DNA from: a virus
Taxonomy: Duplodnaviria; Heunggongvirae; Uroviricota; Caudoviricetes
Length of the DNA: 37,727 nt
Reading direction: 5' to 3' (one strand)
Virus record (IMG/VR): IMGVR_UViG_2909288124_000007
Coordinates: 1-37,727 of that record
The translations under genes were made by a program, and so were the position numbers. How positions within the stretch are numbered: the stretch's first letter is position 1; the number at the start of each line of letters is the position of its first letter. This document shows positions 1-37,727 of this stretch, piece after piece. Below the pieces are notes generated by a model. The model was not told the DNA's origin. It searched no databases and saw only the letters and a list, made by a program, of their open reading frames with translations.

Positions 1-90
1 TTGCCTCCCCCCCGTTGATGGGTAAAATAGCCGCAATTTTTCGTTTTCAACAAGCGCGGCGCGATGCCGCTTACTCAAGAAGAAAGAATT

Positions 91-165
91 ATGACGTTGT
101 CTCCTTATTTGCAAGAGGTGGCGAAGCGCCGCACTTTTGCCATTATTTCTCACCCCAATAATTAA
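91..165 (+). pseudogene. prfC: 5' fragment of a peptide chain release factor 3 (prfC)-like gene: 22 native-looking codons, then divergent sequence and stop; host/prophage left junction
   Basis: Translation 91-156 is [22 protein letters not shown], which matches the RF3 N-terminus as I recall it (…AIISHPDAGKTT…); the frame then reads NN-stop (TAA 163-165) instead of the GTPase P-loop. An integrase gene follows. Confidence 0.7.
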
Positions 166-385
166 GCCCAAATTAAAGCTCTTTTACTCTTTCAAAATCC
201 TTTCAGTTAATTGAGATTGAGCTATATAACTCATTTAAATACATTTAGTTATGTGGCTTCTTTAATTGAAAATTCTTTCATGTAACTTTAAATCGATCTG
301 CTTGCTTTCATCAAAAATCTGTACATATGCTTGTACATAATGTACAAAGCAGCAGAGGTGTTTTGCGATTTGTACAAGGTGAGTA

Positions 386-1609
386 ATGGCGCTGTCTGAT
401 GCGTGGTTGCGTTCAGTCGTTGGAAAGGAACGTGATAAGGTTTTGGTTAAATCCGATCGTGATGGTCTGTCTGTCAGAGTATCACCGAAAGGTCGCGTAG
501 TGTTCCAATATCGTTATCAATGGGCAGGGAAAGGTGAGCGTCTTGATATCGGAACTTACCCAGCAACTGGATTAAAAGAGGCCAGAGAAGAAGTTATCCG
601 TCTCCGTGGTGAACTCGAGTCAAACCGTAATCCACGATTGGTCAAGCAGGCTGAAAAACGAAAAGCTACTGAAGCCATGACGGTAGAGTCTGTGATCCGT
701 GCCTGGTATGAAGCATATTGTGTAAAAAATAAAAAAGGCTCTGAACAGATACTCCGCTCGTTTGAGCTGCACCTGTTCTCTAAAATCGGGAATATCCCTC
801 ACGATGCAGCTACATTGCATGATTGGTTAGAAGTCCTGGAGCCTCTTAGCACTAAGACTCCAGCAATAGCAGACCGATTGCTAATTAACGCAAAGCAGGC
901 CCATGTCTGGGCGTATAAGAGAAAGCTCATTGAAACTCGCCCGCTGTCGGATATCACGGGTAAAGATATGGATATCCGTAAAGGTCAGAAGAAACGGTTT
1001 CTGACACATGATGAAATTAAAATCCTTTATGCTGCGATCGATGGTTCTCGAATGGTTCCTAAATACCGGGCCTTCATTAAACTATTGCTGCATTTTGGCT
1101 GCCGTAGTTCAGAGCTAATTACCGCCAGGGTGGACGATTTTGATTTCATTAATAAAGTATGGACTGTACCACCAGAACGACATAAGACTGGGGAGATAAC
1201 GGGCGAACCGCTAAAGCGGCCCATTATTGAACCGGTTGAAGAGCTTATAAAGTACGCTATTTCTATGAACAATGGTTCCGATATGCTTTTTACTAAGGAA
1301 GGAAGCAGGGAACCCGTTGGTCGGACATCATTGCAGTCGCTGCCTTACAATTTAATGCAGTATGCATGGCGGCGTTTGGGGTATCAATTCCCTCATTGGT
1401 CTCTGCATGATTTGAGGCGAACAGCACGAACAAACTTTTCTGATCTTACTGCGCCTCATATCGCAGAAATAATGCTCGGTCATAAACTGCCGGGGGTATG
1501 GCAAGTTTATGACAAGAGTGATTATTTAGAAGAACAGCGTAAAGCCTACCAGGCATGGTGGGAGAGAGTTGAATCGATTGTTACTTGTTCTGGTTCAGAC
1601 ACCAACTGA
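386..1609 (+). CDS. tyrosine recombinase / phage integrase with N-terminal arm-binding (P4-type) domain
   Basis: 407-aa ORF; N-terminus (LSDAWLRSV…GLSVRVSPKGRVVFQYRYQWAGKGERLDIGTYPATGLKEAREE) is typical of the DUF4102/arm-binding domain of P4-like integrases; C-terminus has an HxLRRT-like segment (WSLHDLRRTARTN) and a conserved Y region; sits next to the att junction. Confidence 0.9.
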   Translation: MALSDAWLRSVVGKERDKVLVKSDRDGLSVRVSPKGRVVFQYRYQWAGKGERLDIGTYPATGLKEAREEVIRLRGELESNRNPRLVKQAEKRKATEAMTVESVIRAWYEAYCVKNKKGSEQILRSFELHLFSKIGNIPHDAATLHDWLEVLEPLSTKTPAIADRLLINAKQAHVWAYKRKLIETRPLSDITGKDMDIRKGQKKRFLTHDEIKILYAAIDGSRMVPKYRAFIKLLLHFGCRSSELITARVDDFDFINKVWTVPPERHKTGEITGEPLKRPIIEPVEELIKYAISMNNGSDMLFTKEGSREPVGRTSLQSLPYNLMQYAWRRLGYQFPHWSLHDLRRTARTNFSDLTAPHIAEIMLGHKLPGVWQVYDKSDYLEEQRKAYQAWWERVESIVTCSGSDTN

Positions 1610-1781
1610 CAGTTTGCATATTTTGAACGCAATAAAATATGACAGTCCGCTTTGAGCGAGGAGCGGATATATGATGTTTAGAAAACGCGCGATTTGCAGT
1701 TAAGCAATCTAAGTTACTGATGTACTATACTGGAACTGCTGGCCAGTTTGTGTTGAACACCATCATTATCACAATAAGGAA

Positions 1782-3035
1782 ATGAAAGTTGAAATGAATA
1801 CTAAACTTTTGGCCTATTTAAACAATGAGTTACATGGAGTGTGGGTAGATAGTGAAAATCGTAATATCCACATAATACTTAAATCAAGCCTTCCTATAAT
1901 TAAATCCGTCTGGTCAGGAGCACCTATCCACTTTTTGGTAGGTTTATCTACTAAAAATATACTAGTGATTGGGATGTTGATTGAAGATAATGTCGATAAT
2001 CCATTTTTACTAGCCTATCCACCAAGAGAGGCAGATGAAATTAAAGGGCTGGATTTGTTATTGTCAGGCGCTTATGATGGTATTCTATTATCATTTTTTG
2101 ACTCGCATACAATGCGTGTTATGGACCTGAAAATAAAAGTTTCGGAAAATTTACCGTGTGAATGTTTAAAAAAATTTTGTGCTAATTCATATTCTCTCAA
2201 TTCAGGATTTAGGGAAGGTAATGAAGCAATGGATGAATTCTGCAACAATGCTTTGACTGGTAACGAGAAAATAATTAGTCTGCCACTAAGTGTAATCGAT
2301 AAAAAATCTTACCTAGCAAGTGTTCATGAACCAAACGATACCGTATTAACATATGAATTTAGCGTCAGTGAAAACGGCTCTGAGGGATATGAGCAGGAAG
2401 CTCTTATATACCATGCTTTGCGGCAGGTCTTTTCAACGGAGGAAGTGTTTTTTTCTCCAGATATTATTGAGGGTAATAAAAAAAGAGAACTAGTTGATAT
2501 TCTTATTGTAGAAAATGACTATGTATTATCTATACAGTCTAAAGCATCATCTTTGATTGAAATGGGTTTGAAATCTCATGAAAAGCTTTGTAGCATGTAT
2601 AAGAAAAAAGCATTGCAAGGGATCGATCAGGTTAAAGGCGTTATCCCAATTCTAAATAATGATGTGGTTATTAATTATGACGGGAGGGAATGCTTAATAA
2701 AGCGCAGAAAGGGTATTTATCATTTAGTGATAATCTCAGATCTTGTTTTAGAGAAAGAAGGTGCTGAAAAGATTTATAACGAAATTAGCAACCTTAAAGA
2801 GTCAAAAGGGGCGAAAGTTTTAGTTATGAGCCTTGAAGGTCTTGTAAATTTTATAAGACTATCAAGATTAAATAAAAGAATGTTTTGGGCAATGCTGGAG
2901 GCTAAATACAAGTTCAGCATAAAAAACCGTACAATTTTAATTAGAGATATCGACTCTAGCCAAGAGAATAATCTACCATTACTTGCCACTGATCAATACC
3001 TATCACTTCTTCGAGGTACGGGAAAATTAAAATAA
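1782..3035 (+). CDS. hypothetical AT-rich cargo protein (417 aa); candidate defence/abortive-infection effector with a possible PD-(D/E)xK-like core
   Basis: Long uninterrupted ORF with AGGA upstream (alternative start ATG 1794); base composition visibly far more AT-rich than flanking phage genes; lies between int and the xis-containing operon, convergent with the latter; no recognisable phage structural or regulatory motifs. Confidence 0.6.
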   Translation: MKVEMNTKLLAYLNNELHGVWVDSENRNIHIILKSSLPIIKSVWSGAPIHFLVGLSTKNILVIGMLIEDNVDNPFLLAYPPREADEIKGLDLLLSGAYDGILLSFFDSHTMRVMDLKIKVSENLPCECLKKFCANSYSLNSGFREGNEAMDEFCNNALTGNEKIISLPLSVIDKKSYLASVHEPNDTVLTYEFSVSENGSEGYEQEALIYHALRQVFSTEEVFFSPDIIEGNKKRELVDILIVENDYVLSIQSKASSLIEMGLKSHEKLCSMYKKKALQGIDQVKGVIPILNNDVVINYDGRECLIKRRKGIYHLVIISDLVLEKEGAEKIYNEISNLKESKGAKVLVMSLEGLVNFIRLSRLNKRMFWAMLEAKYKFSIKNRTILIRDIDSSQENNLPLLATDQYLSLLRGTGKLK

Positions 3036-3236
3036 ATTGTATCAATGATACTGTTGCCACGTATCGAGACTGGCTTATGAACGGAAGGGTTTTCCAGCAG
3101 TTCAGCGACCGGAGCTGCACATCGATGCCGGATTGTGCCTGCAATTATGTACTTGGCTAAGAGGTGCTGCTGGCTCTGGATAGAATAACCCTAACGTCCA
3201 AAGAGCGCGCATTTTCATGTAAAAAAATAAATAGCT

Positions 3237-3262
3237 TGTCTGCTCTTGATACAGAGCAGACA
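3237..3262 (-). terminator. candidate terminator hairpin closing the leftward early operon (between convergent cargo gene and xis)
   Basis: Perfect 9-bp inverted repeat tgtctgctc / gagcagaca with 8-nt loop; on the minus strand it is followed by a T-rich tract (plus-strand A-run 3221-3227) after a short spacer. Confidence 0.4.
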
Positions 3263-3320
3263 GTCAGATCTGTTTGGCTTGTGCCATAGATGTGCCAGCT
3301 CACATTTGAGCTAATGTTTG

Positions 3321-3515
3321 TTACTCAATTACTCCTGTAAACCTGTATATCTTACGTGATGCCCATTTATTTGGGCAGGATTTAATATCAGGATCTGGAA
3401 AATCAGGCCGATATTTCTGACCAGTCCTCCGGTTTACACTGTTCCAGCGAAGCACCGTCGATATTGAAACGCCACAGAATTCGGCGACTTGTTTTGTTGT
3501 CATTAAGTTGTTCAT
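3321..3515 (-). CDS. AlpA-family excisionase / small HTH transcriptional regulator
   Basis: Translation MNNLMTTKQVAEFCGVSISTVLRWNSVNRR… is the characteristic AlpA/Xis HTH; GGAGG 7 nt upstream of ATG at 3515; start overlaps stop of upstream gene (ATGA). The longer annotated ORF (to 3599) is an unsupported N-terminal extension. Confidence 0.75.
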   Translation of the reverse strand: MNNLMTTKQVAEFCGVSISTVLRWNSVNRRTGQKYRPDFPDPDIKSCPNKWASRKIYRFTGVIE

Positions 3516-3859
3516 TGTTGACCCTCCTGTGGTTGTGCAGTTGAAAGACTCATGCCAGCGCGTTGTTTCCAGACGACCCAGCCGAGAGCCATATCCCACG
3601 CCATGTACTCGTTATCACCGTTTTTTGCTCTCCGACGATCGACTGTTTTACCGAAACGCTTTTCCATAAATAATTCATAGGCTGCGCGTTCATCTGGCTC
3701 AACTTCCAGAGATGCCAGTGCAATCCGTGCCAGTTCTAAATCATCTTCAAGCTCAGCGCGAATCTCAGCGAATGCACTCTGTGTTAAGGCGAACTCAATG
3801 CTCTGCACTTTATTCCGTGCGCGCTCAAGTAGTGCATGGTAGTTAATTTCGGTTGTCAT
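3512..3859 (-). CDS. hypothetical phage early protein (115 aa)
   Basis: ORF with GAGG-containing RBS; ATGA start/stop overlaps with both neighbours indicate an operon. Confidence 0.55.
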   Translation of the reverse strand: MTTEINYHALLERARNKVQSIEFALTQSAFAEIRAELEDDLELARIALASLEVEPDERAAYELFMEKRFGKTVDRRRAKNGDNEYMAWDMALGWVVWKQRAGMSLSTAQPQEGQQ

Positions 3860-4734
3860 ACCCCTACCTCTTCGAATTTTAATTCCAATTGATCACCCCA
3901 GATTTCACATGACTCTGAACACGAGCCGGTATCGAATCGCCTGGCCTGTACCATCGCCTGATACAAATTTCTGTAGTCGCTGTTGGCAGACATTCTGGCA
4001 ATTCCGTCAAGCGTCAGGTGACCACGGTACATAACGTCTTTACCTGTTCTGCGATGACCATCCCTGACGTGTTTGCCTGTAACCAGCTCATTAAAAACTC
4101 GCATCAGACCAGGTTCGTCTTTACATGCAAGCCCCAGCTTTTGCGTTGACTTTTTGATGCAGAAAACACAGTTCCCGAGATGCTCCGGGATTTGCAAATC
4201 AAAAGGTTGTTTTCGCCACCACCGGATAACATCCGACTTATCAAAATCTGACAGTTCGGCAAGATACCGGATGCCCGATTTCGGTTTCAGCCTACGGGGT
4301 TCGTCTGCACGAATACCCAGCCATGTGATGTAATTACCTCGCCCGAAATGGTTATCGCAGTATTTCGTGAAAGGGATGAGTTTTAGCCTGTCAGTACAGA
4401 ACGCGCCACCGATGTATGGCGTGCCGTACTTTTTAACCATGTCCATAAACGGTTTAAGTACCGGCATTCGCGTCTGAATATCCTTTGGCTCCCATTCTGT
4501 ATAACCATTTGGCTGCCCAAGCTCAGGATTGATATCGACCTGCAACACAGTTAGTGGTATGCCCCAGAACTTCACAACCTCCCGAATAAAGCGGTATGTC
4601 AGCGGATGTTCGCAACCGGTATCCATAAAGATGTAGCAGACGTTATTGCCAGCCTTTCTTTGTTCTTCCATCAGGTGAACAAGATATGCGGATGTTCTCC
4701 CGCCAGAAAAACTAACTACATGAGTTATGCACAT
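3856..4734 (-). CDS. phosphoadenosine phosphosulfate (PAPS) reductase family / PP-loop protein
   Basis: PP-loop-like motif VVSFSGGRTS near the N-terminus (SGGxDS-type with Asp replaced by Thr). Start taken at ATG 4734 (MCITHVVSF…) because the longer ORF would overlap the upstream gene by about 120 nt; start uncertain. Confidence 0.65.
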   Translation of the reverse strand: MCITHVVSFSGGRTSAYLVHLMEEQRKAGNNVCYIFMDTGCEHPLTYRFIREVVKFWGIPLTVLQVDINPELGQPNGYTEWEPKDIQTRMPVLKPFMDMVKKYGTPYIGGAFCTDRLKLIPFTKYCDNHFGRGNYITWLGIRADEPRRLKPKSGIRYLAELSDFDKSDVIRWWRKQPFDLQIPEHLGNCVFCIKKSTQKLGLACKDEPGLMRVFNELVTGKHVRDGHRRTGKDVMYRGHLTLDGIARMSANSDYRNLYQAMVQARRFDTGSCSESCEIWGDQLELKFEEVGV

Positions 4735-5261
4735 TTGCGTAATTCCGATAACTCGTTGAAGCGTTCCATAAACATCCCGTAGGCATGGCCCGGTGCCAGT
4801 GGAATAACTTTGAACATCTCTGTTGCCGGGATACCTTCCAGTACAGGCCATAAAGAGCCATCATCAAGCCCGAGATCACGGCGTTCGGTTGCCAGCATGA
4901 TGAGATCGGCATATTTCACAGGCGTGCTCATAACCGGGGGCAACTCGTATTTCTCACGGATTACTGCATCTATTTTTTCTTCCATCCGTTTATAGTCAGG
5001 AAGAAGGCGTTTCAGTGGTGCGGGGATGTCCTGGCAATACGCTTCTGTTGCATCATGCATTAACGCTTCAAAAGCAAATTCCTGCGGCACCAGCTGGCTG
5101 CAAAGCACCGCATGTTGGGCGACGCTGTAGAAGTGAGAAAGATGACCGGCAAAGCGGCAGATATTTGAAAGGGAAACCGCGATATCGTTAATCACGATGT
5201 CGTCTTTATTTATCCTGTCATAATAAAAATGCTTCCCGGAAAAAGTTTTAATAAATGACAT
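4725..5261 (-). CDS. HD-domain phosphohydrolase (YfdR-like 5'-deoxynucleotidase family)
   Basis: H…HD-type metal-binding signature (…AQHAVLCSQ… / …LMHDATEAY…); GGAG 6 nt upstream of ATG at 5261 gives a 178-aa product; length and context resemble CPS-53 yfdR as I recall it. Confidence 0.7.
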   Translation of the reverse strand: MSFIKTFSGKHFYYDRINKDDIVINDIAVSLSNICRFAGHLSHFYSVAQHAVLCSQLVPQEFAFEALMHDATEAYCQDIPAPLKRLLPDYKRMEEKIDAVIREKYELPPVMSTPVKYADLIMLATERRDLGLDDGSLWPVLEGIPATEMFKVIPLAPGHAYGMFMERFNELSELRKCA

Positions 5262-5388
5262 TTTGTTCTCCACGTATATGCGCTGCACCGCGCTGAATTT
5301 GGGTAAAAGGAAGCCCTCACCATCCGGTGATTATTGAGTTAATTACGTTTCCATAAATGCCCCTGCAGGGGCATTTGCAGTAATGAAA

Positions 5389-6213
5389 TCAGGCGGTGAA
5401 AGTACCAATAAAGGTTTCTACTTTGCTGTCTTTGAATTTCTCAACAAGCAGATCACGAAATTCGTTAGCCATATCTTCCTGCACCGCTTCCAGCTGAATA
5501 ATGCGCAGAACCAGTACAGGACGATCGCCAGTGATAATGCTGAGGCGTAATTTAAACGGACGTTCTTTCAGACCTTCAAACGGAACGCATTTAAATTCAA
5601 ATGCCACTGGCATAATGTCTTTGGTCTTCGCTTCGACAGATTCCATCAGGGAGCGTTTGCCGCTGAAGTCATTATCTTCAAAATCAGCGGTCTGGTTTGC
5701 TTCAATCGTGATTTTACGGATTGCCGCAGCCGCTTTTGTTGCCTGAATGGCGTCACCATTAGCATCAAAGCCCACAAGGTAGTCGGCCCAGTCTTCAATC
5801 CATTCTGCCAGTGATTTCTGGGAGTTACGCTCGCCGTTAACAGACAACAGGGCAGAGAACGGTGCTGTCTTTTTCAGTTTGAGAGTGGCGGTGTTATCTG
5901 CGTGACCTGGTTCATCAATAGTACCCAGGTTAAGCACACTGACGGCACGCATATTATCAGCATCGATAAAGCAGCGGGTGCCTTCATCTGCAAGATCTTT
6001 AGAATAACGGGTAAAGTCATCGATGCTGGCAGTGGAAAGCGCACCACGGAAACGGAAGCGATTTAAATTAAATTTTTCCAGATCATGAATGCGGAAATTC
6101 TCAGGCAATGCCACAGCATCGGCACCAATCTTACTGATAATTTCATTAACACCCTGAGCAGAAATAAGGGCATGGATTTGATTAATTGCGGTTGCGTCTA
6201 AGTTCTGAGACAT
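5389..6213 (-). CDS. YfdQ-like protein (DUF2303-like), function unknown
   Basis: 274-aa ORF directly upstream of the HD gene in the same operon; size and neighbourhood match the yfdP-yfdQ-yfdR arrangement of E. coli prophage CPS-53 (from memory). Confidence 0.6.
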
Positions 6214-6278
6214 AATAAGTCCTCACTATATAAAGATATTCAGTGATGAGATAAATAATCAGTTAATTAAGAACGATA

Positions 6279-6641
6279 TTAATGACCTGCTGCGCGTAGT
6301 TTTCCGTCAGGTTCACCGGCAAGAGTCAGTAATTGTCCCTGGTCTTCCTGCAGAATAGTCAGGCGACCACCGCGATTGACATACATCGGCGTTTCGGTGG
6401 TGTCTTCTTCGGAAATTTTCCCGCGGTTAGTCGGGCGAACATATGAGAGTTTGTGTTTGATTTTTACACGGTTCTCATCAAACGGTTCGATTTCCAGGTT
6501 GAGCGAGACCTTACCTTTGGTTTTCGTGTTCATCACACCGGAAGCGACTTCACTGAGAACTGCGCCGATTTTGGTTTCAAATACGCCGCCGTCCAGCTCC
6601 CCGATAAATGCCTGCACATCAGTACTGCGTTCGCTAGCCAT
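6279..6641 (-). CDS. hypothetical early protein (120 aa; YfdP-like), first gene of the leftward operon
   Basis: GAGGAG-type RBS upstream of ATG at 6641 (MASERSTDVQAF…); the longer ORF to 6872 is an unlikely N-terminal extension into the leader. Confidence 0.55.
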   Translation of the reverse strand: MASERSTDVQAFIGELDGGVFETKIGAVLSEVASGVMNTKTKGKVSLNLEIEPFDENRVKIKHKLSYVRPTNRGKISEEDTTETPMYVNRGGRLTILQEDQGQLLTLAGEPDGKLRAAGH

Positions 6642-7227
6642 TTTGCTGCTCCTCATCATATCGACCCTGCAAGGTCGGTTGGTTTCTCCACAAAACAGAG
6701 AAGAACACCTGCGGTGGCATCCGCCCGGATGGATTGGGTTATGAGCCCGTCGTCCGGTGATGCTATTCTCTGTTTTGTAAAAAGAGCGGTACCAGCCGGA
6801 AGCAAGTGTACAAACTGGTACCGCCAAAGCAGTGGCTGTTGTGGTGGGCTTGTCACTCAGGCGTATGGTCAACCTGACAATCCGGTGTCCTCAACGGGGA
6901 AAGAGTAACCCCGCCATACTTACCGCCGCGCCATTTCGCGGATTACCACAACGCTGAGAGCACTTAGCCTGTTACGGCACCACACTTTGTCGCGGCTCCA
7001 TAAATGCTCTCATCGTTGCACCCTGGTCTCTTCCTAGGTGTCAAACCGAATCGCCACGCTGGTTAGGCGTCTTATCAGCATCATCATTGACTTGCACATT
7101 CCGGCTACCTGGTTTGTTTGCCCGAGCAAGGAGTGGATTGTCCCCTTTAACGTCACCAGACCGCTAACGACGCATGTGCCATACGCCGTGTTACAACCAA
7201 ATTTTGTTTTAATCTTGCCTGTGCCAT

Positions 7228-7262
7228 GTTTCTTTTAGATACATTATGTATCTCATAGGTAC
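7228..7262 (-). promoter_or_regulatory. leftward early promoter (pL-like) overlapping operator palindromes
   Basis: On the minus strand: TTGACA (plus 7255-7260), 16-nt spacer, CATAAT; the spacer/-10 overlaps palindromes ATGTATCtcataGGTACAT (7236-7254) and AGATACAttaTGTATCT (7228-7244). Confidence 0.55.
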
Positions 7263-7263
7263 A

Positions 7264-7286
7264 TTGTCAAGTATAAAAAAACCTGC
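7264..7286 (-). terminator. rho-independent terminator downstream of the repressor gene, immediately before pL
   Basis: Minus-strand hairpin ACCTGC-ttcg-GCAGGT followed by a 7-T run (plus-strand A-run 7264-7270). Confidence 0.6.
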
Positions 7287-7309
7287 CGAAGCAGGTTCAT
7301 AAATATTGA

Positions 7310-7984
7310 TTAGGCCTTTATTGTGTATCTTCTTGGTTTTCCCGAGAAAATCACTGTACCAATTATAGAGCAATTACCGTTAATCTTAATGTAAGGCTCA
7401 GGCCAGTTTGGGTTTAATGCTTTGAGATAACGCTGTGTTCCATCTTCTATCAACCGCTTGAAGGTGGTTTCGCCTGAATCGTGCATCAATGCAATAACGT
7501 CGTCACCGTGGCAGGCAGGGACTTCAGGATCTACAAAAATCATGTCTCCCGGGCGGTACTCATCAATCATTGAATCACCAATCACCCGCAAGATATAAGT
7601 CATTTCGCCACAGGGTACAGGGCAGGGATAAGTTTCTGCTGTGCTCAAATCAACCTCAGAATAGCCAACTTCTTTCCATGCTCCGGCCTGTACCCATGAT
7701 ATGACAGGGACTAACGTTATTTGTTTGTTAGTAATTGAAACATCAGGTTTTTTTGTGATGTTTGTTGTCTGGTGTTCTTGATCAAGCCATCCGACAGGCA
7801 GGTCGAAACATTTTTCGATGTGCCGTGCCATGCTGTCACCGATATTTTTAGTAGCACCATCTCCCATAAACCTGCTGGTCTGGGTTGGCTCGCGATCAAT
7901 CATGGTGGCAAAGGAAGAATTCCCGCCAACACCATCTCTCAGTTTTCTGGCGTTAGACCGCCGGATGTCATGGACTGTTTTCAT
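7310..7984 (-). CDS. cI-like repressor (N-terminal HTH, C-terminal S24 LexA-type peptidase domain)
   Basis: 224-aa ORF; C-terminal region (…VIGDSMIDEYRPGDMIFVDPE…) is typical of the S24 autoproteolytic domain; divergent from a cro-like gene with operators between them. Confidence 0.85.
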   Translation of the reverse strand: MKTVHDIRRSNARKLRDGVGGNSSFATMIDREPTQTSRFMGDGATKNIGDSMARHIEKCFDLPVGWLDQEHQTTNITKKPDVSITNKQITLVPVISWVQAGAWKEVGYSEVDLSTAETYPCPVPCGEMTYILRVIGDSMIDEYRPGDMIFVDPEVPACHGDDVIALMHDSGETTFKRLIEDGTQRYLKALNPNWPEPYIKINGNCSIIGTVIFSGKPRRYTIKA

Positions 7985-8000
7985 AACGAAATTAAAACCT

Positions 8001-8069
8001 TTGTACCGATAGGGTACAAGTATCTTGAAGGTTCATCTCAATCATGTAATATGTATATCGGAGGTACAT
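8001..8069. promoter_or_regulatory. rightward operator/promoter region (OR/PR-like) between repressor and cro
   Basis: Palindrome TTGTACCgatagGGTACAA (8001-8019) and related ATGTATAtcggaGGTACAT (8051-8069); candidate PR -35 TTGAAG (8025-8030) and -10 TAATAT (8047-8052). Confidence 0.6.
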
Positions 8070-8074
8070 ATTGT

Positions 8075-16066: not shown

Positions 16067-16334
16067 CCCGACAGCAACTATAAATGCGCTGTTATGTGCT
16101 TGTGTTGTTATTACTCTGATGTTTTATCGTCGTGGTGATTCGCGGCATCGTCCTTGGGTTTCACGTTTAGCCTGGCTGATTACTGTTACATACAGTGCTG
16201 TTCCGTTGGCCTATCTCTGTGGGATTTATCCCCATTCCTCATGGCCCATTATCGTGGCGAACACTATTTTTCTTTCCGTGCTGGTGGCCGTCAGAGGCAA
16301 CGTTGCACGTCTGGTTGATCATCTGAGGCACTAA
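16053..16334 (+). CDS. second holin-like/antiholin-like membrane protein
   Basis: 93-aa product with three hydrophobic helices; overlaps neighbours in an operon arrangement. Confidence 0.45.
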   Translation: MELNDPTATINALLCACVVITLMFYRRGDSRHRPWVSRLAWLITVTYSAVPLAYLCGIYPHSSWPIIVANTIFLSVLVAVRGNVARLVDHLRH

Positions 16335-16948
16335 TGAACCAACAATTATTTCAAAAGGCGGCTGGTATTAGCGCCGGGCTGGCTGCGCGCTGGTTTCCGC
16401 ACATTGATGCGGCGATGAAGGAATTCGGCATTACAGCACCAGCGGATCAGGCAATGTTTATCGCTCAGGTAGGCCATGAGTCGATGGGGTTTAGCGCCGT
16501 AGTTGAAAATTTTAACTACACACCATCTGCGCTGGTGGCGACGTTCGGAAAGAGGATCACACAGCAGCAGGCTGATGCCCTTGGCAGAACATCCGGACAT
16601 GCAGCTCGTCAGGATGCTATTGCCAATCTGGTGTATAGCAACCGACTGGGTAACAAAGCACCAGGTGATGGCTGGAAATATCGTGGTAGAGGATTAATTC
16701 AAATCACTGGCCTCCATAATTATCGCATCTGTGGCGCGGCGCTGAAGTTAGATCTGGTGACTTCACCTGAACAACTGGAACAGGAACTACAGGCTGCGCG
16801 CTCAGCTGCATGGTTCTACACCTCGAAAGGTTGCATGATCTACGGTGCCGATATTAACCGTGTTACGCGCATCATTAACGGCGGTTTGAACGGTATTGAG
16901 GATCGTAAGGTCCGATACAACAAGGCGCGGGCGGCGCTGCTGGTATGA
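16334..16948 (+). CDS. endolysin, glycoside hydrolase family 19 (chitinase-like lysozyme)
   Basis: Motifs FIAQVGHESMGF and YRGRGLIQITGLHNY resemble the GH19 signature; position after holins. Confidence 0.75.
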   Translation: MNQQLFQKAAGISAGLAARWFPHIDAAMKEFGITAPADQAMFIAQVGHESMGFSAVVENFNYTPSALVATFGKRITQQQADALGRTSGHAARQDAIANLVYSNRLGNKAPGDGWKYRGRGLIQITGLHNYRICGAALKLDLVTSPEQLEQELQAARSAAWFYTSKGCMIYGADINRVTRIINGGLNGIEDRKVRYNKARAALLV

Positions 16949-17337
16949 AGATGAGTTATTGGGCGCTCATTTTAACGTTTATTGCTTGTGTCGCTGGTGG
17001 TCTTGTCTGGTCAGCGAATCACTATCATGGAAAGTTTCTGGAGGAGCAGAAGCGTGCTGATGCTGCGGAACAGCGAGCTGATTCTACTGAGGCTATCACC
17101 GCGAATGTTCTGCGTACTATGGCAATAACGAACATCATTCAGGAGGCGAATCAACATGCAAAACAGCAGATCGCACTGGAGTCACAGAGAACCCAGGAAG
17201 ATATCAAAGTGGCTGTTGCGGATGATGATTGTGCTTCACGTCCTGTGCCTGCTGCCGCTGCTGACCGGTTGCGGAAGTACGCGAACAGTTTACGTCCAGG
17301 TTCCGGTAGTTCCGTTACCAGCCAGCCTGACGGCTGA
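16945..17337 (+). CDS. i-spanin (Rz-like)
   Basis: N-terminal TM helix (ALILTFIACVAGGLVW) followed by a charged helical periplasmic region; directly after the endolysin. Confidence 0.65.
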   Translation: MKMSYWALILTFIACVAGGLVWSANHYHGKFLEEQKRADAAEQRADSTEAITANVLRTMAITNIIQEANQHAKQQIALESQRTQEDIKVAVADDDCASRPVPAAAADRLRKYANSLRPGSGSSVTSQPDG

Positions 17338-17491
17338 AACCCCTCAGCCTGATTTACCTGATCATTTTACGTGGGGCTCGAGCTTAGATCTGAATGTCGC
17401 CTTGTTGTCTGCATTGGCGCAGTGTAATACCGATAAAGCTGACATCAGAAGGATTGAAGTTGAGCGTGGTCACATCATGCAAAAAAAATGA
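17222..17491 (+). CDS. o-spanin (Rz1-like lipoprotein), overlapping the Rz frame and extending beyond it
   Basis: Start MMIVLHVLCLLPLLTGC with lipobox LLTGC; proline-rich; begins inside the Rz gene in another frame and runs past its stop. Confidence 0.6.
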   Translation: MMIVLHVLCLLPLLTGCGSTRTVYVQVPVVPLPASLTAETPQPDLPDHFTWGSSLDLNVALLSALAQCNTDKADIRRIEVERGHIMQKK

Positions 17492-17583
17492 TGTTAACTT
17501 TGTTTTGTTCCTTGATTTGATATGTGATGGCCCAATAGATACAAAGCACCTGATTTTGGTGACTCTTTTAAAGGGCTTTACAC

Positions 17584-17904
17584 ATGAAAGATGGTATCTA
17601 TTTTGTTGTTTTCAGAAGCAATCAACGTGATTTTGGTAATGGTACCGTAGTTGTCAAAAACAATGCAGTAAACGGCGGAGATTTTGGTTTTACGTATCAG
17701 GGAAAAATTGACGGTAGCCAACTTATTCTGCGCGTATCGCAGCATGATTTAAATGTCACCTCGGTTTTCCCTGGGGTAAAGAACTTTGAATTGAGTCTTT
17801 CTTTGCAGGAACGAGGACGTGATTACCTGTTAAATGGATCTGTGGTCGGAATGCCTCAGATGCAAATTTCAATTAGTGCAAAATACATTGGTGATCTGAT
17901 TTAG
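17584..17904 (+). CDS. GrlR-like protein (T3SS regulator GrlR family) moron
   Basis: MKDGIYFVVFRSNQRDFGNGTVVVKNNAVNGGDFGFTYQG… parallels GrlR (MKDGIYSIIFISNEDSCGEGILIKNGNMITGGDIASVYQG…, from memory); own terminator directly downstream. Confidence 0.55.
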   Translation: MKDGIYFVVFRSNQRDFGNGTVVVKNNAVNGGDFGFTYQGKIDGSQLILRVSQHDLNVTSVFPGVKNFELSLSLQERGRDYLLNGSVVGMPQMQISISAKYIGDLI

Positions 17905-17924
17905 TTTATCGAGATGATAATTGA

Positions 17925-17946
17925 ACCGCCTCCGGGCGGTTTTTTA
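17925..17946 (+). terminator. rho-independent terminator after the GrlR-like gene
   Basis: ACCGCC-tccg-GGCGGT hairpin followed by TTTTTTATT. Confidence 0.75.
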
Positions 17947-17996
17947 TTGCCATTTCTATGGTCTGTTCCATCGTAATAACTTAAAGGGAAGCATTA

Positions 17997-18347
17997 ATGC
18001 CGCCACGAACCCCGAAAGCCTGCCGTGTTCGCGGCTGCCGCCATACCACTACTGACCCTTCAGGCTACTGCGAAAGCCACAAAAGCGAAGGCTGGAAGCA
18101 ATACAAACCTGGACAATCCCGTCATCAGCGCGGCTACGGTTCGAAGTGGGACAGTATCCGCGCGCGTGTTCTGAAGCGTGACAAAGGCCTGTGTCAGTTA
18201 TGTCTGCGTGCTGGTGTGGTGCGTGAGGCGAAAACTGTTGACCACATCATCCCTAAAGCGCATGGCGGCACTGATGCTGACAGTAATCTGCAGAGTCTGT
18301 GCTGGCCGTGTCATAAGGCGAAGACGGCCCGTGAACGGTTGAAGTGA
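17997..18347 (+). CDS. HNH endonuclease (terminase-associated)
   Basis: Cys-rich N-terminus and HNH motif …VDHIIPKAHGGTDADSNLQSLCWPCHKAKT…; immediately upstream of terS, as in HK97-like cos phages. Confidence 0.8.
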   Translation: MPPRTPKACRVRGCRHTTTDPSGYCESHKSEGWKQYKPGQSRHQRGYGSKWDSIRARVLKRDKGLCQLCLRAGVVREAKTVDHIIPKAHGGTDADSNLQSLCWPCHKAKTARERLK

Positions 18348-18472
18348 TAATAATTCTCAACTGCCTGAGGGGAGGGGCGGGTCAAATCCCTGCAACCCAG
18401 GCTGTCCGGGACTGCCCGCCCCATCGTTTTTTTATACCCGCGAAAAATGAAATTTAACCAGGAGTGCCGCAT

Positions 18473-18967
18473 ATGGCTGGAACGGCGGGGCGTTCCGGGC
18501 GTCGCCCCAAGCCAACGGCGCGCAAGGCGCTGGCCGGAAACCCCGGCAAGCGAGCCCTGAATAAAGATGAACCTGTTTTTACGCCCATCAAAGGTGTTGA
18601 GCCACCGGAGTGGTTCGCTGAAGAAGATCTCCCTCTCGCCACGATCATGTGGCAACTGACAACCAAAGAACTCTGCGGTCAGGGCCTGCTGTGCGTGACT
18701 GACCTCGCGGTGCTTGAGCGGTGGTGCGTGGCCTATGAGTTCTGGCGACGTGCCGTGAAAAATATTGCCAGCCAGGGCAACACCATTACCGGTGCAATGG
18801 GCGGTATGGTCAAAAATCCGGAGCTGACCGCCAAGAAAGAACAGGAGTCCGAGATGAGCAGCACTGGGGCAATGCTCGGACTCGACCCCAGCAGCCGCCA
18901 GCGTCTGATTGGCCTGGCGGGGCAGAAGAAAGCCACTAACCCGTTTCTGAAAATCATCGAGTCATGA
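18473..18967 (+). CDS. terminase small subunit (P27 family)
   Basis: [36 protein letters not shown]… matches the P27-type TerS N-terminus; AGGAG 8 nt upstream of ATG 18473 (the annotated ORF starts at an upstream GTG). Confidence 0.8.
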
Positions 18968-20697
18968 GCCGGAAATCTTACCCCAACGTAAATGCTGCCA
19001 ATCAGTATGCCCGGGATGTCGTGCGCGGAAAGATTGTTGCCTGCCAGTTTGTGATTCAGGCCTGCCAGCGCCATCTTGATGACCTGATGGCGGAAAAAAG
19101 TAAGTCGTTTCGTTACCGCTTCGACAAGGACCTGGCTGAACGGGCCGCGAAATTTATTCAGCTGTTGCCGCACACCAAGGGTGAGTGGGCATTCAAACGG
19201 ATGCCCATCACGCTGGAGCCGTGGCAGCTATTTGTGATCTGCTGTGCGTTTGGCTGGGTCAATAAAGGCACCCGGTTGCGCCGCTTCCGGGAGGTGTATA
19301 CCGAAATCCCCCGTAAGAACGGCAAATCAGCAATCTCTGCCGGTGTTGCCCTGTATTGTTTTGCCTGTGATAACGAGTTTGGCGCGGAAGTGTATTCCGG
19401 TGCCACGACAGAGAAACAGGCGTGGGAAGTCTTTCGCCCGGCGCGACTGATGTGTAAACGCACACCCATGCTGACGGAAGCGTTCGGGATTGAGGTTAAC
19501 GCCTCAAACATGAACCGTCCGGAGGATGGCGCGCGGTTTGAACCGCTGATCGGCAACCCCGGTGATGGTTCATCACCCCACTGTGCCGTGGTTGATGAAT
19601 ATCACGAGCATGCCACCGATGCGCTTTATACCACAATGCTTACCGGGATGGGGGCGCGACGTCAGCCACTGATGTGGGCCATCACCACCGCCGGGTACAA
19701 CATTGAGGGGCCGTGCTACGACAAGCGGCGGGAAGTCATCGAGATGCTCAACGGCTCGGTGCCTAACGATGAACTGTTCGGGATCATCTATACCGTTGAT
19801 GAAGGTGACGACTGGACCGACCCGCAGGTGCTGGAAAAAGCCAATCCAAATATTGGCGTGTCGGTTTATCGCGAATTTTTGTTAAGTCAGCAGCAGCGTG
19901 CGAAAAATAACGCCCGTCTGGCAAACGTCTTTAAAACAAAACACCTCAATATCTGGGTGTCGGCACGTTCGGCGTATTTCAACCTGGTGAGCTGGCAGAG
20001 CTGCGAGGATAAATCACTGACCCTTGAGCAGTTCGAGGGGCAGCCGTGCATTCTGGCCTTTGACCTGGCGCGTAAGCTGGATATGAACAGCATGGCGCGA
20101 CTTTATACCCGCGAGATTGACGGTAAAACGCATTACTACAGTGTGGCCCCGCGCTTCTGGGTACCGTATGACACGGTGTACAGCGTCGAGAAAAATGAAG
20201 ATAGACGGACAGCCGAACGCTTTCAGAAATGGGTGGAAATGGGCGTCCTGACCGTTACCGATGGTGCAGAGGTGGATTATCGCTACATCCTCGAAGAGGC
20301 CAAAGCGGCGAACAAAATCAGCCCGGTCAGTGAGTCACCCATCGACCCCTTCGGGGCGACCGGGCTGTCACATGACCTTGCTGATGAAGATCTGAATCCC
20401 GTCACTATCGTCCAGAACTTCGCCAATATGTCCGATCCGATGAAAGAGCTGGAAGCAGCGATTGAATCGGGACGCTTTCATCATGACGGCAATCCCATCA
20501 TGACCTGGTGTATCGGCAATGTGGTCGGCAAAAACATGCCAGGTAACGATGATTTAGTGAAGCCCGTCAAGGAGCAGGCGGAAAACAAAATCGATGGTGC
20601 GGTTGCACTGATTATGACGATCGGTCGGGCAATGCTCAAAGAACCTGACGATTTCCTCTCATCTCTTGATCCGGACGATGATCTCTTAATTCTATGA
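18964..20697 (+). CDS. terminase large subunit
   Basis: 577-aa ORF coupled to terS (ATGA overlap); size and position are canonical. ATPase/nuclease motifs not individually verified. Confidence 0.85.
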
Positions 20698-20855
20698 AAT
20701 CACTAATTGCTGATGTTATCGGGCTGGCTGGTTTTGGCCTGCTTACGTGCGGGGTTTACCTGCAGTTTGGTATGGCTCCGGCTCTGATTTTGTCCGGTGC
20801 TTTACTGCTGGTGGGCGCACTGGCTATGGTCAGAAGGGGGACGCGTGCTGCTTGA
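20694..20855 (+). CDS. possible small membrane protein (53 aa, two hydrophobic segments) between terL and portal
   Basis: ATG overlaps terL stop (ATGA); product [53 protein letters not shown]; overlaps the portal start region. Confidence 0.3.
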
Positions 20856-22071
20856 TGCTCTGTTCAGAAGTAAATCACTGGAGAATCCTTCCACCCCGAT
20901 AACCGGGGATGCCGTTGATACTGATGGGCTGTTCCGGGCAGACGTTTATGTCAGTCCTGAGACTGCGATGAAACTGGCTGCGGTGTATTCCTGTATCTAT
21001 GTCCTGTCTTCCAGCCTTGCCCAGATGCCATTGCATGTTATGCGCAGGCACAATGGGAAGGTTGAGCCCGCACGCGATCATCCGGCGTTTTATCTGGTTC
21101 ATGATGAGCCCAATACCTGGCAAACCAGTTACAAATGGCGCGAACTGAAGCAACGTCACATCCTTGGCTGGGGGAATGGGTATACCTGGGTGAAACGTAA
21201 TCGTCGCGGTGAAGTCATATCCCTGGATTGCTGTATGCCGTGGGAAACGACGCTTATGAATACTGGTGGCCGATACACCTACGGTTTGTACAACGAATAT
21301 GGGGCGTTTGCGATCAGCCCCGACGATATGATCCACATCCGAGCGCTGGGTAATAATCAGAAGATGGGGCTGAGTCCGATTATGCAACATGCCGAAACAA
21401 TAGGCATGGGGATGAGCGGTCAGAAATACACAGAAAGCTTCTTCAGCGGTAATGCCCGTCCGGCGGGGATAGTATCCGTTAAAAGCGGACTCAATAAGGA
21501 AAGCTGGGGCTGGCTTAAAGATCAGTGGCAGAAGGCATCGCAGGCGTTACGCCGCCAGGAAAACAAAACCATGCTGCTGCCAGCCGATCTGGATTACAAG
21601 GCACTGACTGTGTCGCCAGTTGACGCTCAGATCATTGACATGATGAAGCTGAACCGTTCAATGATCGCCGGTATTTTCAATATTCCTGCGCACATGATTA
21701 ATGACCTCGAAAAAGCCACCTTCTCCAATATTTCTGCGCAGGCGATTCAGTTTGTCCGCTACACGATGATGCCGTGGGTGACGAACTGGGAGCAGGAGCT
21801 TAACCGTCGCTTGTTTACCCGCGCTGAGTTAGCCGCCGGGTATTACGTCAGGTTCAATCTGACGGGGCTTTTACGCGGAACTCCGCAGGAGCGCGCGCAA
21901 TTCTATCACTTCGCTATTACCGATGGATGGATGAGCCGTAATGAGGCCCGCGCATTTGAGGATATGAATCCGGTTGAAGGGCTGGACGAGATGCTGGTAA
22001 GCGTGAATGCTGCTAACCCGGCAGGAGATTTTAAGCCCCCAAAAAACGATGAGGGAAAAACCAATGAATGA
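20845..22071 (+). CDS. portal protein (HK97 family)
   Basis: Large ORF following terminase; N-terminal region …SPETAMKLAAVYSCIYVLSSSLAQMPLHV… typical of HK97-type portals; start uncertain (GTG 20845 after AGGGGG, or GTG 20797). Confidence 0.8.
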   Translation: MLLDALFRSKSLENPSTPITGDAVDTDGLFRADVYVSPETAMKLAAVYSCIYVLSSSLAQMPLHVMRRHNGKVEPARDHPAFYLVHDEPNTWQTSYKWRELKQRHILGWGNGYTWVKRNRRGEVISLDCCMPWETTLMNTGGRYTYGLYNEYGAFAISPDDMIHIRALGNNQKMGLSPIMQHAETIGMGMSGQKYTESFFSGNARPAGIVSVKSGLNKESWGWLKDQWQKASQALRRQENKTMLLPADLDYKALTVSPVDAQIIDMMKLNRSMIAGIFNIPAHMINDLEKATFSNISAQAIQFVRYTMMPWVTNWEQELNRRLFTRAELAAGYYVRFNLTGLLRGTPQERAQFYHFAITDGWMSRNEARAFEDMNPVEGLDEMLVSVNAANPAGDFKPPKNDEGKTNE

Positions 22072-22666
22072 CCGTGAAATCCGTTGTTACAGCGGTGAGG
22101 TGCGTGCTGAGCGGCATGACGATAACCCGGCGCACATTATCGGTTATGGATCGGTGTTTGACTGTCGTTCTGAGCTGATATTCGGTTCATTCCGCGAAAT
22201 CATCCGGCCCGGCGCTTTTGACAATGTGCTTGGTGATGATGTACGCGCACTGTTTAACCACGATCCTAATTTTATTCTTGGGCGTAGTGCAGCAGGCACG
22301 CTGAATCTTTCAGTTGATGAGCGCGGATTACGCTATGACATCCAGGCTCCGGAGACACAGACCATTCGTGATCTGGTGCTGGCCCCGATGCAACGTGGAG
22401 ATATTAACCAGTCATCTTTCGCTTTCCGTGTCGCCCGTGACGGTGAGGAGTGGTATCAGGATGAGGACGGGGTTGTTATTCGCGAGATAACCCGCTTTTC
22501 CCGTCTGCTGGATGTCAGTCCTGTGACATATCCTGCCTATCAGGAGGCTGACTCGGCTGTTCGCTCCATGAAAGCATGGCAGGAGGCGCGCAACAGCGGC
22601 GCGCTACAGAAAGCCATTAATCAACGTATGGCGCGTGAACGCGTCCTGACCCTTCTTAACGCGTAA
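22064..22666 (+). CDS. prohead protease (HK97 family)
   Basis: Follows portal with start/stop overlap; product about 200 aa, family assigned from position and general resemblance to HK97-type proteases. Confidence 0.7.
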   Translation: MNDREIRCYSGEVRAERHDDNPAHIIGYGSVFDCRSELIFGSFREIIRPGAFDNVLGDDVRALFNHDPNFILGRSAAGTLNLSVDERGLRYDIQAPETQTIRDLVLAPMQRGDINQSSFAFRVARDGEEWYQDEDGVVIREITRFSRLLDVSPVTYPAYQEADSAVRSMKAWQEARNSGALQKAINQRMARERVLTLLNA

Positions 22667-22676
22667 AGGAAACATC

Positions 22677-23906
22677 ATGAAACTGCATGAACTGAAACAG
22701 AAACGTAATACTATCGCAACTGACATGCGCGCCCTGAATGAAAAAATTGGTGATAACGCATGGACGGAAGAGCAGCGCACTGAGTGGAACAAAGCAAAAT
22801 CCGAACTGGAAGCGCTTGATGAACGAATTGCACGCGAAGAAGAACTGCGTCGTCAGGATCAGGCGTACATTGAAAGCAATGAGGAAGAGCAGCGTCAGAA
22901 TCTTGATCCGGAAAACAATTCGCAACAGGATGAGAAACGAGCTCAGGTTTTTGATAAGTGGATGCGTCACGGTGCCAGTGAGCTGACATCAGAAGAGCGA
23001 AAGGCGTTGCGTGAACTTCGTGCCCAGGGTGTAGCTCAGGATGAAAAGGGCGGATATACCGTACCAGAAACATTCCTGGCGAAAGTTGTTGAGAAGATGA
23101 AATCCTACGGTGGCATCGCCAGTGTGGCGCAGATTCTGACCACTTCTGACGGTCGCACCATGGAGTGGGCAACAGCTGATGGTACATCCGAAGTTGGTGT
23201 TCTGCTGGGCGAAAATGAAGAAGCCGGTGAAGAAGACACCGATTTCGGTATGGGAAGTCTTGGGGCGCTCAAAATGACATCGAAAATCATTCGTGTGTCT
23301 AATGAGTTGCTGCAGGACAGCGCGATCGATATGGAAGCTTATCTTGCCCGTCGCATTGCTGAACGTATTGGTCGTGGTGAAGCCCGTTATCTGATTCAGG
23401 GGACGGGGGCTGGTACGCCTAAACAACCCAAAGGGCTGGCAGCATCAGTGACCGGCACAACACAGACTGCCGTGGCAAATGCGGTGAAGTGGCAGGAAAT
23501 TCTGGCTCTGAAACACAGCATTGATCCTGCATATCGTCGCGGACCGAAATTCCGCCTGGCGTTTAACGATAATACGCTGAAACTGATCAGTGAGATGGAA
23601 GATGGTCAGGGACGCCCTTTATGGTTGCCGGATATTGTTGGTGTGGCACCTGCTTCAGTGTTGAATGTACCGTATGTCATTGATCAGGAAATTGATGATA
23701 TCGGGGCGGGTAAAAAATTCATGTTCTGTGGTGACTTTGATCGCTTCATTATCCGTCGTGTGCGATACATGATTCTTAAACGTCTGGTTGAGCGTTACGC
23801 AGAATATGATCAGACCGGTTTTCTGGCCTTCCATCGTTTTGACTGTATCCTGGAAGACACCTCTGCCATTAAAGCGCTGGTGGGGAAAGGTAGCGTTGGT
23901 GGTTGA
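22677..23906 (+). CDS. major capsid protein (HK97 fold) with N-terminal coiled-coil delta domain
   Basis: 409 aa; N-terminus highly charged and helical (…RALNEKIGDNAWTEEQRTEWNKAKSELEALDERIAREEELRRQDQ…), as in scaffold-domain-containing HK97 capsid proteins; strong terminator follows. Confidence 0.8.
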   Translation: MKLHELKQKRNTIATDMRALNEKIGDNAWTEEQRTEWNKAKSELEALDERIAREEELRRQDQAYIESNEEEQRQNLDPENNSQQDEKRAQVFDKWMRHGASELTSEERKALRELRAQGVAQDEKGGYTVPETFLAKVVEKMKSYGGIASVAQILTTSDGRTMEWATADGTSEVGVLLGENEEAGEEDTDFGMGSLGALKMTSKIIRVSNELLQDSAIDMEAYLARRIAERIGRGEARYLIQGTGAGTPKQPKGLAASVTGTTQTAVANAVKWQEILALKHSIDPAYRRGPKFRLAFNDNTLKLISEMEDGQGRPLWLPDIVGVAPASVLNVPYVIDQEIDDIGAGKKFMFCGDFDRFIIRRVRYMILKRLVERYAEYDQTGFLAFHRFDCILEDTSAIKALVGKGSVGG

Positions 23907-23930
23907 TTAGTCTTTTTACGTAATACAGCA

Positions 23931-23952
23931 CGCCGCGTAATGCGGTTTTTTT
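23931..23952 (+). terminator. rho-independent terminator after the major capsid gene
   Basis: CCGC-gtaat-GCGG hairpin followed by a 7-T run. Confidence 0.65.
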
Positions 23953-23984
23953 GTGCCCGCGTTCTGGCGGGCACAGGAGGTTTT

Positions 23985-24308
23985 ATGCTGTTAAAAATGG
24001 AAGAGATTAAGCTTCAGCTTCGTCTGGATGATGATTTCTCTGATGAAGATGAGTTGCTTGAACTGCTTGGGAAGGCCGCTCAGAGTCGGACGGAAAACTT
24101 CCTTAACCGTACGTTGTATGCAACCGCAGATGACAGGCCTGCGGATGATCCTGATGGGCTTGTGATATCTGATGATGTGAAGCTGGCGCTCCTGCTACTT
24201 GTCAGCCATTTCTACGAAAACCGCTCAACGGTTACAGACGTTGAGAAAATGGAGTTGCCAATGAGCTTTAACTGGTTGGTTGCTCCTTATCGCCTTATAC
24301 CACTATGA
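23985..24308 (+). CDS. head-tail connector protein (gp6-like)
   Basis: AGGAGG RBS before ATG 23985; product MLLKMEEIKLQLRLDDDFSDEDELLELLGKAAQ… resembles the gp6-like connector N-terminus. Confidence 0.6.
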   Translation: MLLKMEEIKLQLRLDDDFSDEDELLELLGKAAQSRTENFLNRTLYATADDRPADDPDGLVISDDVKLALLLLVSHFYENRSTVTDVEKMELPMSFNWLVAPYRLIPL

Positions 24309-24715
24309 AAATTCGTCAGGCGCAGACCAGCGCAACCTACATTCTGCCTGACCCAGGCGAGCTGAATAAACGCGTCCTGATCCGCCAGCGGGTGGATATG
24401 CCCGCGGATAACTTTGGCGTGGAGCCTCAATACCCGGTTGCGTTCCGGGCATGGGCGAAGGTTATCCAGACCAGTGCCACCACCTGGCAGGAAACCGCGC
24501 AGATCGGAGACGCCATCACCCATTACATCACCATTCGCTACCGCCGGGGGATCACTGTTGATTATGAGGTGGTCTGTGATGACAGTGTGTACCGGGTGAA
24601 ACGTCAGCGTGATCTGAACGGGGCGCGGCGCTTTCTGCTGCTGGAGTGTACGGAACTGGGTGCCGAAGAACAAATGGGAGGACGCAGTGGAGCAGACAGC
24701 ATTTTTACACGTTGA
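24305..24715 (+). CDS. head closure / head-tail adaptor protein
   Basis: 136-aa ORF coupled to the connector gene; assignment by position and size. Confidence 0.55.
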   Translation: MKIRQAQTSATYILPDPGELNKRVLIRQRVDMPADNFGVEPQYPVAFRAWAKVIQTSATTWQETAQIGDAITHYITIRYRRGITVDYEVVCDDSVYRVKRQRDLNGARRFLLLECTELGAEEQMGGRSGADSIFTR

Positions 24716-25211
24716 TTTCAAACAACCGGAGGAGATGGAGTTTAATCGTGCCAGGCTCCGAAGGGCATTTGTTCAAATCGGGCGTGTCTATATGCGTGAT
24801 GCCCGGCGGCTGGTGATGCGACGTGGTCGGTCTGCTCCAGGTGAAAACCCCGGCTATCAGACCGGACGACTTGCGCGTTCTATAGGTTATTACGTCCCCC
24901 GTAAAAGCTCCCGTCGTTCTGGCCTGATGGTCAGGATTTCCCCTAACCAGAAAAACGGGCAGGGTAACCGGCGTTTTCCTGAAGGTTCTGCGTATTATCC
25001 GGCGTTTCTGTATTACGGTGTGCGTCATGCCGCATACGGGATGAGCAAAAAGGATAAGCGCCAGAAAAAGCAGCATTCATCCCGCTGGCGGCTGGCACCA
25101 CGTAATAACTTTATGGCTGATGTCATCGACCAGCGTCGTTACTGGACACAAAAGTTACTGTCCCGTGAGTTACAGCGGTCATTACGTCCTGTAAGAAGGA
25201 AAAAAACATGA
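24660..25211 (+). CDS. HK97 gp10-like tail/neck component
   Basis: Basic protein in the neck gene block; start uncertain (overlaps previous gene by 56 nt; alternative ATG 24735). Confidence 0.5.
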   Translation: MPKNKWEDAVEQTAFLHVDFKQPEEMEFNRARLRRAFVQIGRVYMRDARRLVMRRGRSAPGENPGYQTGRLARSIGYYVPRKSSRRSGLMVRISPNQKNGQGNRRFPEGSAYYPAFLYYGVRHAAYGMSKKDKRQKKQHSSRWRLAPRNNFMADVIDQRRYWTQKLLSRELQRSLRPVRRKKT

Positions 25212-35969: not shown

Positions 35970-36571
35970 TGAATAAAGCCGTATTAAATAACGAACTCAT
36001 TGCCATAAAAGCGGGAGTCATTACCATTTATAATTATGATGGTGAAACGCGGGAATATATTTCCACATCAACTGAATGTCTTGCGGTTGGCGTCGGTATC
36101 CCGGCATGTTCTTGTTTAGATGCACCAGTTACACATAAAGCTGGTTATGCAATCTGCCGTTCTGCAGATTTTAACTCATGGGAATATGTGCCAGACCATC
36201 GCGGTGAAATCATCTATAGCACCGAAACAGGAGAATCGAAAGAAATCACAGCTCCGGGTGATTATCCTGAAAATACAACCACTATCGCCCCGTTAACGCC
36301 ATACGATAAATGGGATGGTGAGAAATGGGTGACGGATACCGAGGCACAGCATAGCGCCGCAGTAGAAGCGGCAGAAGCACAGCGCCAGTCGCTGATTGAT
36401 GCTGCAATGGCTTCCATCAGTCTGATTCAACTGAAATTACAGGCCGGGCGGAAGCTGACGCAGCCAGAAAACACCCGACTTAACGCTGTGCTGGATTATA
36501 TTGACGCGGTGACGGCAACAGATACCAGCACAGCGCCGGACGTCATCTGGCCTGAACTGCCGGAGGCGTAG
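35969..36571 (+). CDS. tail fibre assembly protein (Tfa/U-like)
   Basis: 200-aa ORF immediately after the tail fibre gene; conserved C-terminal segment shared with the inverted Tfa' gene (…VDTSGAPDIEWP… / …TDTSTAPDVIWPELP…). Confidence 0.75.
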   Translation: MNKAVLNNELIAIKAGVITIYNYDGETREYISTSTECLAVGVGIPACSCLDAPVTHKAGYAICRSADFNSWEYVPDHRGEIIYSTETGESKEITAPGDYPENTTTIAPLTPYDKWDGEKWVTDTEAQHSAAVEAAEAQRQSLIDAAMASISLIQLKLQAGRKLTQPENTRLNAVLDYIDAVTATDTSTAPDVIWPELPEA

Positions 36572-36983
36572 GCCATTCAATATCTGGCGCACCGGAAGTA
36601 TCGACCAGCTCCAGTGCGTCCAGATAATCCAGCCACAAATTATATTGCGCCAGTTCCTCACCTTTCAGGCGACCAATCGCCGCTTTACCAGGCCATTGCT
36701 TACTGTTTATGTATTCGTTGACCTGATTAATCAATTGCTGCTTTTCCAGTTCGGCTGCGGCAATTTGTTCCTCATGAGTTGGCGGTGGAATATCAATCCA
36801 TGCAGGCATTCCGTCGATGACACCTCTGTATTTTCCTTCTGGTGCTTCCTTCATAAATTCGGCGGCAACAGTGTCGTCAATTTCGATTCCATCACCGGGC
36901 CATTCGCCGGATTCCTGATAAGCGATTTTAAGCTCCACAGGGAAAAACGCATTTTTATCGGCACTGAAAATATATTTCTGCAT
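36543..36983 (-). CDS. alternative tail fibre assembly protein (Tfa') inside the invertible segment
   Basis: 146-aa minus-strand ORF, convergent with Tfa and sharing its C-terminal motif. Confidence 0.7.
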   Translation of the reverse strand: MQKYIFSADKNAFFPVELKIAYQESGEWPGDGIEIDDTVAAEFMKEAPEGKYRGVIDGMPAWIDIPPPTHEEQIAAAELEKQQLINQVNEYINSKQWPGKAAIGRLKGEELAQYNLWLDYLDALELVDTSGAPDIEWPTPPAVQAR

Positions 36984-36984
36984 T

Positions 36985-37383
36985 TCACCGTCCTATCGAA
37001 ATATAACTGAATCTGTATTGCTGTGAGATATCACTGGTTGCCACACGCCACGCTGAATTACTGATATGTTCAAAATTTACAGACAAAACTTGCGGGGCAG
37101 GATTCGACGGGTCTGACTGAACGGCATCAGACATAACACTGACTGAAACCATCGGCTGATTAGGGAATGGTATAGGGAAGTGTCCACTGATAAAGCGGGT
37201 CGTGTTTCCTGAAAAAGTGCCAAACTGAACAATATATCCACCTGGTAGCCTGAACCATCCCGAACCAGAAGCGAATGCTCCCATATCCGGTATCTGATTA
37301 TCTCCTGTGCCCACATCCCTTTTCGCCGCTTCTCCCAAACCAACGTTTATGAAAATGCAGAAATAACGAGCAAATGGCATCAT
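36985..37383 (-). CDS. alternative tail fibre C-terminal variable segment (Sv'), promoterless in current orientation
   Basis: Minus-strand ORF whose 5' portion (…NVGLGEAAKR…) mirrors the crossover region of the expressed fibre (…[11 protein letters not shown]…); would fuse to the constant fibre N-terminus after inversion. Confidence 0.65.
   Translation of the reverse strand: MMPFARYFCIFINVGLGEAAKRDVGTGDNQIPDMGAFASGSGWFRLPGGYIVQFGTFSGNTTRFISGHFPIPFPNQPMVSVSVMSDAVQSDPSNPAPQVLSVNFEHISNSAWRVATSDISQQYRFSYISIGR
37329..37355. repeat. right crossover site of the invertible segment
   Basis: CTTCTCCCAAACCAACGTTTATGAAAA; first 15 nt are the exact reverse complement of the left site. Confidence 0.75.
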
Positions 37384-37409
37384 TCCTGCTTTTGTCAGGG
37401 AGATCTACC

Positions 37410-37727
37410 ATGCTTATTGGCTATGTACGTGTGTCAACAAATGACCAGAACACAGATCTACAACGTAATGCGCTGAACTGTGCAGGATGCGAGCTGATTT
37501 TTGAAGACAAGATAAGCGGTACAAAGTCCGAAAGGCCGGGACTGAAAAAACTGCTCAGGACATTATCGGCAGGTGACACGCTGATTATCTGGAAACTGGA
37601 CTGGCTGGGATTATATAAAACCGCAGACACGTCGTATGCAAGAACGCGCTGCGGTTGGCTGGTAAAATTTTCGATAGTGCGAGTATTGAATGATTTCCAG
37701 CCGTTACAGATTTTACGTGCTAATTAG
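37410..37727 (+). CDS. serine recombinase, Pin/Gin/Hin-type DNA invertase; frame ends prematurely after a divergent tail (possibly truncated)
   Basis: MLIGYVRVSTNDQNTDLQRNALNCAGCELIFEDKISGTKSERPGLKKLLRTLSAGDTLIIWKLD… matches the invertase catalytic domain (Ser in VRVSTNDQ); after …WKLDWLG the sequence diverges and stops at 37725-37727, only about 106 aa from the start. Confidence 0.7.
   Translation: MLIGYVRVSTNDQNTDLQRNALNCAGCELIFEDKISGTKSERPGLKKLLRTLSAGDTLIIWKLDWLGLYKTADTSYARTRCGWLVKFSIVRVLNDFQPLQILRAN

Follow-up and report, generated by a model that had tools for sequence, protein, structure and literature searches.

Likely integration of a temperate phage at the 5′ end of prfC, with a surrogate gene start in its close relatives

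Host junction and gene content of the window

We analysed a stretch of viral DNA of 37,727 nucleotides (IMG/VR record IMGVR_UViG_2909288124_000007; hereafter, the window), the main features of which are collected in Table 1. [quoted passage not shown] From base 156 onward the window departs from K-12: the 22 prfC codons at 91-156 are followed by AAT AAT TAA at 157-165, where the K-12 frame runs on as GAC GCC GGT AAG ACT ACC (DAGKTT). A single copy of the 20-mer TTTGCCATTATTTCTCACCC is present in the window and none in shuffled sequences, so the resemblance to prfC is not due to chance. In strain 165, a lysogen, the equivalent remnant is annotated by PGAP as a 69-nt pseudogene.

The original prediction, made from the window alone, was that these 22 codons are the prfC N-terminus, that their frame ends in NN-stop instead of the P-loop and that integration took place inside the first ~66 bp of prfC, all of which the K-12 alignment bears out. 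It further held that the host promoter and 5′ fragment stay at attL and that an AT-rich arm leads to an integrase. The chromosomal yjjG-prfC sequence at 1-155 agrees with the former, as do the base composition of 157-385 and the integrase open reading frame (ORF) at 386-1609 with the latter. The prfC ribosome-binding site lies within positions 1-90, as presumably does the promoter; the lone promoter-like match in the spacer, TTGCCT-16-TAAAAT at 1-28, is a consensus match only.

Table 1. Positions of the junction, attachment and recombination features in the window
Feature	Position	Strand	Evidence or remark
Host yjjG-prfC intergenic region	1..90	+	100% K-12 identity; left at attL
Displaced prfC 5′ remnant: 22 host codons plus phage-derived AAT AAT TAA	91..165	+	
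Attachment core (crossover region), ATTATTTCTCACCC	142..155	+	attB/attL/attP/attR comparison
Phage P′ arm, AT-rich	156..385	+	29.7% GC (157-385) versus 50.8% for the whole window
Tyrosine integrase (Int), 407 aa, P4/IntSXT-type with N-terminal arm-binding domain	386..1609	+	Pfam, phrog_1
Excisionase (recombination directionality factor)	3321..3518	-	phrog_1553, E 2.5e-34, residues 28-91

Int contains the domains Arm-DNA-bind_3, Phage_int_M and Phage_integrase (PF13356, PF22022 and PF00589), all above the gathering threshold. Over 405 aa it is 99.0% identical to the integrase of phage Ayreon and 98.5% identical to that of phage cdtI; it is also, by tblastn, 97.5-97.8% identical to those of Stx phages. 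Across 24 homologues, R240, K267, R344, H366 and Y375/Y380 are invariant and H341 is nearly so; these residues would fill the R-K-H-R-H-Y catalytic roles. The excisionase, which probably directs the reverse (excision) reaction, likely starts at the ATG at 3518 within an ORF spanning 3321-3599 that also gave weak HTH_17/MerR and Xis_Gifsy_1 matches. Between int and xis lies a 417-aa ORF (1782-3035, + strand) with no Pfam, NCBIfam or PADLOC match; its sole match was phrog_30399, which has no assigned function. Ayreon and cdtI fill this slot with unrelated ORFs of ~2.1-2.2 kb, and it therefore looks like a variable cargo position. Beside xis, the early region also carries a phosphoadenosine phosphosulfate reductase-family gene (3856-4851, - strand; phrog_424, E 1e-91).

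The remainder of the window looks like a complete temperate phage: its genes specify a CI-like repressor and an endolysin, as well as the terminase, portal, major head protein, tail sheath, tape measure and baseplate. At its right end is a truncated DNA invertase gene (37374-37727). Matches of the invertase to phrog_125 and phrog_8275 are limited to its first ~78 residues, and near 37610 the sequence switches to one matching the strain 165 region beside a dinI-like gene. Two opposed ORFs, at 35969-36571 (+) and 36543-36983 (-), occupy the place of the annotated tail-fibre assembly genes of strain 165. Together with the invertase remnant, they suggest that a tail-fibre segment, once invertible, is now frozen. 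Strain 165 has an extra ~3.6 kb (8300-11900 of its locus, L001) between this remnant and dinI, absent from the window, that encodes an AAA-family ATPase and an SOS-response-associated peptidase pseudogene.

Attachment sites and the surrogate start of prfC

Comparison of the four types of attachment site defined a core, ATTATTTCTCACCC, which corresponds to prfC codons I18-I19-S20-H21 plus the first two bases of P22. In K-12, attB reads GAG GTG GCG AAG CGC CGC ACT TTT GCC ATT ATT TCT CAC CCG GAC. The attP of Ayreon and cdtI contains a surrogate prfC start that begins ATG ACA AGC CTT TTG GCC GCA GAG GTA GCG AAA AGA AGA and continues ACC TTT GC(C/A) ATT ATT TCT CAC CCC AAT AAT TAA; a window-type arm and int follow, with the surrogate located 220 bp upstream of int. 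Identity between the window and the Ayreon-type attP reaches over 136-155. On the left side of the integrated prophage, the attL of strain 165 is 100% identical to window 1-385. On the right side, the attR of both strain 165 and the Stx2c phage EH0430 runs from the phage ATG ACA AGC... through ATT ATT TCT CAC CC and, after the core, continues GGAT GCC GGT AAG ACT ACC. The encoded product starts MTSLLA(S/A), and PGAP calls the gene full-length prfC (1587 nt, 528-aa RF3).

The codon that ends at position 141 is GCC in the window attL, as in the host, and GCA in the cdtI attP and the strain 165 attR. This polymorphism places strand exchange inside the 14-mer, on the right-hand side of 141. The 14-mer is also what GenBank record LC727889 labels, at either end of its prophage, as 'duplication due to insertion'. 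Among the 5426 complete E. coli genomes, attL was found in 700 and attR in 698, so that ~13% contain both junctions. The expectation of a replacement 5′ end and a direct repeat at the other prophage end thus holds in strain 165, EH0430, Ayreon and cdtI, that is, in relatives as opposed to the window's own genome. The repeat had been predicted to end near 157; the relatives do have a direct repeat, of 14 bp, but its end corresponds to window position 155.

On the basis of these observations, we consider it very likely that window 1-385 represents the left attachment site, attL, of a temperate prophage of the myovirus type, whose Int recombines attP with a 14-bp site at prfC codons 18-22. Of this reading, the junction and core were observed directly, as were the presence of the surrogate in attP and attR among close relatives and the frequency of the junctions in E. 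coli. In the mechanism we propose, the part of attP just left of the core would supply a start codon with 17 recoded codons after it, along with an upstream region of phage origin; the core would add codons 18-21, giving a 21-codon surrogate. Integration would strand the host promoter and 22-codon fragment at attL, where the NN-stop comes next, ahead of the P′ arm and int. Joined in frame at attR to prfC from codon 22 onward, the surrogate would yield a full-length RF3.

The chimaeric RF3 is one residue shorter than the host protein, and its changes are confined to residues 3-8, which vary naturally among proteobacterial RF3 N-termini, while a downstream 10-residue stretch is invariant. From E9 to H21, 6 codons differ between host and surrogate through 8 nucleotide changes, and all 6 differences are synonymous, consistent with selection for a working RF3 N-terminus. 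The surrogate ATG was in frame in every copy examined. Furthermore, among the matches listed, the PGAP feature under attR was prfC in 18 of 18 full-length attR rows (698 genomes match at full length). Two conserved arginines encoded by CGC CGC in the host are encoded by the rare tandem AGA AGA in the surrogate (2981-3052 of the Ayreon locus, L002; 7774-7712, minus strand, of L001 from strain 165).

The window itself ends at the stop codon of the dinI-like gene. On the scale of strain 165, the surrogate ATG would be expected ~465 bp further on and the core repeat ~513 bp past the window end. The placing of the rest of prfC beyond the right end, outside the window, is in keeping with this estimate, which puts attR ~0.5 kb past the end. 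The exact right junction of the window was found in none of the complete E. coli genomes, the best match being 96.5% identical and in two pieces. As attR lies beyond the window and this junction is absent from complete genomes, we infer the window's own attR from relatives: it would be a surrogate-core-prfC fusion, with the expected order past 37727 being the dinI-like gene, the P arm, ATGACAAGCCTTTTGGCC...ATTATTTCTCACCCGGATGCCGGTAAG and a 528-codon prfC. The prophages of the window and strain 165 are mosaic relatives, with 57% megablast coverage.

A consensus scan yielded no convincing sigma-70 promoter in the conserved P arm directly 5′ of the surrogate ATG. The sole prfC-directed match, TCTACA-16-TATTAT (9 of 12), maps near dinI, to a region absent from Ayreon. 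The chimaeric prfC would be expressed from a phage-arm promoter. On the attR side of strain 165, two LexA-box-like sites (CTGT-N8-ACAG; L001 7940-7990) lie between the divergent dinI-like gene and the chimaeric prfC, one of them inside the TCTACA-16-TATTAT match. Restoration of RF3 is not strictly needed, as prfC is dispensable in E. coli, a delta-prfC strain having been used as a recipient (PMC2791158).

These data bear on a competing reading, in which the prophage merely disrupts prfC. The phage ATG and 21 codons would then be a fortuitous relic, such as host DNA captured by imprecise excision, and the lysogen would be RF3-null or hypomorphic. Bobay et al. (2013) counted prfC among the genes disrupted by prophages (PMC3603311), and this reading would accommodate the viability of prfC deletion strains (PMC2791158), the lack of a clear promoter directly upstream of the surrogate ATG and the tandem rare AGA AGA codons. 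It is, however, at odds with a frame that is intact in every attR and attP examined, with the 6/6 synonymous codon differences and with the PGAP call of full-length prfC under 18/18 full-length attR rows among the matches listed, and we regard it as improbable. From the att-site and recoding data, we argue that the 'disrupted' score for prfC (PMC3603311) is a mis-scoring, and prfC in these lysogens should not count as disrupted.

Two further readings concern the nature of the window, and to both we assign a negligible probability. Because this phage group does carry a prfC-like mini-ORF ending NN-stop beside int, the 22 codons at 91-156 might be the phage-borne surrogate, making the window the attP of an unintegrated or permuted phage genome. 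Yet the phage copy reads MTSLLAAE... with other codons, whereas the window copy and the 90 bp upstream of it are chromosomal yjjG-prfC sequence, present at 100% in 5424 genomes; the att-site alignment rules this reading out. The full set of phage morphogenesis and lysis genes in the window speaks against the element being an SXT/R391-type integrative and conjugative element (ICE), or the remnant of one, instead of a phage. Although such elements share the target gene and core codons (PMC10130350), their Int is only 39% identical and their int differs in its orientation and distance to the junction. Int identity, int orientation and phage genes together rule out an ICE. We therefore retain the reading of window 1-385 as a prophage attL.

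Candidate arm sites and use of prfC across the integrase family

We surveyed the integrase family using one genome per species and the best 80 loci. Int homologues with 50-85% identity were found across Proteobacteria. Among the best 80, 19 had a 5′ fragment of prfC that stops precisely after AIISHP and lies 197-235 bp upstream of int on the same strand. The Int of these 19 prfC-linked relatives is 47-99% identical to that of the window, and they come from Escherichia, Pantoea, Serratia, Pseudomonas, Marinobacterium, Methylomonas, Methylobacter, Kangiella, Rheinheimera, Halomonas, Microbulbifer, Variovorax, Methylibium and other Burkholderiales. The remaining 61 loci, among them those of Xenorhabdus, Photorhabdus, Morganella and Acinetobacter as well as all loci at <=45% identity, had no prfC fragment within 2.5 kb of int and presumably integrate elsewhere. 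Using tblastn on phage records, we found that only the E. coli group (95-99%) targets prfC, and the next phage integrases in these records (<47% identical) showed no prfC link. A scan of IMG/VR with the integrase returned only relatives 97-100% identical and cut at the same boundaries, which thus added no attP diversity.

Within the P′ arm, TGTACA occurs at 320-325, 332-337, 341-346 and 371-376, accounting for 4 of the 7 copies in the 37.7-kb window (Poisson P ~4e-9). The layout seen in the window recurred in 19/19 relatives: two direct copies of (T/A)GTACA(Y)A, 11-12 bp apart, and a third copy ~30-35 bp further, right before the int ATG. Apart from this motif, the arms of these relatives cannot be aligned; their GC content spans 28% to 64%, and their Int is only ~50% identical. 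In the Ayreon attP, the P arm contains four more copies of the motif. The GTACA repeats are candidate arm-type sites for the N-terminal arm-binding domain of Int, which probably binds them in both arms. In Ayreon, a 35-nt block immediately 5′ of the surrogate ATG recurs at 80% identity upstream of the int ATG (L002 2943-2977 and 3207-3241; 320-354 in the window), so that the same TGTACA-containing sequence precedes both start codons.

Scanning window 1-385, we found no terminator-like site separating the host prfC promoter region or the prfC remnant from int. As remnant and int are also on the same strand, int may be read from the host prfC promoter in the lysogen. An extension of this idea, which we consider doubtful, is that prophage integration reciprocally exchanges the promoters of prfC and int, with effects on regulation. 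Transcription from the host prfC promoter would run through the 22-codon remnant into int, while RF3 would be driven by phage-arm sequence overlapping the GTACA repeats and translated from a recoded leader with tandem AGA; in some relatives, LexA-box-like sites of the divergent dinI gene also lie upstream of the chimaeric prfC. If this were true, the prophage could go beyond gene repair and tune RF3 dosage and termination fidelity or, alternatively, int expression could be coupled to transcription of a host translation factor.

Relation to known systems

The phenomenon described here is not new: the literature or public records already contain the target site, the 14-bp duplication, phages at prfC and 5′-end replacement. 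What is modestly new is the GTACA arm layout that extends across the family, the observation that the surrogate is recoded synonymously and the possible prfC/int promoter swap. The locus is a further example of a well-characterised strategy, in which a mobile element inserts at the first strongly conserved block of a housekeeping gene, here the lead-in to the RF3 G1/P-loop, and a surrogate 5′ end keeps the gene alive. For annotation, a 69-nt prfC 'pseudogene' beside an integrase is a reliable attL marker, and the GTACA motif together with a core-int spacing of 200-235 bp may help to predict att sites in this integrase clade.

Integration at prfC is stated for the cdt1 phage in a passage of PMC8138268 that cites Asakura 2007, and has been reported for Stx1a/Stx2c phages of STEC CC119 (PMC10132054). 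Prophages at prfC are also recorded for non-O157 EHEC. The window is a member of this cdtI/Ayreon/Stx-phage group (Stx phages, LC727876-LC727902) of prfC prophages. In addition to the high Int identity (98.5-99% for Ayreon and cdtI) and the surrogate prfC 5′ end in the phages, window 1-1650 is 95-97% identical to these phages at the nucleotide level, P′ arm included, and the 14-bp core ATTATTTCTCACCC is shared and followed by a homologous P′ arm. The genome is otherwise mosaic: the window encodes a contractile-tail morphogenesis module, lacks stx and cdt cargo, and has an ORF in the int-xis slot that differs from that of cdtI and Ayreon.

SXT/R391 elements are defined by integration at a 17-bp site at the prfC 5′ end (PMC2791158, PMC4885824), and their repeats have been published as ATTATTTCCCACCCTGA and ATCATCTCCCACCCCGA (PMC10130350). 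The 17-bp site, ATTATTTCYCACCCTGA, overlaps window 142-158 and covers the same codons, I-I-S-H-P-D. Window 142-158 reads ATTATTTCTCACCCCAA against the published ATTATTTCCCACCCTGA, again with the same codons, but the repeat shared by the window is 14 bp. The Int of SXT (IntSXT; Hochhut & Waldor 1999) is of the same three-domain type as that of the window, and Smyshlyaev et al. (2021) placed SXT Int and the cdt1 phage integrase in one 'SXT cluster' (PMC8138268). For direct comparison, SXT-type loci were retrieved from metagenomes with an int primer sequence and validated by a 413-aa ORF and the published 17-bp site. The SXT-type Int (413 aa) is only 39% identical to that of the window, whereas the family requires near-identity to IntSXT (Wozniak et al. 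2009, PMC2791158). In the SXT-type loci, the prfC remnant extends as far as ...SHPDA, and int is 0.8 kb or more away, on the opposite strand with its 3′ end facing the junction. In contrast, the 5′ end of the window int is 230 bp from the junction and on the same strand as the prfC remnant. Finally, SXT/R391 are conjugative elements, while the window carries phage head, tail and lysis genes and not the SXT backbone. At this shared site, the window thus acts in the manner of SXT, yet it falls outside the SXT/R391 family.

The original prediction likened the locus to integrases that target the 5′ end of dusA. Elements with such dusA-specific integrases, genomic islands among them (Farrugia et al. 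2015; IMEVchUSA3, Durand et al. 2021), rebuild the ORF, giving it a changed N-terminus as well as a new promoter (PMC8409611). The comparison is apt as regards strategy, since both act at the 5′ end of a conserved housekeeping gene, although the target in the window is prfC, and we take the likeness as an analogy of strategy only. The closer precedent is SXT, which shares the prfC core codons.

Follow-up and report, generated by a model that had tools for sequence, protein, structure and literature searches.

A candidate defence nuclease with a predicted FokI-like domain, carried as swappable cargo beside the integrase of a prfC-site prophage

Introduction

The cleavage domain of FokI and the small subunit of R.BspD6I are non-specific nucleases, which need a further domain or subunit to position or license them before they cut. 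Type IV enzymes of the MspJI/AspBHI type are solitary two-domain proteins with a C-terminal PD-(D/E)xK nuclease and no methyltransferase, and in this class a QxK variant of the catalytic motif is tolerated. ZwsA from Pseudomonas, a stand-alone defence effector of the NERD type, is an RNA endonuclease with the architecture VHS-DUF647-NERD-S4 and the essential residues E535, D567, E580 and K582 (bioRxiv 10.64898/2026.04.06.716636). Unknown genes in hotspots of mobile elements gave protection in six of eight tests (PMC13586616), and single-gene systems were excluded from a domain-centric screen of E. coli (PMC13069673).

Here, we examine a gene that lies beside the integrase of a prophage in a stretch of 37,727 nucleotides (positions 1 to 37,727 of the IMG/VR record IMGVR_UViG_2909288124_000007, a member of the Caudoviricetes), which is referred to below as the window. 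The original prediction, made from the DNA letters, had proposed the gene as a candidate undescribed anti-phage effector. The family still counts as undescribed within the resources searched: it has no Pfam, NCBIfam or PADLOC match, and no description of it was found in the papers that could be searched, among them Rousset 2022, Hochhauser 2023, two NAR papers of 2026, the ZwsA preprint and CMoRE, or under the accession WP_016249556.1. The protein is best regarded as a single-polypeptide nuclease defence candidate of mobile-element hotspots, and probably a new one. Such a candidate is not surprising in kind, since unknown hotspot genes often prove to be defensive. If confirmed, it would be a new single-gene immune system for E. 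coli and the Enterobacterales that Pfam, NCBIfam and PADLOC have missed, with a well-understood non-specific module of the FokI type joined to a novel sensor domain.

The gene and its cassette

The open reading frame list of the window contains, as had been stated, a frame of 417 residues at 1782..3035 on the plus strand. The RefSeq coding sequence begins at 1794 and gives 413 residues (WP_016249556.1, labelled 'hypothetical protein'). The later start appears to be the likelier one, because the first ATG (the equivalent of 1782) is missing from the Kluyvera ortholog and most of the close homologues begin at the equivalent of Met5. We place the cargo gene at 1794..3035 on the plus strand, with the ATG at 1782 as the alternative; the gene call draws on the open reading frame list, the RefSeq annotation, the dN/dS ratio and about 225 relatives. 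Despite the likelier start at 1794, residue numbers are counted here from the ATG at 1782, in keeping with the numbering used originally.

Comparison with the Kluyvera copy gives a dN/dS ratio of 0.27, showing that the gene is under purifying selection; the Kluyvera copy itself carries a frameshift. The search for a σ70 promoter upstream of the gene yielded nothing convincing, the best candidates having 8/12 matches. Membrane association of the product was considered and ruled out, as the maximum KD19 hydropathy is 1.76 and there is no transmembrane segment. The AT-richness that first drew attention to the gene is pronounced: it has a GC content of 0.339 and a GC3 of 0.285, compared with a mean of 0.510 for the window (s.d. 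0.051, in frames of 1254 bp), and it is the lowest in GC of 730 sliding frames of this length, about 3.3 s.d. below the mean.

The cargo gene lies downstream of the tyrosine integrase of this prfC-site prophage (386..1609, plus strand), the conserved flank on the left side of the slot. It is convergent to a minus-strand operon ending in a gene for a 64-residue HTH protein (3515..3321; that is, 3321..3515 on the minus strand), the conserved right flank. A position between integrase and excisionase had been claimed. The part of this claim that concerns the integrase and the convergent leftward operon holds; the identity of the 64-residue protein as the excisionase is plausible but not proven, because its match to HTH_17/MerR is weak (E = 4e-4, below the Pfam threshold). 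In E. coli, the element is located between yjjG and a prfC remnant.

Pairwise blastn of positions 1-6300 of the window against six sister prophages showed that the homology stops at ∼1651-1658 and restarts at ∼3251, with sharp junctions at both ends. These breakpoints define a variable cassette of about 1.6 kb (1658..3250) which holds the cargo gene alone, as its sole open reading frame, and which is the lowest-GC block of the window. Each junction falls inside a hairpin. The left junction is contained in a hairpin just 3' of the integrase gene (1645..1668, plus strand; -16 kcal/mol, z -2.4). The right junction is contained in the hairpin that had been noted between the cargo gene and the operon, which proves to be real (3237..3262, minus strand; 10-bp stem, -17.6 kcal/mol, z -3.4) and lies about 200 bp beyond the stop codon of the cargo gene. 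With a U-run located on the minus strand, it is the intrinsic terminator of the leftward operon that includes the presumed excisionase gene.

Variability of the slot

Among 5,426 complete genomes of E. coli, 700 contain the integrase and only 75 the cargo gene; the 75 copies are all at least 99% identical, have the same context throughout and are annotated as intact. The six sister prophages sampled at the prfC site all hold other cargoes, and these are six different ones. One has two small open reading frames of no assigned function, and three have uncharacterised proteins of 331, 342 and 460 residues, respectively. Another encodes a DUF4365 nuclease-like protein, which matches an Argonaute-associated REase model, and has acquired an added IS3 element; the last encodes a dGTPase (PADLOC dGTPase model, 8e-105). 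The table of E. coli defence hotspots given by Hochhauser et al. 2023 (PMC10121019, supplementary file 2) includes the prfC-yjjG junction itself, as hotspot 35.

The proposal that the gene occupies a variable defence slot is thus borne out by the genome counts, by the differing sisters with their dGTPase, by the sharp breakpoints and by the listed hotspot; the comparison of the integrase-excisionase interval across related prfC prophages that had been suggested likewise finds contents that vary, with the cargo gene not constant at this position. By position, with conserved flanks, variable content and validated defence genes elsewhere, the gene belongs to the mobile-element defence-hotspot cargo in the operational sense of Rousset 2022 and Hochhauser 2023. 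It was not found among 50,697 sequenced phage genomes, which fits dispensable cargo. The integrase-proximal slot of prfC-site lambdoid prophages is hereby documented as a cassette-exchange hotspot with both junctions in hairpins.

Relatives and conserved residues

The cargo protein has no match in Pfam, NCBIfam or PADLOC-DB v2.0.0 at E ≤ 1, in agreement with the earlier statement that no known family could be recognised, and its only profile match is to PHROG 30399, a family with no assigned function. Searching 5.8 billion proteins by word index gave only 13 clusters with 54-100% identity to the cargo protein; those with names come from E. coli, Serratia, Morganella and Yersinia and are all labelled 'hypothetical protein'. 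When 1.84 billion representatives were searched exhaustively with an HMM, 225 relatives reached E ≤ 1e-3 and 81 of these reached E ≤ 1e-10; almost all of the relatives are full-length, with about 400 residues. Rouxiella, Pantoea and Aliivibrio provide further named relatives, again all 'hypothetical', and a final full-length profile search added no more named ones. Searching GTDB with the close alignment returned a single locus, that of Kluyvera. PADLOC models run on 75 relatives produced three single-member matches only, all with E > 0.003. P0055, a T9SS repeat protein of 2,283 residues in which 21 stretches were matched, was regarded as a spurious relative. A profile search of the PDB with the family gave no match; a malic-enzyme match in a PDB sequence search (E = 0.007) was attributed to chance.

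Conservation was assessed in an alignment of 75 members with 16-60% identity. Lys34, Gly202, Glu206, Pro226, Glu236, Asp239, Lys254 and Gln283 are invariant in all 75. Position 252 is Glu in 64 of the relatives, Gln in nine and Ser in two; the cargo protein itself has Gln252, a variant peculiar to the E. coli clade. Position 268 is always Arg or Lys (Lys268 in the cargo protein). The family consensus, RELTDxL...LIESK, is a canonical D...ExK signature with the helix glutamate ahead of it. Together with the invariance of Glu206, Asp239 and Lys254, this consensus upholds the catalytic assignment that was made originally (E206/D239/Q252-x-K254). An R-x4-H pair had also been pointed out; it is not conserved in the 75-member alignment, His314 being replaced by Gly, Cys or Ala in most members, and it was rejected as a functional motif.

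The nuclease domain

The AlphaFold2 model calculated from the 75-sequence alignment has two domains, with a pLDDT of 92.3 and a pTM of 0.91, and it replaces an earlier model from 13 close sequences with a pLDDT of 61. In the predicted structure, the C-terminal domain (2367..3032, plus strand) has the restriction-endonuclease-like α-β-β-β-α-β core of the PD-(D/E)xK superfamily, and the catalytic residues map to its elements H201-214, E240-244 and E247-254. The best structural matches of the cargo protein are all DNA endonucleases; the closest are the FokI cleavage domain and the R.BspD6I small subunit, and the long remainder of the list is made up of restriction enzymes and defence nucleases, among them CdiA-CT toxins, McrC, Hna, NucC, Shedu SduA, Avs4 and HamA. 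Foldseek agrees with these nuclease matches. The restriction-endonuclease-like core that had been proposed from the translation is therefore recovered in the model, with its catalytic residues conserved.

On the basis of the model, we describe the C-terminal half as a cleavage module of the FokI/R.BspD6I type, distantly related to NERD, in which the predicted metal site E206...E236-x2-D239...(E/Q)252-x-K254 is intact. The codons of these residues are at 2397-2399 (Glu206), 2487-2489 (Glu236), 2496-2498 (Asp239), 2535-2537 (Gln252) and 2541-2543 (Lys254); two further conserved residues of the domain, Lys268 and Gln283, are encoded at 2583-2585 and 2628-2630, respectively. The nuclease domain is neutral to basic across the family.

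The likeness to the Type IIS enzymes is one of fold. The cargo protein has only 11-12% identity to the FokI cleavage domain, the R.BspD6I small subunit and Nt.BspD6I, and its N-terminal domain is acidic and unrelated to the recognition domains of these enzymes. No cognate methyltransferase is present in the cassette or conserved in the contexts of the relatives, and the gene is mobile-element hotspot cargo outside any restriction-modification operon; as there is neither a methyltransferase nor a recognisable recognition domain, the protein is not a Type IIS restriction-modification enzyme. It also differs from Shedu (SduA): the structural match is weaker than that to the Type IIS cleavage domains, the N-terminal domain is different, and there is no DUF4263 or PADLOC Shedu match.

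At E ≤ 0.01, the NERD profile (PF08378) finds a match in 21 of the 75 relatives, the best value being 8.8e-6; the matches cover almost the whole profile over residues ∼205-314. Ten relatives were inspected singly and four of them gave NERD matches, of 14-17 bits against a gathering threshold of 22.1 bits; the cargo protein itself has no NERD match at E ≤ 1. Most of the relatives fall short of the gathering threshold. The relation of the C-terminal domain to NERD, as judged from these profiles, is distant, and the cargo protein is not filed as a NERD member. Faint matches to Hjc and to the Card1 endonuclease are found in relatives on the same segment.

The N-terminal domain

The N-terminal domain (residues 1-195; 1782..2366, plus strand) is a new sequence family, β-rich and acidic, and is modelled with a pLDDT of ∼90-97. 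Lys34 and Asp69 are invariant and Trp21, Lys41 and Asp/Asn107 are near-invariant in the 75-member alignment (codons at 1842-1844 for Trp21, 1881-1883 for Lys34, 1902-1904 for Lys41 and 1986-1988 for Asp69). Structure comparison gave no credible analogue in the PDB, and Pfam gave no consistent signal at E ≤ 10, with single-member noise only. A profile of this domain alone, searched against 5.8 billion proteins, returned just two fragments and no other domain architectures; within the searches that were run, the domain is found only paired with this nuclease. The possibility that it is a duplicated, degenerate copy of the nuclease fold was ruled out by an hhalign probability of 0.9% against the C-terminal domain.

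The domain has a pI of 5.1 and a net charge of -8 in the cargo protein, and similar values hold throughout: in the family as a whole, the pI has a median of 5.07 and the net charge one of -8, and 93% of the members are below pI 6. It has no similarity to recognised DNA-recognition domains, and no SRA, PUA/EVE, McrB-N or similar modified-base reader, by which a Type IV enzyme would be recognised, was detected in it. This acidity argues against a simple DNA-targeting function and mildly favours an autoinhibitory or protein-sensing role. Being specific to the family and having an invariant site of its own, the domain is the obvious candidate for a gate or sensor, and it is presumably the partner that gates the nuclease or senses on its behalf.

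Genomic contexts of the relatives

Mobile elements of at least five classes carry the family. In a P2-type prophage the gene lies between baseplate and tail genes and adjoins a DUF6602/PD_DExK gene. A P2/186-type prophage of Pantoea has it between gpA and the portal gene, the interval described as the old/tin hotspot by Rousset et al. 2022 (PMC9122126), and a P4-like satellite of Rouxiella has it between the integrase and Ogr/Delta. The Morganella copy is in a lambdoid prophage, between the integrase and icd and directly adjoining PD-T7-1 (PADLOC 1.6e-156). On a Yersinia plasmid the neighbours are Mrr_cat, PLD and HEPN genes, and on an SSU5-like Salmonella phage-plasmid an IS110 element adjoins the gene. 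Other relatives are found in an AlpA island with LRR and SNase genes, in a serine-recombinase element and in a Kluyvera islet, where the frameshifted copy is accompanied by another gene with an REase fold and an IS3 element. Two more are in metagenomic islands, one with a Gabija-like OLD-TOPRIM/UvrD pair, an ADP-ribosyl toxin and a CAP12-TIR gene, and the other with DUF4365, HNH and PRTase-CE/AAA genes.

The gene is solitary, its neighbours differ at each locus, and the loci are of kinds known to harbour defence genes; no neighbour, methyltransferase or other partner is conserved across the contexts, of which there are at least 11, and the Dam-type phage genes that occur in some of the elements are unlinked to it. 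The family shares the same or an equivalent genomic niche with dGTPase, PD-T7-1, P2 old/tin and the DUF4365 nucleases, a likeness that is purely positional, as the sequences are unrelated. Guilt by association can mislead: hotspots also hold anti-defence, toxin-antitoxin and other accessory genes. The cargo protein is unlike the hotspot systems of 2026, namely Crouga, Bandua, Aernus, Toga, Reve and Hailong (PMC13586616), and unlike CMoRE (GIY-YIG).

Proposed function and alternatives

We consider it fairly probable that the cargo protein is a stand-alone, sensor-gated DNA endonuclease for defence, carried as swappable cargo by mobile elements; an anti-phage activity is suggested by the context of the gene. 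The protein is solitary, has no methyltransferase and coexists with host and prophage DNA, and a nuclease in this position must therefore stay inactive until a cue arrives. The N-terminal domain would keep the nuclease off in the lysogen. On infection, it would recognise a cue, which may be a phage protein or a feature or structure of the phage DNA, and cleavage would then be licensed, probably by oligomerisation as in FokI. The cut would destroy the phage DNA and possibly the host DNA as well, giving abortive infection. Some observations fit a defence endonuclease less well: Gln rather than Glu at position 252, NERD scores that do not reach the threshold, the lack of a convincing promoter and the frameshift in Kluyvera.

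A more specific form of the sensor-gated reading is possible, and we put it forward tentatively. The N-terminal domain may be an unseen class of infection sensor, responding to a phage protein or to a feature or modification of DNA that has as yet no known reader, and directly gating a FokI-like, sequence-independent module in the same polypeptide; the family would then constitute a novel defence system of one gene, distributed over hotspots of the lambdoid, P2, P4, phage-plasmid and island kinds. If this were true, the target of the sensor would reveal a novel means by which infected cells are distinguished from uninfected ones, or the DNA of the phage from that of the host, and the compact 'sensor plus FokI' scaffold could be of interest to biotechnology.

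The two-domain organisation, with a C-terminal PD-(D/E)xK nuclease and no methyltransferase, also resembles that of the MspJI/AspBHI-type enzymes, and a modification-dependent Type IV enzyme would need no methyltransferase. Its N-terminal domain would read a modified base or backbone (hmC, glucosyl-hmC or another hypermodified form) and the FokI-like domain would cut nearby. We regard this as unlikely: a strongly acidic domain (net charge about -8 family-wide) is unusual for a DNA reader, the searches revealed no reader of any fold or family, SRA, PUA and EVE included, and the family spans hosts whose phages vary widely in DNA modification. Even an ordinary Type IV enzyme would be a new enzyme family, with a possible use in mapping DNA modifications.

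A nuclease on a mobile element might instead serve the element itself, as an addiction toxin, as a weapon against competing elements or plasmids, or in degrading host DNA on induction. A role of this kind seems improbable. The cassette has no partner or antitoxin frame, and a protein antitoxin is ruled out since there is no second open reading frame; the gene is convergent to the early operon and outside it; and the family shares its slots with validated defence genes (dGTPase, PD-T7-1 and the old/tin locus).

The spacing of E535/D567/E580/K582 in ZwsA is nearly identical to that of E206/D239/Q252/K254, and ZwsA is, like the present candidate, the product of a single gene, which raises the question of whether the cargo protein might be an RNA-targeting, NERD-type endonuclease that cuts phage transcripts or RNA genomes. 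This is very unlikely, as every one of the top structural matches is an endonuclease of DNA and no RNA-binding domain was detected in the cargo protein. ZwsA is much larger, the RNA-binding S4 domain of its architecture is missing here, and the N-terminal domain of the cargo protein is unique to its own family. That the protein has no catalytic function, being either a remnant or a regulator that binds DNA, could be argued from the replacement of the canonical Glu252 by Gln in the E. coli clade and from the one frameshifted ortholog, and is highly improbable given that the remaining catalytic residues do not vary in about 75 lineages, that the dN/dS ratio is 0.27 and that the 75 E. coli copies are intact as annotated and at least 99% identical.

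Cassette exchange and alternative cargoes

The two homology breakpoints that delimit the cargo cassette both fall within stem-loops. The left breakpoint (∼1651–1658) lies in the hairpin at 1645–1668 that follows int and the right breakpoint (∼3251) in the hairpin at 3237–3262 that forms the terminator of the leftward operon, which suggests that the cassette is exchanged by recombination in which conserved terminator hairpins serve as the flanks. Among the six sister prophages at the prfC site (L002–L007), four of the alternative cargoes found in this slot after int gave no match to Pfam or PADLOC: single proteins of 331 aa (L003, 6591–7586), 460 aa (L006, 6396–7778) and 342 aa (L007, 6514–7542), and a pair of 150 and 160 aa (L002, 6325–7301). 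These are candidates for further putative defence genes.

Family members in other mobile contexts

A copy of the cargo gene with 90.6% identity is carried by the 110 kb IncFIB plasmid pCFSAN006211 of Salmonella Senftenberg (L022; 34544–35788 of CP074286.1), where it adjoins an IS110 transposase. The genes for Rha, DHFR, thymidylate synthase, phage Dam and an exonuclease mark this plasmid as an SSU5-like phage-plasmid. In a Morganella morganii lambdoid prophage (L010), int is followed by a full-length homologue of PD-T7-1 (6401–7759; PADLOC, 1.6e-156) and then by a family member; two single-gene cargoes, PD-T7-1 and the family member, are thus stacked at the int–icd edge. The Kluyvera sichuanensis copy (L008, 8001–9252; 89% identity) is frameshifted around residue ∼380 and so lacks the final ∼37 residues. 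Its neighbours are an IS3-family transposase on one side and, on the other, a 361-aa protein with weak matches to restriction-endonuclease folds (MmcB-like, Tox-REase-9 and NucS_C), and the locus is probably a decaying islet.

The profile search also returned P0055, a 2283-aa protein in which 21 stretches align to residues 42–116 of the query with an E value of 1.5e-16. P0055 is a giant T9SS-secreted repeat protein with CHU_C and DUF5489 domains, and the match was set aside as a repeat or composition artefact.

Other features of the prophage

Apart from that of the cargo gene, the window has a single internal low-GC patch (17401–18000; GC ∼0.39). It contains a 106-aa ORF on the plus strand (17584–17904) starting MKDGIYFVVFRSNQ, with Rz/Rz1-like lysis ORFs on one side and an HNH ORF and the small terminase on the other, a typical post-lysis position for a moron. 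The leftward early operon includes, on the minus strand, genes for a YfdR 5′-deoxynucleotidase (4725–5288) and a PAPS-reductase-domain protein (3856–4851). The mechanically called ORF of the latter is 331 aa long, compared with 292 aa in RefSeq, and starts ∼39 codons farther upstream.

Follow-up and report, generated by a model that had tools for sequence, protein, structure and literature searches.

Clusters of yfdP, yfdQ and yfdR are common in the early-left operons of lambdoid phages, including phages that have no Rec module (PMC12315714). The closest described arrangement is found in the cryptic prophage CPS-53 (KpLE1) of Escherichia coli K-12, where the genes are ordered yfdP-yfdQ-yfdR-yfdS-yfdT-(ypdJ)-torI. 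K-12 YfdR is reported to bind the host initiator DnaA and to be a weak HD-type dNMP phosphatase of low nucleotide affinity, and multicopy yfdQRT or yfdQRS blocks initiation at oriC; the DnaA effect was observed on multicopy plasmids only, and the authors allow for an overexpression artefact (PMC4776307). Another relevant system is phage lambda itself, whose ninC (orf-290) lies between ninB and ninD in the rightward pR operon and is not needed for plaques to form on laboratory hosts (PMC10695390). A more distant relative is present in Vibrio phage 44E38.1, where a PAPS-Dam protein is reported to belong to an anti-Dnd determinant (Piel et al., 2022; bioRxiv 10.1101/2021.05.05.442762); the phenotype was obtained with two phage-specific genes replaced together and with a PAPS-Dam fusion from which the PP-loop domain was not isolated (bioRxiv 10.1101/2021.05.05.442762).

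Here we describe a leftward operon in a tailed-phage sequence of 37,727 nucleotides (Caudoviricetes; IMG/VR record IMGVR_UViG_2909288124_000007), the whole of which is called the window. The region is an already annotated and common early-left gene block of lambda-like E. coli prophages: E. coli copies are approximately 99.7% identical to it, 271 complete, PGAP-annotated genomes cover at least 80% of it, and among phage records the coverage never exceeds 65%. The block is a mosaic of independent modules and not a dedicated nucleotide pathway. We read it, with a probability of about 0.75, as the early-left accessory operon of an SfV/cdtI/Stx2c-type lambdoid prophage, composed of swappable modules that are not steps of one pathway. 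The prophage carries neither an N gene nor a recognisable recombination module.

The operon consists of six co-directional minus-strand genes in the ORF list of the window (Table 1). The first-pass annotation had described them as tightly packed, and the genes are real and the three overlaps exact, but only three of the five junctions overlap. The plus strand reads TCAT at both 3512-3515 and 3856-3859, giving the claimed ATGA on the coding strand, and the 10-nt overlap at 4725-4734 is made of the yfdR stop codon (4725-4727) and the next ATG (4732-4734). The two remaining junctions are spacers of 65 nt (yfdP-yfdQ) and 127 nt (yfdQ-yfdR). An upstream ATG at 4851, which would give a ninC product of 331 aa, was rejected as the start; all homologues begin at the position matching 4734.

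Table 1. Features of the leftward operon and its leader (positions in the window).
Feature	Position	Strand	Remarks
Terminator-like hairpin downstream of xis, 10-bp stem then AGCTATTTAT	3237..3262	-	
Excisionase xis (64 aa), winged-helix/HTH DNA-binding protein	3321..3515	-	phrog_1553 'excisionase', 9e-35
yfdT-like gene (115 aa)	3512..3859	-	72% over 79 aa to K-12 YfdT, E 3e-41; phrog_660
ninC homologue (292 aa), PP-loop / PAPS-reductase fold; SGGRTS and six conserved cysteines	3856..4734	-	
yfdR (178 aa), HD-domain phosphohydrolase	4725..5261	-	97% identity to K-12 YfdR; phrog_318, 2e-108
GC-rich hairpin, AAATGCCCC-TGCA-GGGGCATTT	5355..5378	-	read from sequence, inside yfdQ-yfdR spacer; without U-run
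yfdQ (274 aa), DUF2303	5389..6213	-	100% identity to K-12 YfdQ; PF10065, 4e-93
yfdP (120 aa)	6279..6641	-	99% identity to K-12 YfdP; phrog_204, 1e-49
Terminator-like hairpin in leader, GGCGGTACCAG...CTGGTACCGC then TCTTTTT	6778..6825	-	read from sequence; predicted
Conserved structured RNA element in operon leader	7003..7189	-	covariation; same direction as operon
Two adjacent 20-nt operator-like repeats, ATGTA-N9-TACAT type	7225..7264	.	overlap candidate pL
Candidate pL promoter: TTGACA, 16-nt spacer, CATAAT	7243..7270	-	11/12 consensus matches

Profile searches returned a strong PHROGs family match for all six proteins, and the earlier assignments to YfdP, YfdQ, an HD-domain YfdR, a PAPS-reductase-family PP-loop protein and an excisionase hold in Pfam, curated models, PHROGs and BLASTP. 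The 115-aa protein that had been left as an unknown is a homologue of YfdT. Calling the excisionase AlpA-like was loose: the match to its excisionase PHROG spans the full length (1-64), PF05930 gives no match at E <= 0.01, and its Pfam matches are sub-threshold only (HTH_23, HTH_17 and MerR). The gene is located near the integrase (386-1609) at the prophage end, and the annotations of phages cdtI and 2H10 place a 64-aa excisionase gene at this same position.

YfdQ is a full-length DUF2303 protein (PF10065 profile positions 2-269 of 269) with a homologue of solved structure, PDB 9o7m (E 2e-44), deposited as a 36-chain assembly; our literature searches on 9o7m and on DUF2303 turned up no published description of this structure, and a Foldseek search of the PDB with the predicted YfdQ structure (pLDDT 76) gave a best E of 0.075 and no fold assignment. 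Sequence comparison found no PDB relatives for YfdP or YfdT. YfdR possesses the metal-binding H...HD...D residues (H50, H69, D70 and D119) and aligns to the HD protein Atu1052 (PDB 2gz4, E 9e-12). It scores below both the curated equivalog of the YfbR 5'-deoxynucleotidase (NF003009, 20 bits vs a cut-off of 122) and the Pfam YfbR-like model (24.8 vs a threshold of 25.9), and by these comparisons is a relative rather than a YfbR orthologue.

The PP-loop protein is a homologue of lambda NinC (79% identity over 285 aa; 499 bits). In each case the gene belongs to the early set of a lambdoid phage, but the one in the window follows yfdR in the leftward operon instead of lying between ninB and ninD/ninE, and ninC is missing from the nin-like region that the window also has. 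The protein has the Rossmann-like adenine-nucleotide alpha-hydrolase fold of the PP-loop superfamily, and its database name and PHROG category imply a PAPS/APS reductase. The SGGRTS motif, which had been regarded as an altered PP-loop, is truly present; it is also lambda NinC's own, and SGGR[TS]S is invariant in 20 homologues down to 51% identity, so that it is a family signature and no local change. These 20 homologues also share, without variation, the conserved cysteines (CxxC and CxxxC), and lambda NinC has the same ones. The canonical SGGxDS/T motif has Asp where the NinC family has Thr or Ser, and because this Asp is absent the ATP pyrophosphatase activity of NinC is not assured.

The comparison with known prophages shows how the block is assembled. 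CPS-53 has its genes in the same order and pointing the same way with respect to the excisionase, identical 65- and 127-nt spacers and an identical 10-nt overlap after yfdR, with product identities of 97 to 100% for the core and 72% for YfdT. Its yfdS (DUF551) is replaced by ninC in the window, its TorI is unrelated to the window excisionase (no significant BLASTP match), and it is cryptic, whereas the window prophage has repressor, leader and integrase and is intact. Phages SfV, cdtI, mEp460, 2H10, ST64B/LLS and Stx2c share the yfdP-yfdQ-yfdR core at 96-98% DNA identity, cdtI and Stx2c phages also having the same leader and repressor, but all of them differ in the genes between yfdR and xis. 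The slot after yfdR thus varies, from yfdS/yfdT in K-12 to a 120-aa gene and DUF551 in cdtI and Eae and a 206-aa gene in 2H10, and the swap joint is exactly the 10-nt yfdR overlap.

It had been proposed that the HD phosphatase and the PP-loop protein act jointly on the nucleotide pool, and one could imagine YfdR and NinC cooperating early in infection, with the outcome either a reshaped pool of deoxynucleotides or a modified nucleotide or DNA base. The overlap permits translational coupling, both proteins are nucleotide-binding by fold or family, and the yfdR-ninC arrangement is seen again in many contigs of IMG/VR as well as in 271 E. coli genomes. However, ninC follows yfdR only among copies in which NinC is at least 94% identical, which points to one recent mosaic event; the 91-93% NinC clade is without yfdR, the 79-81% clade has the lambda-type order ninB-ninC-ninD-ninE, and at 54% identity NinC occurs in nin regions of further lambdoid prophages. 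More distant ninC genes adjoin ninB, ninD or dam and no HD gene. Conversely, K-12, cdtI and 2H10 have DUF551 or Eae genes after yfdR, the K-12 yfdR having the same 10-nt overlap with the unrelated yfdS, and the nucleotide affinity of K-12 YfdR is low while its binding to DnaA is published (PMC4776307). With adjacency confined to near-identical copies and other neighbours elsewhere, a joint nucleotide pathway is not supported, and we consider such cooperation improbable.

Slightly less probable again is that yfdP-yfdQ-yfdR forms an unrecognised recombination or replication module replacing the absent Red/Erf functions of the pL operon. The block sits where exo/bet/gam would be, no known recombinase was found among the ORFs examined, and the multi-chain YfdQ homologue, together with the reported sensitisation of K-12 to MMS and H2O2 by yfdQ deletion, would be consistent with this role. 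But the cluster coexists with a complete recombination module in ArgO145 (PMC12315714), with ERF and YqaJ in Vibrio phage 44E38.1 and with a recombinase and a nuclease in Ss-VASD, the YfdQ model has no detectable similarity to known annealing proteins, and a recombination role was judged unlikely by the authors of PMC12315714. The most doubtful reading takes NinC for a genuine PAPS/APS reductase, an auxiliary metabolic gene boosting host sulfate assimilation. NinC does match PF01507 (1e-8) and has a DTGxxHPxTYxFI segment in common with PAPS/APS reductases, yet the Pfam model matches only its N-terminal ~70 residues, the CysH equivalog NF002537 gives 20.2 bits against a cut-off of 154, and the ECGLH-type C-terminal catalytic motif is not seen in NinC, where the invariant motif is GSCSESCE. 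The repeated fusion of NinC to DNA methyltransferases and its better match to SspD than to any reductase model also speak against a role in sulfate assimilation.

As to expression of the accessory operon, the candidate pL is the best promoter-like site within 3000-8400 and comes directly after the cI terminator hairpin (7279-7298). A promoter downstream of the repressor gene is lambda's layout. The operator-like repeat occurs at 7245-7264, at 7225-7244 (75%) and, between cI and the rightward genes, at 8050-8069 (85%); these copies are putative repressor-binding sites, and the leftward sigma-70-like promoter downstream of the repressor would then have operators common with the pR/pRM region, as a lambda-type pL does. 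Transcription from pL, which the first-pass annotation had assumed, is therefore plausible from promoter and operator sequences, but ahead of yfdP comes a structured leader of approximately 600 nt that is poor in ORFs and contains terminator-like hairpins. The ORF list contains no N-like ORF between 6642 and 7240, and no lambda-type N plus nutL arrangement is present; in place of N stands the non-coding, structured leader, in which the fold of 6640-6935 has z = -3.3. With such hairpins in the way and N missing, it is an assumption that transcripts from pL reach yfdP. On the reading that we favour, the transcript whose origin we infer to be pL would most likely start at this repressor-controlled promoter just downstream of cI, cross the leader and then pass through yfdP, yfdQ, yfdR, ninC, the yfdT-like gene and xis, which would close the operon next to the integrase, the hairpin at 3237-3262 being the probable end of the leftward transcript.

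Within the leader, the RNA element at 7003-7189 is present as one copy in the window, with 98% of cells paired and 7-8 pairs showing compensatory changes, a covariation signal that far exceeds slid and shuffled controls. Rfam searches, covering the whole window at the gathering threshold and 3200-7400 at E <= 1, gave no match in the operon or its leader. An HK022-type put antiterminator was considered and rejected: there is no sequence similarity to the HK022 region compared, the element is single here vs putL plus putR, and it is approximately three times longer than put, so any likeness would be a functional analogy only. A degenerate tRNA was considered because the element adjoins tRNA genes in P1 and phiV10-like phages, and was likewise rejected; ARAGORN found no tRNA and the conserved helices do not form a cloverleaf. 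The element is the least-described object of the neighbourhood, and it could account for early-left expression in an N-less lambdoid phage.

The biochemical roles that we infer for the operon products in this phage differ from module to module. yfdP-yfdQ-yfdR is a conserved core for which experiments have described an activity only in the nearly identical K-12 proteins, and by analogy with the DnaA activity seen there it may serve in early host takeover. The slot after yfdR holds the relocated lambda NinC orthologue, a cysteine-rich PP-loop protein of the APS-reductase/SspD/DndC lineage that most likely acts on DNA, in modification or anti-restriction, partnered with adenine methylation. Seven of the ten long NinC-family representatives are fused, in both orders, to Dam (PF05869) or D12 (PF02086) methyltransferases, which are N6-adenine DNA methyltransferases. 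PADLOC, run on the operon products and orf417, matched NinC best to SspD (3.7e-15), followed by BrxP (3e-4) and DndC (7e-3). NinC is in the same fold class as these phosphorothioation PP-loop proteins and is cysteine-rich, as expected for Fe-S or persulfide chemistry. It is unlike them in that only its N-terminal half matches SspD (residues 5-150 to profile positions 2-123 of 277), the DndC and BrxP matches are marginal, and its motif has Thr where they have Asp. The same search detected no SspA/B/C or DndA/B/D/E partner models among the five other operon products and orf417, and nothing for YfdP, YfdQ, YfdT or orf417; the remaining ORFs of the window were covered by a partial Pfam check.

A further homologue is the Vibrio phage 44E38.1 protein (p0018; P0082). 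Its N-terminal domain is 55% identical to window NinC over 96% of the window protein, with all invariant residues in common, and the phage also has yfdP and DUF2303 genes in a leftward operon; Dam is fused to the PP-loop domain there and is a separate gene (11205-11891) in the window. A role in DNA modification or counter-defence, as originally proposed for the HD and PP-loop genes together, is thus defensible for the PP-loop gene alone, from the Dam/D12 fusions, SspD and the anti-Dnd result, but not jointly with the HD gene. We tentatively suggest that NinC-family proteins, lambda orf-290 included, might be DNA-directed PP-loop/Fe-S enzymes that install or mimic a DNA mark, alongside phage Dam methylases, and permit escape from modification-dependent or phosphorothioate-linked restriction (Dnd, Ssp). 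A sulfur-containing or other adenylation-dependent DNA modification is one conceivable mark. If this were true, the move of ninC out of the delayed-early nin region and into the pL operon would mean earlier protection.

RefSeq already contains the genes, named and in this order, and published work already discusses the yfdPQR cluster; as it stands, the finding is ordinary and adds little. What it does clarify is that the 'PAPS reductase' is lambda NinC at a new location and that the odd PP-loop motif is the NinC family signature. Since the pairing of the HD and PP-loop genes is a recent mosaic accident, the two should be treated separately in experiments. Lambda orf-290 has been an orphan for 40 years; with the recurrent fusions of NinC to adenine methylases and the anti-Dnd finding in Vibrio, the protein becomes a tractable candidate enzyme of phage DNA modification or anti-restriction.

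The six genes of the block are co-directional on the minus strand in the ORF calls, and the three start/stop overlaps listed in the first-pass annotation are exact when read from the sequence. TCAT stands on the plus strand at both 3512-3515 and 3856-3859, and the yfdR stop codon (4725-4727) and the start codon of the ninC homologue (4732-4734) mark the two ends of the 10-nt overlap. The operon had been called tightly coupled, which is true of these three junctions but not of the whole, as yfdP and yfdQ are separated by 65 nt and yfdQ and yfdR by 127 nt, the latter gap holding a GC hairpin (5355-5378) without a U-run. Both spacers and the 10-nt overlap are identical in E. coli K-12, where the corresponding yfd cluster belongs to the cryptic prophage CPS-53.

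Coordinates of the genes and control elements of the block
Feature	Position	Strand	Remark
Excisionase (xis)	3321-3515	-	64 aa counted from ATG
yfdT-like gene	3512-3859	-	115 aa
ninC homologue	3856-4734	-	292 aa counted from ATG used in homologues
yfdR	4725-5261	-	178 aa
yfdQ	5389-6213	-	274 aa
yfdP	6279-6641	-	120 aa
Terminator-like hairpin and U-run	6778-6825	-	within the 6640-6935 leader fold
Candidate pL (TTGACA, 16-nt spacer, CATAAT)	7270-7243	-	best sigma-70-like site of the region

Profile searches of each protein supported most of the family names given earlier. YfdQ matches DUF2303 (4e-93), the NinC homologue matches PAPS_reduct over residues 5-71 only (1e-8), and YfdR stays under the cut-offs of the YfbR-like and HD_3 models, with its HD residues H50, H69, D70 and D119 all intact. 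Among PHROG families, the xis product matches an excisionase (9e-35), the NinC homologue a PAPS reductase (8e-92) and YfdR a dNMP phosphatase (2e-108), while YfdP, YfdQ and the yfdT-like product fall into unnamed families. Identity to the K-12 proteins is 99% for YfdP, 100% for YfdQ and 97% for YfdR. Two labels had to be revised: the 115-aa protein listed as unknown is a homologue of K-12 YfdT (72% over 79 aa, E 3e-41), and the "AlpA-like" excisionase matched no AlpA model in the profile search, which gave HTH_17 and MerR hits below threshold only. A GTG-extended reading of xis (MGYGSRLGRLETTRWHESFNCTTTGG...; minus strand 3516-3599, where it runs over the yfdT-like gene's 3' end) by eye looks similar to the N-terminus of K-12 YpdJ (MGYDSRLDHLAATSWYPFFNNVTTRG...); most likely the two are not real protein but arise from another frame of the yfdT 3' end, which is conserved.

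It had been proposed that the HD phosphatase and the PP-loop enzyme act together on the nucleotide pool or in a DNA or nucleotide modification activity, and the distribution of the genes bears directly on this proposal. The locus is widespread and carries annotation already. Among E. coli genomes the 3.3-kb block shows about 99.7% identity; of 5,426 complete genomes, 271 contain at least 80% of it and 3,065 contain parts, with RefSeq labels yfdP, yfdQ, yfdR, "PAPS reductase domain-containing protein" and hypothetical protein, and with the prophage adjoining yjjG. Coverage of the block does not exceed 65% in any one phage record. The yfdP-yfdQ-yfdR core and the xis end of the window recur in SfV, mEp460, cdtI, 2H10 and the Stx2c phages, whereas the intervening genes differ. 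The gene after yfdR is yfdS (DUF551) in K-12, a 120-aa gene in cdtI, Eae in 2H10 and ninC in the window, the joint of the swap being exactly the shared 10-nt yfdR overlap. The cluster has also been noted in phages without, and also with, a recombination module (PMC12315714).

Seen from the side of NinC, the picture is similarly mosaic. In a survey of 80 IMG/VR loci with NinC relatives, whose neighbours were found by tblastn, copies 94-100% identical to that of the window nearly always stand after yfdR. A clade at 91-93% (the Stx2a / Ss-VASD type) follows divergent yfdP/yfdQ (58/52% identity) without yfdR, or has none of these genes nearby; a clade at 79-81% lies in a ninB-ninC-ninD-ninE order as in lambda, at times as ninB-dam-ninC; and four other prophages have a 54% homologue in their nin region. 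The window's own nin-like region contains no ninC. The adjacency of yfdR and ninC is limited to near-identical copies, and on these comparisons it represents one recent recombination event that has since spread, not a conserved functional pairing; this speaks against a pathway shared by the two enzymes, be it for the nucleotide pool or for hypermodification.

What NinC does by itself is a separate matter. Over 285 residues the homologue shares 79% identity with NinC of phage lambda (the nin-region orf-290, N-terminus MINVVSFSGGRTS). Its SGGRTS had been regarded as an altered PP-loop motif; when 20 homologues with identity down to 51% are aligned, SGGR[TS]S does not vary, and it is therefore the signature of the NinC family. 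Cys113, 126, 189, 192, 272 and 276 are invariant in the same alignment, as are the DTGxEH and W-G-R-DE-R segments. Thr replaces the PP-loop Asp, and ATP pyrophosphatase activity is putative. A true sulfate assimilation role is unlikely, because the protein stays below the cut-off of the CysH equivalog model (20 against 154 bits) and lacks an ECGLH-type C-terminus. The best match among defence models is SspD (3.7e-15, N-terminal half), which serves as PP-loop protein in Ssp DNA phosphorothioation; the matches to BrxP and DndC are marginal.

An exhaustive search for NinC relatives (E <= 1e-3) gave 1,650 clusters at 50% identity, and 7 of 10 long representatives are fused to N6-adenine DNA methyltransferases, in both domain orders and with two methylase families, PF05869 and PF02086. 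These independent fusions argue for NinC acting on DNA or, failing that, for a part in the process to which DNA methylation belongs. One such fusion, p0018 (= P0082) of Vibrio phage 44E38.1, is 55% identical to the homologue in the window; it was one of two genes moved into a sensitive phage, overcoming the host Dnd system (bioRxiv 10.1101/2021.05.05.442762; PMC13551039 refers to this anti-Dnd work as Piel et al. 2022). While relatives elsewhere are repeatedly fused to Dam, the window phage encodes Dam separately (11205-11891, plus strand; PF05869, 1e-45), and the two genes lie in opposite early operons. Lambda ninC is not needed for plaques on laboratory hosts (PMC10695390), as expected of an accessory counter-defence gene, and other roles are equally compatible. 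From the fusions and the one published homologue, a DNA-modification or counter-defence role is reasonable for the PP-loop gene alone, though not as a pathway shared with the HD protein.

For the yfd core, the K-12 proteins are the sole experimental source. K-12 YfdR binds DnaA via Phe46 and is a moderate competitor of DiaA and DnaB, and multicopy yfdQRT or yfdQRS inhibits initiation at oriC; yfd deletion has no phenotype in normal growth, and the authors allow for an overexpression artefact (PMC4776307). YfdR's reported affinities for nucleotides lie far below those of YfbR. The yfdQ-yfdR-yfdT combination is kept in the window. PDB entry 9o7m, a 274-aa "YfdQ protein", is matched nearly full-length by YfdQ of the window (E 2e-44), and its 36 chains imply a large homo-oligomer; literature searches for YfdQ structure and DUF2303 found no paper on it, and Foldseek of the predicted YfdQ model against the PDB gave no fold match, 9o7m not being among the returned entries. 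Searches with YfdP and YfdT gave no structural or functional leads.

Several features lie outside the block. Rfam matches at gathering threshold to isrK (9227-9303, plus strand, 63.7 bits) and C4 antisense RNA (9328-9415, plus strand, 82.8 bits) sit inside or next to an Ash-family ORF (8867-9703), and 9227-9415 is a P1/P7-type c4-antirepressor immunity module within a lambdoid prophage. Between integrase and xis, a position held by different genes in other phages, orf417 (1782-3035, plus strand, 417 aa) matches full-length only the unnamed phrog_30399, and neither Pfam nor PADLOC gave a match. By eye it carries a PD-(D/E)xK-like D...QxK segment (ELVDILIV...SIQSK), and this gene of the att-proximal end may be a moron or serve in defence. 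The rightward operon encodes a DUF968/HNHc protein (3.5e-81; 13431-14426, plus strand) and a KilA-N protein (12620-13429, plus strand), with a PerC-like YfdN and a DnaD-like HTH replication protein upstream.

Expression of the block from pL had also been assumed. The candidate promoter directly follows the cI terminator hairpin (7279-7298) and is overlapped by a 20-nt palindromic motif (7245-7264) repeated at 7225-7244 and, between cI and the rightward genes, at 8050-8069. This layout matches OL and OR and makes control from pL plausible on sequence grounds. There is no N-like ORF; a leader of about 600 nt precedes yfdP instead. Part of this leader (about 7003-7189, minus strand) has copies in phages unrelated to this one, with 78-90% identity and in every case in the orientation of the adjoining genes. 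The lambdoid phage mEp390 carries it after the repressor, P1, P7 and D6 carry it between trnI and ban, and phiV10-, SPN1S- and epsilon15-like podoviruses carry it upstream of tRNA-Arg. Single-stranded blocks are conserved and stems vary. RNAalifold on nine sequences gave 29 pairs, with 98% of cells paired versus 29-44% when the 3' partners were slid; compensatory changes affect seven pairs and 16 cells, a level reached in 0-4 of 500 shuffles, and a 20-sequence set has eight covarying pairs. The larger set also suggests a possible alternative long-range pairing of two invariant segments, GCACAU and AUGUGC.

The 19-mer GGTAGCCGGAATGTGCAAG, present once in the window, is invariant, partly by circularity as the family set was gathered by exact match to it. 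Among IMG/VR contigs at least 120 contain it, representing 95 distinct cores; it is followed by yfdP in 32 and tRNA-Arg in 25, and preceded by a window-type repressor in 34 and a CAT-anticodon tRNA in 16. Rfam 15 gave no match; the RNA may work as an attenuator or a cis antiterminator, or it may be a stable RNA formed by processing or one already described outside Rfam. The promoter-distal leader (6640-6935, minus strand; fold z = -3.3) also has a long stem (ACAAAACAGAGAA/UUCUCUGUUUUGU) and, just upstream of the yfdP ribosome-binding site, a hairpin, which together with the terminator-like hairpin may form an attenuator arrangement. Two things are worth carrying forward from this locus: NinC, as a putative enzyme linked to DNA, and the structured RNA of the leader.

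Follow-up and report, generated by a model that had tools for sequence, protein, structure and literature searches.

The Pin-type invertase gene at the end of an SfV/SfIV-like prophage reads as a truncated remnant, yet the tail-fibre segment beside it is found in both orientations next to the same truncated gene in related genomes. We consider it very likely that the invertase has been pseudogenized and that the orphaned switch it left behind is still inverted in trans. The tempting inference that a dead neighbouring invertase means a locked switch is therefore corrected here. When host-range switches of prophages are annotated, the adjacent recombinase deserves no more weight than the crossover sites and the enhancer, and a switch that has lost its own enzyme can be kept in operation by invertases that other prophages of the cell encode.

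The stretch of DNA analysed, 37,727 nucleotides in length and referred to below as the window, is a full-size prophage with an integrase gene (386-1609), an S24 repressor, a terminase gene (18964-20697) and a Mu-type baseplate. Its baseplate and tail module is 97-98% identical to those of the Shigella phages SfV, SfI, SfII and SfIV up to the left crossover site of the switch. Homology to the Sf phages, of which SfV and SfIV are non-invertible, ends exactly at that site, and the invertible cassette of the window is unmatched in them.

The pin remnant and its deletion junction

The truncated pinE-type serine invertase gene occupies 37410..37727 on the plus strand, from an ATG at 37410 to a TAG at 37725-37727, and encodes 105 residues; a second in-frame ATG upstream, at 37374, gives a 117-residue alternative. 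The initial annotation had described an invertase without the rest of its catalytic domain and without the helix-turn-helix (HTH) domain, and profile and structure comparisons agree. The Pfam Resolvase profile covers only residues 3-67 (profile positions 2-76 of 145; E = 7.5e-19) and a Pfam search did not find HTH_7 in the 105-residue frame, whereas full-length PinE (184 residues) consists of Resolvase at 3-135 followed by HTH_7 at 138-180. The top match among solved structures is Mu Gin (4m6f/3uj3), over residues 1-68 of 193 (E = 8e-31). When the frame is aligned to Pin and Gin, as had been proposed, only residues 1-67 resemble these enzymes. The reading frame and its stop are as first described, but the point of divergence is not: it had been placed after the IWKLD motif, and homology continues for three more codons, through W65-L66-G67.

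The basic helix-B region survives in the remnant, as does the catalytic start MLIGYVRVST with the nucleophilic Ser9 of the YVRVS motif. Of the arginines of the KLDRLGR motif, R65 is replaced by W and R68 is gone; there is no Pin homology after G67, and the complete serine-invertase catalytic domain, with its arginines and helix E, is absent. The last 38 residues (codons 68-105) are translated intergenic sequence. Because the frame fails two defining features of serine invertases, we file this gene of an SfV/e14-like prophage as a pin pseudogene, and its read-through product would be unable to bind or cut DNA. The identical gene has been annotated by PGAP as 'recombinase family protein; incomplete; missing C-terminus', and the identical 105-residue product is on record for 90 contigs. 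To this extent the locus shows the usual decay of a prophage, and the gene's pseudogene status is already noted in RefSeq.

We aligned the window with the full-length pinE genes of e14 (strain H3, L005) and of a dusA prophage (L002). Near-identity extends from the ATG as far as 37609-37611 and gives way to a gap of 346 columns, after which the sequences are homologous again over 37612-37727. The deletion junction thus lies at 37609..37612, and about 346 bp are missing relative to full-length pinE, comprising codons 68-184 and the stop codon, in line with the earlier suggestion that the divergence point marks a deletion boundary. Because the pin stop codon was deleted, translation continues into the intergenic DNA and ends at a TAG that shares bases with the stop codon of a DinI-like gene. 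The alternative that the divergence is a sequencing artefact, also raised in the initial annotation, is excluded by its recurrence in many independent assemblies.

A junction-specific query was matched without a break in at least 20 of 5426 complete E. coli genomes, in 7 of which the junction is 100% identical to that of the window; the pinE-type 3' part is present in about 1600 genomes. An exact scan for the junction found no match among GTDB species representatives, and exact scans of viral and metagenome sequences yielded 5 loci. Although the first ~170 bp of the remnant are nearly identical to pinE, to which megablast matches end at 37609, the final ~28 bp left of the junction carry five differences from e14 and are more like those of older junction alleles (C41, L006). 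The remnant therefore looks like a mosaic of an e14-like 5' end and an older stretch beside the junction. Microhomology at C(T/A)GGGG is a plausible cause of the deletion; the exact ancestral allele was not found. We rejected a Pin-mediated deletion at a secondary site. The sequence TTATATAAAACC at the junction is half-site-like, but the whole of this motif derives from the right-hand parent, and the break is to its left rather than at its core.

The same junction and downstream DNA also stand behind a different invertase 5' allele in four loci, L013, L014, L016 and L018 (MIYGYVRVSTNHQ... / MIYGYVRVSTNHQDTELQRLALESAGCERIY...; compare window 37585-37665). In complete genomes this second allele belongs to a prophage adjoining the pao genes (paoC/paoD), where it occurs in full-length (L017, 187 residues) and truncated (L018) forms. 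The ~25 bp left of the junction on the second allele are pin-like, unlike the full-length allele of the pao prophage. One junction could have come to stand behind two alleles through a mosaic ancestor or through recombination across ~10 identical bp.

The initial annotation had left room for the missing part of the invertase to lie beyond the window end. At near-identical loci in the 7 complete genomes and 10 further assemblies, the truncated pin gene is instead followed by the DinI-like gene (often frameshifted), an AT-rich hypothetical gene of 437 codons and prfC; in strain C41, prfC comes directly after the DinI-like gene. The missing 3' part is absent downstream at all these loci, none of which has an intact in-frame full-length invertase there.

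The invertible segment and its fibre cassettes

Two 26-bp crossover sites, one of them within the fibre gene, flank the segment in inverted orientation, with 20 nucleotides in common. The right site (37330..37355, plus strand) reads TTCTCCCAAACC AA CGTTTATGAAAA, and the left site (35446..35471, minus strand) reads TTCTCCCAAACC AA GGTTTTCGAGAG as its reverse complement; both are identical to the sites of e14 (L005) and of prophages with full-length pinE. The invertible segment between them is of the P-segment type and measures 1882 bp (35460..37341). Its sequence matches the oppositely oriented e14 P segment of strain H3 at 99.4% identity, and the segment of the dusA prophage, which has the same orientation as that of the window, at 99.2%.

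In the present orientation, the tail-fibre gene that is assembled (35169..35969, plus strand; 266 residues) joins a constant N-terminus, extending to about residue 100, to a variable part with a Collar domain. It is followed, in the expressed position, by the gene for a TfaE-like tail-fibre assembly protein (35969..36571, plus strand; 200 residues; Caudo_TAP). On the minus strand lie the genes of the alternative state: a TfaP-like assembly protein (36543..36983; 146 residues; Caudo_TAP) and an alternative fibre C-terminal cassette (36985..37383; Gp53-like_C), which at present is part of a 132-residue reading frame. Inverting the segment would give an open 215-residue fibre fusion with the Gp53-like_C part, followed by the 146-residue chaperone. 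Either orientation therefore fuses the constant N-terminus in frame, with the 266- and 215-residue products both open and both Tfa genes open. No part of the switch apart from the enzyme is damaged.

The 132-residue frame starts outside the segment (MMPFARYF...; MMPFARYFCIFINVGLGE) and runs on the minus strand into the Gp53-like cassette. The same arrangement has been named StfE2 in K-12 e14 and is reported to block adsorption of phage T2 (PMC12529663). The orientation seen in the window gives a StfE2-type frame, and reduced flipping, if it occurs, could bias lysogens to a phage-resistant state.

The closest known system is that of e14 (pinE, stfP/tfaP/tfaE/stfE), with which the window has in common the crossover sites, the 99.4% identical segment and the layout of fibre and chaperone genes. 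The two differ in that the window invertase lacks codons 68-184, in that e14 is a remnant at icd whereas the window is a prophage of full size and SfV-like, beyond which related genomes have prfC, and in that the downstream neighbour is the DinI-like gene rather than mcrA. The G segment of Mu with Gin and the C segment of P1 with Cin likewise combine a serine-invertase catalytic domain with alternative fibre C-termini and paired assembly genes, and there too the 5' part of the invertase gene is where one expects the enhancer; the enzyme of the window differs in being a truncated and non-functional remnant.

Orientation of the segment beside the truncated gene

We scored the orientation of the segment with a TfaE-like probe at 20 loci that carry this truncation, including the window, with prfC downstream wherever the DNA reaches that far. 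The segment lies as in the window at thirteen of the loci, one of them the window itself, and is reversed at six (L012, L020, L021, L023, L026 and L028); one locus is rearranged. Because the sampling favours diverse contexts, six flipped out of 20 is not an unbiased frequency. It is similar to the value published for the e14 P segment, which is inverted in 33% of 562 genomes that have an intact pinE (PMC12529663).

Three pairs of loci are 100% identical except for a precise inversion of the segment. L001 (strain APEC E123) and L021 match at 1185 of 1185 nucleotides of the left flank, 1856 of 1856 of the reversed segment and 3386 of 3386 of the right flank. The corresponding values for L001 and L012 are 284/284, 1856/1856 and 2978/2978, and those for L023 and L024 are 2025/2025, 1907/1907 and 4386/4386. 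A further two loci, L008 and L020, differ by 2 nucleotides. The inversion breakpoints fall inside the 20-bp inverted repeats, with the outer half-site bases unmoved, a pattern expected of site-specific inversion and not of the import of a foreign segment. Beside the same truncated gene the segment is thus found in both orientations, also in identical twins, and therefore it has flipped repeatedly after the truncation. The initial annotation had raised the possibility that loss of the invertase froze the tail-fibre switch unless an invertase acts in trans; a locked switch is not supported by these observations, which point instead to the caveat.

Loss of the invertase could nevertheless have frozen the segment, so that the prophage makes only the 266-residue fibre. 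The adjacent invertase gene is certainly dead, all nine complete-genome loci with this truncation that we sampled are in the window's orientation, two of their hosts (LP50-1 and VG35A2) carry no other pinE-type 3' part, and full deletion of pinE in K-12 locks the P segment (PMC12529663). Against this stand the six flipped loci and the three pairs that are 100% identical but for precise inversion, and for the lineage as a whole a frozen segment is already contradicted; we regard it as an unlikely account. For the window's own cassette, a search of complete E. coli genomes found no flipped twin beside a truncated pin gene: the matches to a flipped-cassette query all have full-length pinE and end at the junction. 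The nearest flipped locus, L028, has a cassette 88-95% identical to that of the window, and the best matches to the window are 95-98% identical over the tail region. Where a host encodes no invertase that suits these sites, the switch would be frozen, as may be the case in some hosts, and to that degree the idea of a locked switch holds conditionally.

The opposite orientations could also have arisen through homologous import of segments that were already flipped, rather than by inversion in place. Cassettes have clearly been exchanged in these prophages, given that the window segment is 99.4% e14-like and that other loci with the same truncation carry different cassettes, and the junction module is found with two different 5' alleles. 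An imported segment would, however, probably bring differences with it, whereas the twins are 100% identical over 5-8 kb, segment included, and their breakpoints lie in the 20-bp repeats; import is a highly improbable source of the flipped loci. Finally, that the short 105-residue form is itself an active or regulatory invertase can be excluded for practical purposes: Ser9 and the basic helix-B region are kept and the frame is open in every copy examined, but the product has no helix E, has W in place of R65, has lost R68, ends in translated intergenic DNA and lacks the HTH domain that is needed for site binding and contact with Fis (PMC3798978).

Two further observations were made on individual loci. 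In APEC E123, the fibre gene of the current orientation is frameshifted (L001 895-1685), and its flipped twins L012 and L021 have an intact Gp53-like fusion in the expressed position, so in this lineage only one orientation yields a whole fibre. The metagenome contig OGYH01001541.1 (L015), which also carries a truncated pin gene, stops 17 bp past the right crossover site (equivalent to window 37372); mixed orientations in the sample may have broken the assembly at this point.

Proposed inversion in trans and the putative enhancer

Inversion in trans would work as follows. The prophage has lost its own invertase through the ~346-bp deletion after codon 67, which cost it the second and third catalytic arginines, helix E, the HTH domain and the stop codon. 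The crossover sites, the first 200 bp of pin and both fibre cassettes with their chaperone genes remain. The segment would then be inverted in trans by an invertase of the Pin family from another locus of the host, such as PinE of e14, the enzyme of another SfV-like prophage, or PinQ or PinR, working with a Fis enhancer retained in cis. We infer which enzyme acts in trans, and likewise where the enhancer lies and what it does.

Candidate enzymes are present in most of the relevant hosts. Searching with a chimeric query made of the 437-codon gene and the e14 pin 3' part, we found other pinE-type genes with an intact 3' part in five of the seven complete genomes whose junction is identical to that of the window (APEC E123, one; Z1323HEC0423, one; PEC422, three; EcE.CRE.COL, two; EC05, one). 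LP50-1 and VG35A2 have no second pinE-type 3' part detectable at megablast sensitivity. Cross-complementation among Gin, Cin, Pin and Hin is well established. In addition, the e14 P segment is inverted in trans by PinQ of prophage Qin, an enzyme that shares only 38% identity with PinE (PMC12529663; Kirigo et al. 2025). In these cases, as proposed for ours, the invertase of one prophage flips the fibre segment of another. They differ from ours in that the target keeps its own invertase, whereas the target described here has none left and comparative data are what point to trans action. The orphaned switch is therefore a new example and not a new kind, in line with classical trans-complementation and the work on PinQ.

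Invertases of the Pin/Gin/Hin family require a Fis-bound enhancer in cis. A motif scan of the retained 5' part of pin picked out a putative Fis-dependent recombinational enhancer at 37431..37494, consisting of two G-N13-C motifs (37431-37445 and 37480-37494) that are 49 nucleotides apart and centred 96 and 145 nucleotides from the core of the right crossover site. In the Hin system, the proximal Fis site lies ~100 bp from hixL (PMC3798978). By motif and position, the retained 5' part of pin may contain the enhancer. Such a location could also account for the behaviour of the K-12 pinE deletion mutant, in which the P segment is reported to be locked although pinQ and pinR remain (PMC12529663). 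If the K-12 deletion removed the 5' part of the gene, the locked state there and the flipping seen here would both fit an enhancer within that part, and the truncation described here, as a natural contrast to the K-12 mutant, would bear on the position of the Pin enhancer. We suggest, tentatively, that the 5' 200 bp of pin have been kept as a cis-acting Fis enhancer in a prophage that relies on co-resident invertases, and that the enhancer and junction spread as a module between prophage families; we consider this possible but doubtful.

Several minor features accompany the truncation. The DinI-like gene is convergent with pin (L001 3424-3633, where L001 3424 corresponds to window 37724), and its stop codon overlaps window 37724-37726. 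A 29-bp deletion frameshifts it in most relatives, a second sign of decay at this prophage end; in C41 it is intact. The 437-codon hypothetical gene (L001 3868-5181 and equivalents) has no Pfam match on record and occurs in only 7 of 5426 complete genomes, every one of them with the truncated pin gene; it may be a cargo gene of the prophage end.

The DNA at 37612..37727, which before the deletion separated the pin stop codon from the convergent DinI-like gene, is conserved 3' of the full-length invertases of three prophage types. It is predicted to fold into two hairpins, at 37619-37656 and 37657-37702 (z = -2.4). The right part of this element of ~100 nucleotides (window 37619-37702) matches about 300 E. 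coli genomes, in which no feature is annotated there, and its first stem shows one compensatory change in L002. An Rfam search of the junction and downstream element returned only a far sub-threshold match to CssrB (18-22 bits, where the gathering score is 76). The element may be a terminator between the convergent genes or a small RNA.

At the other end of the prophage, the early region by the integrase encodes a 417-residue protein without a Pfam match (1782-3035), a protein with a PAPS-reductase domain (3856-4851) and a DUF2303 protein (5389-6213). In related prophages, the annotated cargo of this region includes dCTP deaminase, Dsr1 and DUF6602 proteins.
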